From: Syntrophaceae bacterium
GTDB taxonomy: Bacteria; Desulfobacterota; Syntrophia; Syntrophales; Smithellaceae
Length of the DNA stretch: 64,000 bases
Direction: 5' to 3'
Assembly (NCBI GenBank): GCA_018056765.1
Contig: JAGPFA010000014.1
Coordinates: forward strand, 90 to 64,089
Under the pieces are notes generated by a model. The model saw only the letters and a list, made by a program, of their open reading frames with translations. It was not told the origin of the DNA and searched no databases. Shown here in pieces: positions 1 to 64,000 of this stretch. The translations under genes and the position numbers were made by a program. The stretch's first letter is position 1. Each line of letters starts with the position of its first letter.

Positions 1-260
1 CTTGAAATGACCGTAGGCGTGCAAGATTCAGGTAATAAGTTAACAGCGTCCCTCCACACATCCCTCCACACAAAGAATTTAAAGTCCAACAACCGTGAGC
101 ACTAGGGAACCAAAATCAGCGCGTCTGCCTGGTCAGGCGCAGGGCAGACGTGCATTTGAAAAGAGGAATGAATTTTATTTTATTGAAATTATTACTTTTT
201 TAAAAAAGCGTTTTTTCTCTTGACTGGAACATTATAGGATGTCCCGTTTCACATTCCGCA

Positions 261-899
261 TCACAATTTATGCTCAACCAGAGGAAGTGTTTCAAAAGGA
301 AGTCCACCCAACTGGGAACCAATCAAACTAACCGTCGTATTGACCGTTTTAATAATCATTTTTTTGACATTTTCGTCAAATTCTTTTCGAGATGTAAGTA
401 CTATTTCAGCAGGTTCAAAGACAGGTATCCCCTTAACCAACAAACGATAGGAGTATCCACCGATAGTTGTCTTTCTTAAAAAATTGTCATTATATTTCAG
501 AAATGGTGTGCATACGACTTTATAATCATTTAAAGCCTCCTTAATCGCTGCCTCACGTGCCAATGACTTTTCTTTCTCCAATTGTCTAATATATTCAGCT
601 TCTTTGCTGGCAAGTTGCTTTTTTAAATCTGCAATTTCTATTGCTTTGGTTGCATTATCCTCATAAGCACTTGATACGGTTAGGGACATCTTTTTTTCCA
701 TCTCAATTCTTAGAGCTGTTTTTTCTGCCTCGGCTTTATATAGAGACTCCTTAATTGTAATAATTTCATTTTGAGCAGTTTCAAATTGCTGAATTTTTTC
801 AATCTCTCGCTTATGAAGCATTTTAAATAATAGCCAACTCAATCCCGCTCCTACTAAAAAAGATATAATGAATGATGCGGATATAATCACTTGCTCCAT
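261..899 (-). CDS. hypothetical membrane-anchored coiled-coil protein
   Basis: 212-aa ORF. N-terminal hydrophobic helix (IISASFIISFLVGAGLSWLLF), then a long E/K/A/Q-rich heptad-like stretch. Last gene of a tightly spaced four-gene minus-strand string in AT-rich DNA. No family recognised. Confidence 0.5.
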   Translation of the reverse strand: MEQVIISASFIISFLVGAGLSWLLFKMLHKREIEKIQQFETAQNEIITIKESLYKAEAEKTALRIEMEKKMSLTVSSAYEDNATKAIEIADLKKQLASKEAEYIRQLEKEKSLAREAAIKEALNDYKVVCTPFLKYNDNFLRKTTIGGYSYRLLVKGIPVFEPAEIVLTSRKEFDENVKKMIIKTVNTTVSLIGSQLGGLPFETLPLVEHKL

Positions 900-935
900 A
901 AAGGACCTCCTTTTTTTTCGATATCTCTGACAAAC

Positions 936-1142
936 TTAAACTTTCTCCCACAGCTGCCACTTCAAGCAGGTGGTTGCCGCCGTAACCTTTCTGCCTTTCT
1001 GCGCGATACAGTCTGCATGCCCTGCATCGGCATTTATGTTGAACGGTTTATTGGCACGAAAAACGATTGTTCGCTTACCCGACCAGAAAGAACATGTCCC
1101 GCACTTCTTATCGGTCACTTTATAAACGCCATAGCTGGACAT
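936..1142 (-). CDS. small four-cysteine hypothetical protein
   Basis: 68-aa ORF with CGTC plus two further Cys, suggesting a metal-binding knuckle. 36 nt upstream of the next gene in the string. Confidence 0.4.
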   Translation of the reverse strand: MSSYGVYKVTDKKCGTCSFWSGKRTIVFRANKPFNINADAGHADCIAQKGRKVTAATTCLKWQLWEKV

Positions 1143-1166
1143 CAGATTGCCCCCTTTTAGAAATAT

Positions 1167-1610
1167 TCAATTCGGTGCTGCTATATCGCCGGACACTAAA
1201 TTTAATTCGCCCTTCAACAGATATATTCTTTTTTCGACAGTGCTGTATTCGACCTGATATTCGATCTCCAGATTTGATTTAATGTAGTCGCCTTTTTTGG
1301 GAATGGTTACGACGTATTTACCTTGGGACGGACTGGTTGATTTACATTTTAGTGCTTCAAGCTCGATGAACTTCTTGCCAAAATATTCATATTCGCCGGC
1401 AAGTGTATCATCCATGATTTCGTCAGTCAGTTTAACTAATAATTGAGCTGCATAAGTATTTTCCTGATCGTCAACATCCTTGCCGATCAACGCCAGATAC
1501 ATGTATTTTTTAGGATCAATCGGAATAAAAAACAAATGGGTATAAATCGGTTGTCTCTTTAATAACCCTTTACGTTTTTTCACCACGCAATATCTAATAG
1601 TCCCATTCAT
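1167..1610 (-). CDS. hypothetical protein
   Basis: 147-aa ORF, 15 nt downstream of the 174-aa ORF and 24 nt upstream of the 68-aa ORF. No recognisable motif. Confidence 0.45.
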   Translation of the reverse strand: MNGTIRYCVVKKRKGLLKRQPIYTHLFFIPIDPKKYMYLALIGKDVDDQENTYAAQLLVKLTDEIMDDTLAGEYEYFGKKFIELEALKCKSTSPSQGKYVVTIPKKGDYIKSNLEIEYQVEYSTVEKRIYLLKGELNLVSGDIAAPN

Positions 1611-1625
1611 TTTATGCCCCTCTCA

Positions 1626-2150
1626 CTAACTAAAAATTAAAGTGGTGGACCCGTTTCCCGTGTCTATTTTTTCATGAACTATCTTTCTGCAGTTCTTTAA
1701 TGCTTGCTCTACATTTTTGGTTTCCGATGCAGGGAAGGTATAACCCATTTGGATTTCAATGTTCTGTGATAATGAATCCGGTAGATCAAAGTTGATTCCT
1801 ATTTTGCGGACATAATCCGCGATCTGGCCGCGAATGATAATTTCATGGCCACCGATTTCCGGTGATACCAGTCCAGCTTTTTCACGGTTGGCAACTTCCA
1901 TACGAACTTTTTTAAACTCTTCCGAGTCGCTGTTTTGGATCTGTCGCCAACTGCTTGATTTTGGACTTTCCGCAGGTGATTTGATCTCGCCGATGATCAC
2001 CGTTTTGCCTTTAGTCGCAATGTAATCTGGTTTATTGGCGTGCTGTCGTCCCTTGCCTTTGATATCCCTGTCGCCGTCAAAGTAACGATAACCATGCGCG
2101 GTAAGAGCGTCTTCTGCTTTTAAATAAAATTCACGTTTTCCGTCAGCCAT
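1626..2150 (-). CDS. putative PD-(D/E)xK-fold (restriction-endonuclease-like) protein
   Basis: 174-aa ORF. The stretch KPDYIATKGKTVIIGEIKSP fits the D...(D/E)xK nuclease core pattern. First gene of the four-gene string. Confidence 0.4.
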   Translation of the reverse strand: MADGKREFYLKAEDALTAHGYRYFDGDRDIKGKGRQHANKPDYIATKGKTVIIGEIKSPAESPKSSSWRQIQNSDSEEFKKVRMEVANREKAGLVSPEIGGHEIIIRGQIADYVRKIGINFDLPDSLSQNIEIQMGYTFPASETKNVEQALKNCRKIVHEKIDTGNGSTTLIFS

Positions 2151-2354
2151 GATGACCTCGAAAATTTTAAGTAGTTTTACGCCGGCACCAACTATATTGT
2201 GATGTCAACTGCAAATAAGGACCATCAGTAAGTATCAGTGTCGAAGGAACCGGAGACGCGCATCAAGCTTATTCAGAGGAATTTATCGGAATAGACTTCA
2301 AAATACTTTAACACTTTTCCGTGTTATTTATCCGGTTCGCTAATTTTTCCCGTT

Positions 2355-2717
2355 TCAAAGGTCGGCATCTTTATGAGTTTTAAATGAGTTCATAACCGTC
2401 CAGATAACCAATCCCAAAAGTGAAATGGCGATAATTCCGACAGGGATCACCAGCCGTTTCATCAATCCAAATAGCCAGCCTAAAACCCTGCTGTGATTCT
2501 CCAGCCATTTTTGCAGCTTATTCAGCGTCGTCCTAAACGTCCTTATTAAGTAACCAATATAGCGTACCACCTGAAACTCCGGAACAAAATTAGTCCGTGA
2601 CAGACCATGGAATATGGCCGGCGCCAAACGTTTTGAAGTTTGATCTACTACATCAATTTCTGCCGCTTCATTTACTTGTGCCATGTTAAATCCCTCCATA
2701 TTTCGTTGTTTTCTCAT
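2355..2717 (-). CDS. hypothetical protein with C-terminal transmembrane helix
   Basis: 120-aa ORF. C-terminal hydrophobic segment VIPVGIIAISLLGLVIWTV. Its start overlaps the SemiSWEET stop by 4 nt. Confidence 0.4.
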   Translation of the reverse strand: MRKQRNMEGFNMAQVNEAAEIDVVDQTSKRLAPAIFHGLSRTNFVPEFQVVRYIGYLIRTFRTTLNKLQKWLENHSRVLGWLFGLMKRLVIPVGIIAISLLGLVIWTVMNSFKTHKDADL

Positions 2718-2992
2718 GAATTACTTTTATACCGAAACCACATCACTACCAATAAGCCCGTTAAAGTCAGTGAAAGACTGTTGCCGAATATGAACACGAT
2801 GTTTTTAACATACAGTGCATAGGACAGGATAAACAACATACCGATCATCAGAATGGCCAGGTATGTCCCGCTCAGTCCTGTGATGCATTTTGTCCTGTAA
2901 GTCTTGATAAGCTGGGGAAGGGAACTGGCACACATGATGATCGAGCCGGTTGTCCCCACGATTTCAAATAAATGTCTGACATCCATAATCAT
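2714..2992 (-). CDS. SemiSWEET / PQ-loop family small sugar-transporter-like protein
   Basis: 92 aa with three predicted TM helices. PQ-loop signature SSLPQLIKTYRTKCITGLS is positioned as in bacterial SemiSWEETs. Confidence 0.7.
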   Translation of the reverse strand: MIMDVRHLFEIVGTTGSIIMCASSLPQLIKTYRTKCITGLSGTYLAILMIGMLFILSYALYVKNIVFIFGNSLSLTLTGLLVVMWFRYKSNS

Positions 2993-3603
2993 TTCCTTTC
3001 CATCTTCCGCAATACTCTCTTTTCAGCCCTTTTTCTGGGGGTTCCATAAAGCACAGGATCGCCGTCACCACTGATCATGGGGATGATCAGTGCAGCGTTT
3101 TCATCGGTTTGTTCTTCTTTTTTTATTGAAATTTTCTTCAATTCCTTTTTGGACATGATTTTGCTCGCGCGCCATCCATCGCAATATTCAAGCTTAAGAA
3201 CATGATTGATCGTAAACTTTTTATTCGCCCATTCCAGAAATCTCTCAAAAGTGTGCTCAATCACCAGTTCTTTCGGTGTGTGATAGTAGGTGGGTGGATC
3301 ACAGAAAACACAGCAATATTTGCGGTTTCTTCCGCGTCTTACGCCACATTCAAAATCCACTATAAAATCAATGATTCCATTGTCATAAACCGAGGTGATC
3401 TCCAATGTAAGATGTTCATTCACCCGGCAGCGGATCTCTTTTGCGACATTTTCAAAGTCGATCTCTACATGGTTGTATCCCCTGTCCTTATAGCCGCGAA
3501 TTGTGCGTTTCTGGTTAAAGCGGTGCTTATTTTCCGAAAACCACTCTCTGAATATTTCACAGATGCTGAAATCACTTTCTTTCTCTTTAATCATTTTCTT
3601 CAC
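2989..3603 (-). CDS. hypothetical Cys-rich protein
   Basis: 204-aa ORF (GTG start, or ATG three codons in). Contains YCCVFCDPP and other Cys. Overlaps the SemiSWEET start by 4 nt, which suggests translational coupling. Confidence 0.45.
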   Translation of the reverse strand: MKKMIKEKESDFSICEIFREWFSENKHRFNQKRTIRGYKDRGYNHVEIDFENVAKEIRCRVNEHLTLEITSVYDNGIIDFIVDFECGVRRGRNRKYCCVFCDPPTYYHTPKELVIEHTFERFLEWANKKFTINHVLKLEYCDGWRASKIMSKKELKKISIKKEEQTDENAALIIPMISGDGDPVLYGTPRKRAEKRVLRKMERK

Positions 3604-3665
3604 GGCACATCGATTCTTTCTAGGCTATTTTCCAATTAATATGAGTAGTTACTTCCTTCTGAAAC

Positions 3666-3708
3666 GAAAAAACCTCCCCAAAATGAACGTGTTCACTTCA
3701 CGGGAGGC
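3666..3708 (-). terminator. rho-independent terminator downstream of the 83-aa ORF
   Basis: Read on the minus strand, a CCTCCC...GGGAGG hairpin with an inner GAACGTGTTC palindrome is followed by TTTTTT. Confidence 0.5.
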
Positions 3709-3788
3709 TAACTTTTTCAAACCTCTTAGGGTCTGTGTATGATTACCAAAATCTTAATCACCCAGGCATGATTGTTACTGTAAGTTGG

Positions 3789-4040
3789 TTAATCGTTCTC
3801 CGTTTCTGTATTGTCGTTTATCTGCGGCATGATCTCATCGGGATAAAACCAGCCTTCTTCCAAGCCCTGATTCTTCGGTCTGAACAGGGCGGATAGAAAA
3901 GGTTCTTTTATTGCCCTTCCGTAGGCGTATTTTCCAAACCTGCCATAAATATCCGGAATAAATGCCGCCCGCTTTTTACCCAGCAGGGCAAGAATTTTAT
4001 CGCCTATTGAAGGCGCTGGAAATATAATGGTCATATTCAT
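3789..4040 (-). CDS. hypothetical protein
   Basis: 83-aa ORF bracketed by two terminator hairpins. No recognisable family. Confidence 0.35.
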   Translation of the reverse strand: MNMTIIFPAPSIGDKILALLGKKRAAFIPDIYGRFGKYAYGRAIKEPFLSALFRPKNQGLEEGWFYPDEIMPQINDNTETEND

Positions 4041-4059
4041 TCCCGCCTTACTTTTGCTA

Positions 4060-4099
4060 CAAAATAAAAAAGGTCTCCAAGAGATATCTCAAGGAGACC
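4060..4099 (-). terminator. strong rho-independent terminator (hairpin also usable on the plus strand)
   Basis: GGTCTCC-N14-GGAGACC hairpin at 4072-4099. On the minus strand it is followed by TTTTTTATTTT (complement of 4061-4071). Confidence 0.7.
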
Positions 4100-4165
4100 A
4101 ACTTTTTCAGATCCCGTAGGGCCGGTCCGTCTCTGTCTGTAGATTCACCGGCAAAATTTTCCCTA

Positions 4166-4194
4166 TTTATACTGCCGATGATGGGGAATGTCAA
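4166..4194 (-). promoter_or_regulatory. sigma70-type promoter, TTGACA-N17-TATAAA
   Basis: The minus strand reads TTGACA ttccccatcatcggcag TATAAA (-35 at 4189-4194, -10 at 4166-4171). It fires toward the terminator at 4060-4099. Confidence 0.5.
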
Positions 4195-4357
4195 AGAATA
4201 TTTTTACCCCGAAAGGAAGCCAGCCGTCAAGAAATGACGGTTGTCGTCAGTGAATGTTGCGTTGTTTAGGAAACAGGCCGTCGGCGTCCTCATCGTAATA
4301 ACCTGCCGGGTTTGCATGGCAATTGCACTTTTATACCGGCAAAGTCACGGGACTCTG

Positions 4358-5491
4358 CTAGAGAGACCCGAGTGCAATCAGCTCTTTGATATTTATGTGC
4401 CTGGATTCATCCACACTCAAGCCCTCTTCAATCAGTTCAAGCACACGGTTTTTTTCCTCCGGGAACTTATATCCCTCATAGTCCAGGGAAAAAAGCAGGC
4501 CCCCCTCGCGGTTGGTCCAGGAATTCATGTTATGGTCAAAGCACACCCGCGAAGTAACATTGAGATTTTCGATCATCAACTGCAGCTCCTGCAGCCGCTC
4601 ATGAGGAGAAGAAATATGCAGGCGTCCCTCGGCATAGTCATCAAATATCTCCGTTCCCTGCCGTGGGACAAACGGGCGCGACCTGATATAGTGGGGATTG
4701 ATTTCACTCAACACGCGCGCCGTGTTTTCCGCATGCTGACGCCATCTTTCGCGTCCGCCTAAATCCGGCATCCAGTATTCGGAGAGCTGAAACCCGGCGG
4801 CCATCGCTTTTTTGCCCCCTTCGATCTGCTCGGCACTGGTTACCCCTTTGCGCACCAATTTGAGCACCTCGTCGTCACCCGACTCCAGACCGACATGAAG
4901 ACGGTCGAGCCCCGCTTCGCGAATGGCCACAAGCTCCGGGAGTTTTCTCTGCGCGAGTGTCTTGGAGCGGGTATAGGAGGTCACCCGCTTGAGGCTCGCC
5001 AAAGTTTTGCGCAGGTGCTGCAAAACCTCAATAAACTCGTGCGGACGCATGATCATGCTGTTGGCATCCTGCAGAAAAGCGGTTCTCCCCCCGTAATAGA
5101 GCCAGCTGAAAACATTGGAGAAACAATGATTTTCATTCAGAAAGGCATTGGCACTGAGAAGCGCCCGGAGAACATCTCTGTTGATCTGCCCGTTCTGACC
5201 CGCCTTATGTGAAACTTCTATAATCTCATCCGCCATGGCCTTTACCGTATCGATATCCTTTTTGATATCTTCCACCGGGCGGTAAACAAACGGATAACCT
5301 TTATACATTTCGCAAAACGTGCACTTATTCCAGGGGCAGTTTTCCGTTACACGAAGCAGAAGAGAGGCGCTGCCTCCCTCGCTGGGTGGACGGTAAACCC
5401 CGACCGCGAACCTCAATTTACTTATCTTCTCAACATTTTCCCTGTATTGGTTATTTTGAGGATTTAATGCCATAAAACACTCCTTTTCCAA
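4358..5491 (-). CDS. radical SAM domain protein
   Basis: 377 aa. Cys triad NCPWNKCTFCEMY near the N-terminus, followed by TIM-barrel-like Gly-rich/GGE-type segments (LHVGLESGDDEVL). Confidence 0.7.
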   Translation of the reverse strand: MEKECFMALNPQNNQYRENVEKISKLRFAVGVYRPPSEGGSASLLLRVTENCPWNKCTFCEMYKGYPFVYRPVEDIKKDIDTVKAMADEIIEVSHKAGQNGQINRDVLRALLSANAFLNENHCFSNVFSWLYYGGRTAFLQDANSMIMRPHEFIEVLQHLRKTLASLKRVTSYTRSKTLAQRKLPELVAIREAGLDRLHVGLESGDDEVLKLVRKGVTSAEQIEGGKKAMAAGFQLSEYWMPDLGGRERWRQHAENTARVLSEINPHYIRSRPFVPRQGTEIFDDYAEGRLHISSPHERLQELQLMIENLNVTSRVCFDHNMNSWTNREGGLLFSLDYEGYKFPEEKNRVLELIEEGLSVDESRHINIKELIALGSL

Positions 5492-5839
5492 TCTGAGTGC
5501 TAATATAACAATTTATCCGCCTTTGGCAACGAAGCTTTGTACAAAACTGCGACGTTTGCCGCGGTTTTACACGCCCCATGATAAATGACTCGCACTCCGG
5601 ACAAAAATTGACAATTCGTCTTTTGCCGGGCATTCGCTCAGGGCTCTTTTTGGGGAGCCCAAACGACATAAAAAAAGTCAAATATGTTGCTTGCACAACA
5701 GGTGTTCTTTATGTATAAGGGCGATGCATTTCAAAGGCTTTTCCGGCGCGATAAAAGCATCAGCGCCCGCTCATGCATGCTTTTTAGCCGCGTCGCCAAA
5801 TACATCGATGCCTGACAACGGCAAGGAGGAAGTTAAAGT

Positions 5840-7132
5840 ATGGCTAATGAAAATTTGGAGAGTAAGCGTTGGTTTATCGCCATCGCCGCGGTCGTCATTC
5901 AATTGTGTCTCGGCACCGTTTACGCATGGTCGGTTTTCAAAAACCCCCTGATGAATATGCACGGCTGGGACGGTAAAAGCGTTCAGTACACTTTCATGCT
6001 GCTGATGCTCATCATCGGTCTGTCCGCCGCTTTCGGCGGAACACTCGTTGACAAAAAGGGGCCGCGCTTTGTCGCCACCATCGGCGGTATTCTTTTCGGT
6101 ATCGGCACACTGCTGGCTGGTTATGCCGACCAGGTAGGTAATATCTGGCTGCTTTACCTCGGTTTCGGCGTGATCGCCGCTCTGGGCAATGGTTTCGGCT
6201 ATGTCACCCCGATTGCCACACTCATCCGCTGGTTCCCGGACAAACGCGGACTGGTCACGGGGCTGGCCGTAATGGGCTTCGGCGCGGGTGCTTTTTTCAT
6301 GGGTAAGATCGCTCCGGCGATGATCAATTCCTTCAAGGAGATCGACGAGGCCGGAAAAGTCATCTCTTCTGGTGTGGCCATGACCTGGTACATCTGGGGC
6401 ATTGTCTTTTTGATTCTGGTAGCCGGTGCCGCCCAGCTCTTCAAGAATCCTCCGGCCGGCTGGCTGCCCAGAGGCTTTCAACCTGCCGCTACATCCGTCA
6501 GTGCGGCTGATTCCTTCAAACTTGGTGAAGCGATTAAACGCCCCCAGTGGTGGATGCTCTGGGCCATGCTCTGCCTGAACATTTCCGCCGGTCTGGGATT
6601 GATTTCCCAGCATTCGCCCCTGGCACAGGATGTTTATAAAAAAACAATGGGGCTTCTGGGAGATCTCACCCCTGATCAGATAGCATTAGTTGCCGCCGCC
6701 GGCGGAACCGTCGTGGCGGTAGCGGCCATCTTCAACGGTTTGGGGCGGCTTTTCTGGGCCAAAATTTCGGACAACATCGGCCGCCGTATGGTCTTTCTGA
6801 TCATGTTTTCCACCCAGGCGGTTGTTTACGTGCTGATCGCGATGGGCTATGTCTCCAACTACTATCTCTTCATCGTTGTTTCCTGCTACCTGCTGGCCTG
6901 CTACGGAGGAGGATTTGCCACCATGCCCGCCTTTGCCGCTGATTCCTTCGGGCCCGGCTACATTGGGAAGGTTTACGGCTTCATGCTGACTGCGTGGAGT
7001 GCGGCTGGTCTTATCGGGCCGTATGTCTTTGAAACCTTTAAAGACCAGGCTTTGTATATTGCGGCTATCCTTCTGGTGGTGGGCTTCTTCATCGCGCTTG
7101 TTTACAAGCCGCCCAGAGCGAAAAAGGCCTAG
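5840..7132 (+). CDS. MFS transporter, oxalate/formate-antiporter-like (OFA) family
   Basis: 430 aa, about 12 TM. N-terminus KRWFIAIAAVVIQLCLGTVYAWSVF is typical of OFA-type MFS proteins. RBS AAGGAGGAAG lies upstream. Confidence 0.7.
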   Translation: MANENLESKRWFIAIAAVVIQLCLGTVYAWSVFKNPLMNMHGWDGKSVQYTFMLLMLIIGLSAAFGGTLVDKKGPRFVATIGGILFGIGTLLAGYADQVGNIWLLYLGFGVIAALGNGFGYVTPIATLIRWFPDKRGLVTGLAVMGFGAGAFFMGKIAPAMINSFKEIDEAGKVISSGVAMTWYIWGIVFLILVAGAAQLFKNPPAGWLPRGFQPAATSVSAADSFKLGEAIKRPQWWMLWAMLCLNISAGLGLISQHSPLAQDVYKKTMGLLGDLTPDQIALVAAAGGTVVAVAAIFNGLGRLFWAKISDNIGRRMVFLIMFSTQAVVYVLIAMGYVSNYYLFIVVSCYLLACYGGGFATMPAFAADSFGPGYIGKVYGFMLTAWSAAGLIGPYVFETFKDQALYIAAILLVVGFFIALVYKPPRAKKA

Positions 7133-7159
7133 GCTGCAAACAGACCGACTATAACAAAA

Positions 7160-7188
7160 CCCCCGCAGACTTTCTGCGGGGGTTTTTT
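7160..7188 (+). terminator. rho-independent terminator after the MFS gene
   Basis: CCCCCGCAG-loop-CTGCGGGGG followed by TTTTTT. Confidence 0.7.
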
Positions 7189-7218
7189 ACTTTTCCTTTG
7201 AGCCGATGGGCAAATCTG

Positions 7219-8535
7219 CTACGTTACCGTACGTCCCATCCAGTCAAGATTTTCCAGATCACCCATCCTTTCACGGAAAAGACGATAGTAGAGAAGTTCT
7301 TCCTTGCCGGTCAGCTCCCAGCCGTTGGCAAGTGTCTTCTCCTGCGAAAATTGAGTGTCGGTGATTACGGAGGCGGCATGCCGGGCCAGCATATCCTGCA
7401 CACCCGCACCCTCCCAGAATTTTACTTTGCCCCTCTCCAGAATCGGACGCGGTAAAAGGTCTCGGGACGCCTGGCGCAAAATCCATTTTTCGACACCATC
7501 GCTAAGTTTCAGTTCAACCGGGATCTGCAAGGCCAGGTCAACTACCGCAGGATCCAGAAAACAAATATGAGTGTCCAGCCCGAAGGCCCTGCCGCAACGA
7601 TCCACCCGCTGCAGGGCGTTACCCGACATCCGTTTGGTAATGGCGATCAACTCGCCGTCCAGCCGCTCGCGGGACAGGTTCTTAAGATAGGCGTAGCCGG
7701 CAAACAGCTCATCGGCACCCTCGCCGGAAAAAGTCTCCTGCGCATAGCGGCTGATCTGTTTTGCTGCAATATAATGCATGACGCTGGAGCGGACGAGCGG
7801 CGCGTCAAATGACTCCAGATGATCGATAATTTCCGGGAGCGCCTGCAGGATATCTTCCTGTCCAACGATAATTTCATGATGCTCCGAGCCGATAAAATCC
7901 GCCACCATACGGGCATAGGCCAGATCAGGTGCGTGTGGCATCCCTGCGGCAAAGGTCCGCAGTTTGTTAACATGCCGGCGCACCAGCGCGGCAAGCAGAC
8001 TGGAGTCCAGACCGCCGGACAAAAAACAGGCCGCCTCGTCCGAGTGGATCTGCCTCTGGACGGCCGCCTCCAGACGGCGGCATAACTCCGCGGCCAGTCC
8101 CTCCGGCCCCTCATTTAAAACAGGTTTTTGACGAAGCTCAAAATACCGCTCAAATGAATCACCGTCGTAGCGGCAGCCGGCGGGAAATTCATTTATATCG
8201 GAGGTGATTGCCGCCAGGCTTTTAACTTCCGAGGCGAAACACAATGAGCCGTCACTTCGCCTGCCATAATAGAGTGGAACGATGCCGAGGGGATCCCGTT
8301 CCATAAACGGTTTGCCCCCCTTTGCACCGGCCGCTGCATATTGATAATCGTTTATGCGATCCTCCATCATGCCCGGTCCGGCTGCGGGTTTTTTGCCGTT
8401 CGAGACACAGCCCAGCGTGGCGCCCGGTACGTTTTCGATATAAATATCCCCTCTGCCCCGGTATTTTATAAGCCCGAGCATCTTTGTTACATCGGCGTCG
8501 CAATTCTTCGAGAAAATACCGGCAATGGCCGCCAT
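7219..8535 (-). CDS. asparagine synthetase (AsnB)-like adenylating amidotransferase lacking the N-terminal catalytic Cys
   Basis: 438 aa with the PP-loop motif FLSGGLDSS. The N-terminus is MAAIAGIF instead of MCGI, and the N-terminal domain is short. Confidence 0.65.
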   Translation of the reverse strand: MAAIAGIFSKNCDADVTKMLGLIKYRGRGDIYIENVPGATLGCVSNGKKPAAGPGMMEDRINDYQYAAAGAKGGKPFMERDPLGIVPLYYGRRSDGSLCFASEVKSLAAITSDINEFPAGCRYDGDSFERYFELRQKPVLNEGPEGLAAELCRRLEAAVQRQIHSDEAACFLSGGLDSSLLAALVRRHVNKLRTFAAGMPHAPDLAYARMVADFIGSEHHEIIVGQEDILQALPEIIDHLESFDAPLVRSSVMHYIAAKQISRYAQETFSGEGADELFAGYAYLKNLSRERLDGELIAITKRMSGNALQRVDRCGRAFGLDTHICFLDPAVVDLALQIPVELKLSDGVEKWILRQASRDLLPRPILERGKVKFWEGAGVQDMLARHAASVITDTQFSQEKTLANGWELTGKEELLYYRLFRERMGDLENLDWMGRTVT

Positions 8536-8538
8536 CGT

Positions 8539-10428
8539 TTAACCCCTTCCTGTAGGACTCTTCAAGGGCAATTGCCCGGCGATTATATTCGCCCGCATTG
8601 TCGCAGTTATTACCCGGTCATCTTCATCCACAAGGCTTACCCCGCCGTCGAGCGCTTTTGTTCGCCAGCGGACGGCTTTTTCAAACTCCCGGCGGCATTC
8701 CCACAGATACGGCACGGGGAGAAATCCCTCCTGAAATACACGGTAAAATCCTTCCGGGCTGTAAAGATCGGAAATGGCTGACTCCATCGCCTTGATGAGG
8801 GTTTGCGCCTCGGCAAACAAATGATCAGCCCTTTGCCGCACTTCCTGGTTGTGGCTCATATTTTCCACATTGCCGTTTTTTTTCTGCCGGCGATATTCGA
8901 AAAGCGCATGACGGGTTATCCGGATGCTTTCGTTGATGACCGGCGGGTCCGCCAGATGTGAGGCCTCGGAATAACTGACCACATGAATCATAGGCGGACT
9001 GGTCGGATCATCCGGCTCGATATCGTCCATCAGGGCGGTAACGGCGGCCAGCTGTGCTTTTGCCTTTTCCAGGTCATGGGAAAAATAGTCAAGGCCGCCG
9101 CGCGGCTGCAGAGTCACCGAAAAATACCTGTCTTCGAGCTGCCTCACTATTTTTAACGTCGCCCTGGCCTTGGCCAAATCCTGAATGCCCCAGGTCCAGC
9201 GCGGCGTATTGAGCATGTTTTGCAAAACCAGATGACGGATGCCCATTTGTTTGGCAAGCTTCGCCGCCAGCGCCACCGAAGCAATGCAGGTGACGTCGTC
9301 GGCGCCCCGGAAGGCAAAATGATGAGGCACGTTAGGCTCGAATGGTTTACCCGTCGTGGCAATATATCTGAGCGTCTCGATGTGCTGGCGGAGGTTCTCA
9401 TCAAGCGTATTGGGACCGCGGCCGTCAAGCAGGCAAAACCACCAAAGCGAAAGGGCATGCCAGGCAATGTTGAGCGAGTCTTCATGAATGCGGGCCAGCT
9501 CGGGCACATTGTGCGTACCGGCGTAGGTACGCACCAGCATGGGGCGGGCCGCTTCATGTATCTTTGCATACTCGTGGCGCGAATTGACGGGTACTCCCCC
9601 GCCGTTGGGCTTGTCACCCCAGTTTTCTTCGAAGTTCGACTGCGTCAGCTGTGAAGTGCCAATGGAGAGCACATCCAGAAAACCGGCGGCGGCCAGACTT
9701 TTTGTCCATTCAACAAACAGCCTTACCGCTTCTTCCCGCTTGGGTAAAAAAGGCCCGACATGCGCGCGTATTACCGGCGGAAGGCCACGTCTGCGGCCGT
9801 CGGCGACTCTCGCCGCCAGTGTGTCTTTTTTTGTCCCATATCCTTCATAACCGCCGCGATCCACTGGTTTAACACTTTCGTAATCTCCCCTGCGGATGAG
9901 TTCTTTTGCAAAGGCCATTCTGCCTTCGTCATAGGCCATGCCGGAAGACAGGGCGGCAGGCGCCCAGCCCGTCTCGATGCCCAGAATTGCAAGCGTCTCC
10001 AGCGGAGTTTCGTCTCCGGCAAAGACACCCGACACTTCCGGCACAATCTGCCGGACACGCTCGCAGGCAGCGGGCAGGCCGGCGAAAAACAAACCACGCA
10101 CCGGGCCACCCTGGCGGGCCAGCAGCTTCTTCTCTTTCAGCCGGTGAACCCAGCGTGCAAACAGCTCGGACCCCTGCTGCGGGTCAAGACGATAACTGAA
10201 ACCGAGCATGGTAATGCGGCGTAAACGCAGCCACCGCTCAACCTCTTCGATGGCCTGATCCGACTGAGGATGTGCAAATGCCTCGCAGATCCGGGCATCC
10301 CCGATCAGTGCCTCTATCCGGCAGTCCTGAAGGAGCTGATACACGGAATAGATCCCCAGTGTATGCGCTTCGAGCCCGGGGCGCACCAGTCCGAAACGGT
10401 CGGATCGTCTGGTCGTAACGGTATTCAT
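8539..10428 (-). CDS. B12-binding-like domain fused to a TIM-barrel-like domain, function unknown
   Basis: 629 aa. The N-terminal ~150 aa resemble a cobalamin-binding Rossmann-like domain, with EAHTLG where DxHxxG is expected. By eye the remainder loosely resembles a glutamate-mutase-E-type barrel. Sits 3 nt upstream of the AsnB-like gene. Confidence 0.4.
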   Translation of the reverse strand: MNTVTTRRSDRFGLVRPGLEAHTLGIYSVYQLLQDCRIEALIGDARICEAFAHPQSDQAIEEVERWLRLRRITMLGFSYRLDPQQGSELFARWVHRLKEKKLLARQGGPVRGLFFAGLPAACERVRQIVPEVSGVFAGDETPLETLAILGIETGWAPAALSSGMAYDEGRMAFAKELIRRGDYESVKPVDRGGYEGYGTKKDTLAARVADGRRRGLPPVIRAHVGPFLPKREEAVRLFVEWTKSLAAAGFLDVLSIGTSQLTQSNFEENWGDKPNGGGVPVNSRHEYAKIHEAARPMLVRTYAGTHNVPELARIHEDSLNIAWHALSLWWFCLLDGRGPNTLDENLRQHIETLRYIATTGKPFEPNVPHHFAFRGADDVTCIASVALAAKLAKQMGIRHLVLQNMLNTPRWTWGIQDLAKARATLKIVRQLEDRYFSVTLQPRGGLDYFSHDLEKAKAQLAAVTALMDDIEPDDPTSPPMIHVVSYSEASHLADPPVINESIRITRHALFEYRRQKKNGNVENMSHNQEVRQRADHLFAEAQTLIKAMESAISDLYSPEGFYRVFQEGFLPVPYLWECRREFEKAVRWRTKALDGGVSLVDEDDRVITATMRANIIAGQLPLKSPTGRG

Positions 10429-12092
10429 CAGGTTCCTCCATTGTGGCCGTGCCTGCCGAATCCCAGTTGCAGTGTGTAGTCGATTTCTTTGGGTTTACCC
10501 GGTTTTAATTCCATTTTTTTATTTTCAGCGCCGACAATGAAAAAGCGGATATCCTTGACCGACATGCCGGCAATACCCAGCTTATCCACGGTTCTGCCCA
10601 GCGACATATAATCCACTCCATGCATGATGGAAGCCAGGTGGATAATCGAACGCATGGCCGGCGTCGGCACACCCAGCATCTCTCCAATTGATGCGATGGG
10701 CACCAGACTTGCCGGAACGTCTTCGGCAATATAGCGATGATGAACAGTAGAGGTCGCCATGATACCCCGGTAGCCGGGATTGGCGCGCATTGCCTCCAGG
10801 AGCGTCTTCCCCGCGGCGTTATAAGCAAGATAGAGCCATTCGCGCGCCGTATTGGCGCGAATGCCCAGTGCAGCCGCAACGGCGACCCGCTCTTCGTCGA
10901 TCGCCTCCAGAATATCGGCCACGGCGGGCGTCACTCCCTCAAGATAGAACTGAAAATCGCCGTTTGTATCCTCGATCCGCCCCGAATTCAAAATAGTGAT
11001 GGCCGGATGAAAAACAGCACCGATATTGTCCAGCCCCGTTTTCAGCACATTGTCACCCGGCACGAATTGCGGAAGGGCGGTTCTGATGATGGGCAGGATA
11101 TCGGCAGTCTGATAGGCGGGCAGCGCCGCCAGCGGCACGGAATTTTTGATACCGAAAATGTGCACCTGGCCGGGATTGGTCAGCCGCGAGGCATAAATCA
11201 ACGTCTGCGCCTCGGCTATATACGGATGGACATCCGGATTGATGGTTTTGATGACCTGCGCAAACTCGAGGGCGCCGCCCGTTCTGCCGGGATTGAGCAC
11301 GACAATCTGACCGTCACGGATATGAGGACCGATAATCTGTGCTACACTCCGATGCGCCGTGGCCGGAACCACGACCATCAAAACATCACAATCCTCGACG
11401 GCCCGTGCGGCTTCGGTCGTGACGACATCAAGCCTGGCCAGCCCCTGCACTTCGCCCGTCACATCAATCCCGCCACGGGCGATAACCGGTGCCAGACGGT
11501 CAAAATTCCTTGTGAACAAATTTACTTTCCGCCCCATGAGCGCTAAATGACCCGCCATGGCCATGCCGCCGGCTCCGGCGCCCACTACGCAAAAACGTGG
11601 CGAATTAGTTTCTTCCATCACGTCTCCCAGCAGGGCCTCCACCGCTTCAAGCACGGAGACAACTTCCTGCGGGCTTTCCGCCGCCAGCAGGCGCTGAACA
11701 AATTCTTCATGTTCGCACATGTGCGCAATACGGATTAAAACACGTATATAGAGATCATGCGTCTGAGGAGGGGCCAGCAGAAGGAAAACCAAATGTGCAT
11801 GCTCATTGGGGCCATCCCCCCACAGGACACCTTCGCGGCTGGAAGCTATTGCTACAAGAGGCTGTTTGCATGCCTGGGAAATAGTATGAGGGATCGCCAC
11901 AAAATACTTCCCTGCCTGCATACGCACCAGGTAGCTTCTTTCGTGTACGGCTATGTCACGGGCGGCCAGTTTTTTATCCAGTCCCCAGACACGGCGTGCC
12001 GCGTCCAGAAGCCTGTTGATGACTTCCTGTCGTCCCTTGGCCGCGATATTGACTATTGCTGCTTCCGGCTTTAATATTTCGGCGATACGCAT
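10428..12092 (-). CDS. PTS EIIA(Ntr/Fru)-type domain fused to an NAD(P) opine (octopine/nopaline) dehydrogenase family enzyme
   Basis: 554 aa. N-terminal EIIA-2 features (MRIAEILKPEAAIV..., FVAIPHT). Then GxGxxG (VVGAGAGGMAMAGHL) and the C-terminal octopine-DH signature HHRYIAEDVPASLVPIASIGEMLGVPTP. Confidence 0.65.
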   Translation of the reverse strand: MRIAEILKPEAAIVNIAAKGRQEVINRLLDAARRVWGLDKKLAARDIAVHERSYLVRMQAGKYFVAIPHTISQACKQPLVAIASSREGVLWGDGPNEHAHLVFLLLAPPQTHDLYIRVLIRIAHMCEHEEFVQRLLAAESPQEVVSVLEAVEALLGDVMEETNSPRFCVVGAGAGGMAMAGHLALMGRKVNLFTRNFDRLAPVIARGGIDVTGEVQGLARLDVVTTEAARAVEDCDVLMVVVPATAHRSVAQIIGPHIRDGQIVVLNPGRTGGALEFAQVIKTINPDVHPYIAEAQTLIYASRLTNPGQVHIFGIKNSVPLAALPAYQTADILPIIRTALPQFVPGDNVLKTGLDNIGAVFHPAITILNSGRIEDTNGDFQFYLEGVTPAVADILEAIDEERVAVAAALGIRANTAREWLYLAYNAAGKTLLEAMRANPGYRGIMATSTVHHRYIAEDVPASLVPIASIGEMLGVPTPAMRSIIHLASIMHGVDYMSLGRTVDKLGIAGMSVKDIRFFIVGAENKKMELKPGKPKEIDYTLQLGFGRHGHNGGT

Positions 12093-12636
12093 CGTTCCCC
12101 CTTAACACTGCCATGAAACCCACAAGGTGCAGGATTCATCTAAAGACTGCGGCAAGCTGTATCGTGCTCTTTTTTGTTGATAAATGCACAATGCGTCTTT
12201 TTGAAACCTGCGCCCGAACCTCAGGCCTCGGCAATCAAATTATTTTTGCTTGGTTGGCGATCCGTTTTTGTCAAATCGCAATGTTATCCAGAGAACCGGC
12301 TGAAAAGCGAGGCACTCCTTTACTTTCGTCGCGGCGGTAACTTTCTTCTTTACCGCCCGGCCTGAACCATTTCAACACCTGTCATTCATGAGATGGAATT
12401 TGGGGAAAAGAAATGGTTGGCGGCCAAAGGAATTGCTTTATGCGTGCTAGTATAGTTAATGCTCCCTGTGATGTCAATAAAGAATTGTTTTTGCCAAAGC
12501 GGTTTAGAAATACCTGGTTTGCGGTTCATGTTGGATAGTGGATAGCTGATAACTCGTAGTTTTCCGTTGATGCTTCGACAGGCTCACCATGAACGGCAAT
12601 AAAGCGCGAAGCGAAACGCCAATGTCCCCCGTTCAT

Positions 12637-12718
12637 CCTGAGCTTGTCGAAGCATGCCCTGAGCCTGTCGAAGGCATGCCCTGAGCCTGTCGAAGGCATG
12701 CCCTGAGCCTGTCGAAGG
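12637..12718. repeat. tandem 21-22-bp repeat, about 3.8 copies (CCTGAGCCTGTCGAAGGCATGC)
   Basis: Direct reading gives units at 12637-12657, 12658-12679, 12680-12701 and a partial one at 12702-12718. An inverted partner (TGCTTCGACAGGCTCACCATGAACGG) lies at about 12570-12597. Confidence 0.9.
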
Positions 12719-12821
12719 GGGGGGAGGTGTGATTAAACTTCCTCACACACGGCGTTGAATTTGACAGATGAAGCATCACAGATTATAAGGTCTTTACATG
12801 AGTTTTTGTAAGGAGGCAGTC

Positions 12822-13412
12822 ATGGACATTGCCGCAATTTATCATTCGGAAATATTCAGAACCGGGATACTGGCTGTGCTGATATTTTTGGCCCGCATCT
12901 GCGACGTTTCTCTGAGTACTTTGCGGATAATTTACACTTCACGCGGAATCAGATACCTCGCCCCGATTATCGGTTTTTTTGAAGTTCTGGTGTGGCTTGT
13001 CGCCATGTCCCAGATCATCAACAACCTGACTAATCCCGTACTTTATATCGCCTACGCGGGCGGCTTCGCAATGGGAAATTTTGTGGGGATTTTTATCGAG
13101 GATAAGATGGCCATCGGCAGTGTCGTCATCCGGATTATCACTCAAAAAGACGCCTCTAGCCTTCTCGTTCATCTCAAAGAGGCTGGTTATGGAATCACAC
13201 ATGTTGACGCACAGGGTGCCATGGGAATGGTAAAAATTATTTTCACCATTGTCCGCAGAAAAGATATCAAGCCTGTTTTAAACATTGTCAGCCGCTGCAA
13301 CCCGCTTGCTTTCTACACCATCGAAGACGTCCGCGGCGTGCGTAAAGGCGTGTTTCCCATCATTAAAAAAGGTAATGGCCTGGCCCACATGCTTCATCTG
13401 CCACGCGACTGA
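12822..13412 (+). CDS. UPF0316 (DUF2179/DUF5698) family membrane protein
   Basis: The ORF track starts at 12798, but AGGAGG at 12811-12816 favours the ATG at 12822. N-terminal TM region with CDVSLSTLRII and a C-terminal DUF2179-like alpha/beta domain. Confidence 0.6.
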   Translation: MDIAAIYHSEIFRTGILAVLIFLARICDVSLSTLRIIYTSRGIRYLAPIIGFFEVLVWLVAMSQIINNLTNPVLYIAYAGGFAMGNFVGIFIEDKMAIGSVVIRIITQKDASSLLVHLKEAGYGITHVDAQGAMGMVKIIFTIVRRKDIKPVLNIVSRCNPLAFYTIEDVRGVRKGVFPIIKKGNGLAHMLHLPRD

Positions 13413-13604
13413 AATTATCAAAGATTAGCCGTCTTTTCAGATAAGTTGTTTTTCGCATCAGTGGACCGGATTTTTACAAAAGCACCTTTATCGCCGTTTG
13501 CCATCGTAAAATCCATTCATCGACATGCCCGTGTTCATCTTAGGGTATGCAATCATTTATCCACCTCGCAAGATTAGACGCTGTAGGTTCAGCCATAAAT
13601 TTTC

Positions 13605-13632
13605 TTGACATTCATGGTTTTTTGATTATTAT
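13605..13632 (+). promoter_or_regulatory. sigma70-type promoter of the Fur-family gene (TTGACA-N16-TATTAT)
   Basis: -35 TTGACA at 13605-13610 and -10 TATTAT at 13627-13632. Immediately followed by the palindrome GGAATGATTCC at 13640-13650. Confidence 0.5.
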
Positions 13633-13653
13633 GAAAACTGGAATGATTCCGAC

Positions 13654-14088
13654 ATGAAAAAAGTGGACAAAAAAGAAATGATCGGCCGCCTGAAAGAAAG
13701 AGGCCTTAGAATTACGCCCCAGCGTCTTGCTGTAGTGGATGCTCTTGCCGATAATTACCATAAGCATCCGGGGACAATGCTGATTTACGATGAGGCCCGC
13801 AGGAGAGCGCCTCACATAAGCCTCTCTACGGTTTATGCGACACTTAAGGAATTTTCAGAAAACGGCCTGATCAGACAACTGGAGTTTGATCGTCTGGAAA
13901 ATCGCTATGATATCGATCTTTCCGACCATGTTAACCTCATCTGCCGGCGTTGCGGAAAAATTGTGGACTATCATCTGCTGCAATCAATTGAGCCACGGGA
14001 TATCGCCCGGCAGACAGGTTTCATTTTAACGGACACCCGACTTGATTTTTACGGGTATTGCCGCGATTGCCTGAAGCGTCCTGTATAA
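13654..14088 (+). CDS. perR: Fur family transcriptional regulator, PerR-like
   Basis: 144 aa. Winged-helix segment ITPQRLAVVDAL...LSTVYATLKEF and two CxxC pairs (CRRCGK, CRDC). Heads a rubrerythrin/desulfoferrodoxin operon, as perR does in sulfate reducers. The symbol is inferred from context. Confidence 0.7.
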   Translation: MKKVDKKEMIGRLKERGLRITPQRLAVVDALADNYHKHPGTMLIYDEARRRAPHISLSTVYATLKEFSENGLIRQLEFDRLENRYDIDLSDHVNLICRRCGKIVDYHLLQSIEPRDIARQTGFILTDTRLDFYGYCRDCLKRPV

Positions 14089-14153
14089 GCCGATCGGTTG
14101 TGTGGGCATGCCACCCGCAGGTATGCCGATGCGTCAGGATGGATATATAATCA

Positions 14154-14164
14154 GGAATCATTCC
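14154..14164. promoter_or_regulatory. candidate PerR operator half-palindrome GGAATCATTCC (second copy)
   Basis: Exact reverse complement of the 13640-13650 element. It sits just after a TATAAT hexamer (14146-14151) upstream of rubrerythrin. Confidence 0.4.
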
Positions 14165-14255
14165 AACCCAGTGCAGGGTGCCGGGCTTACGGAAACCTAA
14201 AAACACGGCCGGTAATACCGGCTGCAAAAAATATCAAAACCAGGAGGAGGTAATT

Positions 14256-14753
14256 ATGTCAAAAACACAACAGGCATTGATGGAGGCGTTTGCCGGTGAA
14301 TCTCAGGCAAACCGTAAATACCTGGCTTTTGCCGCCAGGGCGGATCAGGAAGGATTCAGCCAGGCGGCAAAGCTCTTTCGCGCTGCTGCAGAAGCGGAAA
14401 CCGTACACGCTCATGCACACCTGCGTGCCGCCAAAGGCATCCGCTCCACACAGGAAAATCTCAAAGAAGCCATCGCCGGTGAAACCTACGAATTTGAAAG
14501 CATGTACCCGCCCATGATTGAAGCGGCCAAAGCTGAAGGCAACAAAGAAGCTGAGCGTTCGTTTACCTACGCCTTTGAAGTGGAAAAAATTCATGCGCGT
14601 CTGTATCAGGAAATGCTGGATAATCTGGAGACCTCAAAAGAGACCTTCAGCTATTATGTCTGCCCGGTCTGCGGCTTCACGATCGAAAAGGAAGCGCCGG
14701 AAACCTGCCCAATTTGCGGAGCTAAAGGAAAAGTTTTCAAAAAAATTGATTAA
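14256..14753 (+). CDS. rbr: rubrerythrin
   Basis: ATG at 14256, preceded by AGGAGGAGG. N-terminal di-iron ferritin-like domain (ESQANRKYLAFA, ExxH motifs) and C-terminal rubredoxin-like CPVCG...CPICGA. Confidence 0.9.
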   Translation: MSKTQQALMEAFAGESQANRKYLAFAARADQEGFSQAAKLFRAAAEAETVHAHAHLRAAKGIRSTQENLKEAIAGETYEFESMYPPMIEAAKAEGNKEAERSFTYAFEVEKIHARLYQEMLDNLETSKETFSYYVCPVCGFTIEKEAPETCPICGAKGKVFKKID

Positions 14754-14783
14754 TCAACTGATAATAAACAAGGAGGGTATTTG

Positions 14784-15158
14784 ATGACTGCCAAAAATGA
14801 AATATACAAATGCGATTTATGCGGTAACATTGTGGCCGTACTTCATGAAGGGAAAGGCCAGTTGGTATGCTGCAACCAGCCGATGAAAGCGCTCGCCGAA
14901 AACACCACGGACGCGTCCAATGAAAAACATGTCCCGGTAATTGAAAAACTCTCAGACGGGATAAAAGTGACTGTGGGCAGCGTTGCTCATCCAATGGAAG
15001 AAAAGCACTATATCGAGTGGATAGAGCTCATCGCCGACGGAAAATCCTACCGTCAGTTCCTTTCTCCGGGTCAGGCGCCGGAAGCTTTCTTCCCCGTTGT
15101 TGCCGATAAAGTCACGGCCAGAGAATACTGTAATTTGCACAGTCTCTGGAAGGCTTAA
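14784..15158 (+). CDS. dfx: desulfoferrodoxin (2Fe superoxide reductase)
   Basis: N-terminal desulforedoxin motif YKCDLCGN...VCCNQPM. SOR domain has KHVPVIE and [14 protein letters not shown], with C-terminal CNLHSLW. RBS AGGAGG lies 7 nt upstream of the ATG at 14784. Confidence 0.9.
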
Positions 15159-15181
15159 GTCAACAACTGAAAGGATGAATC

Positions 15182-15700
15182 ATGGCAAAATTATACCGAT
15201 GTGAAATATGCGGCGACGCCTATATCGGATTCAATCCGCCACCCAACTGCCCCTTTTGCGGAGCGCACAGTGAACACATCAAGGAAGCCCATAAGGCCAG
15301 GGTGGACTTTGATGTGGAATTAACCGCGGCAGATCGCGCCAACGCCGAGCGCGCTTTGGGTGTAGAAGTCAGCAATGCCGCATTTTATATGTGCGCCGCC
15401 GCTCAAACCGACGATCCGGAAGGCAAGATTTTATTCAAGGCGCTGGGCAAGATCGAGGCGGAGCATGCCTCGATTTGGAGAAAAATCCTTAAGCTCGAAT
15501 CTGTGCCGCAGGGTAACGACCCGTGCCATACAAGCAATACCGATAATCTGAAGGAGTCACACGACAGGGAAACCCGGGCCATCAACTTTTACCGCAGTGC
15601 GGCCGCCGGGGCGGACCATCCGCGGATCCGTCAGATTTTCGAGGCTTTGGTGGATATAGAAACGGATCATCTTCATTTGTCTGAAGACCGGCTCAAATAA
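15182..15700 (+). CDS. rubrerythrin-family protein with N-terminal rubredoxin-like domain (reverse-rubrerythrin arrangement)
   Basis: 172 aa. CEICGD...CPFCGA at the N-terminus, then a ferritin-like domain with ExxH pairs (IEAEH, IETDH). Confidence 0.7.
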   Translation: MAKLYRCEICGDAYIGFNPPPNCPFCGAHSEHIKEAHKARVDFDVELTAADRANAERALGVEVSNAAFYMCAAAQTDDPEGKILFKALGKIEAEHASIWRKILKLESVPQGNDPCHTSNTDNLKESHDRETRAINFYRSAAAGADHPRIRQIFEALVDIETDHLHLSEDRLK

Positions 15701-15744
15701 AGCGCACCGTGGAGAGCCGGGGTAAAATGCCCCGCTCTCCCGAG

Positions 15745-15903
15745 ACGTTTGCATAACCACATAAAAACAATAATAATGTTATTCCCGCTGGTTGCTCGGC
15801 CTGTCGAAGCAGGCGGGAATCCATTTATTTTAAAGCTTTCTGGATGCCGGCCCTCCGATTTCGCGCAGGCATGACGAATAAGAGTCGTTTTTCAATGCTC
15901 TTC
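15745..15903. repeat. 159-bp REP/MITE-like intergenic element, copy A
   Basis: Near-identical to 54635-54793. Shared features: ACGTTTGCATAACCACATAAAAA..., ATTCCCGC...GTCGAAGCAGGCGGGAATCC and ...TTCTGGATGCCGGCC...ATGACGAATAAGAG. Contains internal inverted repeats. Confidence 0.85.
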
Positions 15904-15955
15904 TCCTGTCTGCCTGCAAACGCCGGGCGTGCCGAAATCAAACGGGCATCATCGG

Positions 15956-16645
15956 TTATTTACCCGGACCGGAGCCGTCCGTCTTTCTAATCATTTCAAT
16001 TATCGCTATCGATTCCGGCGGGAGCTCCCCGACCTGCTTCCCGGAGGCGAGGGCCAGATAGTAAATATGAGCTACTTTCTCCAGCAGCTCGGCATTCAAG
16101 ACAGCCTGATCAACTGAAGCACCTACCGTCACGATACCGTGGTTTTGTATGATACAGGCGTTGGCACCGCCGGCTAATTTCGCCTCTACATTACGGGCAA
16201 GCTCCGCTGTTCCGGAAAAAGCATAGGGAGCGACCTCGATTGTCGTTCCCAGCGCTAAGGCAACCTCGTCGAACAGCGGTGGTATGGCTGTTTTGATAAC
16301 GGAAAGAACACTCCCGTATGTCTGATGAGTATGGACAACAGCCGCTACCTCCGGCCTTACAAGATAAATAGCACGGTGCATTTCTGATTCAATAGACGGC
16401 TTGAGCCCCTGCTTCCCCTCAATGATCGCCCGATCAAGGCCGACGATAAAAATGTCGCCATCGGTCATCTCCTGGTAACGTAACCCTGAAGGTGTGATGG
16501 CCATGGCGTCTTCACCGTCAATGCGTACCGAAACGTTTCCGCCTGAGCCGCGCAAAGAACCGAAATAGCCATGCCCGGAAAGCCATAAGGCAGCGTCACG
16601 CACTTCTTTTTTATATTTAAGATATTTCTCCATGGCGGTCAGCAT
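15956..16645 (-). CDS. class II aldolase/adducin family protein (L-fuculose-phosphate aldolase-like)
   Basis: 229 aa with GSGGNVSVR, metal-ligand-type VVHTHQTYG, and IIQNHGIVTVG. Confidence 0.75.
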   Translation of the reverse strand: MLTAMEKYLKYKKEVRDAALWLSGHGYFGSLRGSGGNVSVRIDGEDAMAITPSGLRYQEMTDGDIFIVGLDRAIIEGKQGLKPSIESEMHRAIYLVRPEVAAVVHTHQTYGSVLSVIKTAIPPLFDEVALALGTTIEVAPYAFSGTAELARNVEAKLAGGANACIIQNHGIVTVGASVDQAVLNAELLEKVAHIYYLALASGKQVGELPPESIAIIEMIRKTDGSGPGK

Positions 16646-16850
16646 TATTCCTTTCCAGTGGTTATGATCGACCTGGTCTCCTTATTAGCATGTGTTACGG
16701 ACTCTGACAAGTGATCCAGCCTTTTTCCGGACGGCAAATATTATCCTTGATTTTCACGTGCGTCTGGTGTAGAAGCCGCACTACAATTCAATAGGGTCTC
16801 CCCTTGCTCGCGGCACGGACCGCGGGCTTTAGAGCCGAAAGGAGGAAGTT

Positions 16851-17315
16851 TTGAAAAGATACGAAGTTGTCGCTATTGTCAAAGTTGACCTTGCAGAAGA
16901 AGAAATCAGCGCCATCATCGATAAGGCGTCGCTGATCATCACTGAACGCAAAGGCATCATCGCCAAAGCCGAAAAATGGGGCAAAAGGCGCCTGGCTTAC
17001 GAAATCAACAAGCAAAAAGACGGATTTTATTTATTTATCGACTATGCGGGCGACGGGGCTATCGTCGCCGAAATGGAGAGAAATTTTAAAATTGACGACC
17101 GGATTTTAAAATTTCTGACTGTGGCCACCTCCGGCGCTGTAACCCGAGAAGGTATTGACGCTGAAATTGCCGAGGCGGAAGCCAGGCGTTCGCAGGCGCA
17201 AGCTGAGCCACAGGCGATTACCAACGTGGAAAAGCCGGCAAAAGAAGAGAAACAGGAAGACGAGCCGGCCCGGAGTGACGCCCAAACAGAAGCTAATGAG
17301 ACGAAAGGGGAATAA
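16851..17315 (+). CDS. rpsF: 30S ribosomal protein S6
   Basis: TTG start after [18 protein letters not shown]...[13 protein letters not shown] is canonical S6. Acidic C-terminal tail. Confidence 0.95.
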
Positions 17316-17317
17316 TA

Positions 17318-17587
17318 ATGGCTGCACCGAACAGAGAAAAACCATCCCGTCCGCACCAGAAAAAATTTTTCCACAGAAGAAAATTTTGCCGTTTCTGCTC
17401 GGACTCCAATATCAAAATTGATTACAAAAACCCGGTCATTCTCAACAATTTCATTACCGAACGCGGCAAAATCATGCCCAGAAGGATCACGGGCAATTGC
17501 GCCTACCATCAAAGAGAACTGACGCTCGCGATCAAGCGCGCACGCGCCATCGCCATCATGCCTTTCGTCAACGCGGAAGGCAGGTAA
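17318..17587 (+). CDS. rpsR: 30S ribosomal protein S18
   Basis: FCRFC...IDYKN...[32 protein letters not shown] is canonical S18. Confidence 0.95.
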
Positions 17588-17679
17588 CTATGCAACAAGG
17601 TCGCCGGTCGGCATGACCTACTCGCCGCCGGCGCCTTTTTATCAACGATTTTTTACCAAAACATTTTTTCCGGCACGGG

Positions 17680-18651
17680 TTGAATTTCTTGTCCACGTCA
17701 AATTTACTGACCATCAAAGGCGGATTTTGGCGGCTTTTGCTAGTTGTCTTTTTGTATCTGTCTGCCTGCCTGTTGCCCCTTGCCGGTTTGTTTTTTGTCC
17801 TGACCCTGCCCACATTCATGTTCCTCATCTCGGTTTTCAACGGCTGGGCGAAAACAATGAACGCCTTTTTCACAGCCATCGTGGCTATCTTCGCCATCTT
17901 GTCTTTCACACACACCTTTTTCCCCTTGCTGGTGCCGGCGGCTGCCGGACTTTCCGGTATGGTGATGGCGCGCATCATGAAACTGAACCCCTCCATTGAG
18001 GCGCTCGTTCTCTTTCCTTCACTGGTCTGCCTGGCGGCAATTACCGCCTTTTTCGGTCTGATCGGTATCGAACTGGGAATGAACATCATCGAGGTGGTGA
18101 AAAAATACGTTTCCGAGGCGGTCGATCTCAACATCGGCTTCTATGCCCGTCTTCCTTTAAAGCCTGAAGAAATCAAAGCAATCCAGGACAGCAAAGATGG
18201 CATTATTGATTTTTTGGCCCGCCTCTTCCCCGCTATCTGCACCATTTCGGTATTATCTGTGATCTGGCTCAATGTGTTGCTCATCGGAAGAATACTCGGG
18301 GAAAAAACGGTCAAACCTTATGTTTTTTCGGACCTGTCTCAATGGAAAACACCTCCGTGGCTCGTCTGGGTGTTTATCGCCGCTGCTGCGATGATCATGC
18401 TTTCCCACACTTACCTGAGGTTTGCCGGCATAAATATTTTTCTTGTCGCGTCATTCCTCTATCTGCTGCAAGGCCTTGCTATTGTCAGCTTCTTTTTCCA
18501 AAGTAAAAACATTTCCATGTTTTTCCGTGTGATCATCTATTTTTTAATTGCGGTTCAGCAACTGCTTATGGTAGCAATAGCCCTAGTGGGTCTGTTCGAC
18601 CTCTGGGTTGATTTCCGCAAATATTTCCGTAAAGATCAGGCAACCGGTTAA
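17680..18651 (+). CDS. DUF2232 (YybS-like) polytopic membrane protein
   Basis: 323 aa, multi-TM. Position between rpsR and rplI-dnaB mirrors the yybS context in Firmicutes. Start codon uncertain. Confidence 0.6.
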   Translation: MNFLSTSNLLTIKGGFWRLLLVVFLYLSACLLPLAGLFFVLTLPTFMFLISVFNGWAKTMNAFFTAIVAIFAILSFTHTFFPLLVPAAAGLSGMVMARIMKLNPSIEALVLFPSLVCLAAITAFFGLIGIELGMNIIEVVKKYVSEAVDLNIGFYARLPLKPEEIKAIQDSKDGIIDFLARLFPAICTISVLSVIWLNVLLIGRILGEKTVKPYVFSDLSQWKTPPWLVWVFIAAAAMIMLSHTYLRFAGINIFLVASFLYLLQGLAIVSFFFQSKNISMFFRVIIYFLIAVQQLLMVAIALVGLFDLWVDFRKYFRKDQATG

Positions 18652-18682
18652 CTCTTTTGTGCATATTCAGGAGGTTTTCGAC

Positions 18683-19132
18683 ATGAAGGTAATTTTAAAA
18701 CAAAACGTCCCCTCGCTGGGAAAAGCAGGTGATCTGGTCAAAGTCAATGACGGGTATGCCCGTAATCTGCTCATTCCCAAAGGCATGGCCGTGGAAGCGG
18801 ATGATAAAAACATCAAGGCTCTCGAGCTGCAAAAAAAACAGCTGCTGCAAAAGGCCCAGAAAGAAAAGGCAGCAGCCGAGGAGCAGGCGTCGCGTCTGTC
18901 GCAGATTACGCTTACCATTTCACGCAAGGTCGGCGATCAGCACAAAATATTCGGCTCGGTCACCTCCAAGGACCTGGAAACAGCATTAAAAGAACAGGGA
19001 TTCGATATCGACCGCAAAATGATTGTCCACGACGAGCAGATCAAAAGCCTGGGCGAATTTGAGGTAAGAATCAAACTGGCTGCCGGCGTGGAAGCAAAAA
19101 TTAAACTAAACGTCGTCGGCGAAGAATCATGA
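18683..19132 (+). CDS. rplI: 50S ribosomal protein L9
   Basis: ATG at 18683 after GGAGG. MKVILKQNVPSLGKAGDLVKVNDGYARNLLIPKG is canonical L9. Confidence 0.95.
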   Translation: MKVILKQNVPSLGKAGDLVKVNDGYARNLLIPKGMAVEADDKNIKALELQKKQLLQKAQKEKAAAEEQASRLSQITLTISRKVGDQHKIFGSVTSKDLETALKEQGFDIDRKMIVHDEQIKSLGEFEVRIKLAAGVEAKIKLNVVGEES

Positions 19133-20484
19133 AACACATCGACCCGTCACTGTACAAACTTCCACCTCAAAACCTGGAGGCGGAACAGTCCATTTTGGGA
19201 AGTATCCTGCTGGAGAATTCCACACTCAACGCGGTGCAGGAAATTCTCAAAAAAGAGGACTTCTACAGTGAAGCACACCGGAAGATCTTTGGCGCCATTG
19301 AAGAGCTTGCCGACCGTAACGAACCGGTCGATCTGATCACCCTAAGTAACGTTCTGCAGGCTAAAAATTCACTAGACGCTGTGGGTGGGGTGGCTTATCT
19401 GGCATCGCTGGTGGATAACGTTCCTTCCGCCGCCAATGCCGCCAACTATTCACGGATTGTGAAGGAAAAGGCCGTCCTGCGCGGGCTTATCGCTTCGGCG
19501 ACAGAAATCATCAACAGCTGCTATGAAACAGGCTCGGATGTCGACGATGTGCTGGACAAAGCCGAACACAGCATCTTTGAAATATCCGAAAATAAAATAC
19601 GCACCTCTTTTCATCCGATGAAAGAGATCGTCAAAGAAAGCTTCAAAGCGATTGAAGATCTCTTCACGCGCAAGGAGCTGATCACCGGCGTACCCACCGG
19701 CTTTTATAAGATCGACGACATGACGTCCGGCCTGCAAAGTTCCGATCTGATCATCATCGCCGGACGCCCGAGTATGGGGAAAACCGCTTTCGCCCTCAAT
19801 ATCGCCCAGTATGCCGCACTGGAAAGCCAAACACCTGTTGCCATTTTTTCATTGGAAATGTCCAAGGAACAGCTCGCTTTCAGAATGCTCGCCTCGGAGG
19901 CCAAAGTCGATTCACAGCGTATGCGCAAAGGCTTCCTGGGTGAAACAGACTGGCCCAAACTCACCACCGCGGCGGGACGACTTTCCGAAGCTCCCCTCTT
20001 TATCGATGACACTCCCGCCATCACCGTTTTGGAAATGAAAGCCAAATCACGCCGCTTGAAAGCGGATACCGGGCTTGGCCTGATTATCGTCGACTACATC
20101 CAGCTGATGCGTGCCGGCAGCAATACCACCTCGCGTGAACAGGAAATCTCGGAAATCAGCCGCTCGCTCAAGGCACTGGCCAAAGAGTTGCGCGTGCCGG
20201 TCATCGCCCTGTCACAGCTTAACCGCAGGGTCGAAGAACGTCCCAACCGCCGCCCGCAAATGGCAGACCTGCGCGAGTCCGGCGCCATCGAACAGGACGC
20301 GGACGTCATCGCCTTCATCTATCGTGACGAGGTCTACAACAAGTCGGAAGACAACCCCGACAAAGGCACGGCCGAAATCATCATCAGCAAGCAGCGTAAC
20401 GGCCCTACCGGCACCGTTAAACTCGCCTTTCTGGACAAATTTACCACCTTCGAAAATCTGACGCGGCCCGACGAACAGCATTAA
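19129..20484 (+). CDS. dnaB: replicative DNA helicase DnaB
   Basis: 451 aa with PPQNLEAEQSILGSIL, Walker A GRPSMGKTAF, and DYIQLM. ATGA overlap with the rplI stop. Confidence 0.95.
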   Translation: MKHIDPSLYKLPPQNLEAEQSILGSILLENSTLNAVQEILKKEDFYSEAHRKIFGAIEELADRNEPVDLITLSNVLQAKNSLDAVGGVAYLASLVDNVPSAANAANYSRIVKEKAVLRGLIASATEIINSCYETGSDVDDVLDKAEHSIFEISENKIRTSFHPMKEIVKESFKAIEDLFTRKELITGVPTGFYKIDDMTSGLQSSDLIIIAGRPSMGKTAFALNIAQYAALESQTPVAIFSLEMSKEQLAFRMLASEAKVDSQRMRKGFLGETDWPKLTTAAGRLSEAPLFIDDTPAITVLEMKAKSRRLKADTGLGLIIVDYIQLMRAGSNTTSREQEISEISRSLKALAKELRVPVIALSQLNRRVEERPNRRPQMADLRESGAIEQDADVIAFIYRDEVYNKSEDNPDKGTAEIIISKQRNGPTGTVKLAFLDKFTTFENLTRPDEQH

Positions 20485-20663
20485 AACCATACCGAGATTA
20501 GCCACTGTTGCGTCTCCGCCCGGATCATGGCTGATGTTTCCCCCCTATTTCTGAGTAAAAACATCTTATCGGAAAACTCGCCAAGTTGAAAAAGCACCGA
20601 ACGCTCCGTATTTTTGGTGTCTTCAGAGAAACAAAAAAGCAACCCCCTCATAACATATGATTA

Positions 20664-20698
20664 TAAAAAAAGGCGCTCCGTTTCCGGAGCGCCTTTTG
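20664..20698. terminator. bidirectional rho-independent terminator between dnaB and hppA
   Basis: AAAAAAAGGCGCTCCG-TTTC-CGGAGCGCCTTTT: a GC-rich hairpin flanked by an A-run and a T-run. Confidence 0.75.
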
Positions 20699-20717
20699 AA
20701 GTCAGGGGTTAAACTGC

Positions 20718-23156
20718 TTATTCACCCAGTTTTTCACCGGAGATTCTCATGCCGTAGAAGGAACGGTACACGAAAATCAGCGCGACCACGAAGAAGAAGA
20801 TCGCCAGGCCGTATTTCAGATTCTGGTTCTTCATGGTGACCGCAATTTCCGTAGCCAGAAGACCGAACAATGTCGTGAATTTAATGACCGGGTTCAAAGA
20901 AACCGAAGAGGTGTCTTTGAAGGGGTCGCCGACTGTGTCGCCGACAACGGCCGCCTCGTGCAGGGGCGTGTTTTTCATCTTCAGATCAACTTCCACAATC
21001 TTCTTGGCATTGTCCCAGCAACCGCCGGCGTTGGCCATGAAGATCGCCTGGAACAGACCGAAGAAGGCGATACCGATCAGATAGCCGATGAAGAAGTAGG
21101 GGTTGATAAACGCCAGCGCCAGACACATAAAGAAGATCACGATGAAGATGTTGATCATCCCCTTCTGCGCATACTGCGTGCAGATTTTGACGACTTCCTT
21201 ACTGTCTTGAATGGAAGCTTCCGCTTTATCAAGATTGATGTTTTTCTTGATGTAGACAACCGCCTGATAAGCGCCGGTGGTCACAGCCTGCGTGGAAGAA
21301 CCGGTGAACCAGTAAATTACCGCACCACCCATAATCAGACCGAGGATGATCGTGGGCTGAACCAGTGACAGGTGCTCCATGACATGGCCGAAGAGACCTT
21401 CGAGCAGGATGATAATACCAAACACCATCGTGGTGGCACCGACAACCGCGGTGCCGATCAGCACCGGCTTGGCAGTGGCTTTGAAGGTGTTACCAGCTCC
21501 GTCACCTGCTTCCAGAAAGTGCTTGGCCATCTCAAAGTCCGGTTCAATGCCGTATTCTTTTTTCACAATTTGTTTTACGTCGGGACGTGTTTCAATAAGA
21601 GAGAGCTCATAAATGGACTGAGCATTGTCGGAAACCGGTCCGAAGCTGTCCACGGCGATGGTCACAGGCCCCATGCCCAGGAAACCGAAAGCAACCAGAC
21701 CGAAGGCGAACACGGGGGCGGCAAACTTAAACTCATCCGGCATTAATGCGACGACTGCAGCATTCCTGGAGACCATATAGGCGACAAACATCAAAAACGC
21801 AATAACGAGCCCCAGCCAGAAAGCGGAGAAGTTTCCGGCGACAAAGCCGGACAGAATGTTCAGCGAAGCACCGCCCTGTTTGGAGGCATTGACGGTTTCT
21901 TCACAGTGGCGCGAAGAGGAGCTGGTGAACATCTTGGTGAACTCAGGAATCAGTGCGCCGGCAATCGTGCCGCAGCTGATGATGATCGCCAGTGACCACC
22001 AGAGACCTGTGTATTGATCAGTCAGCTCGGAAAGCAGAACGTAGCTGGCGATAAAGGTGACGCCGATGGAAACGAGCGAGGTAATCCAGACCAGATTGGT
22101 CAGCGGTTGCTCAAAGTTAAAATCTTTCTTACCCGTAAATACGGCTTTGCTGATGCCGTTATTGACAAAGTAGGAAAGAAGCGAGGTAAGGATCATGAGG
22201 ATTCTCATGGCGAAAATCCAGACAATCAGCTTGCCGCCCATTTCAGCGTTATCGGCAAGGGCAAGCGCCAGAAAAGCGATCAGGGCCACACCCGTGACAC
22301 CGTAAGTTTCAAATCCGTCCGCCGTGGGGCCGACACTGTCACCTGCGTTATCACCTGTACAGTCGGCGATAACACCGGGGTTTTTCGGGTCGTCTTCGGG
22401 AAGATGGAAAACGATTTTCATCAGGTCAGAGCCGATGTCGGCGATCTTGGTGAAGATACCGCCGCAGATACGCAAAGCGGAAGCGCCCAGCGACTCACCG
22501 ATAGCAAAACCAATGAAGGAGGGGCCGGCCAGCTCTTTGGGAATGTAGGCCAGAATGATGATCATGAAGAACAGCTCGATGCTGACCAGCAAAAGCCCCA
22601 CGCTCATGCCGGAGCGCAGGCAGATGCTCAACATGCTGATGGGATTCCCGGAAAAGGACGAGAAAGCGGCGCGGGAGTTGGCCACCGTGTTGATGCGGAT
22701 ACCGAACCAGGCGACCACGTAAGAGCCCAGGATACCCAGAATCGAACAGACCAGAATAACGAAAATCCCCCCTGCCGCCATTCCGGACAGAGCGCCGAAG
22801 TAATAAATGATACAAATGGCAATCAGAATCCACAGGGCAATGAGGAATTTCCCCTGCTGGAGCAGATAGGTCTTACAGGTTTCCCAAATCGTCTGTGAAA
22901 CATCAAGCATGGATTGATGTGCCGGCAGATTTTTGGTCTGCACGTATTGAATAATACCGAAGATCATACCGATGACACAGATGATCAGGCCGGCATTAAG
23001 AATGGTTATGCCCGAAAGGGTTCCATTCAAAAAACCGACCTGGCTAAGATCGGGCAGTACGATGTCGGCTTCACCGGCCAATGCGGCGCCGGCGGCAAGC
23101 AGGACCATCAAACCGCTTAGTAAAAATGTCCAGATACTTCGTCTGTCTTTAAACAT
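20718..23156 (-). CDS. hppA: membrane-bound ion-translocating pyrophosphatase
   Basis: 812 aa, polytopic. Signature motifs GDNAGD-type (CTGDNAGDSVGPTADGFETY) and VGDTVGDPFKDT. Confidence 0.9.
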   Translation of the reverse strand: MFKDRRSIWTFLLSGLMVLLAAGAALAGEADIVLPDLSQVGFLNGTLSGITILNAGLIICVIGMIFGIIQYVQTKNLPAHQSMLDVSQTIWETCKTYLLQQGKFLIALWILIAICIIYYFGALSGMAAGGIFVILVCSILGILGSYVVAWFGIRINTVANSRAAFSSFSGNPISMLSICLRSGMSVGLLLVSIELFFMIIILAYIPKELAGPSFIGFAIGESLGASALRICGGIFTKIADIGSDLMKIVFHLPEDDPKNPGVIADCTGDNAGDSVGPTADGFETYGVTGVALIAFLALALADNAEMGGKLIVWIFAMRILMILTSLLSYFVNNGISKAVFTGKKDFNFEQPLTNLVWITSLVSIGVTFIASYVLLSELTDQYTGLWWSLAIIISCGTIAGALIPEFTKMFTSSSSRHCEETVNASKQGGASLNILSGFVAGNFSAFWLGLVIAFLMFVAYMVSRNAAVVALMPDEFKFAAPVFAFGLVAFGFLGMGPVTIAVDSFGPVSDNAQSIYELSLIETRPDVKQIVKKEYGIEPDFEMAKHFLEAGDGAGNTFKATAKPVLIGTAVVGATTMVFGIIILLEGLFGHVMEHLSLVQPTIILGLIMGGAVIYWFTGSSTQAVTTGAYQAVVYIKKNINLDKAEASIQDSKEVVKICTQYAQKGMINIFIVIFFMCLALAFINPYFFIGYLIGIAFFGLFQAIFMANAGGCWDNAKKIVEVDLKMKNTPLHEAAVVGDTVGDPFKDTSSVSLNPVIKFTTLFGLLATEIAVTMKNQNLKYGLAIFFFVVALIFVYRSFYGMRISGEKLGE

Positions 23157-23158
23157 TA

Positions 23159-23752
23159 CTATTCCTCCTTCTTTTGAAAATTCGTATTTTTAGCCTGGCA
23201 CTTGTTCATTGCTTGTTGCAGGCCATTTAAAACGATTTCAGTGACCGCACCGGCTGCCTGACTGAGAATATCGGGCAGGGCCGCCCTTTCTTCCTCATGA
23301 AAAGGTTCCAACACATAACCCTCAATCCGGAATTTGTCAACCGGTTTGCCGATCCCCAGTCTCACCCTGGTAAATGCGGTAGATCCCAAGTTATTTTGAA
23401 TAGATAACAGACCTTTATGACCGGCGGTCCCCCCGCCCGCCTTGAGTCTTACCGACCCAAAAGGCAAGTCGAGGTCATCATGAATAACAATGAGATTACT
23501 GATCTCTGTTTTAAAGAACATCTGCAACTGCCTGACGGCAGTGCCACTCAAATTCATATATGTTTGGGGCGCGGCCAAGAGGACTTTCCGTCCTGAAACA
23601 GTTCCTTTACCCCAAAATGCATCAAAACTTTGATGCTCAAGCTCAATTTCCAGACGCCCGGCCAGTGTTTCGAGGGCCATGAACCCTATGTTGTGTCTGG
23701 TTTGCGCGTAGCGCCGACCCGGGTTACCCAGGCCGACAATCAGGTACTCCAT
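23159..23752 (-). CDS. pth: peptidyl-tRNA hydrolase
   Basis: MEYLIVGLGNPGRRYAQTRHNIGF. The ATG at 23752 has the GAGGGAG RBS, whereas the ORF track extends to 23809. Confidence 0.9.
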   Translation of the reverse strand: MEYLIVGLGNPGRRYAQTRHNIGFMALETLAGRLEIELEHQSFDAFWGKGTVSGRKVLLAAPQTYMNLSGTAVRQLQMFFKTEISNLIVIHDDLDLPFGSVRLKAGGGTAGHKGLLSIQNNLGSTAFTRVRLGIGKPVDKFRIEGYVLEPFHEEERAALPDILSQAAGAVTEIVLNGLQQAMNKCQAKNTNFQKKEE

Positions 23753-23845
23753 CTTCTCCCTCTCTTTTTTGACCCTCGCTATTATTTTCGCCAAAACAGA
23801 GGGAAACATTTTCCACCGCCGGCAGATTGACTGGTGGCCCGTCAG

Positions 23846-24499
23846 TTACTGTGCCTTCTCTTTCTTGTCTTCTGCCGACTCGGCCGCTTCCGCAGCTTCG
23901 CCTTCCGTCGCTTCACCTTCGGCAACCTGCAGAGCCGCCCTTACGGCAATTACGGACGCCACTGCATCGTCGGCATGGTCGACGGCCGTCAGCCCCGCCG
24001 GTAAAATTACATCCTGCACCTTCATGGCCTGGCCGATATCAAGCGAGGTCACATCCACTTCGATGCTGTTGGGAAGATCTTTGGGCAGGCAGGAAATCTT
24101 CAGATGGCGCTTGATGTGCTGCAAAATTCCGCCATTGTCCACGCCGACGGCCTTGCCGGTCAGAACAAGTTCCACATCGAACACCTGCGCTCTGGACATA
24201 TCGACTTCATAAAAGTCCGCATGATACAATTTCCTGGTCAGCGGCTGAACCTGCAGCTCTTTAATGAAAGACAGTTTTTCAATTTTTTGGACTCCGTCAT
24301 CAATAATCAGCTTGATAAAAGCGGCATCCTTTTTTTCCTTCTGCAGTTTTAAAATATCACTGCTTTTTACGCTCAGATGAATATTGTCTGTATTTCTTCC
24401 GTAAAAAACGGCCGGCACCATTCCCTGCCTCCGCAACCGGCGCGCCGGACCTTTTTTATGTTCGGTGCGGATCTGGGCCGCCAAATCAGTTGTTTCCAT
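23846..24499 (-). CDS. rplY: 50S ribosomal protein L25 / general stress protein Ctc
   Basis: 217 aa with RRQGMVPAVFYG and an acidic C-terminal tail. Sits in the conserved prs-ctc-pth order. Confidence 0.85.
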   Translation of the reverse strand: METTDLAAQIRTEHKKGPARRLRRQGMVPAVFYGRNTDNIHLSVKSSDILKLQKEKKDAAFIKLIIDDGVQKIEKLSFIKELQVQPLTRKLYHADFYEVDMSRAQVFDVELVLTGKAVGVDNGGILQHIKRHLKISCLPKDLPNSIEVDVTSLDIGQAMKVQDVILPAGLTAVDHADDAVASVIAVRAALQVAEGEATEGEAAEAAESAEDKKEKAQ

Positions 24500-24512
24500 T
24501 TACCCCTTCCTC

Positions 24513-25454
24513 CTAAATAAATAATGAGTGTACCGAATCGTTATAGTAAATACGGCGCACCGCCTCCGACAGCAGGCCGGAAACGGATAAGACCTTGATT
24601 CTTTCGCATTTAGCCGCCCGTTCCGTCAGCGGAATGGTGTCCGTAACGATAATTTCACTGATATCAGACGCCTCGAGCCGGTCAAGAGCGGGACCGGATA
24701 AAACCGGATGCGTACAACAGACCGAAACGTCCGAGGCGCCGGCATTTTTCAGAGCCGCGGCGGCCTGCACGACCGTGCCGGCCGTATCAATCATGTCGTC
24801 GAGAATAATCGCCCTTTTATCTTCGACATTACCGATAATATTCATCACCTGGGCTTCATTGGGGCCCTCACGGCGCTTGTCGATAATCGCCAGCGACGCC
24901 CCCATGCGTTTTGCGAAGGCGCGGGCACGTTCGACTCCACCTGTATCGGGTGACACGATGACTGTATTGTCCTGAAAAACTCTTTTTACGTATTCAATAA
25001 GAACAGGCGTGGCAAATAGATTATCCACCGGTATGTTGAAAAAACCCTGGATCTGGCCGGCATGCAAATCCATGGATAAAAGCCGCTGCGCACCTGCAGT
25101 AGTGATCAAGTCCGCCACAAGTTTCGCGGAGATCGGCGCGCGCGGCGCAACTTTCCGGTCCTGGCGGGCATACCCGTAGTAGGGAACCACCGCAGTGATG
25201 CGTCCGGCGGAAGCCCTTTTCATCGCGTCAATCATGATGAGCAGTTCCATCAATGTCACATTGACCGGAGAGCAGGTGGACTGAATGATAAAAACGTCCA
25301 TTCCCCTTACGTTTTCATCTATTTCAACGCGAGTTTCACCATCGCTGAACGTTGTTACATTGGCTTTTCCCAGAGAAACACCGACTTTGTCGCAGATCTT
25401 CTCCGCCAGCGGCAAATTGGCATTCCCAGAGAAAATCTTCATTCTTTCCAGCAT
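24513..25454 (-). CDS. prs: ribose-phosphate pyrophosphokinase
   Basis: 313 aa with [26 protein letters not shown], and the PRPP loop [11 protein letters not shown]. Confidence 0.95.
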
Positions 25455-25477
25455 TTATTCACTCTCCACTGCTTTTC

Positions 25478-25552
25478 TGGCTGGGGCGGGAGGATTCGAA
25501 CCTCCGAATGCAGGAACCAAAATCCTGTGTCTTACCGCTTGACGACGCCCCA
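25478..25552 (-). tRNA. tRNA-Gln (anticodon UUG)
   Basis: Folded by hand. Acceptor TGGGGCG/CGCCCCA, anticodon arm CAGGA-TTTTGGT-TCCTG, T arm GGAGG-TTCGAAT-CCTCC, encoded CCA. Confidence 0.9.
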
Positions 25553-25588
25553 TCCTGTTTTGAAGTAAATATTTCCCGAATGAAACCG

Positions 25589-26431
25589 CTAATAAAGTGA
25601 TTGGGCAAAGAAGACCAGACATTGTGAAGAAATTTTTTTTATTATCGCTTCCCTGGCCTGCCGGGCGGTTTTTTCATCCGCGAAGACGCCGAACAACGTT
25701 GGTCCGCTGCCCGACATCAGGGCGCCCAAGGCTCCTTCTCCCATCAATATTTGTCTGAAATCAGCCAATTCGGGTCGCATACGAAAAGAAACGGTTTCCA
25801 GATCGTTGCGCATTCCCCGGACGACATCATTCAGATCGTAAAATCGCGAAATGCTATAATTATTTTTTTTCTTTGTCAACGGCAAATTAAGACCACCGTA
25901 AACGTCTTTGGTGGACAAAGAGAAGGGAGGTTTAATCAAAACCATATTCAATTCAGGCACATAGGAAAGGGACGCCAGTTCCGTGCCCGTGCCGGTCGCA
26001 TATGCACTTGTGCCGAAAATAAAAAAAGGGACATCCGCCCCCAGGCGTGCCCCGATTTTCATGAGTTCTTTGTGACTGACGTTTAGCGAACACAGCTCAT
26101 TTAGGGCAACCAGCGTGGCGGCCGCATCGGAGCTTCCCCCGCCGAGCCCCGCCCCCGAAGGTATGTTTTTTCTAAGTGTAATCCCGACACCGCCCGTATA
26201 ACCGGTATAATTAAAAAGCGCCGCTGCGGCGCGATATACCAGATTGTCCTCACCTGCAGATAAGTCAGTGCCCGGGCAGGATAGTGAAATCCCCCCCGGG
26301 CACAGTTCAAATTCGAGCTCGTCAAACAGTGATATCTGCTGCATCACGGAAGCGAGGTTGTGATAACCGTCGGGTCGTTTCCCGAGAATATGAAGGAAAA
26401 GATTTACTTTCGCTGGCGCGAGCCGTCGCAT
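25589..26431 (-). CDS. ispE: 4-diphosphocytidyl-2-C-methyl-D-erythritol kinase
   Basis: 280 aa with APAKVNLFLHILGKRPDGYHNL and the GHMP motif PSGAGLGGGSSDAAA. Confidence 0.9.
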   Translation of the reverse strand: MRRLAPAKVNLFLHILGKRPDGYHNLASVMQQISLFDELEFELCPGGISLSCPGTDLSAGEDNLVYRAAAALFNYTGYTGGVGITLRKNIPSGAGLGGGSSDAAATLVALNELCSLNVSHKELMKIGARLGADVPFFIFGTSAYATGTGTELASLSYVPELNMVLIKPPFSLSTKDVYGGLNLPLTKKKNNYSISRFYDLNDVVRGMRNDLETVSFRMRPELADFRQILMGEGALGALMSGSGPTLFGVFADEKTARQAREAIIKKISSQCLVFFAQSLY

Positions 26432-26432
26432 C

Positions 26433-26822
26433 TCAGCCTTTTTCTTTCACGTAGCGCATCTTGAGTTCGTAGAGCACACCCTGGATCAGATTTTGCTCAT
26501 TTGCATCCAGGTTCCCCTTCGTCTTTTCGGCCAGCATATCCAGAATATCGATGGTCTGTTTGGCGGCCGGCAGATTTTTTTCCGCCCCTGCGCCTTCATG
26601 CTCCGGGAAATCACCGAAGTGGAACAGTGCGGAGGTGGAAAGAGAAATGACAAAATTCGAGAAATTGACCGGCGGATATTCAAAGTCTTCCGGCGGCTGC
26701 TTTACTTCCTCTTTGGCGGTCTCCTGCCGCTTCGTTACCGGTTCTTCTTTTTTATCCTCCGCCTCATCGGAAAAACGCCTGTCTTTAATAACAAAACCTT
26801 CTCCCTTTGTTTCTTCCGCCAT
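26433..26822 (-). CDS. DUF1844 domain protein
   Basis: 129 aa. Acidic N-terminus, then FSNFVISLSTSALFHFG...NLPAAKQTIDILDML..KTKGNL, which is typical of DUF1844. Confidence 0.6.
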   Translation of the reverse strand: MAEETKGEGFVIKDRRFSDEAEDKKEEPVTKRQETAKEEVKQPPEDFEYPPVNFSNFVISLSTSALFHFGDFPEHEGAGAEKNLPAAKQTIDILDMLAEKTKGNLDANEQNLIQGVLYELKMRYVKEKG

Positions 26823-26941
26823 AAATATCCCCTCCTGTTCAAACGTAACTGTCCGCTTGTAATTTCACCACCATTGACACAAGCGCCATCTGTTTCGTGC
26901 CGGCCGACCAGACACCGCCGGCCGCAAAACAAACATGCAGC

Positions 26942-29527
26942 CTAGCCTTTTGTAAAAACAATCCCGCCCCCGGAAACGTCAACAACAATATGATCGCCTT
27001 CAGAAAACTTGCCTGCCAGTATATCGAGCGCCAGCGGGTCAAGTATCATTTTCTGCAAAGAGCGCTTCAGCGGCCGCGCTCCGTAAACAGGGCTGTAACT
27101 CACCTCGGCTATATATTTTTTCGCCTCCTGTGTCAATTCGATGGAGAGTTTTCTCTCCTTGAGACGCTTGTCGATCAGTCCCAGCTGAATACTCACTATC
27201 CGATGAATATCCTCCAGTGACAGGGCATGGAACATGATGATATCATCGATACGATTTAAAAACTCCGGCTTGAAAGTAGCACGCAGCGCCTCCATCGCCC
27301 GGTTTTTCCTTTCCTCATCGTCAAGCGACGGGTCCTGAATCCACTGGCTGCCGACGTTGGAGGTCATGATCACCACCGTATTTTTAAAATCGACCGTGCG
27401 TCCCTGCCCGTCGGTGAGCCGTCCGTCATCAAGAATCTGCAACAGGATATTGAAGACATCCGGATGAGCCTTTTCGATCTCATCGAACAGCAACACGCTG
27501 TATGGTTTTCTCCTGACCGCCTCGGTAAGATAGCCTCCTTCTTCGTAGCCCACATAGCCGGGAGGCGCCCCGACCAGACGGGCCACCGCGTGTTTTTCCA
27601 TGTATTCGGACATATCGATGCGGATCATGGCGTGCTCATTGTCGAACATAAATTCCGCCAAAGCACGTGCCAACTCTGTTTTGCCCACGCCAGTGGGTCC
27701 CAGGAAAATAAAAGATCCGATAGGACGGTTCGGGTCCTGCAGGCCGGAACGCGCCCGTCTCAGTGCCGACGACACGGCCTGAATACCGTCGTCCTGGCCG
27801 ATGACCCGCATTTTCAGGCGCTCGTCCATCTGGATGAGTTTCTGCACATCGCTTTCCATCATCCGCGCCAGCGGAATGCCGGTCCAGTTGGAAACGACTT
27901 CCGCCACGTCCTCGGCATCGACTTCTTCTTTTAGCATCCTGTTTTGTTTTTGAACCTCTTCGAGTCTGAGCTGGTCTTCCTGCAGCTCGCGGTCAAGCTC
28001 CACCAATTTGCCGTAGCGGATCTCCGCCGCACGCGCCAGGTTACCCTCACGCTGCGCATTCACTTCTTCTATCTTGAGCTCCTCCATCCGGCTTTTGGTC
28101 TGCTGGATCTTTTTGATAACGTCCTTCTCAGACTGCCAATGCAGCTTCATCTGATCCATTTGAGACTGGAGATCGGCCAGCTCCTTTTCGATTTTTTCCC
28201 GCCGCTCATTGGCCGCCTTGTCTGTATCTTTTTTCAGGGACTGCTTTTCTATTTCCAGCTGAATGATCCTGCGGTCAATTGCATCTATCTCCGAGGGCAT
28301 CGAATCCAGTTCGATACGCAGCCTGGAGGCAGCCTCGTCAATCAGGTCAACCGCCTTATCCGGCAGAAACCTGTCCGAAATATAGCGATGCGAAAGTGTC
28401 GCCGCAGCAACGATGGCAGAGTCCTTGACGCGCACCCCGTGATGAACCTCGTAGCGTTCCTTCAAGCCGCGCAAAATGGCGATCGTGTCCTCAACCGTCG
28501 GTTCCTTCACCAGCACCGGTTGAAAACGCCGCTCCAGCGCCGCGTCCTTCTCAATGTATTTGCGATATTCGTTTAAGGTTGTCGCGCCCACGCAACGGAG
28601 CTCACCTCTGGCCAGCGCCGGCTTGAGCATATTGGAGGCATCCATTGACCCTTCGGCCGCCCCCGCGCCCACCACCGTGTGAATTTCATCAATAAAGAGG
28701 ATGATCTCGCCGTCGGCGCTGGTCACTTCCTTCAACACAGCTTTGAGCCGCTCTTCGAACTCGCCGCGGTATTTGGCTCCCGCCACCAGCGCTCCGATAT
28801 CCAGCCCCACAACACGCTTGGTTTTGAGGTTTTCCGGAACATCACCGTTGACGATGCGCTGGGCGAGCCCCTCCACGATGGCGGTCTTACCCACTCCAGG
28901 CTCGCCGATAAGCACCGGATTATTTTTGGTGCGCCGCGACAGCACCTGCATGATACGACGGATTTCTTCATCGCGGCCGATCACCGGGTCGAACTTCCCC
29001 TGGCGGGCCAGCTCGTTGAAGTCCTTCGCGTATCGTTCCAACGCCTGATACTTGCCCTCCGGGTTGGGATCGGTGACGCGCTGATTGCCGCGGATCTCGA
29101 CCAGCACCTGGAAGATTTTGTCCCGCGTGACGCCGTTTTGTCGCAGGATTTTTCCCGCCTGTCCGTCTTTTTCCTCGCTTATGGCCACAACCACATGCTC
29201 GGCGCTGATATATTCATCTTTGAGTTTAGCCGCTTCTGTCATGGCCTGGTCGAATATCTTATTGAGCCTGCCGCCCAGATATACCTGTCCCGAACCCGAT
29301 CCGCCAATCTTTGGTTGTTTTTCCAGATAGGCCATCAGTTCCTGTTCGATCCTCTGCGGCGGGGCATTGAGCCTGCTCACAATTGACGGAGCGATGCCAT
29401 CCTGCTGCTGTAAAAAGCACACCAGCAGATGCTCCGGCTCTATTGATTGATGCCCCAGCGAGGAAGCCAGGCTTTGTGCGTCCTGCAGGGCTTCTTGCAC
29501 TTTGAGTGTGAATTTGTCGAATCTCAT
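26942..29527 (-). CDS. clpB: ATP-dependent chaperone ClpB
   Basis: 861 aa. Two AAA+ modules ([24 protein letters not shown]) separated by a long coiled-coil middle domain. Confidence 0.95.
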
Positions 29528-29540
29528 AATCTACCTCATT

Positions 29541-30413
29541 TTATTCCACAGGTTTTTCTATGCTTACAAACAGCTTGCCGTCTTTAAACACGCTGACATT
29601 CCCGGTGGACTGAGACACCACCACAGCTACCGCCTTGGTCACATTGGTGATACCGGCCGCCGCGATATGGCGGCTTCCCAGCCCCGATGGGAAATCCTTG
29701 CTCTCCAGAGCCGCGCTCAAATAACGGCCCGCCGTGACGATGGCCCCCTTTGAATCGATAACAAAGGCACCGTCGATGGCGGAAAGCTCCTTGATTGTTT
29801 CCTCCAGTTCGGGATTTAAAATATTACGGTCCTGTTCAGAGTAGCCCTTAAAGGGGTTAATGATCATCTGGCGGGAAAGCTGCATAACTTTTTCCTCGTC
29901 ACCGAGGACGAAAATTGTTCCGACCTTCCGGCTTTCCCTCCCCTGGGCGGCCAGTTCGCAGGCGAGATTAAGCATCGCGTTGAATACTTCCGGCTGCACC
30001 GCCTCCACCACGTTATTGATATCGTCGGAAGTCAGAATTTCAAACTCACGCCCGACATCGATAAAGAAAATACTGTCGGCATAGCCGAATTTGGGGATCC
30101 CGGAGAGACACACAAGCTTATCGCCTTTTTTAAAGCGTCCCGAAACAATGCCCTTAGCTATGGCGATCTTGATTTTTCCCACCCGGGTCAGGTTCACGCC
30201 CGGCACATCGAGTTTTGTGGCGACACCGACGAGGTTTTCCGGGAGCTCTTCCTGCTGTTGCATGACCACTACGAAGTTAACCGCTTTTTTGACTTCTTCG
30301 GGAAGCCCGGCCAGCTCGTCGAGCACATTGACACACACCAGCACACTTCCAGCCTTGACCTCTTTGGCCAGTTTGACCGCCAACTCAATCATCATCTTGT
30401 TTATGGATTTCAT
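29541..30413 (-). CDS. diadenylate cyclase (DAC/DisA_N domain) with N-terminal pyruvate-kinase-C-like domain (DacZ/CdaZ-type architecture)
   Basis: 290 aa. C-terminal DGAFVIDSKGAIVTAGRYL...GLGSRHIAAAGIT...VVVSQSTGNVSVF matches the DGA and RHR-type DAC motifs. The N-terminal ~130 aa alpha/beta domain lacks TM helices. Confidence 0.6.
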   Translation of the reverse strand: MKSINKMMIELAVKLAKEVKAGSVLVCVNVLDELAGLPEEVKKAVNFVVVMQQQEELPENLVGVATKLDVPGVNLTRVGKIKIAIAKGIVSGRFKKGDKLVCLSGIPKFGYADSIFFIDVGREFEILTSDDINNVVEAVQPEVFNAMLNLACELAAQGRESRKVGTIFVLGDEEKVMQLSRQMIINPFKGYSEQDRNILNPELEETIKELSAIDGAFVIDSKGAIVTAGRYLSAALESKDFPSGLGSRHIAAAGITNVTKAVAVVVSQSTGNVSVFKDGKLFVSIEKPVE

Positions 30414-30548
30414 TTAATTCTCCGGGTGGTTTTGTCCATAAAATAAACACTGGACGGTCTGTGTCAAGATACGGTAATTATTTGCTTGACCACAATTGGC
30501 CTATTGGTTACAAGCTACAAACGAATAACCGGACTTGGAGGCCATCCT

Positions 30549-31394
30549 TTGAAACTGCCCGCCGCAACGGGAACTTTAGACCTTTACATAGCGGAGATCA
30601 ACCGCTTTCCCCTGCTGACCCCGGAGGAAGAGTTTACCCTGGCCATGCGCCTGAAAAAGGACAATGATCTGGAGGCAGCCGAAAAGCTCATCGTCTCGAA
30701 CCTGCGTTTTGTCGTCAAGATCGCCCATGAATACCGCAGTTACGGATTCAAGCTGACCGATCTGATCCAGGAGGGCAACATCGGCCTGATTCACGCGGTG
30801 AAAAAATTCGATCCGGAAAAAGGCTATCGCTTGATCTCCTACGCGGTCTGGTGGATCCGCGCCTACATTCAGAATTATCTGATCAAATCGTGGAGCATTG
30901 TCAAAATCGGCACCACCCAGGCGCAGCGCAAGCTTTTTTTCAAACTGGGACAGGCCAAAAAACAACTGGAAACAATGTCTAAACGAAACCCCGAATTCGG
31001 GGAGATAGCTGACGCGCTGGGGGTTAAGGACTCGGAAGTGGCGGAAATGGAGCTGCGTATGGGCGCACGTGATTTAGCTCTCAATGAGCTGGTCAGCGAC
31101 GACGGCGACACTTCCCATATGGATTTCCTGGCACACGAAGGAGACGATCAGGAAACCGCGCTCATCAAACACGAAGAACGCAGCCTGATCAAGCGCGACA
31201 TTGCCGGTGCGCTCGCCAAATTAACAGAGAGGGAAAGCTTCATCATCCGTCATCGGGTCATGGCCGACACCCCGCTGACACTTCAGGAAATAGGCGATAA
31301 ATACAACATCACCAGAGAAAGAGCCCGCCAGATTGAAAAGCAGGCGCTGAAAAAAGTCCAACTCGCCCTGCCCTATCTTAAACCGGATGATTGA
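30549..31394 (+). CDS. rpoH: RNA polymerase sigma-32 (heat-shock sigma factor RpoH)
   Basis: RpoH box QAQRKLFFKL, region 2 LIQEGNIGLIHAVKKFDPEKGYRLISYAVWWIRA, and a region 4 HTH. A TTG at 30549 with GGAGG 7 nt upstream is the likely start; the ORF track opens at 30486. Confidence 0.85.
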   Translation: MKLPAATGTLDLYIAEINRFPLLTPEEEFTLAMRLKKDNDLEAAEKLIVSNLRFVVKIAHEYRSYGFKLTDLIQEGNIGLIHAVKKFDPEKGYRLISYAVWWIRAYIQNYLIKSWSIVKIGTTQAQRKLFFKLGQAKKQLETMSKRNPEFGEIADALGVKDSEVAEMELRMGARDLALNELVSDDGDTSHMDFLAHEGDDQETALIKHEERSLIKRDIAGALAKLTERESFIIRHRVMADTPLTLQEIGDKYNITRERARQIEKQALKKVQLALPYLKPDD

Positions 31395-31526
31395 CATCTC
31401 AAAGCACGATATCAACCAGGAGTCCTGCCCCAATATTGTGCCCGATCTTCCCCCTGCCCTCCTCCAATAGACTGTGTCTTATTTACTTTTTTCTCATTTA
31501 GGGCAAGCTAAGCGCGGCTTTTAGCC

Positions 31527-31600
31527 TGCCCCGTGCTTGACACGGGGGAATCCAGTATTTTCAGCATGTTCTGGCTGCCGGTTTTCACCGGCATGACGAT
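31527..31600. repeat. diverged member of the REP/MITE-like family
   Basis: Shares GGGAATCCAGTATTTT, TTCTGGCTGCCGG and GGCATGACGA blocks with the 15745 and 54635 copies. Begins with the hairpin CCCCGTGCTTGACACGGGG. Confidence 0.5.
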
Positions 31601-31711
31601 GTTGAGGCTTTCTTGCTATTACGATGCAGTCTCCAAACGGGAATGTGAAATTTTATACCGTACCGCTTTTGCATTGATAAGGTTTGTCGCTTCTTTTTAG
31701 CTATCCCGCTT

Positions 31712-32668
31712 TCATTTCCAGCTTTCAAAGCTTCCCGGATATTCTTTTTTAAACTTCTCGATTACCTTGTCCAGCAAAGGGGTCTCCGGTTTGGGAAGAG
31801 GCGTGGCGGGCGAAAGTTTTGCCAGCGGCTGGTTCATTAACGGGTGCTCAAACGTCTCGGGATTGGAAAGACCATGCCACTCACGGATGCGCAGAAAGGA
31901 CAGTATCTCGTAGGGGAAGATCATCCGGTCTTCCGTGTCGAACTCATCGATTTCATCATGGGCGGTCGCCTTCGTTTCCTGAATATGAAAATCCGCCATC
32001 GCCGAAACATATTCCTGAACTTTCATAAGATCTTTTGTTTGCCAATTCGCCAGAACTTCTGCGTATGGGCTCATGTCCTCAGGATAGGAATACAGGGATG
32101 TATCTATCTTTCTTCTCCAAAAGGCAATGTCACCGCTTAAGTGCATCAGAAACCAGAAGTGACGGTAAAGCTCGCCCTTACAGTGCTGGTCCGTATGGCG
32201 CAGATCAAGTAGTGGCGTATCCAGACCATTATAAAGAATATCACCAATATCGTTTGCCTCCTTCTTCCAGACGGAAAGAATGCTCAAAGAGAGGTAAAAC
32301 ATGCTGTCATCGAGTAGTATGGATCCTCCTTGACCTGCATTTGCAAACGCATCCTCAAAACAAACCACAGCGTAGGCATACCGCGCCGCCAAAGCGAAAT
32401 CCTCCAGGCCGTCTTTCTCTTCATTCAATACGGCGTTCATGTACTGGACGAAGTGCCAGAAGTGGAGCTTGTCTGAACGGCTCGAAAGACGCCTCACTTT
32501 ATCTTCACCACTCAAATAAGCATGATATACAGACGGTGGATCATCACGAAACATCTCGAGAATTTCACCATCGTTAACCCATTCTTTTGTCCACCTGGTG
32601 ACTTTCTTTTGCAGCTTAGCCACTTCTTTTTTCATGTCTGTTTTTGCTTTCATTGCATGTATCTCCAC
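31712..32668 (-). CDS. putative immunity protein, copy 2 (cognate of the orphan toxin tip)
   Basis: 318 aa. By eye roughly 80% identical to the 33222-34163 product, with identical termini. Starts 3 nt after the orphan toxin-tip ORF. Confidence 0.55.
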   Translation of the reverse strand: MEIHAMKAKTDMKKEVAKLQKKVTRWTKEWVNDGEILEMFRDDPPSVYHAYLSGEDKVRRLSSRSDKLHFWHFVQYMNAVLNEEKDGLEDFALAARYAYAVVCFEDAFANAGQGGSILLDDSMFYLSLSILSVWKKEANDIGDILYNGLDTPLLDLRHTDQHCKGELYRHFWFLMHLSGDIAFWRRKIDTSLYSYPEDMSPYAEVLANWQTKDLMKVQEYVSAMADFHIQETKATAHDEIDEFDTEDRMIFPYEILSFLRIREWHGLSNPETFEHPLMNQPLAKLSPATPLPKPETPLLDKVIEKFKKEYPGSFESWK

Positions 32669-32671
32669 AAA

Positions 32672-33094
32672 TTAAATATTGCCGTCTTTTCCTATCCATG
32701 GCTTAGATCTTGATTTACGCGTCGGATGCTTGCCACACCCCTTGGAAATGTCATCGACAAAGACTTCGCGCTTCTCATATGTAACATTTGAAGTATTTTT
32801 TTTAGCTGCGTCGAGCCAACGTTGCACCATTCTTGCATTCCTTTTGGCTTCCGGCACCTTCCCGTAATTGCCCCGACCGCCAGCGGCGCGTCCAAGACGG
32901 TCGTTGGTGAACTTTTCACCACCCCATTTCGCCTGATCTCCTTTAAGCCCCGGCGCTTTTGCCGTCTCCGTGGTTTTGACTTCCCAGACCAATACAGAGC
33001 CGTCGCTTTTGCGTCCAATCAAATCCACACCATGCCCGGATTTATTCTGCACGGACACAACTTCTTCGCAACCCTTTTCCGCCAGCATATCCAT
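32672..33094 (-). CDS. orphan polymorphic-toxin C-terminal module (PD-(D/E)xK-like nuclease tip), no delivery domain
   Basis: 140 aa. First ~50 and last ~45 residues are nearly identical to the C-terminus of the 448-aa toxin (GHGVDLIGRKSDGSVLVWEVKTTETAKAPGL...). The central ~45 residues differ. Confidence 0.6.
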   Translation of the reverse strand: MDMLAEKGCEEVVSVQNKSGHGVDLIGRKSDGSVLVWEVKTTETAKAPGLKGDQAKWGGEKFTNDRLGRAAGGRGNYGKVPEAKRNARMVQRWLDAAKKNTSNVTYEKREVFVDDISKGCGKHPTRKSRSKPWIGKDGNI

Positions 33095-33221
33095 CTTCGC
33101 CAGCCATTCCGCATTTTGTGTTCTTCCGGGCCTGTTTTCAAGAAAAAAGCGGCTGAGTCATTTTATACACCGCCGCTTTTGCATTGATAAGGTTTGCCGC
33201 TTCTTTTTAGTTAACCCGCTT

Positions 33222-34163
33222 TCATTTCCAGCTTTCAAAGCTTCCCGGATATTCTTTTTTAAACTTCTCGATTACCTTGTCCAGCAAAGGGGTTTCCGGT
33301 TTGGGAAGAGGCGCAGCGGGCGGAAGTTTTGCCAGCGGCTGGTTCATTAACGGGTGCTCAAACGTCTCGGGATTGGAAAGACCATGCCACTCACGGATGC
33401 GCAGAAAGGACAGTATCTCGTGGGGGAAGATCATGACGTCCTCACCATCAAATTCGCTTATTTCTTCATAGCGTGTTGGTTTCGTCTCCATTACATGAAA
33501 ATCCGCCATTGCCGAAACATATTGTTGAACTTTGGATAAATCCCTTGTCTCCCAGTCTGCAAGAACAGATTTGTAAGGTTCCATATCATCAGGATAGGAA
33601 TACAGGGATGTATCTATCTTTCTTCTCCAAAAGGCAATGTCACCGCTTAAGTGCATCAGAAACCAGAAGTGTTGATAGACTTTCCCGGCTTCATGTTCCT
33701 CGTTATGCCGCAAATCAAGCAACTTATTATCCAGACCATTATAAAGAATATCACCAATGTCGTTTGCCTCCTTCTTCCAGCCGGAAAGAATACTCAAAGA
33801 GAGGCTAAAGATGCTTTCATCGAGTAGTATAGATCCGCCTTGACCTGCATTTGCAAACGCATCTTCAAAACAAACCACAGCGTAGGCATACCACGCCGCC
33901 AAAGCGAAATCCTCCAGGCCGTCTTTCCCTTCATTCAATACGGCGTTCATGTACTGGACGAAGTGCCAGAAGTGGAGCTTGTCTGCGCGCAGCCCGAGTA
34001 ACTCTGAATTGTCTTCACCATCTAAATATGCCTTAAATACATTGGGTGGATTGACCCAGAACATTTCTATCCGGTTTTCGTTTGCAACCCAATCCTTTGT
34101 CCACCTGGTGACTTTCTTTTGCAGCTTAGCCACTTCTTTTTTCATGTCTGTCTTCATTTTCAT
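33222..34163 (-). CDS. putative immunity protein, copy 1 (cognate of the full-length toxin)
   Basis: 313-aa ORF, 18 nt downstream of the toxin gene. Paralogue of 31712-32668. No family recognised. Confidence 0.55.
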   Translation of the reverse strand: MKMKTDMKKEVAKLQKKVTRWTKDWVANENRIEMFWVNPPNVFKAYLDGEDNSELLGLRADKLHFWHFVQYMNAVLNEGKDGLEDFALAAWYAYAVVCFEDAFANAGQGGSILLDESIFSLSLSILSGWKKEANDIGDILYNGLDNKLLDLRHNEEHEAGKVYQHFWFLMHLSGDIAFWRRKIDTSLYSYPDDMEPYKSVLADWETRDLSKVQQYVSAMADFHVMETKPTRYEEISEFDGEDVMIFPHEILSFLRIREWHGLSNPETFEHPLMNQPLAKLPPAAPLPKPETPLLDKVIEKFKKEYPGSFESWK

Positions 34164-34181
34164 ATCGTGTTTCTCCCCGAC

Positions 34182-35528
34182 TTATATGTTTCCGTCTTTG
34201 CCTATCCATGGCTTAGATCTTGATTTACGCGTCGGATGCTTGCCACACCCCTTGGAAATGTCATCGACAAAGACTTCGCGCTTTTCGTATGTTACTTTTG
34301 ATTTACGTTTTTCTGCGGACCTGAGCCAGTCTTGCGCTTTTTCGGCAACTTTATCTAGTCCCGGCACCTTCCCGTAATTGCCTTTACCTTTGGCAGCATC
34401 AGCTAATCGATCTCCTGCATATCGTTTACCGCCCAATTCTCTCTGATCTTTACTCAGCCCCGGCGCTTTTGCCGTCTCCGTGGTTTTGACTTCCCAGACC
34501 AATACAGAGCCGTCGCTTTTGCGTCCAATCAAATCCACACCATGACCGGATTTATTCTGCACGGACACAACTTCTTCGCAACGCTTTTCCGCCAGCATAT
34601 CCATCTTCGCCAGCCACTCGCCGCATTTCCCGGTCTCGTTGCTCTTCTTCCCCTTGACCTTTGCCCCGTCTTTGCCTTTCTTCTTTGCCGCCTGTTCCGT
34701 TGACTCTTGCGCCGCTTTCTTTGCCGCTTCCTTCCCGGTTTTCTCTGTCACGGCTTTTTCGGCAAGCTCTTTTTCCGCCTTCTCGGCGGCTTCCCTGGTC
34801 AGCTTCTTTGCGGTCTTCTTTGCCGCCTGTCTTGCAATCGCCTTGCCGCCTTTGACTACCATAGTCCCGGCTTTTACGCCATCGCCTATACCCGGAACCG
34901 CCGCAACCACGGATAGAGCAGCCATCGCCGCGTTGCCTTCCAATCCGTATATCGCGGCATTAGCCAGATCTGGGATTGCCCCCAGTCCGGGTATGAAACC
35001 CGCTACGTCCAGAGCGGTATGAACGCCTTCCGACATCCTGCTCCAGAGGCCTTTCTTTTCTTCTTTGGCTTCTTCTTCTTGTGGTGTTTCCGGTTTCACC
35101 GGCGGATTGGAGTCGGCGGATATTCCGGAGGCGCTTTTGCCTGTGCCCTGGTAGATCACCTTACCCATCGTGTTGCCATTGTTCATCTTGCAGGGATCAC
35201 CATGACGTACAACGGGTTTCCTGTTCACATTGACGGAGCTGCTGCCGGAAATCGTCTCCACTATCGAACGGTTCGTCCCGGACTTGACTCCGCCGGCCGT
35301 CCCAGGCTCGTCTCCCGTGACTTTCGATATTTTACTCCTGTCATGGATATACGCCGGATCACCCCCGAAGTTGACGTTGGAACTGGTGGACATGCTGTCG
35401 CTGAGATTGGAGATGATCGGATAGGGAATGGGAACTACGGTGATCCCCACAGGTGTCTTGCAGACATCCGGGGTGGTATAGATCGCCATGAACTTACCGG
35501 CTTTACGGGCTCCTTCGTTATCGGCCAC
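34182..35528 (-). CDS. PAAR-like (DUF4150) polymorphic toxin with PT-TG pre-toxin region and C-terminal PD-(D/E)xK-like nuclease domain
   Basis: 448 aa. The N-terminus TPDVCKTPVGITVVPIPYPI...SKVTGDEPGTAGGVKSG...VVRHGDPCKMNNGN is the DUF4150 pattern. HTALDVAGFIPGLGAIPDLANAAIYGLEGN is PT-TG-like, followed by a K/A/E-rich linker. The tip has GVDLIG...VWEVKTT (D...ExK). Confidence 0.7.
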   Translation of the reverse strand: MADNEGARKAGKFMAIYTTPDVCKTPVGITVVPIPYPIISNLSDSMSTSSNVNFGGDPAYIHDRSKISKVTGDEPGTAGGVKSGTNRSIVETISGSSSVNVNRKPVVRHGDPCKMNNGNTMGKVIYQGTGKSASGISADSNPPVKPETPQEEEAKEEKKGLWSRMSEGVHTALDVAGFIPGLGAIPDLANAAIYGLEGNAAMAALSVVAAVPGIGDGVKAGTMVVKGGKAIARQAAKKTAKKLTREAAEKAEKELAEKAVTEKTGKEAAKKAAQESTEQAAKKKGKDGAKVKGKKSNETGKCGEWLAKMDMLAEKRCEEVVSVQNKSGHGVDLIGRKSDGSVLVWEVKTTETAKAPGLSKDQRELGGKRYAGDRLADAAKGKGNYGKVPGLDKVAEKAQDWLRSAEKRKSKVTYEKREVFVDDISKGCGKHPTRKSRSKPWIGKDGNI

Positions 35529-35856
35529 CCTGCGCCTCCCTGATCCTGGCTTCCTTGTCCTGCCTCATGATCATCCGGGCTTCCAAAACGCACACTTCAG
35601 GCTCGGTCAGTATCGTGGAGCGCCAGACCAGACCAACCTGTTCCTTTTCCGGATCGATAAAGACTGTGTCCAGATAGGCACTGGCTTCCTTGTGTGTCCA
35701 TTTAGGCCGGTAGCCGATCCTTATGGGGTTGTGGTCGTAAAAGTCAGTCTGATCCCTTTCCGTTTTTTCATCATAGACGGTGATAATACCGCCAAAGGCG
35801 TACTCATAGCGTATGGGCAGGGTTGTCATGGGGTCGGACTTGCCAGAAGTATTCAT
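35518..35856 (-). pseudogene. DUF2169-like C-terminal fragment (remnant of a T6SS adaptor gene)
   Basis: 112-aa ORF resembling only the C-terminal end of DUF2169 proteins (NPIRIGYRP..., LDTVFIDPEKEQVGLVWRS). Overlaps the toxin start by 11 nt. Nothing upstream supplies the missing N-terminal portion. Confidence 0.4.
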
Positions 35857-36087
35857 AACCTGGGCCTTTCGATGTCCGCCTGATGTTGCTTCTTCGGCAT
35901 GATGATGCGCGGACCAGCAAATATTGTAATAATGTTACGGTGTTGAATTGTCTATTCGCCTAACGCAGGAAATGATTTATGTCAATAGTTTTTTAACGTG
36001 TGGCGGAAATAAATTAAGAGAAGAAAAAGAAAGGGGTGGGGAAGTTACAGATCCTGCGCGACGAGGATGTCCGGCGCCCCGGCCGGA

Positions 36088-37140
36088 TCAATGGACAACC
36101 TCGAAATCCAGAATCCTGAATTCAATTTTCCCTCCTGGTGAATGAGGCGGGCTAATGTGATGATTTGCATTTAATCTCTCTACACTTTGGTCTACACGTC
36201 CCTTAACCCTTTTTGCAAGGCCTCCGGGGATTTGCCCATGATATTTTACGGTTTGAACATCAAGCGGAATGCCTTGCTTATCGTAAAACACAATGAGGCA
36301 ATACACATTCTTCACCGGATCACGAAGTTTATTGACCAGAGAAAAGGAGTAATTTCCCATTTGCGAATAGGAATCATAGGTCAGGTTGGCGCCCACCACT
36401 CCTTCTCTGCTTCGTCCACCAAGATCACCTAAAATTGAACGCGGTAATGTCGCCGGCTTTGCCTGCGCCAATGGCTTTGCACTTCCGGTCTTTTTGAGCA
36501 ATTCGTTTAAATAGTTTGATGGGATGGCGAAGTTGAGGTTTTGGCCTCCTCTGAAGGTGGCCACCGACACGCCGATAACTTCGCCCCTACAGTTGAGCAC
36601 CGGGCCCCCACTGCTGCCTGGTGAAATTGGGGCGGTTATCTGCAAAAGTTTGTCTGTTTCGACTTCACGTATGCTGCTGACAATACCCTGCGAGAAGGTT
36701 CCTTCCAGGCCCTGAGGGTTGCCAATGGCGTAAACTGTCTCCCCGACCTGTACGGATTCGCTATCGCCAAGTACAAGCGCCTCCGCCTGACATCCGGATA
36801 TTTTAAGAACAACAAGATCACAGCGCGGATCGACGGCAGTGATGCCTTCTATGTCGAATTTTGTTTTTTGACCAACAATTTTTGCGTACCCACTTGCGGC
36901 GCCTTCAATAACATGCAGATTGCTGGCAACTTCGCCATTACGTACTAAAAAACCACTGCCAAGGGAAAGAGGCTGACCGTTTGCATCTTCCATAACGAGA
37001 AGCACGGTTGCCCCGAACGCTTTCTTCGCTACTTCCTGAGCGGTCTGGGCAAAAACTGTGGAATGCATGGACGCCAAGCAGATACTGGTCAGGAAAAGTG
37101 CAAAGCACCTGACCATAAAAGTGGAATAATTTTTTTCCAT
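36088..37140 (-). CDS. secreted trypsin-like (S1C/DegP-type) serine protease without a recognisable PDZ
   Basis: 350 aa with a signal-peptide-like N-terminus. Catalytic-triad context: ASNLHVI, DLVVLKI and ISPGSSGGPVLN. C-terminal ~110 aa not recognised. Confidence 0.75.
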   Translation of the reverse strand: MEKNYSTFMVRCFALFLTSICLASMHSTVFAQTAQEVAKKAFGATVLLVMEDANGQPLSLGSGFLVRNGEVASNLHVIEGAASGYAKIVGQKTKFDIEGITAVDPRCDLVVLKISGCQAEALVLGDSESVQVGETVYAIGNPQGLEGTFSQGIVSSIREVETDKLLQITAPISPGSSGGPVLNCRGEVIGVSVATFRGGQNLNFAIPSNYLNELLKKTGSAKPLAQAKPATLPRSILGDLGGRSREGVVGANLTYDSYSQMGNYSFSLVNKLRDPVKNVYCLIVFYDKQGIPLDVQTVKYHGQIPGGLAKRVKGRVDQSVERLNANHHISPPHSPGGKIEFRILDFEVVH

Positions 37141-37438
37141 TATTTAATAAGCCCCCTTTGCATAGTTACCAAACACATCCGGCATCATTCAAGCAAACAC
37201 ATACAAGCAGTTTCAGAATGGCTTTAGAGCCTTATCAGCGCTTGTTACGGCACAGACGATTTACAGTAAATCATAGCCTGTGTCTTCCTGTCAAAGCTTT
37301 ACTCCCCGTTTTTTCTTTGTAAAACCTGAAGTGGTTTAAAAGTCTTTTTCTTGTTTTCTACATGGAAACAATTTTTTTGAGCTTTGTATGATATTTATTG
37401 TGAGTTTTTCTTCTCCGGTCCCGGGCAGGCGCAGGTTT

Positions 37439-38035
37439 TTACTTTACCCAGACGGAATAAATATTGAACCATGCTATTTTTACGTATTCCTGGAATATTT
37501 TTTTCCAGTCGGACAATTTGAGGCGCCACGGCTCGACCGGCCTGTTTTCGAAAGGTGTGGGGGAAAAATAAAAACCGGAGGATTGACCGAACACCTTGGA
37601 CACGATCATTTTAATCCGGCGCATATGGTAGGGAGAACTTACGAAAATGGCTGATTTCCGTCCATAGCGATTCATCATCTCGCGGGCGTTCAAAATTTCC
37701 AGATGAGTGTCTTCAAAGTATTGTGGGATCATCGATTTTCCTGCCCGGCGGCCGATGTTTTTTCGCGGCAGTTGTCCGACAAGAGTCATTTCATCAAGTT
37801 CCATTCGATACGTCCTGCCGTAAGCCGGAATAATCAGATAGTCCGCCATTCCTTCGTGGAGCAGGTTTTTCGCGTGCTGATGGCGGGCACGGAAATCCGG
37901 CCCCAAAAGAACAACAATCGCATCCGCCCTTTCGTATCCGTTTGAATACACCAAAAAGCGTGGCGCAAAATAGCCAAGGCCGGCAAAAACGGCGGCAACA
38001 AGGAAGGCAATAAGAGCAATGACAAAGGCACGCAC
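37439..38035 (-). CDS. YdcF/ElyC (DUF218) family protein
   Basis: 198 aa. N-terminal TM, IVVLLG...HEGMADYLIIP, and VSSPYHMRR. Confidence 0.65.
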   Translation of the reverse strand: MRAFVIALIAFLVAAVFAGLGYFAPRFLVYSNGYERADAIVVLLGPDFRARHQHAKNLLHEGMADYLIIPAYGRTYRMELDEMTLVGQLPRKNIGRRAGKSMIPQYFEDTHLEILNAREMMNRYGRKSAIFVSSPYHMRRIKMIVSKVFGQSSGFYFSPTPFENRPVEPWRLKLSDWKKIFQEYVKIAWFNIYSVWVK

Positions 38036-38163
38036 GAAAATATCCTTGACATTACAAGTAATTATTTATATCAAATCAGCAAATTGCGAAAATCAGACGC
38101 AAACAATTTATTGCGATTTAATACCTTCTAATCGCATCTTTTGTAAAGAATTATTTCAGTCGT

Positions 38164-39240
38164 ATGCAAAATTACGTCAGGGAAAAAACAATCCAGTATG
38201 ATACGGGAAAAGAGCTGGATCATTCCATTTACACCAGCATCCTGGAAACGATGGATCTGGGCATTGTGATTCTGAGCACCAAAACAAACCAGCTCATCTT
38301 CAAAAACAGAGTCGCCACCGAAATTTTTCACAACAACCAGAGCCTGCTGGAATATCAAAACATCATGTCTCTGCTGATGGCGGATTACGAAAGTAAGCCC
38401 GCAAATGAGCTTTTCGGTAAAAACTACACACTGCATTTCAAAAACCGGCTGCTCGGTTATACCCCCTACATGACTTCCGGCAATTACATTTGGATTATCA
38501 TCAGGGACATTACTGAACAAAGCCGGCTGGAGTCAATCGCCGCGGCGGTAAACTCGATGGACAACATCAGTTATGTTTTTTCGGGCATCCGGCATGAACT
38601 GGGAAATCCGATCAATTCGATTAAAATGACTTTAAGCGTCCTGAAGAGGAATCTCGCACAATACACGCCGGAGGCAGTAGAAAAATTTGTGGACCGCGCC
38701 ATGGCAGAAATATCGCGCGTGGAATTTCTCCTGCAGGCGCTCAAGAGTTTCAGCATTTTTGAAAATCCGGAGATTCAAAATGTTGACGTGGACGAATTCA
38801 TGACCCGTTTCATTTCACTTGTGGAAAATGACCTGCGCCAGTCTGGAATCAGCATCGGTAAAACAATCTCTCCGGATGCAAAAACAGTCAGTGCTGATCC
38901 TCGCCTGCTGCATCAGGTAATGCTCAACCTCATCACCAATGCCTCGGACGCGCTCAAAGACGCAAACGAGCCCAAAATCAATATCCGCGCCACCCGGCAC
39001 AACGGCCTGATCGCTCTTATTGTGGAAGACAACGGCTGCGGTATTTCCAAAGAGGCCCAGGCCAACCTGTTCAAGCCTTTTTACACGACAAAGCCGCGCG
39101 GTACAGGCCTGGGATTGATGATGGCTCTCAAAATGGTCATGCTCATGAAGGGCAATATGGAAATTAAAAGTGTAAAAAACAAAGGCACGCGCGTGACTTT
39201 CTTCATCCCCGACGGCCGGAAGGAAAATGCTCAAAGTTAA
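38164..39240 (+). CDS. cytoplasmic PAS-domain sensor histidine kinase
   Basis: 358 aa. PAS-like N-terminus, H-box FSGIRHELGNPINSI, N-box LITNASDAL, and G-boxes DNGCGI and GTGLGL. Confidence 0.85.
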   Translation: MQNYVREKTIQYDTGKELDHSIYTSILETMDLGIVILSTKTNQLIFKNRVATEIFHNNQSLLEYQNIMSLLMADYESKPANELFGKNYTLHFKNRLLGYTPYMTSGNYIWIIIRDITEQSRLESIAAAVNSMDNISYVFSGIRHELGNPINSIKMTLSVLKRNLAQYTPEAVEKFVDRAMAEISRVEFLLQALKSFSIFENPEIQNVDVDEFMTRFISLVENDLRQSGISIGKTISPDAKTVSADPRLLHQVMLNLITNASDALKDANEPKINIRATRHNGLIALIVEDNGCGISKEAQANLFKPFYTTKPRGTGLGLMMALKMVMLMKGNMEIKSVKNKGTRVTFFIPDGRKENAQS

Positions 39241-40579
39241 AAGACAAATACTGATCATCGACGACAATGACATTTTCTGCGACTCGGTCACGGACCTGCT
39301 GGCGGATGATCAAACGGACGTGCTCACCGCCCATACCGGGCGCGACGGCCTGAAAATATGCAGCGAAAGAAAGATAGACGTGGTGATCCTTGATCAGAAG
39401 CTTCCGGACACACAGGGGGTGAATCTCTGCCCGTCTATTTTAAAGCACAATGAACAGACAAAAATCATCTTCGTCACCGCCTACCCGAGTTTCAAAAACG
39501 CCATCGATGCCATCAAGGTGGGGGCACACGATTATCTGTCCAAACCCTTTGAAATGGCGGAACTGGAACTGACCATCAAACAGGCCTTCCGCACTCAGGA
39601 ACTGGAAAAAGGCGAGCAGCTTCAAAATTACCACAGCAGCAGGGAAAGCAAAGAATTTGACCTCATCGCCGGCGAAGGGCCCTTCGACGATATCAGGAAA
39701 ATGATTGACCTGGCGGCAGACAGTGATGCACCAGTGCTCATCACCGGAGAGACAGGAACGGGAAAAAATGTCGTGGCGCGCGCCATCCATCTCAAAAGCG
39801 CACTGCCGGCAAAGCTGTTTCTGACCGTCAACTGCGCCGCCTTTCCCGAAAGCCTTATCGAGGCGGAGCTGTTTGGCGCGGAAAAAGGAGCCTTCACCGG
39901 GGCCAGTGCCTCCCGTAAGGGCATCTTTGAACTGGCGGAGGGAGGCACGCTGGTGCTCGATGAAATCGGCTCCATGCCCATACACCTGCAGTCCAAGCTC
40001 CTCGGTGTTCTGGAGGAAAAGAAAATCAGGCGCATCGGCGGGGAAACGGTCAAACAAACGAATGTGCGCGTCATCGCCATCGCCAACAACGACCTGGAGG
40101 CGGCCATCAGGGAAAAAACTTTCCGCAATGATTTATATTACCGTCTGAGCGTCATCCGTCTGCACGTCCCGCCCTTGAAAGAACGAAAAGAGGACATTCC
40201 GAAGCTGTGTGAATATTTCATCAGCCGGATGGCGAGAAATCAGAATGTTTCCCTCGCGGCCGGTGAACTGAGCCGGCTTACCGACTACTCATGGCCCGGC
40301 AATGTGCGTGAGCTTAAAAACGTCATTGAACGGTCACTGATCATTCAGCGCGACGGCCCCCTCAAACCGTCGCATCTGCTAAGAGATAACAAAATGGCAC
40401 ACTCTTATGCCTCACAAACCAATGACGATGAAGAAGAAATTCTTACTTTTGAGGATCTGGAGAAAAAATATATCGGACTGGCTTTGAAAAAATACAGCGG
40501 CAATTACTCCCAGTCGGCAAAGGCTCTCGGGATTTCCTTATCCACATTTAAGAGAAAACTAAAAGCATATAACCTTTGA
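39227..40579 (+). CDS. sigma54-dependent response regulator (NtrC family: REC + AAA+ + Fis-type HTH)
   Basis: 450 aa. REC domain (ILIIDDN...VILDQKLPD), Walker A GETGTGKN, GAFTGA loop (EKGAFTGA), C-terminal HTH (NYSQSAKALGISLSTFKRKL). Overlaps the kinase gene by 14 nt. Confidence 0.9.
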   Translation: MLKVKRQILIIDDNDIFCDSVTDLLADDQTDVLTAHTGRDGLKICSERKIDVVILDQKLPDTQGVNLCPSILKHNEQTKIIFVTAYPSFKNAIDAIKVGAHDYLSKPFEMAELELTIKQAFRTQELEKGEQLQNYHSSRESKEFDLIAGEGPFDDIRKMIDLAADSDAPVLITGETGTGKNVVARAIHLKSALPAKLFLTVNCAAFPESLIEAELFGAEKGAFTGASASRKGIFELAEGGTLVLDEIGSMPIHLQSKLLGVLEEKKIRRIGGETVKQTNVRVIAIANNDLEAAIREKTFRNDLYYRLSVIRLHVPPLKERKEDIPKLCEYFISRMARNQNVSLAAGELSRLTDYSWPGNVRELKNVIERSLIIQRDGPLKPSHLLRDNKMAHSYASQTNDDEEEILTFEDLEKKYIGLALKKYSGNYSQSAKALGISLSTFKRKLKAYNL

Positions 40580-40748
40580 CACAGTCAAAATCCCGCCCGT
40601 CTCCCCGCCTGACGGCTGCCCCGGAAACGCCGGCTCGGTCAAATTGAACCATCCATCATGGCACAAAACCCGGGCTTTTCTTCATTTTCCTCGGCAAAAA
40701 CACAATAATCTCCTGAAATTGCAGCATCAGCAAAAGATGTTTATCTTC

Positions 40749-40764
40749 CGGCACATCCCTTGCT
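40749..40764 (+). promoter_or_regulatory. sigma54 (-24/-12) promoter candidate: CGGCAC-N5-TTGCT
   Basis: CGGCACATCCCTTGCT with correct GG-N10-GC spacing, about 75 nt upstream of the ATG at 40840 and just downstream of the NtrC-type regulator gene. Confidence 0.55.
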
Positions 40765-40839
40765 ACATTATATTTGATTTGTGTTTTTCCGCCGTCGCAG
40801 GCAAAACAAATGCACAGCTGCCGGCCATAAGGTAATCGA

Positions 40840-43407
40840 ATGACTATAGAATATGGCAAGAAACCGCCTAAACAAGACAGCCTTGACGCCCCGCAGGTTG
40901 AGGAGCTTTTAAAAAACCTCGAGTTCCATAAAGCAATCCAGGAAATCACCGGCCGGATCAATGGCGCCTCCGGTCTTGAAGAGGTCCTGGTTGACATCAG
41001 AGAAGAGATCCGCGGTCTTTTTCACATCTACCGGCTCAATATTTACTTAATCGATGCCCGGAAAAGAGAGTTTTTTACACTCATCAGCGACGGAAACAAA
41101 ATTAAGGAGATTCGTCTGCCCATCGACACCACCACTTTTGCCGGTTACGTCTTCCAGAAGAAAAGAATCCTGCGCATCAACGATGCCTATAATGAGCGGG
41201 AAATCAGACAAATAAGTGACTCACTGAAATTTGACGATACATACGACAAAAGTTCCTCCGTAATGACAGGTCAGGTTCTTGTCATTCCGATCATGCATGA
41301 GGGCATCATACTGGGTGTCATGGAAATCATGAACCATAAAGAAGCCGATGCCATTGAGGAGTATAAGCTAATCTTTTTGGACGAAATCACTGTGTGCCTC
41401 GCCAGGGTTTTTCTTACCCACCTCGATTTTCTGCATATCGGCTCGAAAGACGCTCAACGTTTTTCAAAACTGATACGCGACGGCCTTCTGACACCCCGGC
41501 AGATGAATCAGGCCCTGCGTGAATCGCTGGCAAAAAAAGAACACCTGGAGACAATTCTGACACAAAGTTATAACATCTCTGCAGAGCAGATCGGCCAGGC
41601 GCTGGAAGACCACTTTGAGTATCCTTTTATCCCTTACAGCGACGCAATTTACATCCCGCCCCAGATGCTGGCCGGCATAGAACGAACAAATATGGAGAAA
41701 ATGCTCTGGCTTCCCCTCAGAGTGGTTGATGGGATAATTCAGATTCTCATCAGTGATCCTGCAGACCGCCTCAAAAAACTTGAAATAGAAAAAATTCTGG
41801 GAACGAAGGCGCTGAATTTCAACGTCGGCACGGCACCAGATATCCTGAAGCTGATAGACGATTTTTATCCGCGGGGTCAAAAACCGTCCACGTCAGTTCA
41901 TACACGCAAGCCGGCGGCGGAAACAAAGGCAGCGACGGGGGGGAAACAGCAACCTGTCAGAGACATCTTGCATTCTACTTTCATCTTTACGGAATCGCCT
42001 GAAATCCCCCTTTCCTCCGGTTCCGTTGATCAATCCTCAACCTTGCCCCCTGAAGCTGCCATGTCGCCGCCCTGGCCGGACCATTCTCACCATGCCGCAC
42101 AAGCGCCGGTGGAAAAACCTAAATCTTTTACCATTGTGACCCGGCCGGCCGACGACAAGAAGCAGGTGAACATGCCACAGCCGGAAAATGCGGAAGCAGA
42201 AAATCAGGCGTCGGCACTGTCGGACAACCTCTTGCGGGAGGCATTGAGCCGCCATGCCTCAGATATCCACTTCGAACCAGACCCGCTGAAAGGCAATATT
42301 TTTTCACGCATCAGGGTTGATAACCAATTCTTCCCTTTGCGCGCCCTCTCGTTGGACGAATATGAAAGCCTCACCAATGATATCAAACGAAGAGCAAATC
42401 AGGAGAAGACCGGCAACGCAGGTATTGAGTCGGTCAGGTTCACCTTCCAGCCGGCGGCGGAGGAACAGATACAAGTGACGGCGACCTTTATACCGACCAT
42501 CGCCGGCGTCCAGGATACGGTCATTCATCTTTCCTCAAAAGCAAAACTTATTCCACTGGATCTTTTGAGCCTGTCGGAAACACTCTACGCCGAGTTACTC
42601 AATCTCCTTTTCCAGCCCCGGGGGGTCATTTTCATTGTCGGGCCGACCGGCGCCGGCATAACCACCACGCTGCACGCCTGCCTGGAGAGCATCAATACAC
42701 CGGATAAAAAAATATGGACGGCGGAAGAATCACTGGAAATTGTGCAAGAAGGGCTCAGGCAGGTCGAAATTGATCCACAGAAGGGATTCGATTTTCATCA
42801 CGTCCTGCGTGCATTTCTCAACGCGGATCCCGATGTGATTATGGTCAACCCGATTCGTGATCTGAAAACAGCGGCTCTTTGCATGGAGGCATCACTCCGG
42901 GGCAGGATGGTTTTAGCTTCCTTTCCCGCCGAGACCATCACCGGCACAATGGAAAAATGTTTTGACCTGGGGCTGCCTCATCTGTTGTTTGCCGACGCCA
43001 TGCTGGCCATCGTCGAGCAGAGGCTGATGAAAACACTATGTCTGAAATGCCGGCAGAAATACCATCCGAACCGCGAGGAGTATGACGAAATTGCCGATAT
43101 TTACGGTCAGGAGGCCTTTGAGAAGCTGAACATTCCCTATTCCGATTCCTTCAGGCTGTACCACCCCGCCGGCTGTGATGAATGCGGGCAAACCGGTTAC
43201 CGGGGGAAAACATGTGTCGCGGAAATATTCACGTTCACCCCGCAGATCAAACGCATGCTCCGGAGAAAGGAAAACATCGGTTCCATCTACCAGACGGCCC
43301 TCGACGAAGGCATGAACACACTGATCCGCGAGGCGCTTGCCAAGGTTCTGGCCGGGCATACTGACTACCGGCATGCCAGGCTTTCCTGCCTGCAGCAATC
43401 ATACTAG
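40840..43407 (+). CDS. GAF + T2SSE_N + GspE/PilB-like secretion-ATPase-fold protein with degenerate catalytic motifs
   Basis: 855 aa. GAF-like region (residues ~40-200), a T2SS-E N-terminal domain, a long P/S/A-rich linker, then a GspE-type core. The tetracysteine motif is retained (CLKC...CDEC), but Walker A is GPTGAGITTT, Walker B DPDVIMVNPIRD, and the His-box RGRMVLASFPAE. Confidence 0.75.
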   Translation: MTIEYGKKPPKQDSLDAPQVEELLKNLEFHKAIQEITGRINGASGLEEVLVDIREEIRGLFHIYRLNIYLIDARKREFFTLISDGNKIKEIRLPIDTTTFAGYVFQKKRILRINDAYNEREIRQISDSLKFDDTYDKSSSVMTGQVLVIPIMHEGIILGVMEIMNHKEADAIEEYKLIFLDEITVCLARVFLTHLDFLHIGSKDAQRFSKLIRDGLLTPRQMNQALRESLAKKEHLETILTQSYNISAEQIGQALEDHFEYPFIPYSDAIYIPPQMLAGIERTNMEKMLWLPLRVVDGIIQILISDPADRLKKLEIEKILGTKALNFNVGTAPDILKLIDDFYPRGQKPSTSVHTRKPAAETKAATGGKQQPVRDILHSTFIFTESPEIPLSSGSVDQSSTLPPEAAMSPPWPDHSHHAAQAPVEKPKSFTIVTRPADDKKQVNMPQPENAEAENQASALSDNLLREALSRHASDIHFEPDPLKGNIFSRIRVDNQFFPLRALSLDEYESLTNDIKRRANQEKTGNAGIESVRFTFQPAAEEQIQVTATFIPTIAGVQDTVIHLSSKAKLIPLDLLSLSETLYAELLNLLFQPRGVIFIVGPTGAGITTTLHACLESINTPDKKIWTAEESLEIVQEGLRQVEIDPQKGFDFHHVLRAFLNADPDVIMVNPIRDLKTAALCMEASLRGRMVLASFPAETITGTMEKCFDLGLPHLLFADAMLAIVEQRLMKTLCLKCRQKYHPNREEYDEIADIYGQEAFEKLNIPYSDSFRLYHPAGCDECGQTGYRGKTCVAEIFTFTPQIKRMLRRKENIGSIYQTALDEGMNTLIREALAKVLAGHTDYRHARLSCLQQSY

Positions 43408-46026
43408 TTTGTCTTTCCATTGGCTAAGCTTATTGAGCGCCTCAAGCGGGGTTATCGAAGATACATCCAGCTCCCGCAGTTCGGCCAGCACCATGTCTTC
43501 GCTTTGGGCAAACAGACTCAGTTGCGGATTGGCCGGCTTTTCGGCCTTTTCTCCCCGGGCGATCCGCGGCATGCCGATCTCGTCGAACTCTCCCCTTTCC
43601 AGATTGGCAAGAATTTCCCTGGCTCTGGCGATCACCCCGGCCGGCACACCGGCGATGCGCGCCACTTCAATACCATAACTGCGGCTGGCTCCGCCGCGGG
43701 TGATTTTGCGTAGAAAAATAATTTTTTCTCCCCATTCCTTAACGGCGATATTATAATTTTTCACTCCCGGTTTGGATGCCGCAAGGTCGGTCAACTGATG
43801 ATAGTGAGTCGCAAAAAGCGTCCTGATGCCCCTGCCGCCGAAATCGTGGATGTACTCCGCCACTGCCCAGGCGATGCTCAGACCGTCAAAAGTGGATGTC
43901 CCGCGGCCCACCTCATCGAGAATGACCAGGGACCGCGATGTTGCCTGAGTCAGAATGCGCGCCGCTTCGGTCATCTCAACCATGAAAGTGCTTTGCCCTT
44001 TGCTCAAATTGTCCGCCGCGCCGATACGTGTAAATATTTTATCCACCACACCGATGCGGGCCCGCGCCGCCGGCACGAAACTGCCCATCTGCGCCAGCAG
44101 CACAATCAACGCGACCTGGCGTATATAAGTTGATTTGCCGGCCATGTTGGGTCCGGTAATCACCAACAGTCGGTTGTCCCCGAGATCGATAAGCGTATCA
44201 TTGGCTACAAAACCGTCTTTCTTGAGCGCCTGTTCCACCACCGGATGGCGGCCGTCGATAATCTCAATCACATCTTCTTCATCCACCTCCGGGCAGGTGA
44301 AAGAATATTTTTCCGCCGTCCGGGCCAGCGCGCAAAAAACATCCACCGCCGCCACACGGGTTGCGTTGTGCTGAATCTCCGGTATATACGGGACAAGGTC
44401 GTCACGCAGTTTGTTGAAGATTTCATTTTCCCGTTCGCGAATTTTTTCTTCGGCGTTGAGTACAGTCTGCTCGAACTGTTTGAGCTCCTCATTGATATAA
44501 CGCTCGGCATTGACGAGTGTCTGCTTACGCACATAGGAGTCGGGAACGGCGGCGATGTTTGCTTTGGTCACTTCGATATAGTAGCCAAAGACATTGTTAA
44601 AGCCGATTTTCAGCGAGCTGATGCCCGTCGCTTCCCTTTCTTTCGCTTCGAGTCCCGCGATCCATTTTTTACCGTCACGGCTGATCAGACGCAAACGGTC
44701 AAGCTCCTCATCGAAGCCGTCGGCGATGAATCCCCCGTCTGCCGTGCGCGGGGGCGCCTGGGCGACAATCGCCGCCCGCAAGAGTTCTGTCACGGTTTCC
44801 AGGGGTTTGATTTCGTGACGTAACGCCGCGAGCGCCGGCACGGCGGCTCCTTCCAGCGATGCCTTAATCTGCGGTAAAATCTCCAGCGAGGCGGCCAGAG
44901 CATTCAAGTCTCTGGGCGTCGCCAGACCGAGCGCGACGCGGCCTGCCAGCCGTTCGAGGTCATAAGCGCCGGACAGAGCTTTCCTCAGCTCCTCCCTGAG
45001 CGTGTAATTGCCTTTTATTTCCGCCACGGCGGCCAGCCGCAGGCGTATCTTTTCCACGTCGAGCAAAGGATAGGCCATCTGACGGCGCAAAAGCCTGGTG
45101 CCCATCGGCGTGATCGTTTCATTGATCAGTGAAAAAAGAGAGCCGGCGCGCGATCCGTCCCCCAGCGTAAAAAATAACTCCAGGTTGCGCCGCGCAGTTT
45201 CGTCAATGACCAGATAAAGATCCGGGTCATACCATTTTATTTCGGAGATATGCACGGCCCGCGTCATCTGCGTGTCACGTATGTATCCCAAAATCGCCCC
45301 CGCGGCCACCGCCGCCGCCGCATGGCTGTTCACAGGCGATCGCTCAAGGACGCCGGCCTCGAGTTCCCGCTCCAGAAAATCACGCGCACGTGCCGGTGCG
45401 AACAATTCCTCGCCGACGGCACGAATGACACCGGGAGGCAACTGCTCCCCGAGTATTTTTTTTAAAAGCTGACCCGGAAATGAAGAGCTGATAAGCAGCT
45501 CCTGAAATTCCAGGCCGCCCAGCGCTTCGATGAGCGCCTCGCGCTCCTGAAATTCACCTGCCTGAAACTCGCCTGTGGACAGATCCACAAAGGCCAGACC
45601 GAAGACGCCGTCGCGGCAGGCGATCGAGGCCAGATAATGGTTTTCGCCGGCTTTCAAGTTTTCCTCATCCAGCACAAGGCCGGGAGTGATCACCCGGATG
45701 ACATCGCGCCTGACGATTCCTTTGGCGTTTTTGGGATCTTCCACCTGCTCGCAGACCGCCACTTTGAATCCTTTTTCCACAAGCCTGGCGATATAGGAGG
45801 AAGCGGCGTGGTGGGGAAAGCCGCACATCGGCACCGCATCTTCTTTGGATTTGTTGCGGGAGGTGAGGGTGATTTCCAGAACAGGTGCGGCGGTGAGGGC
45901 GTCTTCAAAAAACATTTCATAGAAATCGCCCATCCGGTACAGCAAAATACAGTCCGGGTATTTTTTTTTAATTCCGGCGTATTGCTTCATCGCGGGGGTG
46001 AGGCTGACAGTTGCATCTAGCGCCAT
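43399..46026 (-). CDS. mutS: DNA mismatch repair protein MutS
   Basis: 875 aa with TPAMKQYAGIKKKYPDCILLYRMGDFYEMFFEDA, Walker A GPNMAGKSTY, and DEVGRGTSTFDG. Confidence 0.95.
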   Translation of the reverse strand: MALDATVSLTPAMKQYAGIKKKYPDCILLYRMGDFYEMFFEDALTAAPVLEITLTSRNKSKEDAVPMCGFPHHAASSYIARLVEKGFKVAVCEQVEDPKNAKGIVRRDVIRVITPGLVLDEENLKAGENHYLASIACRDGVFGLAFVDLSTGEFQAGEFQEREALIEALGGLEFQELLISSSFPGQLLKKILGEQLPPGVIRAVGEELFAPARARDFLERELEAGVLERSPVNSHAAAAVAAGAILGYIRDTQMTRAVHISEIKWYDPDLYLVIDETARRNLELFFTLGDGSRAGSLFSLINETITPMGTRLLRRQMAYPLLDVEKIRLRLAAVAEIKGNYTLREELRKALSGAYDLERLAGRVALGLATPRDLNALAASLEILPQIKASLEGAAVPALAALRHEIKPLETVTELLRAAIVAQAPPRTADGGFIADGFDEELDRLRLISRDGKKWIAGLEAKEREATGISSLKIGFNNVFGYYIEVTKANIAAVPDSYVRKQTLVNAERYINEELKQFEQTVLNAEEKIRERENEIFNKLRDDLVPYIPEIQHNATRVAAVDVFCALARTAEKYSFTCPEVDEEDVIEIIDGRHPVVEQALKKDGFVANDTLIDLGDNRLLVITGPNMAGKSTYIRQVALIVLLAQMGSFVPAARARIGVVDKIFTRIGAADNLSKGQSTFMVEMTEAARILTQATSRSLVILDEVGRGTSTFDGLSIAWAVAEYIHDFGGRGIRTLFATHYHQLTDLAASKPGVKNYNIAVKEWGEKIIFLRKITRGGASRSYGIEVARIAGVPAGVIARAREILANLERGEFDEIGMPRIARGEKAEKPANPQLSLFAQSEDMVLAELRELDVSSITPLEALNKLSQWKDKLV

Positions 46027-46475
46027 TTGCCGTCATCCCCCTGCTCCAGATCGATATAATCGGGATGTCCCCCGCCGCGCGGCCGTGTCGGGCCGTCGGT
46101 TTTGCTGATGAAACGGTTGGCGATCCAGCTTATCACGCTGATGAGCAAAGCCCCCAGAAAGGCCCACCCGAAACCGTCGATTTTAAAGCCCGGCACGAAC
46201 GCGGCCACCAGAAGCAGCATCAGAGCATTGATGATGAAGGCGAAAAGCCCCAGCGTGAGGATGGTCAGAGGCAGTGTCAAGATGAGCAGCACCGGCCGCA
46301 TGAAGGTATTGATGATGCCCAGAATGGCGGCGGCGGCAAGTGCTGCGGCCAGAGATTCGACATGAATGCCGGGCAAAATCACCGCGGCAAGAAGAATGGC
46401 CGTGGTAATGACGATCCAGCGGATTAAAAGATACGTTATGAGCTGTCCCTGGTACATGAAATTTACAACTTTCAT
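46017..46475 (-). CDS. phage-holin-IV superfamily / DUF360 membrane protein
   Basis: 152 aa, four TM helices. VILPGIHVES...AILGIINTFMRPVLLILTLPLTILTLGLF is typical of DUF360. Confidence 0.6.
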   Translation of the reverse strand: MKVVNFMYQGQLITYLLIRWIVITTAILLAAVILPGIHVESLAAALAAAAILGIINTFMRPVLLILTLPLTILTLGLFAFIINALMLLLVAAFVPGFKIDGFGWAFLGALLISVISWIANRFISKTDGPTRPRGGGHPDYIDLEQGDDGKWR

Positions 46476-47347
46476 TTGAGAGCGTCATCCGGCACCATCG
46501 TTTTTGATTTAAGAAAAACCCAGGTGACGCTCAAACCGCCCATCAGGGATGTCTTTCTCTTGACCAGCGGGCTGTCTTCAAACGCCGCCCCGTGCAGAAA
46601 ATCGGCACTGATAAAAGCGTTGAACAGGAAACTGCGGTAGCTCTTCCCCAGCCCCAGCGTCAGCACCGCTCCGCTGTAGCCTCCGCCTGGCGAATAAACG
46701 GGGCGGCCGATTCTTGCATAGTAAGGCTCCACCTCGTAAAAATAGCTGTGGTAGCCGCTGTCGGCAAACATTGGCCCGGTGGAAATCCCCGCGTACAGGC
46801 CGGTTCCCGGAATAACATCCTTCTTTTCAAAGTTCAGCCGCGGGCTGAACACAACCCCCTCATAGCGTACGGAGGTGAAGTCCGTGGAAAAAACGGCGCG
46901 GACCGGCAGAGCCACACTCAGGCGGCTCTTCAGGTCTTTCCCCTCGAATATTTTTATATGCAGCGCAGGCCCCAGCTCGAAGGTCGGGTCCAGATCCTCC
47001 ATACCGGAGCGCGCGTCATTATGGCTTGAGCGCACCGGTACCGCACCGTAAACGCTCGTGTCGAGCGTTATCCGGTCGCTTTTGAATATTCTGCCGGAAA
47101 GTACATTGTCCTGCACACGGAAGATCCCTCCGCGATACACGGCGTAGGGATAAGGCAGGACATAAACTCTTGTTTTATTGGCACCACGGTAATCCGGCAT
47201 GACCAGGAAACCGCCGCCGATACCCAGCTCCCACAGAGGCTTCTCTTCCCCCCACAGAGGGGCGGGAACGGCCAGGAGCATCGCCATCACGATGAAAACC
47301 GCAATACGTTGCACTCTCATCTTCACCCGTCTCCTTCCAGGTGACAC
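46472..47347 (-). CDS. MipA/OmpV family outer-membrane protein
   Basis: 291 aa with a signal peptide. LWELGIGGGFLVMPDYRGANKTRVYVLPYPYAVYRG matches the MipA N-terminal pattern, followed by a beta-strand-rich remainder. Confidence 0.6.
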   Translation of the reverse strand: MSPGRRRVKMRVQRIAVFIVMAMLLAVPAPLWGEEKPLWELGIGGGFLVMPDYRGANKTRVYVLPYPYAVYRGGIFRVQDNVLSGRIFKSDRITLDTSVYGAVPVRSSHNDARSGMEDLDPTFELGPALHIKIFEGKDLKSRLSVALPVRAVFSTDFTSVRYEGVVFSPRLNFEKKDVIPGTGLYAGISTGPMFADSGYHSYFYEVEPYYARIGRPVYSPGGGYSGAVLTLGLGKSYRSFLFNAFISADFLHGAAFEDSPLVKRKTSLMGGLSVTWVFLKSKTMVPDDALK

Positions 47348-47359
47348 GGGGATCTTCGG

Positions 47360-47860
47360 TTACCGGTCGAAAGTCACAAACTGGTCTTTTTTCGCCCCGC
47401 AAACCGGGCATTCTTCGGGAAGCACTCCGTCGGCCACATAGCCGCAGACCACGCAGACGTGATAGACCGTTTCCCTCTCTTCCATGAAATGGTTCATCGC
47501 CTCTTTGTAGAGCTTGGCGTGAGTCTCTTCGACGTCGCGGCTCTGGCTGAAATGCAAAAGAGCCGCCTTGTCGCCCGCTGCTTCGGCCATCTTGATGAAA
47601 CTGTCATAGGCGACTTCCGCCACTGTTTTTTCCGACTCGAAGCTGGCGGCCAGATTTTCTTCCGTTGATTTAATTTCCCTCAATACGCGCAGGGCGCGTT
47701 TGCCGTGAATCTCCTCGGAAAAGGCGATGACGCGAAACAGGCGCGCCATCTGCATATAACCTTCCGCTTCCGCTTTGTCGGCAAAGGTTTTAAGGCGCAA
47801 AACAGCCTTAGCCTCCCCCACATACGCCTGTTGCAGGGCATCACGGATCCTGTCGTCCAT
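47360..47860 (-). CDS. rbr: rubrerythrin
   Basis: 166 aa. Ferritin-like ExxH motifs (FSEEIHG, VEETHAK) and a C-terminal CVVCG...CPVCGA. Confidence 0.85.
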   Translation of the reverse strand: MDDRIRDALQQAYVGEAKAVLRLKTFADKAEAEGYMQMARLFRVIAFSEEIHGKRALRVLREIKSTEENLAASFESEKTVAEVAYDSFIKMAEAAGDKAALLHFSQSRDVEETHAKLYKEAMNHFMEERETVYHVCVVCGYVADGVLPEECPVCGAKKDQFVTFDR

Positions 47861-47884
47861 TTACAAACTCCTTTAGTTTTTTTA

Positions 47885-48043
47885 TCAGGCAGGTGAAAAC
47901 TGGCTTTTATCCGCGCCGCACACCGGGCAGGTCCAGTCCTCCGGCAGGTCACGGAACTCGGTTCCCTTGGGGACATCGTTTTCCGGGTCTCCGTTGGCCG
48001 GGTCATAGATGTAACCGCAGATATCGCACACATACTTTTTCAT
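47885..48043 (-). CDS. rub: rubredoxin
   Basis: Not in the ORF track because it is under 60 aa. Hand translation: [52 protein letters not shown] (52 aa). GGAGGAG RBS upstream. Confidence 0.9.
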
Positions 48044-48073
48044 AACAGCTCCTCCTCATTGGTTTGATGAATA

Positions 48074-49288
48074 TTACTGTGACAATCTTTTTTTCAACTC
48101 CGTCGAAACGGTTTTGCCCATTTCGCGGCATTTACCCAAAACATCATCATCCGGAACATGCCGGGCGGATATTGTATCAGCTACGATTTCCACTTTCATG
48201 GCCGCGAGCGTCGCCTCCAGGTCCTTCAGCGATTCCCCGCTCCATCCGAAAGAACCGAACACGCCGCCTATCAGATTGGCGGGCTTGAGACCTTTCATAT
48301 ATGTCATGACATCGGCCATCTGGGGCATCATGTGATTGTTCAGCGTCGGCGAACCGACAAGCAGCGCGCCCGCTTCCAGAATCTCGTAGAGCACCTCACT
48401 GCGGTGCGCATCGTCGACGTTGAGCAGTTTGACACGGATACCTTCCTCTGCCAGCGACTCGGCAATCGCCTCGGCCATCATCTGGGTGGAGTGCCACATT
48501 GTCGCGTAAACGACCACGGCTTTTTTCACACGCACCTGACGGGCCCATTTATTGTATAAATTCAGGATGAAATTCAAATCCTTGCGCCATACAGGGCCAT
48601 GATCCGGCGCGATGATTTTAATCGTCCAGCCGCTTGCCGCAACTTTTTCCAGAGTTTTCAGCACCTGAGGGCTGAAGGGCAAAACAATATTGGCATAGTA
48701 GGTTGCCGCCTCATATTCGAGCATATCCGCGGCCAGTTCGTCATCGAATCGTTCAAATGTTGCCAGATGCATGCCGAAGGCATCCTGCGAGAAGAGCACA
48801 CCGTCTTTTTCCAGATAGGAAAACATCGAATCCGGCCAGTGGATCATGCGGGTTTCCATAAATTTGAGATCCATATTGCCCAGAGACAGGCTCTGGCCGT
48901 CTTTCACCGCCTCGATGGAGTTGTTTTTATGGAAAATTTCACCCAGCGCCTTCACCCCCATCGCCGAGGCAAAAATCTTTTCCGGTTTCACCAGTTCCGC
49001 TACCTGCCACAGGCAGCCGGTATGATCCTGTTCGGAGTGATTGGAGATAATGTAGTCGATTTTTGACGGATCCACCACGGAAGCGATGCGCGAAAGCATC
49101 TCATCCATAAAAGGGGCCTTGACCGTGTCGATGAGCGTGATTTTGTCCGCCATCACCAGATAAGCGTTGTAGGTGCTGCCATGGGGCGTCGTATAGCCGT
49201 GAAAATCACGGATCGCCCAATCAATGGCCCCTACCCAGTACACATGATCGCTGATTTTAACCGCCTGATAAATATCCGCCATTTGCAT
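48074..49288 (-). CDS. FprA-family A-type flavoprotein (flavodiiron; rubredoxin:oxygen oxidoreductase-like)
   Basis: 404 aa. Metallo-beta-lactamase-like domain with NHSEQDH and a C-terminal flavodoxin-like domain (VVVYATMWHST). Directly upstream of rubredoxin. Confidence 0.85.
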   Translation of the reverse strand: MQMADIYQAVKISDHVYWVGAIDWAIRDFHGYTTPHGSTYNAYLVMADKITLIDTVKAPFMDEMLSRIASVVDPSKIDYIISNHSEQDHTGCLWQVAELVKPEKIFASAMGVKALGEIFHKNNSIEAVKDGQSLSLGNMDLKFMETRMIHWPDSMFSYLEKDGVLFSQDAFGMHLATFERFDDELAADMLEYEAATYYANIVLPFSPQVLKTLEKVAASGWTIKIIAPDHGPVWRKDLNFILNLYNKWARQVRVKKAVVVYATMWHSTQMMAEAIAESLAEEGIRVKLLNVDDAHRSEVLYEILEAGALLVGSPTLNNHMMPQMADVMTYMKGLKPANLIGGVFGSFGWSGESLKDLEATLAAMKVEIVADTISARHVPDDDVLGKCREMGKTVSTELKKRLSQ

Positions 49289-49349
49289 ATCTCCTGTCTG
49301 TATATTGGCATGGGCTGTAATATAAGCTTTGTTCCGTCAACGTCAACCG

Positions 49350-50000
49350 CTATTTTACAGCCCGCTTTCCCAAAGCGGCCCCGGCTCGCCCGATCATGGC
49401 CGCTCCCTCATCGAAAGCCTTCATATTGATAAGCCGCTTATCCGGGGACAGTGTTTTTTTGATTTCCTTTTCAAACATCCTGCGGTCAAAAGGCACCAGG
49501 CCCGTGGCCCCAAGAGCGCCGATCATCACAATATTGCTCAAAACCGGGTTACCCAACCTCATCCCGATATCTGTCGCGTCGATCATCCATGAGGAGGCGG
49601 CCAGCATTCGGAATTTTTCTTTGATTATTTCCGGCGCTGGATAGTCAAGCTCGCCGGTAATCACACCGATGGGGTACACAGGCCGTGTGTTGGACAAAAC
49701 GCTGACGGACGGATTTCCGTAAACAGCCAGCACACGCAGTGCCTCCAGTGGCTCGAGCGCCACAATCACATCCGCCCCCCAGGCTGGTATCTGCGGGCTT
49801 TTCACCTCAGCCGAAGAAATACGCAGGTGACTCATCACGGAACCGCCCCGCTGGGACATGCCGAACGTCTCGCCAATGGTCACCACATAGCCGGCATCCA
49901 CCAGCATGCCCGCCAGCACGCGCGAGGCCATGACGTTTCCCTGACCGCCCACACCGGTCAGAATCAGGTTTATTGTTTTTTCAGGCCCTCTCTTTTTCAT
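49350..50000 (-). CDS. iorB: indolepyruvate:ferredoxin oxidoreductase beta subunit (2-oxoacid OR gamma-family)
   Basis: 216 aa with LTGVGGQGNVMASRVLA. Sits 1 nt downstream of the IorA-like gene. Confidence 0.75.
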   Translation of the reverse strand: MKKRGPEKTINLILTGVGGQGNVMASRVLAGMLVDAGYVVTIGETFGMSQRGGSVMSHLRISSAEVKSPQIPAWGADVIVALEPLEALRVLAVYGNPSVSVLSNTRPVYPIGVITGELDYPAPEIIKEKFRMLAASSWMIDATDIGMRLGNPVLSNIVMIGALGATGLVPFDRRMFEKEIKKTLSPDKRLINMKAFDEGAAMIGRAGAALGKRAVK

Positions 50001-50001
50001 A

Positions 50002-51942
50002 TCATATTACCGCCTGTGCCTTTTCGATCGCCTTTTGCGGGCAGATCGACACGCACACGCCGCACCCGGCGCAGATGACTTCATCGACCACCGCCTTTTT
50101 TTTGTCTTTGTCCCAGGTGAGCGCCGGACAGCGAAACACCCGCGTGCACAAGCGGTTACAGCCGCAGGCATCCCCCAGACAAAGCTCTTCATTCACCCGC
50201 ACATCAAATGTCTTTTTGCCCTTCTTCTCGGGGCTTAGCGCACAGGCCTGCCGCAGGATGAGAACCTTCACCTCGCCCTTCTGAGCCAGATAACCGGTGA
50301 GTATTTTGGTTGTCGTATCGATATCGAACGGGTCGGCAATCGCCACCTTCGCCCCGATACCGCGGCACACGGCGGCGATGTCCACCGCCGGCACAGTTTC
50401 CCCGAGCGCGCTCATCGTCAGGCCGGGATGGGGCTGAAAGCCCGTCATCGCCGTTCCGGCGTTATCCAGGACGATAAAAGTGATGTCCGCCCGGTTGTGC
50501 TGCGCGTTGATGAGCGCCGGAATTACCGCATGGTAAAAAGTGGAATCGCCGCATACGGCCAATATGGGTTTGTCCAGACCAAAGGCGGATAGTTTGGCAA
50601 AACCGCCGGCCAGACCGGTTCCGGAGCCCATCGAATGCAGCGTGGGCATGGTGTGATAGCCTGTTGCGGGCGAGAGAGCCGCCATCGAATAGCAGCCGAT
50701 ATCGCCGCAGACAAACCCTTCGCGTCCGTCAAGCGCAATGGCGCGGCGAATATTCCAAAAAGAGGCGCGGTGCGGGCACCCGGCACAAAATGTCTGCTCA
50801 CGCGCGGGAATAAGGGAAACCGCCTTTTTTATTTCCGAAAGGTAAGAGGCGGACGGCTTTTTTCGCCTCACTTTCATGATTCCGCCGATGGCGTCCGCGA
50901 CAATGTCCGGGTTCAGCTCGCCCGCTGCGGGAAGCGTCCCGTCATATTTTCCGAAAAAGGTTTTGACGCCTGTCTTTTCCGCCATTGCCGCCGCCAGCAC
51001 TTTAACGTTCTCCTCCAGAAAGGGCAGGACCTCCTCGACAACAAGAACCTTTGCGGCGCGTCCGAGATGTTTTCGCAAAAGCCTGCCCGGCAGGGGCCAG
51101 GTCGTGGCCAGTTTCAGAATACCTACGCGCCCCCGAAGCCCCAGCATCGACAGCGCCTCCCGGACATACAAAAAACAAACGCTGGACGTGATGACCAGTA
51201 ACTCGGGCCTGGCCGGCCCTGTGTAGCTGTTGAAGGGGCTTTTTTCAAAAAGAGCCTCGACGGTTTTAAGCTTTTGTTGATGAAGCAGATGCTTGGCGAC
51301 AACCGGAGTGCTGATCATCGGCCCGGTTTTAGAATCCATCACCGGCCCGTCGTATGAGAATTTCGCCCGCCGGGATCTGGCGGGAAGCTTTGCACACACC
51401 ACATTGCCGCTGGCGTGCGACATGCGCGTCACGGAGCGGAGCATCACCACATTCCCGATGATTTCAGATAGCTCAAAGGCCCACTTCGTCAGATCTTTCG
51501 CCTCCTGAAAATCCGCCGGCTCCAGAAGCGGAATCTCGAGCATGCGCGCAAAATAGCGCGACTCCCCCTCGTTGACACTCGACAAAGCGCCCGGGTCTTC
51601 GCACGAAACAAGCACCAGTCCGCCACGCGTCCCGGATGCGGTCAGATGCAGGAGAAAATCAGACGCCACATTAACGCCGTTTTGTTTCATCACCGCCATC
51701 GCCCGCAGACCGGAAAAAGACGCGGCTGCGGCAACCTCAAGCGCTACTTTTTCATTGACCGACCACTCCACATACAGATTCCGCCGGTCCGCCACCGCCG
51801 CCAGCGACTCGATCACCTCCGACGACGGAGTTCCCGGATAACCGCTGGCCACGGCAAGGCCTGCCTCCAGCGCACCGCGCGCGATCGCCTCGTTGCCCAG
51901 AAACAGAACTGTCGATTTGTCCGGCGAAAGAAGCTTACTCAT
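50002..51942 (-). CDS. iorA: indolepyruvate:ferredoxin oxidoreductase alpha subunit
   Basis: 646 aa. LGNEAIARGALEAG, the TPP-binding region GDSTFYH...LDN, and C-terminal 2x[4Fe-4S] Cys clusters (CAGCGVCVSICP). Confidence 0.8.
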   Translation of the reverse strand: MSKLLSPDKSTVLFLGNEAIARGALEAGLAVASGYPGTPSSEVIESLAAVADRRNLYVEWSVNEKVALEVAAAASFSGLRAMAVMKQNGVNVASDFLLHLTASGTRGGLVLVSCEDPGALSSVNEGESRYFARMLEIPLLEPADFQEAKDLTKWAFELSEIIGNVVMLRSVTRMSHASGNVVCAKLPARSRRAKFSYDGPVMDSKTGPMISTPVVAKHLLHQQKLKTVEALFEKSPFNSYTGPARPELLVITSSVCFLYVREALSMLGLRGRVGILKLATTWPLPGRLLRKHLGRAAKVLVVEEVLPFLEENVKVLAAAMAEKTGVKTFFGKYDGTLPAAGELNPDIVADAIGGIMKVRRKKPSASYLSEIKKAVSLIPAREQTFCAGCPHRASFWNIRRAIALDGREGFVCGDIGCYSMAALSPATGYHTMPTLHSMGSGTGLAGGFAKLSAFGLDKPILAVCGDSTFYHAVIPALINAQHNRADITFIVLDNAGTAMTGFQPHPGLTMSALGETVPAVDIAAVCRGIGAKVAIADPFDIDTTTKILTGYLAQKGEVKVLILRQACALSPEKKGKKTFDVRVNEELCLGDACGCNRLCTRVFRCPALTWDKDKKKAVVDEVICAGCGVCVSICPQKAIEKAQAVI

Positions 51943-53111
51943 GAATCCCCATCCTGCCTTTTTTGTCGGGAAACAGATTTCACCCTGCCTGCTTTTTTAT
52001 CCCGTGGCTGCGTGTAGTTTTTCAAATACAAAAGATTTTTCCCAGATCCGCTTTTGGCTACGATATTTTCCAGCCCTCGACGCTTTTTTTCCACGGCCGC
52101 CTTTTTCAGCTCATCCAGTGCCCCGTCCGGCGCGTCACAAATTTCCAGCACGCCCTTTTCGCACGCCAGACCGATCAATTCCTCCCCCCGGCGGGACCGG
52201 ACAAGCACCTGATTCCAGCCGCTCATCTGGCGTTCGCCCATCCCATAGCGGGCCGCGCCCACCGAGACATCGGCAAACTCGCCTGTGCTGTCCAGACAAT
52301 AACGGCAGGCGCTGCGGATACAGGACTCCACCTCGCCCAGCGGCACCTCCAGTGTCTTTTCCGCTGTGCAAAGCTCCAGCACATTTCGCCCCGGCGGTAT
52401 ATCCATCCGTTTGAGCTCCTCAAGCGGCAGACAATACTCGCCAATGAGAGAGTGAAATTTTTCCGCCGCCAGCGTCCAGCCGCAAAACAGGCCGATAACC
52501 AGACCGATTGATTGCACCCCCGTGTAGCCCTCGATGGCGGCCGTCCTTACTTTGGCCAGAGCCTGCGCCTGGCAGGGCGTGGCGACGATGCCGATTTTTT
52601 TCCGCCCTTCTTCCTTTATCCTATTGAATGCCGCCAGCGTCGGCGACACGGTGAACCTGCTTTTGGCGTACACGGCCAGATCACTTTTGTTCGTGACCAG
52701 TCTGCCTTCCGGTTCTCCCTCATCGTTTTGGCCGGAAACAAGCGCCGCCTCGACAAGACCTTCACTCATCGCCAGCTCCAGAAGAGCGGTGACCGTCCCG
52801 CCATGCTGCGCACGGGAGCGCACACCGGCATCCGCGGCACGCGCCAGAAAAAAGCCCTTTACCGGGCCGATTTCATCGGTGAGGTCATCGTGGTCGAAAA
52901 GCAGTTTTTTGAGTGACTGGTAATCGGTGGGCGTCCGGGGACAAAAAGCGTAGCACTTCCCGTCGGCGAGGTCGCAACGAAAGAGCTGCACCGTCCGGTC
53001 ATGATAAAAAACCTGATACGGGCAAAGCTCCGCACATGCTCCGCAGCCCGTGCAAAGCCCCTGCGTAAGAACATATTTTTTTAGTCTGGCCTGCGCCCCG
53101 AGCTTAATCAT
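51939..53111 (-). CDS. FrhB/FdhB-family (coenzyme F420 hydrogenase/dehydrogenase beta-like) iron-sulfur flavoprotein
   Basis: 390 aa. N-terminal ferredoxin-type CTGCGACAELCP and a C-terminal FrhB_FdhB-like region. 4-nt overlap with iorA. Confidence 0.6.
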   Translation of the reverse strand: MIKLGAQARLKKYVLTQGLCTGCGACAELCPYQVFYHDRTVQLFRCDLADGKCYAFCPRTPTDYQSLKKLLFDHDDLTDEIGPVKGFFLARAADAGVRSRAQHGGTVTALLELAMSEGLVEAALVSGQNDEGEPEGRLVTNKSDLAVYAKSRFTVSPTLAAFNRIKEEGRKKIGIVATPCQAQALAKVRTAAIEGYTGVQSIGLVIGLFCGWTLAAEKFHSLIGEYCLPLEELKRMDIPPGRNVLELCTAEKTLEVPLGEVESCIRSACRYCLDSTGEFADVSVGAARYGMGERQMSGWNQVLVRSRRGEELIGLACEKGVLEICDAPDGALDELKKAAVEKKRRGLENIVAKSGSGKNLLYLKNYTQPRDKKAGRVKSVSRQKRQDGDS

Positions 53112-53289
53112 CCATCAACCTCAAAAGAGATGAAATTGCTTATAGCGTAACACTAAAGTTGAGGCAAGCGAATGATGCAAACAGGGAAAAACATGATAAA
53201 ATCAGGTAAATGGCCGACTTTATCCGGCTTTTGGCGCCCGGCCCCGACCAGGAGAGGCCCCCAAAAGCAGCGGCAGGCGCGCATCTCCG

Positions 53290-54450
53290 TCAGCGGTCAA
53301 TGAATTGATTAATCCTGTCAAACATGCGCGGCATGAAATCTCCCTTCCAGAAATGGTGGACGCCACGACAAACATTCATAAAAGTGGTGTTTGGCGATAT
53401 CCGCCGCCAGGCGCGTCCACTGAACTCCAGGGAAATGTATAAAACCGGCACATCCAGCGGCTTTGGTTTATAGTAAAAATGGTTGGAGAAGTAATATTTA
53501 AATCTATCGCCGACTCCCCCATCGTCATCGGGTAAATCCGCCGCATATTTGTTTGGCCCCGAGCGGTGGATTTGACGGATCAATTTGATCCTGTCCCTCC
53601 AACTGCGGTGCAAAAGATAACGCACAGGATGAGGGACATCCGTTATCCGGCACGACGATAACTTCAGTTCCTTCCACATCTTCACCAGATGATTCAGGCG
53701 CCAGACGTCCTTTGTTTTGATGTTTAGATCATATATTTTTTTGTACGTCTTCACCAGGAGCTCATGACGCTCATCCGGCGGCACCCCCTTCAGACGCATA
53801 AAAAAATCTTTTGTTTTAAAAATGGCCTGTGAAGATCTTCTGACCGAGATGATCACCGGATCGATCAAAACGATGGATTTTATTTCTTTTCCCAAACCGG
53901 CAAGAAGCCTGCCTGCTTCAAACCCGACCAGCGCCCCGGCGCAATACCCGACTATGGTATAAGGCCCTTCAGGCTGCGTTTCTATGATGCTGTCCACCCT
54001 TTCTGCGGCCATCTCTTCCAGAGACATTACTCGCTCTCCCTTTTGCGGAATATGAGGCAGGATGGGGTTGATCCGGCGCTTCTGGCCCATAAATTCCAGA
54101 AAATGCCTGATATGAGCGCCACCAAAATTGAAATCACCATAAAACAAATGGACAAGCTCCCTGCCTTCAGAGCCGGCCGGCACAAACCGTGTACCGGACA
54201 GACTGAGCCTTTTTACCACTTCCCTGATCGTCCCGGCGTTAAAGATGAAGAACGGCGGCACTACCTTCCCGGTAAGATTTTCTATTTCAAACAACAACCG
54301 GGCGGCAAGCAGCCAGTCTCTCCTGACAGGACAAAGAACATCGTCAATCGTCAACTGATCATTACCCAGCACACTACGGCTTATTTTCAGCAGGGCGTCG
54401 GTCAGTTGCAAATCGTCCGGAGATTCTTTTTTTTCGCTGTCCATAAACAA
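53290..54450 (-). CDS. thioesterase/alpha-beta-hydrolase-like protein with degenerate N-terminal carrier-protein-like domain
   Basis: 386 aa. The N-terminal ~80 aa look like a PP-binding fold but have RRDWLLAA where a DS(L) site is expected. The nucleophile elbow reads GYCAG (Cys) rather than GxSxG. Confidence 0.4.
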   Translation of the reverse strand: MFMDSEKKESPDDLQLTDALLKISRSVLGNDQLTIDDVLCPVRRDWLLAARLLFEIENLTGKVVPPFFIFNAGTIREVVKRLSLSGTRFVPAGSEGRELVHLFYGDFNFGGAHIRHFLEFMGQKRRINPILPHIPQKGERVMSLEEMAAERVDSIIETQPEGPYTIVGYCAGALVGFEAGRLLAGLGKEIKSIVLIDPVIISVRRSSQAIFKTKDFFMRLKGVPPDERHELLVKTYKKIYDLNIKTKDVWRLNHLVKMWKELKLSSCRITDVPHPVRYLLHRSWRDRIKLIRQIHRSGPNKYAADLPDDDGGVGDRFKYYFSNHFYYKPKPLDVPVLYISLEFSGRAWRRISPNTTFMNVCRGVHHFWKGDFMPRMFDRINQFIDR

Positions 54451-54634
54451 AACTCTGCAAATATTTTACGGCTCGTTCCGGCGGCGGTGACTCTCCTTAT
54501 TGAGCCGGGCACCGCAGGAGCTTTCCCCTATAATACAACCCGACTGGTAGCTCTTATAACTCCGGATACAAAATGTCCAGTTTCAGTTTTACAAATGCCG
54601 CACAATTACCAATTAATTAAGGATTCTTTTCGAA

Positions 54635-54793
54635 ACGTTTGCATAACCACATAAAAATAACAATATTGTCATTCCCGCCGGTTGCTGAGCTTGTCGAAGC
54701 AGGCGGGAATCCAGTTATTTCAAATCTTTCTGGATGCCGGCCCCCCGATTTCACGCGGGTATGACGAATAAGAGTAGTTTTTCAAAGCTCTTT
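54635..54793. repeat. 159-bp REP/MITE-like intergenic element, copy B
   Basis: Collinear with 15745-15903, with only scattered substitutions. Confidence 0.85.
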
Positions 54794-54967
54794 TTTCAAT
54801 ATCCATCGAAATCGAGAAAAAACATGACAATTTTTCCTGCTTGACCAAATATTTCATAAGCGGTAATTTTTCATGTAAGTGGTTGACAACGACGCCCGGT
54901 TGTAATATGTAACCGCTTCGTTATTTCCGGTGCGCCGGAAAGAATCTGAATTGTTTGAAAAAAATAT

Positions 54968-55043
54968 TCCCCAGTAGCTCAGTCGGTAGAGCGGCTGGCT
55001 GTTAACCAGCATGTCCGTGGTTCGAGTCCGCGCTGGGGAGCCA
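54968..55043 (+). tRNA. tRNA-Asn (anticodon GUU)
   Basis: TCCCCAGTAGCTCAGTCGGTAGAGC..GCTGG-CTGTTAA-CCAGC..CGTGG-TTCGAGT-CCGCG-CTGGGGA-G-CCA. Cloverleaf folded by hand. Confidence 0.9.
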
Positions 55044-55044
55044 A

Positions 55045-55686
<642 letters not shown>

Positions 55687-55699
55687 AGACAAAATGAAA

Positions 55700-55727
55700 G
55701 AGTCCGTTTACAAACGGGCTCTTTTTT
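55700..55727 (+). terminator. rho-independent terminator hairpin (probable original tRNA-Asn terminator; IIC intron target stem-loop on the opposite strand)
   Basis: GAGTCCGTTT-AC-AAACGGGCTC followed by TTTTTT. It lies 13 nt from the intron 5' end. Confidence 0.7.
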
Positions 55728-55738
55728 CAGGTGATGAC

Positions 55739-56050
55739 ATGCCGTTTTGGGTTTACATTTTGCAAAGTGATGCGAGCGGCAGATATTATACGGGGCATAC
55801 AGACAATTTGGAGCGACGGCTTGGCGAGCACAATGATCCGGGCTATCTTGGTTCTAAGACCACGAAAAGATTCAAGGGACCCTGGAAAGTGATATGGACA
55901 CAGCAGGTAGCGAGCCGTTCTGAAGCAATGCTTTTAGAGAAGCAAATCAAAAACAGAGGAGCCTTTCGCTACGTACATGAGCTCAGCACGGCAACTTCTC
56001 CATCCGGATATTCAGCGCAAACCATTAAAATAACCGGACAAACACCTTGA
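55739..56050 (+). CDS. GIY-YIG nuclease superfamily protein (small URI-domain, COG2827-like)
   Basis: 103 aa counted from the ATG at 55739. FWVYILQSDASGRYYTGHTDNLERRLGEHN...PWKVIW...EAMLLEKQIKNRG is the GIY-YIG pattern. The longer ORF-track start would run through the terminator hairpin. Confidence 0.75.
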   Translation: MPFWVYILQSDASGRYYTGHTDNLERRLGEHNDPGYLGSKTTKRFKGPWKVIWTQQVASRSEAMLLEKQIKNRGAFRYVHELSTATSPSGYSAQTIKITGQTP

Positions 56051-56348
56051 CAAGGCTTGGCAGTTTGATACTTTAGCCACTGTTTGACATAATTTGTGTA
56101 AATGCATACGCCGGACAGCCGGGAAAAAAGAAAGCACTATACCGCAACCGCGGATTGTTCTGTGTTGATACCCTTGCGGTCTGGGACTGCATCGGGTAGG
56201 ATAAGCACGGTAAACAAATTACTCCAAAGTAGATGGCGGTGTGCCCGATCAGCCGCTTCTTGAAATCCGGCAAGGAAAAGGTAGACGAATGGGCGAAAAC
56301 AAGGGGAGTTTAGTAATCCTATTCCCAGAATTCGGATAATGGAAAGAA

Positions 56349-57845
56349 ATGATGGATGTTCTACTGACATTTACAGGATTTCATGACCCTTATTTCAAGG
56401 GATTGGTTGACCAGGAGGAACAGCCCGGCCCCATCCTTTCCCTTTTAACCAGACGCTCATTTGATCATATATTTCTCTTCGATACCCCAAGCACGCAGCG
56501 GGTTACCGGGGAAACAAAGGACGCTATCAAGAAGCTCCATCACAGGAGCGAGGTTCACGTTCTCGAAATCAACCTTGCCGATCCGACAAATTACCAAGAG
56601 ATATTCAGGGGGCTCAAAACTCATCTTAATCGCATTATTGAGAATTTTGCTTCAGCACGCTTCTTTGTCGCAGTCGCGTCGGGAACGCCCCATATGCATG
56701 CCTGCTGGGTGCTTCTTACGGCATCCGGCGAAATTCCCGCCCGCATCCTCCATGTGCGACCACCGCATTTTGTAACAAAACAACACCCGCTCGTGACCGA
56801 GGTGGATTTCTCCTCGCGTGAGTTCCCTACCGTCAGGTTCCAGGATGTATCGATTCCTGTTGAAGAGAGCCAAGCCGATGTTGATTACGTCAGAGTGCAG
56901 CTTGGCATTGTGGGAGATCACTCTGCGATGCAGCGTTCACTCGAGATGGGTGCGATGCTGGCTCCATCACAGGCCCCGGTCCTCATCTTTGGCGAGACAG
57001 GGACCGGCAAGGAGCTATTCGCACGATACATTCACCGATTGAGTGGAAGGCCGCGAGAGACCTTTGTCGCTGTAAATTGTGCAGCGATTCCAGAAGACCT
57101 TGTCGAAAGCCTGCTGTTCGGTCACAAGAAAGGAGCCTTTACTGGCGCGATTAACGACCAGGTTGGGAAGTTCGATACGGCAGATAAGGGGACTCTTTTC
57201 CTTGATGAGCTCGGCGAGCTTCCCATACGCGCACAGGCCAAGTTGTTGAGAGTTCTGCAAGATGGAATGGTAGAGCCGATTGGACAAGCCAAGGCGCATA
57301 AGGTTGACGTGCGGATTGTGTGTGCAACGAATCGGGACTTACGCAAGCTGGTGAGGCAGGGTAAATTCCGTGAAGATCTTTTTTATAGGCTCAACGTCGG
57401 CGAAATCAAACTTCCTCCGCTCCGTGAAAGACGCTCTGACATTCCCAAACTGGCGCTCCACATTCTCGATAGGTTGAATGGCTCTTTGCGACGACCCAAG
57501 AGGTTGTCGGCGGAAGCCTTGTCCAGGCTGCAATCTCACAACTGGGCGGGAAATGTTCGCGATTTGGAAAACGTCATCGAGAGGTCTGTTCTTCTTTGCC
57601 GCAACGATGTTTTGGACGCAGATGACCTCCTGATCACGGAACCGGTCACCTACGCCGACCCACTGGATGCACTTCCCGAGCCTTACGAGGGATTCTCATT
57701 GGATGCGTTTCTCGGGAGCGCTCGGAAGCAAATGATTCTCCGTGCGCTTGAAGCAGCCGGCGGCAACCAAAGCCAAGCAGCTCGAATGCTTGGGATCACG
57801 CCGCAGGCGGTGCACAAGTTCTTGCAATCGAGACCAAAGACTTAA
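56349..57845 (+). CDS. RtcR-like sigma54-dependent transcriptional activator (N-terminal RtcR-type CARF domain + AAA+ + HTH)
   Basis: 498 aa. The N-terminal ~165 aa align by eye with the E. coli RtcR CARF domain (EINLADPTNYQEIF; ASGTPHMHACWVLLTASGEIPARILHVRPP against TTGTHVAQICWFLL...LPARLIQ..PP). Also Walker A GETGTGKE, GAFTGA, and the C-terminal HTH NQSQAARMLGITPQAVHKFL. Confidence 0.75.
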   Translation: MMDVLLTFTGFHDPYFKGLVDQEEQPGPILSLLTRRSFDHIFLFDTPSTQRVTGETKDAIKKLHHRSEVHVLEINLADPTNYQEIFRGLKTHLNRIIENFASARFFVAVASGTPHMHACWVLLTASGEIPARILHVRPPHFVTKQHPLVTEVDFSSREFPTVRFQDVSIPVEESQADVDYVRVQLGIVGDHSAMQRSLEMGAMLAPSQAPVLIFGETGTGKELFARYIHRLSGRPRETFVAVNCAAIPEDLVESLLFGHKKGAFTGAINDQVGKFDTADKGTLFLDELGELPIRAQAKLLRVLQDGMVEPIGQAKAHKVDVRIVCATNRDLRKLVRQGKFREDLFYRLNVGEIKLPPLRERRSDIPKLALHILDRLNGSLRRPKRLSAEALSRLQSHNWAGNVRDLENVIERSVLLCRNDVLDADDLLITEPVTYADPLDALPEPYEGFSLDAFLGSARKQMILRALEAAGGNQSQAARMLGITPQAVHKFLQSRPKT

Positions 57846-57955
57846 ACCAGGGTTTAAGATGTTTCAACCTGGATTGAAGGATAAGATGATGCCAGGGATA
57901 ACGACAAGGATATTAACAATTGTGATAACAATGGGTTGCCGCTTATTCAGAGAAG

Positions 57956-57971
57956 TGGCATGGGCGTTGCT
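57956..57971 (+). promoter_or_regulatory. sigma54 (-24/-12) promoter candidate: TGGCAT-N5-TTGCT
   Basis: TGGCATGGGCGTTGCT is a near-consensus match (TGGCAC-N5-TTGCW). It lies 111 nt after the RtcR-like stop and 55 nt before the ATG at 58026. Confidence 0.6.
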
Positions 57972-58025
57972 TTCTATCGGTCATAGACAGACCGATCAAG
58001 GGTCCTAAACAAGAAAGGAGCAGAC

Positions 58026-58310
58026 ATGCCAAGATTTACGGTTACATCAATCATCGACGGAGATACTTTCGAGGTCAACCCCCTATGGAAATGGAATGGT
58101 ATGACGGGCACCCGAGTCCGCCCGGCGGGCTACGATGCCCCGGAACTTCACTCCTATGGAGGCCAGGCGGCTAAAGATAAATTATCAAAGCTCATATATG
58201 CAAGAGAAGTCGAACTCCGCACAGCCCACAAAATCGACCGAGGACGTTTGGTTTGTGAGGTATATTTCAAAAATAGAAATCTTGCAGATTATTTTCCTAA
58301 GTGGCAGTGA
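58026..58310 (+). CDS. mini staphylococcal-nuclease (SNase/thermonuclease)-like protein
   Basis: 94 aa. IIDGDTFEV...RVRPAGYDAPE...GGQAAKDKL...IDRGRLVCEVY follows the SNase catalytic-core pattern (DGDT, RLxGIDAPE, D.yGR). RBS GAAAGGAG upstream. Confidence 0.6.
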   Translation: MPRFTVTSIIDGDTFEVNPLWKWNGMTGTRVRPAGYDAPELHSYGGQAAKDKLSKLIYAREVELRTAHKIDRGRLVCEVYFKNRNLADYFPKWQ

Positions 58311-58331
58311 TCTGCCAAGATTTCAGAAGGA

Positions 58332-60617
58332 GTGTCTGTGAGGGATTATTCTACTGAAGCAGATGCAAGAATAGTAATAGACGATCTGCTCCGCCAAGCG
58401 GGGTGGAACCCCGCTGACAAGTCGCAGGTGCTGACCGAGGTTTCCATTCGTGACACTTGCTGGGTGATTGCCGAACCCGTTGCCCCCTATGGGTATAAAC
58501 CCAGCCGTAAAACGAAAGATGGTGATGAGATAGCAACCGGTCGCGCTGACTATGTCTTAATGGACCGTCGTGGACGCCCGCTCGCTATAGTTGAAGCGAA
58601 ACGCTCTGCGATCGAACCCTACCAAGCAAAACAGCAGGCGTTGCCCTACGCTAAAGCAATAGGAGCGCCATTCATCTTTCTTACCAATGGAGAACTCATC
58701 TATTTTTGGGATTACGGCAATGATGACGCCCGCATTGTAAATTCATTCTTTTCCTGTCGTGATCTTGAAAGAATCGTTGAAATGCGTTCTACGCGCAAAC
58801 CCCTCGCAACTATTGAAATACCGGAATATTATCTTCGCCAGGGTGAAACAAGAAAAGTGCGCCCGTATCAGCGAGAGGCCATGCAGGCACTGGATCACGC
58901 TGTGGAGCTAGGCAAACGACGCTTTTTGATTGAACTCCCCACCGGCACAGGCAAAACGGATCTCATCTCCATTTATATCAAGCGCCTCATCCAGGCAGGA
59001 CGTGCCGAGCGCATTCTGTTTCTGGTGGACAGAGAGCAGCTCGCCAAACAGGCACTCGAAGCTATTCAGGACATTCTGAACCAACACAGCAGCTACTGGT
59101 TACGCCCGGGCATGGTCCGGCAGGAACAACAGATTACGGTTTGTCTGCTCCAGACAATGATCAGCCGCTACACGGAATTCACCAGTGGCTATTTCGACGT
59201 GGTCATAGCCGATGAATGTCACCGTTCCATATACGGCTCCTGGCAGACCGCTCTCACTCATTTTGATGCGCTTCACATCGGCCTGACGGCAACACCCTCT
59301 GCATATATCGAGCGGAACACTTTCCAATTCTATCAATGCCACGACGGACAGCCGGATTTCACCTTTCCGATCCTGCAGGCCTTCAGGGATGGTTTTCTGG
59401 TGCCATACAAATTTGCCACCGGCATCACCCAAATCCTTGCTGAAGGCGCGGAAGTCGATGAACAAACATACGACCCATCCGAATTTGAACGCAAATGGAC
59501 AAACGAAGACTCCAACAGGAAAATGATGCAGGAGTTCGACCGGCTCGCCTGGGAGAACTTCAAAGAGTTGGCTCCTGGTCAAAAGACCGGGCCCGGCAAG
59601 ACCATAGTTTTTGCCATCACCAAACACCATGCCGCAAGACTCGCTTATTTCTTGAACGAACTCCATCCTGAACTCAAGGGCCAGTATGCCGAGGTTATCA
59701 CCAGCGACGTTGCCGACGCTGATGACCTCATCCGCAAATTAAAACGGGAAGAATACCCGCAGATAGCTGTTAGTGTCGGTATGCTGGATACAGGATTTGA
59801 CTGCAGGGAAATTCTCCACCTGGTAATGTGCCGCCGGGTGCGCAGTCCTATACTATACCAACAAATGAGGGGCCGCGGAACACGCACGGCAGATCATATC
59901 CAGAAGCAAAAATTTGTCATCTACGACTTCTTCGGTAACCACGACTACTTCAACGATAGCGATACTGACATTTTCAGCGGCATCGGTCGCGGACATGCCC
60001 CTGGCGGCGAACGTAAACCACCTAAACCACAGGGTGACCTTATCGAACTTGGTCTTGAGGACGAATGGCTCCACGCTGTCACTTATGTGGAGGTTGGCCC
60101 GGACGGTGGGCGATTCGACAAGCGTGACTATGTCACCAATTGGGAAACAACCGTTCGATCCGCTGTGAAGGATGACCCGATCCTCCAGAAGATACGGAAG
60201 GAAGAATTATTAACCGAAAATGAAGAGAAGGCATTGGCCGACCGTTTAAACCGGCCGGAGATGTATTTTAACGAGGAGAACCTTCGTCGAGCCTACCGCC
60301 AGCCGGGTGGCAACCTGATCGATTTTATTAAAGCCGCCCTTGGCAGGCTAAGGATAAAACCACGCGAAGAGGAATTGACCGAAAATTTCCAGGCTTGGCT
60401 GGTTGCAAAATCGATCACACCACAGCAGGCACAGTATCTTTCACTCCTCAAGAACCGCGGCATCGCACGCGGCCGCATCGAGCTGGAGGATTTGTTCCAG
60501 CCGCCACTTTCGATCTTAAATGCGGCAGGGCTTGGGGTTGAGCTATTCGGCGAGAGGGGGCTCAAGGAAATAATCCAAGATTTGAACGATTCGGTCTTCA
60601 CAAAGACAGTCGCATAA
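58332..60617 (+). CDS. hsdR: type I restriction enzyme R subunit (HsdR, EcoEI-like short form)
   Basis: 761 aa. N-terminal nuclease domain (ADYVLMDRRGRPLAIVEAKR), SF2 motifs ELPTGTGKT and DECH, and a C-terminal EcoEI_R_C-like tail. GTG start. Confidence 0.85.
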   Translation: MSVRDYSTEADARIVIDDLLRQAGWNPADKSQVLTEVSIRDTCWVIAEPVAPYGYKPSRKTKDGDEIATGRADYVLMDRRGRPLAIVEAKRSAIEPYQAKQQALPYAKAIGAPFIFLTNGELIYFWDYGNDDARIVNSFFSCRDLERIVEMRSTRKPLATIEIPEYYLRQGETRKVRPYQREAMQALDHAVELGKRRFLIELPTGTGKTDLISIYIKRLIQAGRAERILFLVDREQLAKQALEAIQDILNQHSSYWLRPGMVRQEQQITVCLLQTMISRYTEFTSGYFDVVIADECHRSIYGSWQTALTHFDALHIGLTATPSAYIERNTFQFYQCHDGQPDFTFPILQAFRDGFLVPYKFATGITQILAEGAEVDEQTYDPSEFERKWTNEDSNRKMMQEFDRLAWENFKELAPGQKTGPGKTIVFAITKHHAARLAYFLNELHPELKGQYAEVITSDVADADDLIRKLKREEYPQIAVSVGMLDTGFDCREILHLVMCRRVRSPILYQQMRGRGTRTADHIQKQKFVIYDFFGNHDYFNDSDTDIFSGIGRGHAPGGERKPPKPQGDLIELGLEDEWLHAVTYVEVGPDGGRFDKRDYVTNWETTVRSAVKDDPILQKIRKEELLTENEEKALADRLNRPEMYFNEENLRRAYRQPGGNLIDFIKAALGRLRIKPREEELTENFQAWLVAKSITPQQAQYLSLLKNRGIARGRIELEDLFQPPLSILNAAGLGVELFGERGLKEIIQDLNDSVFTKTVA

Positions 60618-60626
60618 GGAGCAGCG

Positions 60627-62276
60627 ATGAACCAGGATTTGCGCAGAAAACTAAACCGAATTACTGACATCCTCTGGGCAGGCGGTGTAACCAATCCGGT
60701 TACCTATATCGAGCAGATTTCCTATCTGATTTACCTCAAGCTGCTCGACGAAGAGGAATCCAGCCGCGAACTCCAGGCCCGGCTCATGGGAAAACCGCTC
60801 TACCCGAAACAGGCCGAACGTTTCCGCTGGTCCAAGTGGCGTTTCAAAAGCGGCACCGACCTGCGTGACTTCGTGCGTGACCACGTTTTTCCCTATATGG
60901 CTTCGCTGGTGAAGGAAGAACCGCAGATCGCCGAGTATTTCCGCGACGCTGTGCTTGAGGTTGTTGACCCGAATGTGCTCAAGCAAGTAGTGGACGAGAT
61001 CGACGGCATTGACTTCGCCAAGCTCGGCACTGACGTGAAGGGCGACATCTTCGAGTACATGCTGACCCATCTCGGGCAGTCCGCGCTGAATGGCCAATTT
61101 CGAACGCCCCGCCAGATCCGAACCATGATGGTCGAGATGATGGACCCCAATCTGGGGGACACAATCTATGACCCGGCTTGTGGTACCGGTGGTTTTCTCA
61201 TTGATGCAGTAGAGTACATTCTGGCCAGATACTCGACCGAGCCTCAGGAAGTCCCCATCTACGGCGAGGAGTGGCTGGAAAAGCGTAACCAGTCCATCAA
61301 GGAAGCCAAACAGGAAATCCCGACGCTGCAGACCTATCGAAAAGGTCCGGGCGAAAAAATCCCTGACTGGGGCATTCTTGAGCGCTCCATCTACGGCATC
61401 GACGTGTCACGCCAGATGATGAGGATCGCCATGATGAACCTGGTTTTGCACGGTATTCGTCAGGCCAACGTCAAGCGCGCCAATACGCTTTCCGATATGG
61501 GCGGCCTCACCGAGGACGATCTGAACCGCCGCTACAAAGTAATCCTTTCCAATCCGCCTTTTGCCGGTGTGCTGCCCAAAGAATCGATCCGCAAGGATCT
61601 TCCAACAAATTCCAAAAAGAGCGAGTTGCTCTTTCTAGGAGTGATGATGGAGGCCCTGGCTCCTGGCGGCCAATGCGCCGTCGTTGTGCCCGAGGGGCTT
61701 CTTTTCGGCTCTACGTCCGCGCATATGGAACTCAGGCGCAAGCTGATTGAGGATTTCGACCTTCTAGCTGTAGTGTCGCTGCCTGCCGGGGTGTTCAAAC
61801 CCTACGCCGGAGTAAAGACCGGAGTCATCGTTTTTAGAAGGCCGGCTTCGGGCGCTAAAAAGGACAAAAATACAAAGCATAAGGAAAAGATCTGGTTCTA
61901 CGAGGTGCGGGCGGACGGGTTTGATCCGGACAAGATTTCCGGCGGAGGCAGACCGGAAACTCCGGAACGAAACGACATCCCTGACCTGCTCAGCGAGTGG
62001 AAAGTTTATAAAGAATCCAAATTTACCAATCCCCCCGGTGTTGAAGGCGGAACCCTTTTGCCTGCTGGAAGCGACGACCCGCGTTGCTGGTGGACAAGCA
62101 TCAAATCCGTAGTTGAAAACGACTACAACCTTGCTGCCGGCCGCTATAAACCGCAGATCGCCGAAAAGGCGCCGGATGAAGACCCGGTGCAGCTTATCCA
62201 GGAAACACTCGCTATCGAGCGTGAGATCGCCGAAGGGTTGGAGAAACTGCTTCGGGAAGTGGAGGCAGTTGAATGA
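60627..62276 (+). CDS. hsdM: type I restriction-modification N6-adenine DNA methyltransferase subunit (HsdM)
   Basis: 549 aa. HsdM N-terminal domain (ILWAGGVTNPVTYIEQISYLIYLK), the AdoMet motif DPACGTGGFL, and the catalytic NPPF (ILSNPPFAG). Confidence 0.9.
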   Translation: MNQDLRRKLNRITDILWAGGVTNPVTYIEQISYLIYLKLLDEEESSRELQARLMGKPLYPKQAERFRWSKWRFKSGTDLRDFVRDHVFPYMASLVKEEPQIAEYFRDAVLEVVDPNVLKQVVDEIDGIDFAKLGTDVKGDIFEYMLTHLGQSALNGQFRTPRQIRTMMVEMMDPNLGDTIYDPACGTGGFLIDAVEYILARYSTEPQEVPIYGEEWLEKRNQSIKEAKQEIPTLQTYRKGPGEKIPDWGILERSIYGIDVSRQMMRIAMMNLVLHGIRQANVKRANTLSDMGGLTEDDLNRRYKVILSNPPFAGVLPKESIRKDLPTNSKKSELLFLGVMMEALAPGGQCAVVVPEGLLFGSTSAHMELRRKLIEDFDLLAVVSLPAGVFKPYAGVKTGVIVFRRPASGAKKDKNTKHKEKIWFYEVRADGFDPDKISGGGRPETPERNDIPDLLSEWKVYKESKFTNPPGVEGGTLLPAGSDDPRCWWTSIKSVVENDYNLAAGRYKPQIAEKAPDEDPVQLIQETLAIEREIAEGLEKLLREVEAVE

Positions 62277-63550
62277 AGTGGCCCACACCCGCTTTGGGAC
62301 AAATTGCCACCATCACCGGAGGGAGTACCCCAAGCCGTACTCAAGAAAAGTATTGGAACGGTTCAATTCTATGGCTTACTCCGACCGACCTCCCAACGCC
62401 TGGCAAAGGCATTACCGATGTGAGTGACACGGCAAGTAAAATTACTGAGGAAGGGTTAGCTGCAATCTCAGCACAGCTTCTTCCTGTAGGGACTGTGTTG
62501 TTCTCTTCTCGTGCAACAATTGGAAAACTTGGAATCTCAAGGGCCCCTCTCGCCACGAATCAGGGCTTTGCCAATTTCATTCCCAAAAAATTTGTTGATG
62601 CAAAGTATCTTGCCTACTGTTTGCTACACTATACAGCCGAAATCACCGCTTTGGCTGGGTCAACTACTTTCAAAGAAGTTACCAAGACTGCATTAAAGAA
62701 ATTTAAAATCCCTCTTCCCGCTCTCGCCGAGCAACGTCGCATTGTCGAAATACTGGATCAGGCGGATGCACTGCGAAAACAGCGCGCCAAGGCCAACGCC
62801 AAAGCCGCCTGCATCCTCCCCTTGCTCTTCTACAAAATGTTCGGCGACCCGGCTACGAATCCGCAGAGCTGGCCAACCAAACGGCTTGGCGATCCTAATG
62901 TGGCAACAATCAATCCAAGGTTCTCATGTAAAAATATTTCTGCTGACACAGAGTTTTCTTTCGTTCCGATGGCCGATGTTGATGAAACATGGGGGCGTAT
63001 CGTTGGCAAACAAGTGCGATCCTATTCCGAAATAATGCGGGGATTCACTGCCTTTCAAAACGACGATGTACTTTTCGCAAAAATCACTCCATGCATGCAG
63101 AACGGAAAGGCGGCTATCGCCCGAAATATGGTTAATGGGTTTGGATTCGGCTCCACGGAATTCCATGTCCTGCGTACGGGCGCTTTGTGCACACCTGAAT
63201 GGCTGTATGTTCTAGTTCGGCTGCCGTGGTTCAGAAAACAGGCAGAATCAAGCTTTACGGGGACGGTCGGGCAACAACGGGTCCCGGCAGATTTTCTTTC
63301 ACACTACACAATTGGTTGCCCGCCGATTGAACTACAACGGAAATTCTCTAGGGCAGTGATGCGCTTCCAAGAATGGGTTGAACAAAGTGACCGCAGTAGG
63401 AAAAATTTGGAGCATATATTCTCTGTCCTTCTTCACCGCGCCTTTACCGGCGACCTTACTTCCAAATGGCGCGAAGCGCATATGAAGGAAATCCTGCAGG
63501 AGATGGAACAGCAGGCCAAGGTATTAAACTTATCGAGGAACGAAGCATGA
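62273..63550 (+). CDS. hsdS: type I restriction-modification specificity subunit (HsdS)
   Basis: 425 aa. Two target-recognition domains separated by conserved helical spacers (LPPLAEQRRIVEILD-like LPALAEQRRIVEILDQADALR). 4-nt overlap with hsdM. Confidence 0.85.
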   Translation: MKWPTPALGQIATITGGSTPSRTQEKYWNGSILWLTPTDLPTPGKGITDVSDTASKITEEGLAAISAQLLPVGTVLFSSRATIGKLGISRAPLATNQGFANFIPKKFVDAKYLAYCLLHYTAEITALAGSTTFKEVTKTALKKFKIPLPALAEQRRIVEILDQADALRKQRAKANAKAACILPLLFYKMFGDPATNPQSWPTKRLGDPNVATINPRFSCKNISADTEFSFVPMADVDETWGRIVGKQVRSYSEIMRGFTAFQNDDVLFAKITPCMQNGKAAIARNMVNGFGFGSTEFHVLRTGALCTPEWLYVLVRLPWFRKQAESSFTGTVGQQRVPADFLSHYTIGCPPIELQRKFSRAVMRFQEWVEQSDRSRKNLEHIFSVLLHRAFTGDLTSKWREAHMKEILQEMEQQAKVLNLSRNEA

Positions 63551-64000
63551 AATTGCGCCGTATTGAGATCGAAAACTTTCGCGCATTTGCGCCTCCCTTG
63601 GAAATTGAGATAGATGACTTTACGGCTTTCATAGGTCGGAATGATGTTGGAAAATCATCTATTTTGGCAGCACTGACCATCTTTCTTGAAGGCGATGGCG
63701 TAAAGATTGACCAGGCCGACGGATCGCTTCATGGAGATCGTTCAAGAGTACGTATTACCTGCGAGTTCGACAATTTGCCTGAAAATATAGTACTCGACGA
63801 CGCGTATGAAACAAATCTTGCAGATGAGCATCTGCTTCGTTCAAATGGACGTCTTCGAATCACAAAACTTTACGATTGCAGCAAGTCCAAAATCAACCCT
63901 TCTATATTTATCAACGCAGAAAATCATCCTGTTGACGAAAGCAGCAAGTCTTTACTGCCGTTAACAATTCAGGAATTGAGAAAAGAAGCTGAAAATCGGC
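63547..64000 (+). CDS. AAA/ABC-type ATPase, OLD-family-like (N-terminal part, truncated by the window end)
   Basis: Open to the window edge. MKLRRIEIENFRAFAPPLEIEIDDFTAFIGRNDVGKSSILAAL is the typical N-terminus and Walker A of the AAA_15/OLD/GajA/AriA-type clade. Its ATG overlaps the hsdS TGA (ATGA). Confidence 0.6.
   Translation, partial: MKLRRIEIENFRAFAPPLEIEIDDFTAFIGRNDVGKSSILAALTIFLEGDGVKIDQADGSLHGDRSRVRITCEFDNLPENIVLDDAYETNLADEHLLRSNGRLRITKLYDCSKSKINPSIFINAENHPVDESSKSLLPLTIQELRKEAENR

Follow-up and report, generated by a model that had tools for sequence, protein, structure and literature searches.

Activators that resemble RtcR and stand next to defence genes have been described in two computational studies. 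Makarova, Anantharaman, Grishin, Koonin and Aravind (2014, Front Genet, PMC4012209) found PspF-like/RtcR-like CARF-AAA+-HTH regulators beside restriction-modification (R-M) systems, and section 7 and Supplementary File 4 of that paper give the architecture regulator->HsdR->HsdM->HsdS->ATPase, together with the prediction that CARF sensing of infection-derived ligands leads to sigma-54 activation of the downstream genes. Bell et al. (2024, eLife, PMC11090510, Fig. 8) reported superoperons of RtcR homologues with type I R-M, TerY-P and CoCoNuT. An earlier note on the present locus had taken this regulatory logic to be undescribed; this claim to novelty fails because both papers had already described such arrangements. 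A description of the promoter/enhancer layout and of the SNase-like first gene reported below was not found in the relevant parts of PMC4012209 or in PMC11090510, and a literature search returned no experimental work on the regulator family.

In the window (the whole stretch of DNA that was analysed, 64 kb) the regulator gene occupies positions 56349..57845 on the plus strand and encodes a 498-aa activator with CARF, sigma-54 AAA+ and Fis-type HTH domains, assigned to the 'RtcR_PspF2' family by PADLOC. The domains that had been expected from the letters were all matched in Pfam: RtcR (41.7 bits, cutoff 23.1, residues 38-143), Sigma54_activat (231.5 bits) and HTH_8, in addition to AAA_lid_14, and the GAFTGA and Walker motifs are present in the translation. 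The earlier designation 'RtcR-type' is right in that the protein is an RtcR-related CARF/AAA+/HTH sigma-54 activator. It is not RtcR proper, because it reaches 350 bits against the NCBIfam RtcR equivalog, under the cutoff of 650, and its best model is PADLOC RtcR_PspF2 (PDLC01995, 'RtcR_PspF2--CARF_AAA_HTH'), which it matches over the full length with 469.9 bits. This separate family model gives a much better fit (470 vs 243 bits), and the protein shares 32% identity with E. coli RtcR over residues 28-412. A tRNA-Asn (GTT) gene at 54968..55043 on the plus strand (ARAGORN; Rfam tRNA 66.9 bits) marks the neighbourhood of the cassette, as had been remarked before, and recurs 0.7-2.2 kb upstream of the regulator in the close relatives L005, L006 and L011. 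Similarity in blastn to L005, L006, L007 and L012 begins at position 56226 in each case, with 84-93% identity, so that this position is the left edge of the DNA common to cassettes in other lineages. The resulting conserved leader of 123 nt (56226..56348, plus strand) presumably contains the promoter from which the regulator itself is transcribed.

The earlier note gave correct positions for all ORFs, for the -24/-12 element and for the two inverted repeats. The predicted sigma-54 promoter TGGCATGGGCGTTGCT (57956..57971, plus strand) is the only exact match to the consensus TGGCAYGN4TTGCW in the window and is also unique across the 21-kb extended locus. Of 64 complete regulators, 54 are followed by an equivalent element, with 10 of 12 as the minimum score, compared with 0.9% of 2904 control windows, and the element is thus conserved in relatives. 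It is found about 95-120 nt past the regulator stop in many phyla, its N4 spacer varies freely among loci, and about 16% of complete regulators have no good match. Upstream of it we found two candidate enhancer sites. The first, TTAAACC-AG-GGTTTAA (57842..57857, no strand assigned), overlaps the stop codon of the regulator, has zero mismatches to TTNAACCNNGGTTNAA and is centred at -106 from the -24 element, a position conserved at -103 to -107 across loci. The second, TTCAACC-TG-GATTGAA (57863..57878, likewise without strand), has one mismatch and is centred at -85; it had been read as a separate TTCAA-N6-TTGAA repeat and is in fact a further copy of the first palindrome. The shared motif is TTNAACC-N2-GGTTNAA, the two copies are spaced 21 bp apart, and at up to one mismatch the window contains just these two sites, with 0.24 expected. 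In 43 of 51 distinct loci both palindromes are present (spacing 21 bp in 41, 20 bp in 2), against a background of 0.024 sites per 150 nt.

The first gene behind the promoter (58026..58310, plus strand) is preceded by an AAGGAG ribosome-binding site and encodes a 94-aa protein which had been called SNase-like. In Pfam the call falls short (18 bits, under the SNase threshold of 21); it is the AF2 model (pLDDT 89.3) that confirms a minimal thermonuclease-like SNase fold, since Foldseek matches it to staphylococcal nuclease (prob 1.0, E 4e-5, TMq 0.64-0.70) and the IDGDT motif, R32, D37 and E40 align with SNase D21, R35, D40 and E43. The next gene, hsdR (58332..60617, plus strand), encodes an EcoAI/EcoEI-like type I restriction subunit (Pfam ResIII, Helicase_C, HSDR_N and EcoEI_R_C; PADLOC REase_I), scoring 271 bits against the NCBIfam EcoAI/FtnUII family, below the cutoff of that model. 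It is followed on the same strand by hsdM (60627..62276), a type I N6-adenine methyltransferase (Pfam N6_Mtase 168 bits, HsdM_N; PADLOC MTase_I 467 bits), and by hsdS (62273..63550), a specificity subunit with two target-recognition domains (two Pfam Methylase_S stretches) that overlaps hsdM by 4 nt. The last gene in the window is the 5' part (63547..64000, plus strand) of a 608-aa AAA_15/ABC-type ATPase with an AriA/GajA/Old-like N-terminal domain (Pfam AAA_15 on the fragment), which shares an ATGA overlap with hsdS and runs beyond the window end; a DUF2130 gene comes after it. Of the former label 'OLD/AAA-type ATPase' the ATPase part stands and OLD-like is unconfirmed: the full-length protein in L001 has AAA_15 at residues 1-375 (240 bits) and no match to a Toprim domain, and PADLOC scores are 199 bits for AriA and 95 bits for Old. 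Gene spacing is tight throughout, with 21 nt between the SNase-like gene and hsdR, 9 nt between hsdR and hsdM, and then -4 and -4.

A survey of regulator homologues showed that R-M and SNase-like neighbours recur. A type I R-M operon lies downstream in 36 of 45 related loci, the remaining cargos being defence genes as well, and the order regulator, SNase-like gene, HsdR, HsdM, HsdS is kept across Thermodesulfobacteriota, Nitrospirota, Planctomycetota, Acidobacteriota and Gammaproteobacteria. Behind the same front end other loci carry VWA/AAA/Card1-like CARF nuclease/PP2C/kinase modules or an Mrr + MmeI-type methyltransferase module. Of 58 loci, 46 have the SNase-like gene no more than 400 nt from the regulator, and it is missing in about 20%. 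In the reverse direction the regulator was found upstream of 27 of 31 SNase-like orthologues at ≥56% identity (per-locus table count) and of 27 of 33 at ≥48% identity (script summary). Database clusters of the SNase-like protein number 876 or more. The cassette is transferred as one block that begins 123 nt ahead of the regulator gene and extends through hsdM, while HsdS is just 30-40% identical between cassettes otherwise 85-93% identical, which indicates swapping of the recognition domains. Sequence comparison thus supports an arrangement of regulator, promoter, enhancer and cargo that is real and widespread across phyla.

In our view the locus is probably a single copy of an inducible-defence cassette that is complete in itself and moves horizontally. 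The activator would bind the two dyad-symmetric sites, which begin at the stop codon of its gene and precede the -24/-12 promoter by 106 and 85 bp; a nucleotide- or RNA-derived ligand in the CARF domain would, by analogy with RtcR, bring about an active oligomer, and this would open the promoter complex of sigma-54 at the expense of ATP. A single transcript might then cover the SNase-fold nuclease, hsdR, hsdM, hsdS, the ABC-type ATPase and the DUF2130 protein, possibly upon phage infection. If the type I R-M system were off before induction, the chromosome would stay unmethylated, so that additional constitutive expression of at least hsdMS is likely, probably from read-through or internal promoters. 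The source genome's rpoN was not located.

That the regulator is a genuine RtcR acting on an rtcBA operon elsewhere, with the R-M genes adjacent by an accident of island insertion, is very improbable and largely refuted. In its favour, the Pfam RtcR domain lies above threshold, relatives are named 'RtcR family protein' by NCBI, and the view extended to about 10 kb on either side of each locus. Against this stand the model scores given above, the promoter and enhancer at fixed downstream distances in dozens of phylogenetically distant loci, the transfer of the cassette as a whole, and the absence of rtcA and rtcB from all 84 loci within the inspected range; in the window itself tblastn with the E. 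coli proteins found no RtcA or RtcB homologue, as had been noticed before. The comparison supports, in place of rtcBA, the sigma-54 promoter downstream and the defence operon behind it as the putative conserved local target. How far this promoter reaches is a separate matter. It is rather unlikely that it mainly controls the SNase-like gene, with hsd genes that are largely constitutive or read through, so that restriction and methylation would be housekeeping functions boosted by the CARF regulator if at all. In R-M systems host protection needs continuous methylation, which favours such a division, as does the SNase-like gene being the constant partner of the regulator when cargo further downstream varies. 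Read-through is possible, since no terminator-like site was found on the plus strand between regulator and operon, and internal RtcR-independent promoters are also expected by Bell et al. (PMC11090510). The 21-nt gap to hsdR, however, contains no terminator-like hairpin and the hsdR-hsdM gap is shorter still, sigma-70-like sites are not enriched (7 sites vs 7.2 expected), and in L027, L053 and L076 HsdR directly follows the promoter without an SNase-like gene.

On the signal itself, on-demand defence through a CARF sensor had been proposed with damaged RNA or tRNA as ligand; the wiring to a sigma-54 promoter and defence operon stands, and such a ligand is suggested by analogy only. The AF2 model of the domain (pLDDT 84.8) confirms a CARF fold that, as modelled, most resembles cA6-binding Csm6: the top Foldseek match is cA6-bound Csm6 (6tug, E 1.7e-8), followed by Cam1, Card1, Can2 and Cad1, and 6tug is also the sole PDB match of the CARF profile at sequence level. 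The regulator further matches Pfam Cas_Csm6_CARF (25.9 bits) and the PADLOC Csx1/Csm6 and CARF_HEPN models (1e-11 to 1e-13). We therefore tentatively consider, as a possibility still well short of even, that cyclic oligoadenylate or a related second messenger is sensed instead of damaged tRNA, made by another immune system such as type III CRISPR or another cyclase, the cassette being the transcriptional output of nucleotide immune signalling. The Card1-like CARF nuclease among the alternative cargos would fit; a similar fold, on the other hand, does not establish which ligand is bound, no solved structure of an RtcR CARF domain was seen for comparison, and an unsystematic look at the loci revealed no cyclase or cas10.

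Compared with RtcR of E. coli and Salmonella, our regulator shares the CARF, sigma-54 AAA+ and HTH architecture and the Pfam RtcR match. RtcR oligomerises upon ligand binding and is constitutive when its N-terminal domain is deleted, and the same principle presumably applies here. The targets in our case are downstream and co-directional instead of a divergent rtcBA, the CARF domain has more in common with canonical CARFs of the Csm6 type, and neither the N-terminal TFTGFHDP motif nor the Fis-type HTH aligned with RtcR. WYL-domain regulators of the BrxR/CapW type are likewise ligand-sensing transcription factors at the 5' front of diverse defence systems, which makes immunity regulated instead of constitutive. 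These are sigma-70-dependent repressors with WYL sensor domains, whereas in our locus the same 5' place is taken by a sigma-54 activator that is driven by ATP and has a CARF sensor. The systems in PMC4012209 have the same domain architecture, with the regulator immediately upstream of and co-directional with HsdR (EcoEI_R_C), HsdM, HsdS and an ATP-binding protein. In the examples given there HsdR begins 34-54 nt after the regulator without a small gene between and the R-M neighbourhood file lists no SNase-like gene, whereas in our subfamily the 94-aa SNase-fold gene, the -24/-12 element and the tandem palindromes lie in between. The superoperons in PMC11090510 likewise begin at the 5' side with an RtcR-like CARF activator, in front of long strings of defence genes in the same orientation that can include HsdR/M/S. 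Unlike these, our locus has no CoCoNuT genes (McrBC-like, helicase-HEPN) within about 15 kb downstream, and BrnT-like small genes are mentioned there, a thermonuclease-like gene not. The operon extensions of that study match our alternative cargos (VWA/TerY-like, FtsK- or CDC48-like ATPase, PP2C, kinase), and the predictions of the same logic in PMC11090510 and in the relevant parts of PMC4012209 agree independently with the cassette explanation.

The genes of the locus were recovered at exactly the coordinates given in the earlier note. The called ORF of the 498-aa regulator (56349-57845) is followed, likewise on the plus strand, by the called ORF of a 94-aa protein (58026-58310), by hsdR (58332-60617; Pfam ResIII, Helicase_C, HSDR_N and EcoEI_R_C, PADLOC REase_I), hsdM (60627-62276; Pfam N6_Mtase and HsdM_N, PADLOC MTase_I) and hsdS (62273-63550; Pfam Methylase_S twice, PADLOC Specificity_I), and by the called ORF of an ATPase, which starts at 63547 and runs past the window end. 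The intergenic distances in the operon are 21 nt, 9 nt, -4 and -4. According to Pfam and PADLOC the type I R-M set is complete, with an HsdR helicase-nuclease, an HsdM N6-methyltransferase and an HsdS containing two recognition domains. The DNA past the window end was taken from L001, a 496-kb metagenome contig carrying the locus, where the operon continues through the complete ATPase gene (608 aa) to one for DUF2130, followed in order by an IS transposase, RhuM, an AAA_15/AAA_21/DUF3696 ATPase, a 325-aa ORF, DUF488 and MscL. No rtcB, rtcA or CoCoNuT genes were found among the genes to ~15 kb downstream in L001. The 608-aa protein has an N-terminal ABC-type ATPase domain like that of OLD-family nucleases (Pfam AAA_15, residues 1-375, 240 bits; DUF2813, 51 bits). 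It matches several GajA models, one of them aligning up to residue 533, besides PADLOC Old (95 bits); its best PADLOC match is AriA (ATPase only), and residues 376-608 gave no Pfam match to a Toprim family.

More defence-type genes lie downstream of the operon on the same strand (L001:16415-20167). RhuM matches PADLOC PDC-S05 (522 bits), the 552-aa AAA_15/AAA_21/DUF3696 ATPase matches PDC-M55A, NsnB and HEC-03B, and the 325-aa ORF next to it is an unannotated partner; a second sigma-54 promoter was not found ahead of these genes. The copies in L001 and in the related locus L002 differ around the DDE transposase region. The IS gene is called at L001:14621-16048, behind the DUF2130 gene, and no gene is called at the matching place in L002, which in blastn aligns through L001:15976 and is missing only L001:15977-16591 (~615 nt).

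The -24/-12 element proposed earlier, TGGCATGGGCGTTGCT at 57956-57971, matches TGGCAYGN4TTGCW exactly, as does no other site in the 64 kb. Using a CARF-domain alignment we retrieved 80 loci from species-representative genomes, covering Thermodesulfobacteriota, Nitrospirota, Planctomycetota, Acidobacteriota, Verrucomicrobiota and Gammaproteobacteria. Among the 64 related loci with a complete regulator and sufficient downstream sequence, 54 contain an element scoring ≥10 of 12 no more than 400 nt past the stop codon, nearly always at 95-120 nt, compared with 0.9% of 2904 windows of 400 nt drawn at random from these loci. Because the GG and GC blocks are kept in the relatives while the four spacer bases vary, the pattern indicates that the putative promoter is conserved by selection on function and not by recent common ancestry. 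Elsewhere in the window, two identical sigma-54 near-consensus sites (TGGCATGGTCTTTCCA) with GC changed to CC in the -12 element are located 1.5 kb apart on the minus strand (31864-31879 and 33374-33389); the pair suggests a repeated sequence there.

Two inverted repeats between regulator and promoter had been put forward as possible enhancer sites. When loci were aligned on the promoter, both turned out to be copies of a single palindrome, TTNAACC-N2-GGTTNAA, and not two different repeats. The first copy (57842-57857) overlaps the regulator stop codon, the second is located at 57863-57878, and no further copies are present elsewhere in the window. The idea of enhancer sites gains from their fixed placement, as 43 of 51 distinct loci carry both palindromes with centres near -106 and -85 relative to the -24 element, spaced by 21 bp in 41 loci and by 20 bp in 2, against a background of 0.024 sites per 150 nt. 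The classical arrangement for an enhancer-binding protein is a pair of dyad sites separated by two helical turns and placed ~100 bp ahead of a -24/-12 promoter, and the palindrome pair with its predicted promoter fits this layout. An IHF site between enhancer and promoter was considered and is not supported: only 4 of the 51 loci contain the strict consensus WATCAANNNNTTR, and 9 a looser motif at -29. A scan for sigma-70 promoters and terminators gave numbers equal to shuffle expectation and therefore says nothing on internal promoters; on the plus strand between regulator and operon it yielded no terminator-like site.

Regarding the identity of the regulator, the three Pfam families named in the earlier note all match: RtcR (PF06956) with 41.7 bits (cutoff 23.1; residues 38-143 aligned to positions 40-145 of the 183 in the profile), Sigma54_activat with 231.5 bits (profile positions 1-167 of 168) and HTH_8, in addition to AAA_lid_14. 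The motifs GAFTGA, GETGTGKE and DELGE are legible in the translation. The description as RtcR-type holds insofar as the protein is related to RtcR, but it is not RtcR proper. The NCBIfam RtcR equivalog model NF038308 is matched with 350.3 bits, well below its cutoff of 650, and the match ends at model position 433 of 530, short of the C-terminal region; identity to E. coli RtcR is 32% over residues 28-412. The PADLOC model PDLC01995 'RtcR_PspF2--CARF_AAA_HTH', by contrast, fits end to end (469.9 bits, E 2.8e-141, residues 3-493 on positions 2-476 of 481), whereas PADLOC's RtcR model reaches 243 bits against these ~470. The family name 'RtcR_PspF2' comes from PADLOC alone, and a text search of the literature for it found nothing.

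The first 186 residues, which comprise the CARF domain, gave a confident AlphaFold model (pLDDT 84.8). In Foldseek it is most similar to Csm6 (6tug, E 1.7e-8, and also 8pe3), followed by Cam1, Card1, Can2, Cad1 and a ring nuclease, with probability 1.0 for 6tug, Cam1, Card1, Can2 and Cad1; the nearest solved structures are hence CARF domains of Csm6 bound to cyclic hexa-adenylate. A search of the PDB with the CARF sequence profile reaches Csm6 6tug only. Since no RtcR CARF structure is present among the Foldseek matches or in Hughes et al., the likeness to Csm6 cannot set the domain apart from RtcR. What the comparison does show is that the modelled N-terminus has the Rossmann-like CARF fold and is a well-formed, canonical-looking CARF domain. 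No relatives of this domain were found in viral contigs.

What lies behind the promoter was counted by tblastn with the window proteins against the related loci. The 94-aa gene is present within 400 nt of the regulator in 46 of 58 loci. A type I R-M operon follows downstream in 36 of 45 loci, 30 of them with the same EcoAI-like HsdR family and 6 with a different HsdR family, and most of the remainder have other defence-type cargo. HsdS proteins are only 30-40% identical even where the remaining cassette is ~90% identical. In four loci the same front end is followed by another cargo, with VWA/TerY-like proteins, an ATPase of the FtsK or CDC48 type, a CARF endonuclease resembling Card1 and a PP2C phosphatase or protein kinase. 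In Pseudoalteromonas phenolica (L040:5143-9985, NZ_CP173161) this module comes directly behind BREX genes, pglZ and brxL ending just upstream of the regulator. In one further locus the cargo pairs an endonuclease of the Mrr family with a large methyltransferase of the MmeI/Eco57I type, and in another it is an AAA_15/21 ATPase. With E. coli RtcA and RtcB as queries, tblastn found no match at E≤1e-3 in the window, as the earlier note had observed, or in 84 loci with flanks of up to 10 kb each. Within this range the conserved neighbours of the regulator are R-M or other defence genes, not rtcBA, an outcome that runs counter to the refutation envisaged in the earlier note.

The 94-aa protein, previously called an SNase-like nuclease, scores 18.0 bits with Pfam SNase (PF00565), below the cutoff of 21. 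A profile search of PDB sequences with the 94-aa family returned no SNase at E≤1; PDE-delta and GlnRS were dropped as sequence relatives, with chance-level matches only. As sequence profiles gave nothing beyond such matches, the assignment required structure prediction, for which an alignment of database homologues was used. The confident AF2 model (pLDDT 89.3) has the topology b1-b2-b3-a-b4-b5, and Foldseek places staphylococcal nuclease at the top (probability 1.0, E ~4e-5, query-normalised TM 0.64-0.70); of 238 PDB matches at E≤0.001, the best 50 are all SNase variants (TM 0.62-0.70). It is therefore the predicted fold, and not the Pfam profile, that bears out the earlier description. A weak hhalign alignment (E 0.009) puts D13 (in IDGDT), R32, D37 and E40 on D21, R35, D40 and E43 of SNase, and R74 was placed on SNase R87 by manual reading only, the SNase positions being its Ca2+-binding and catalytic residues; all five residues of the 94-aa protein are invariant or nearly so across the family, which comprises at least 876 clusters, almost all of exactly 94 aa. 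The model ends shortly past strand 5 with only a 4-residue helix, compared with ~149 aa for full SNase, and the protein is best described as a predicted minimal SNase, consisting of the OB-type core without the C-terminal helices.

In a reverse test we examined 80 metagenomic loci picked through the 94-aa protein alone. The regulator is located directly upstream in 27 of 31 orthologues with ≥56% identity and ≥1.7 kb of upstream sequence (counted from the per-locus table; the script summary gives 27/33 at ≥48% identity), while none of 14 more distant SNase-like proteins has it. Three of the exceptions were looked into. L110 shows the order BrxL, IS element, SNase-like gene and VWA, with an IS transposase between brxL and the SNase-like gene in the place of the regulator, which looks like a replacement by the IS. 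In L124 (224-6706) the orthologue (59% identity) has an SNF2/NOV_C helicase on one side and a DUF1156 methyltransferase on the other, a DISARM-like context, and in L126 the gene is part of a methyltransferase/SIR2 locus. With most orthologues adjacent to the regulator and these three without it, the tie between the two genes is strong but not obligate. In another locus (L135:~3880-4000) an SNase-like gene with 48% identity lies behind a perfect sigma-54 promoter (TGGCACGCGTCTTGCT), yet the 4 kb upstream contain no detectable CARF regulator.

Blastn similarity to cassettes on large contigs assigned to other phyla, among them a 1.2-Mb Syntrophobacteraceae and a 360-kb Anaerohalosphaeraceae contig, begins at 56226 and continues with 85-93% identity up to ~62282, where the hsdS recognition domains diverge. 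This cross-lineage similarity shows that the front end moves between phyla. The GC content falls from ~0.57-0.59 to ~0.49-0.53 across a tRNA-Asn (54968-55043, plus strand), and close relatives of the cassette are also found near tRNA-Asn. No integrase or attachment repeat that would define the ends of the island was found; in L001 the 3' end of the tRNA is not repeated over ≥13 nt. L001 and a related locus, L004, are 99.8% identical over a common block that starts 6 nt after the tRNA. The flanks upstream of it (L001:1-2777, L004:1-2783) differ: L001 and L003 carry FrhB, a thioesterase and tRNA-Asn there, and L004 carries AMP-binding enzyme genes and no tRNA. L004 may represent another genomic context, such as a second site of insertion, or else a chimeric assembly. 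A group II intron RNA of ~560 nt without an ORF (55045-55601, minus strand; Rfam D1-D4-3 141.5 bits, D1-D4-1 59.9 bits, Intron_gpII 46.7 bits), lacking a reverse-transcriptase ORF, begins 2 nt past the tRNA 3' end on the opposite strand, and the L001/L004 block starts at its edge. Between intron and cassette a 127-aa GIY-YIG domain protein is encoded (55667-56050, plus strand; Pfam 63.8 bits), outside the DNA shared across lineages.

The best-supported reading of these data is a palindrome-bound, ligand-triggered sigma-54 activation of the whole operon. The activator would bind the two palindromes (57842-57878), oligomerise once a ligand occupies the CARF domain and remodel the sigma-54 holoenzyme at 57956-57971, giving rise to one transcript that runs from the SNase-like gene through hsdRMS and the ATPase gene to DUF2130. 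With hsdM and hsdS behind a tight sigma-54 promoter, methylation could possibly be kept by read-through from the regulator gene, as no terminator-like site is present on the plus strand; internal promoters for hsdM and hsdS are also plausible. SNase-type enzymes leave 3'-phosphate ends. The oligomerisation step is drawn by analogy with Salmonella RtcR, the only RtcR with a known ligand, which according to Hughes et al. oligomerises on binding 5' tRNA halves that carry a terminal 2',3'-cyclic phosphate, whereas RNA with a 3'-phosphate end is not bound. If the ligand resembles that of RtcR, one may speculate that the small nuclease more likely removes it than makes it, because its expected products are ends of the kind that RtcR does not bind.

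The 94-aa SNase-fold protein might also belong to the sensing module instead of being a cargo effector. It would make or destroy the CARF ligand and so provide feedback in the manner of a ring nuclease. The cassette would answer a nucleotide immune signal, possibly cA6-like in view of the resemblance of the CARF domain to Csm6, by transcribing restriction enzymes de novo. That the gene stays with the regulator whatever cargo follows speaks for such a role, while a few orthologues in other defence loci without the regulator speak against it, and we regard it as unlikely. If true, oligonucleotide signalling and classical R-M would be connected by an as yet undemonstrated cross-talk at the level of transcription.

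R-M systems are usually viewed as constitutive innate immunity. Under ligand-triggered activation of the operon, the restriction subunit would be made only when the CARF domain senses its signal, a design unlike constitutive R-M that raises the questions of how the host stays methylated and of the nature of the signal. New here is a precise cis-regulatory map that can be tested, in which a pair of 16-bp palindromes is followed by a -24/-12 promoter and this by a first gene that is conserved. In the parts of Makarova et al. 2014 (PMC4012209) and Bell et al. 2024 (PMC11090510) covered here we found neither a mapped promoter and enhancer geometry, nor an SNase-fold first gene, nor a front end shown to be common to several cargos at fixed spacing. 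Since several defence cargos share the front end, which also moves between phyla, and since the map can be tested, the family offers a practical entry point for inducible restriction and for CARF ligands outside CRISPR.

The observation of the earlier note is confirmed and its interpretation partly supported: the central inference is sound, with conserved wiring and no rtcBA in the loci covered, but it is not new, and the locus belongs to a kind that has been described computationally. The idea has been in print since 2014, and our literature search found no experimental study of the regulator family. Bell et al. 2024 described RtcR homologues at the head of superoperons with type I R-M and other systems and discussed the same signalling idea. 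A CoCoNuT superoperon, which has CnuB/CnuC and helicase-HEPN genes, was rejected for the downstream region, as the neighbours listed to ~15 kb include neither McrBC-like CnuB/CnuC nor helicase-HEPN genes. Makarova et al. 2014 reported a family with RtcR-like CARF, NtrC-like AAA+ and HTH domains 'not linked to Rtc system', and proposed its members as sigma-54-dependent activators of downstream genes whose CARF domain senses phage-infection ligands. Their Supplementary File 4 lists the regulator followed by HsdR, HsdM, HsdS and an ATP-binding protein in Desulfobacterium autotrophicum, by HsdR, HsdM and HsdS in Desulfococcus oleovorans and Geobacter uraniireducens, and by HsdM, HsdS and HsdR in Hahella chejuensis. 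The R-M neighbourhood of the regulator in the window agrees with these published neighbourhoods of the 'PspF-like' family.
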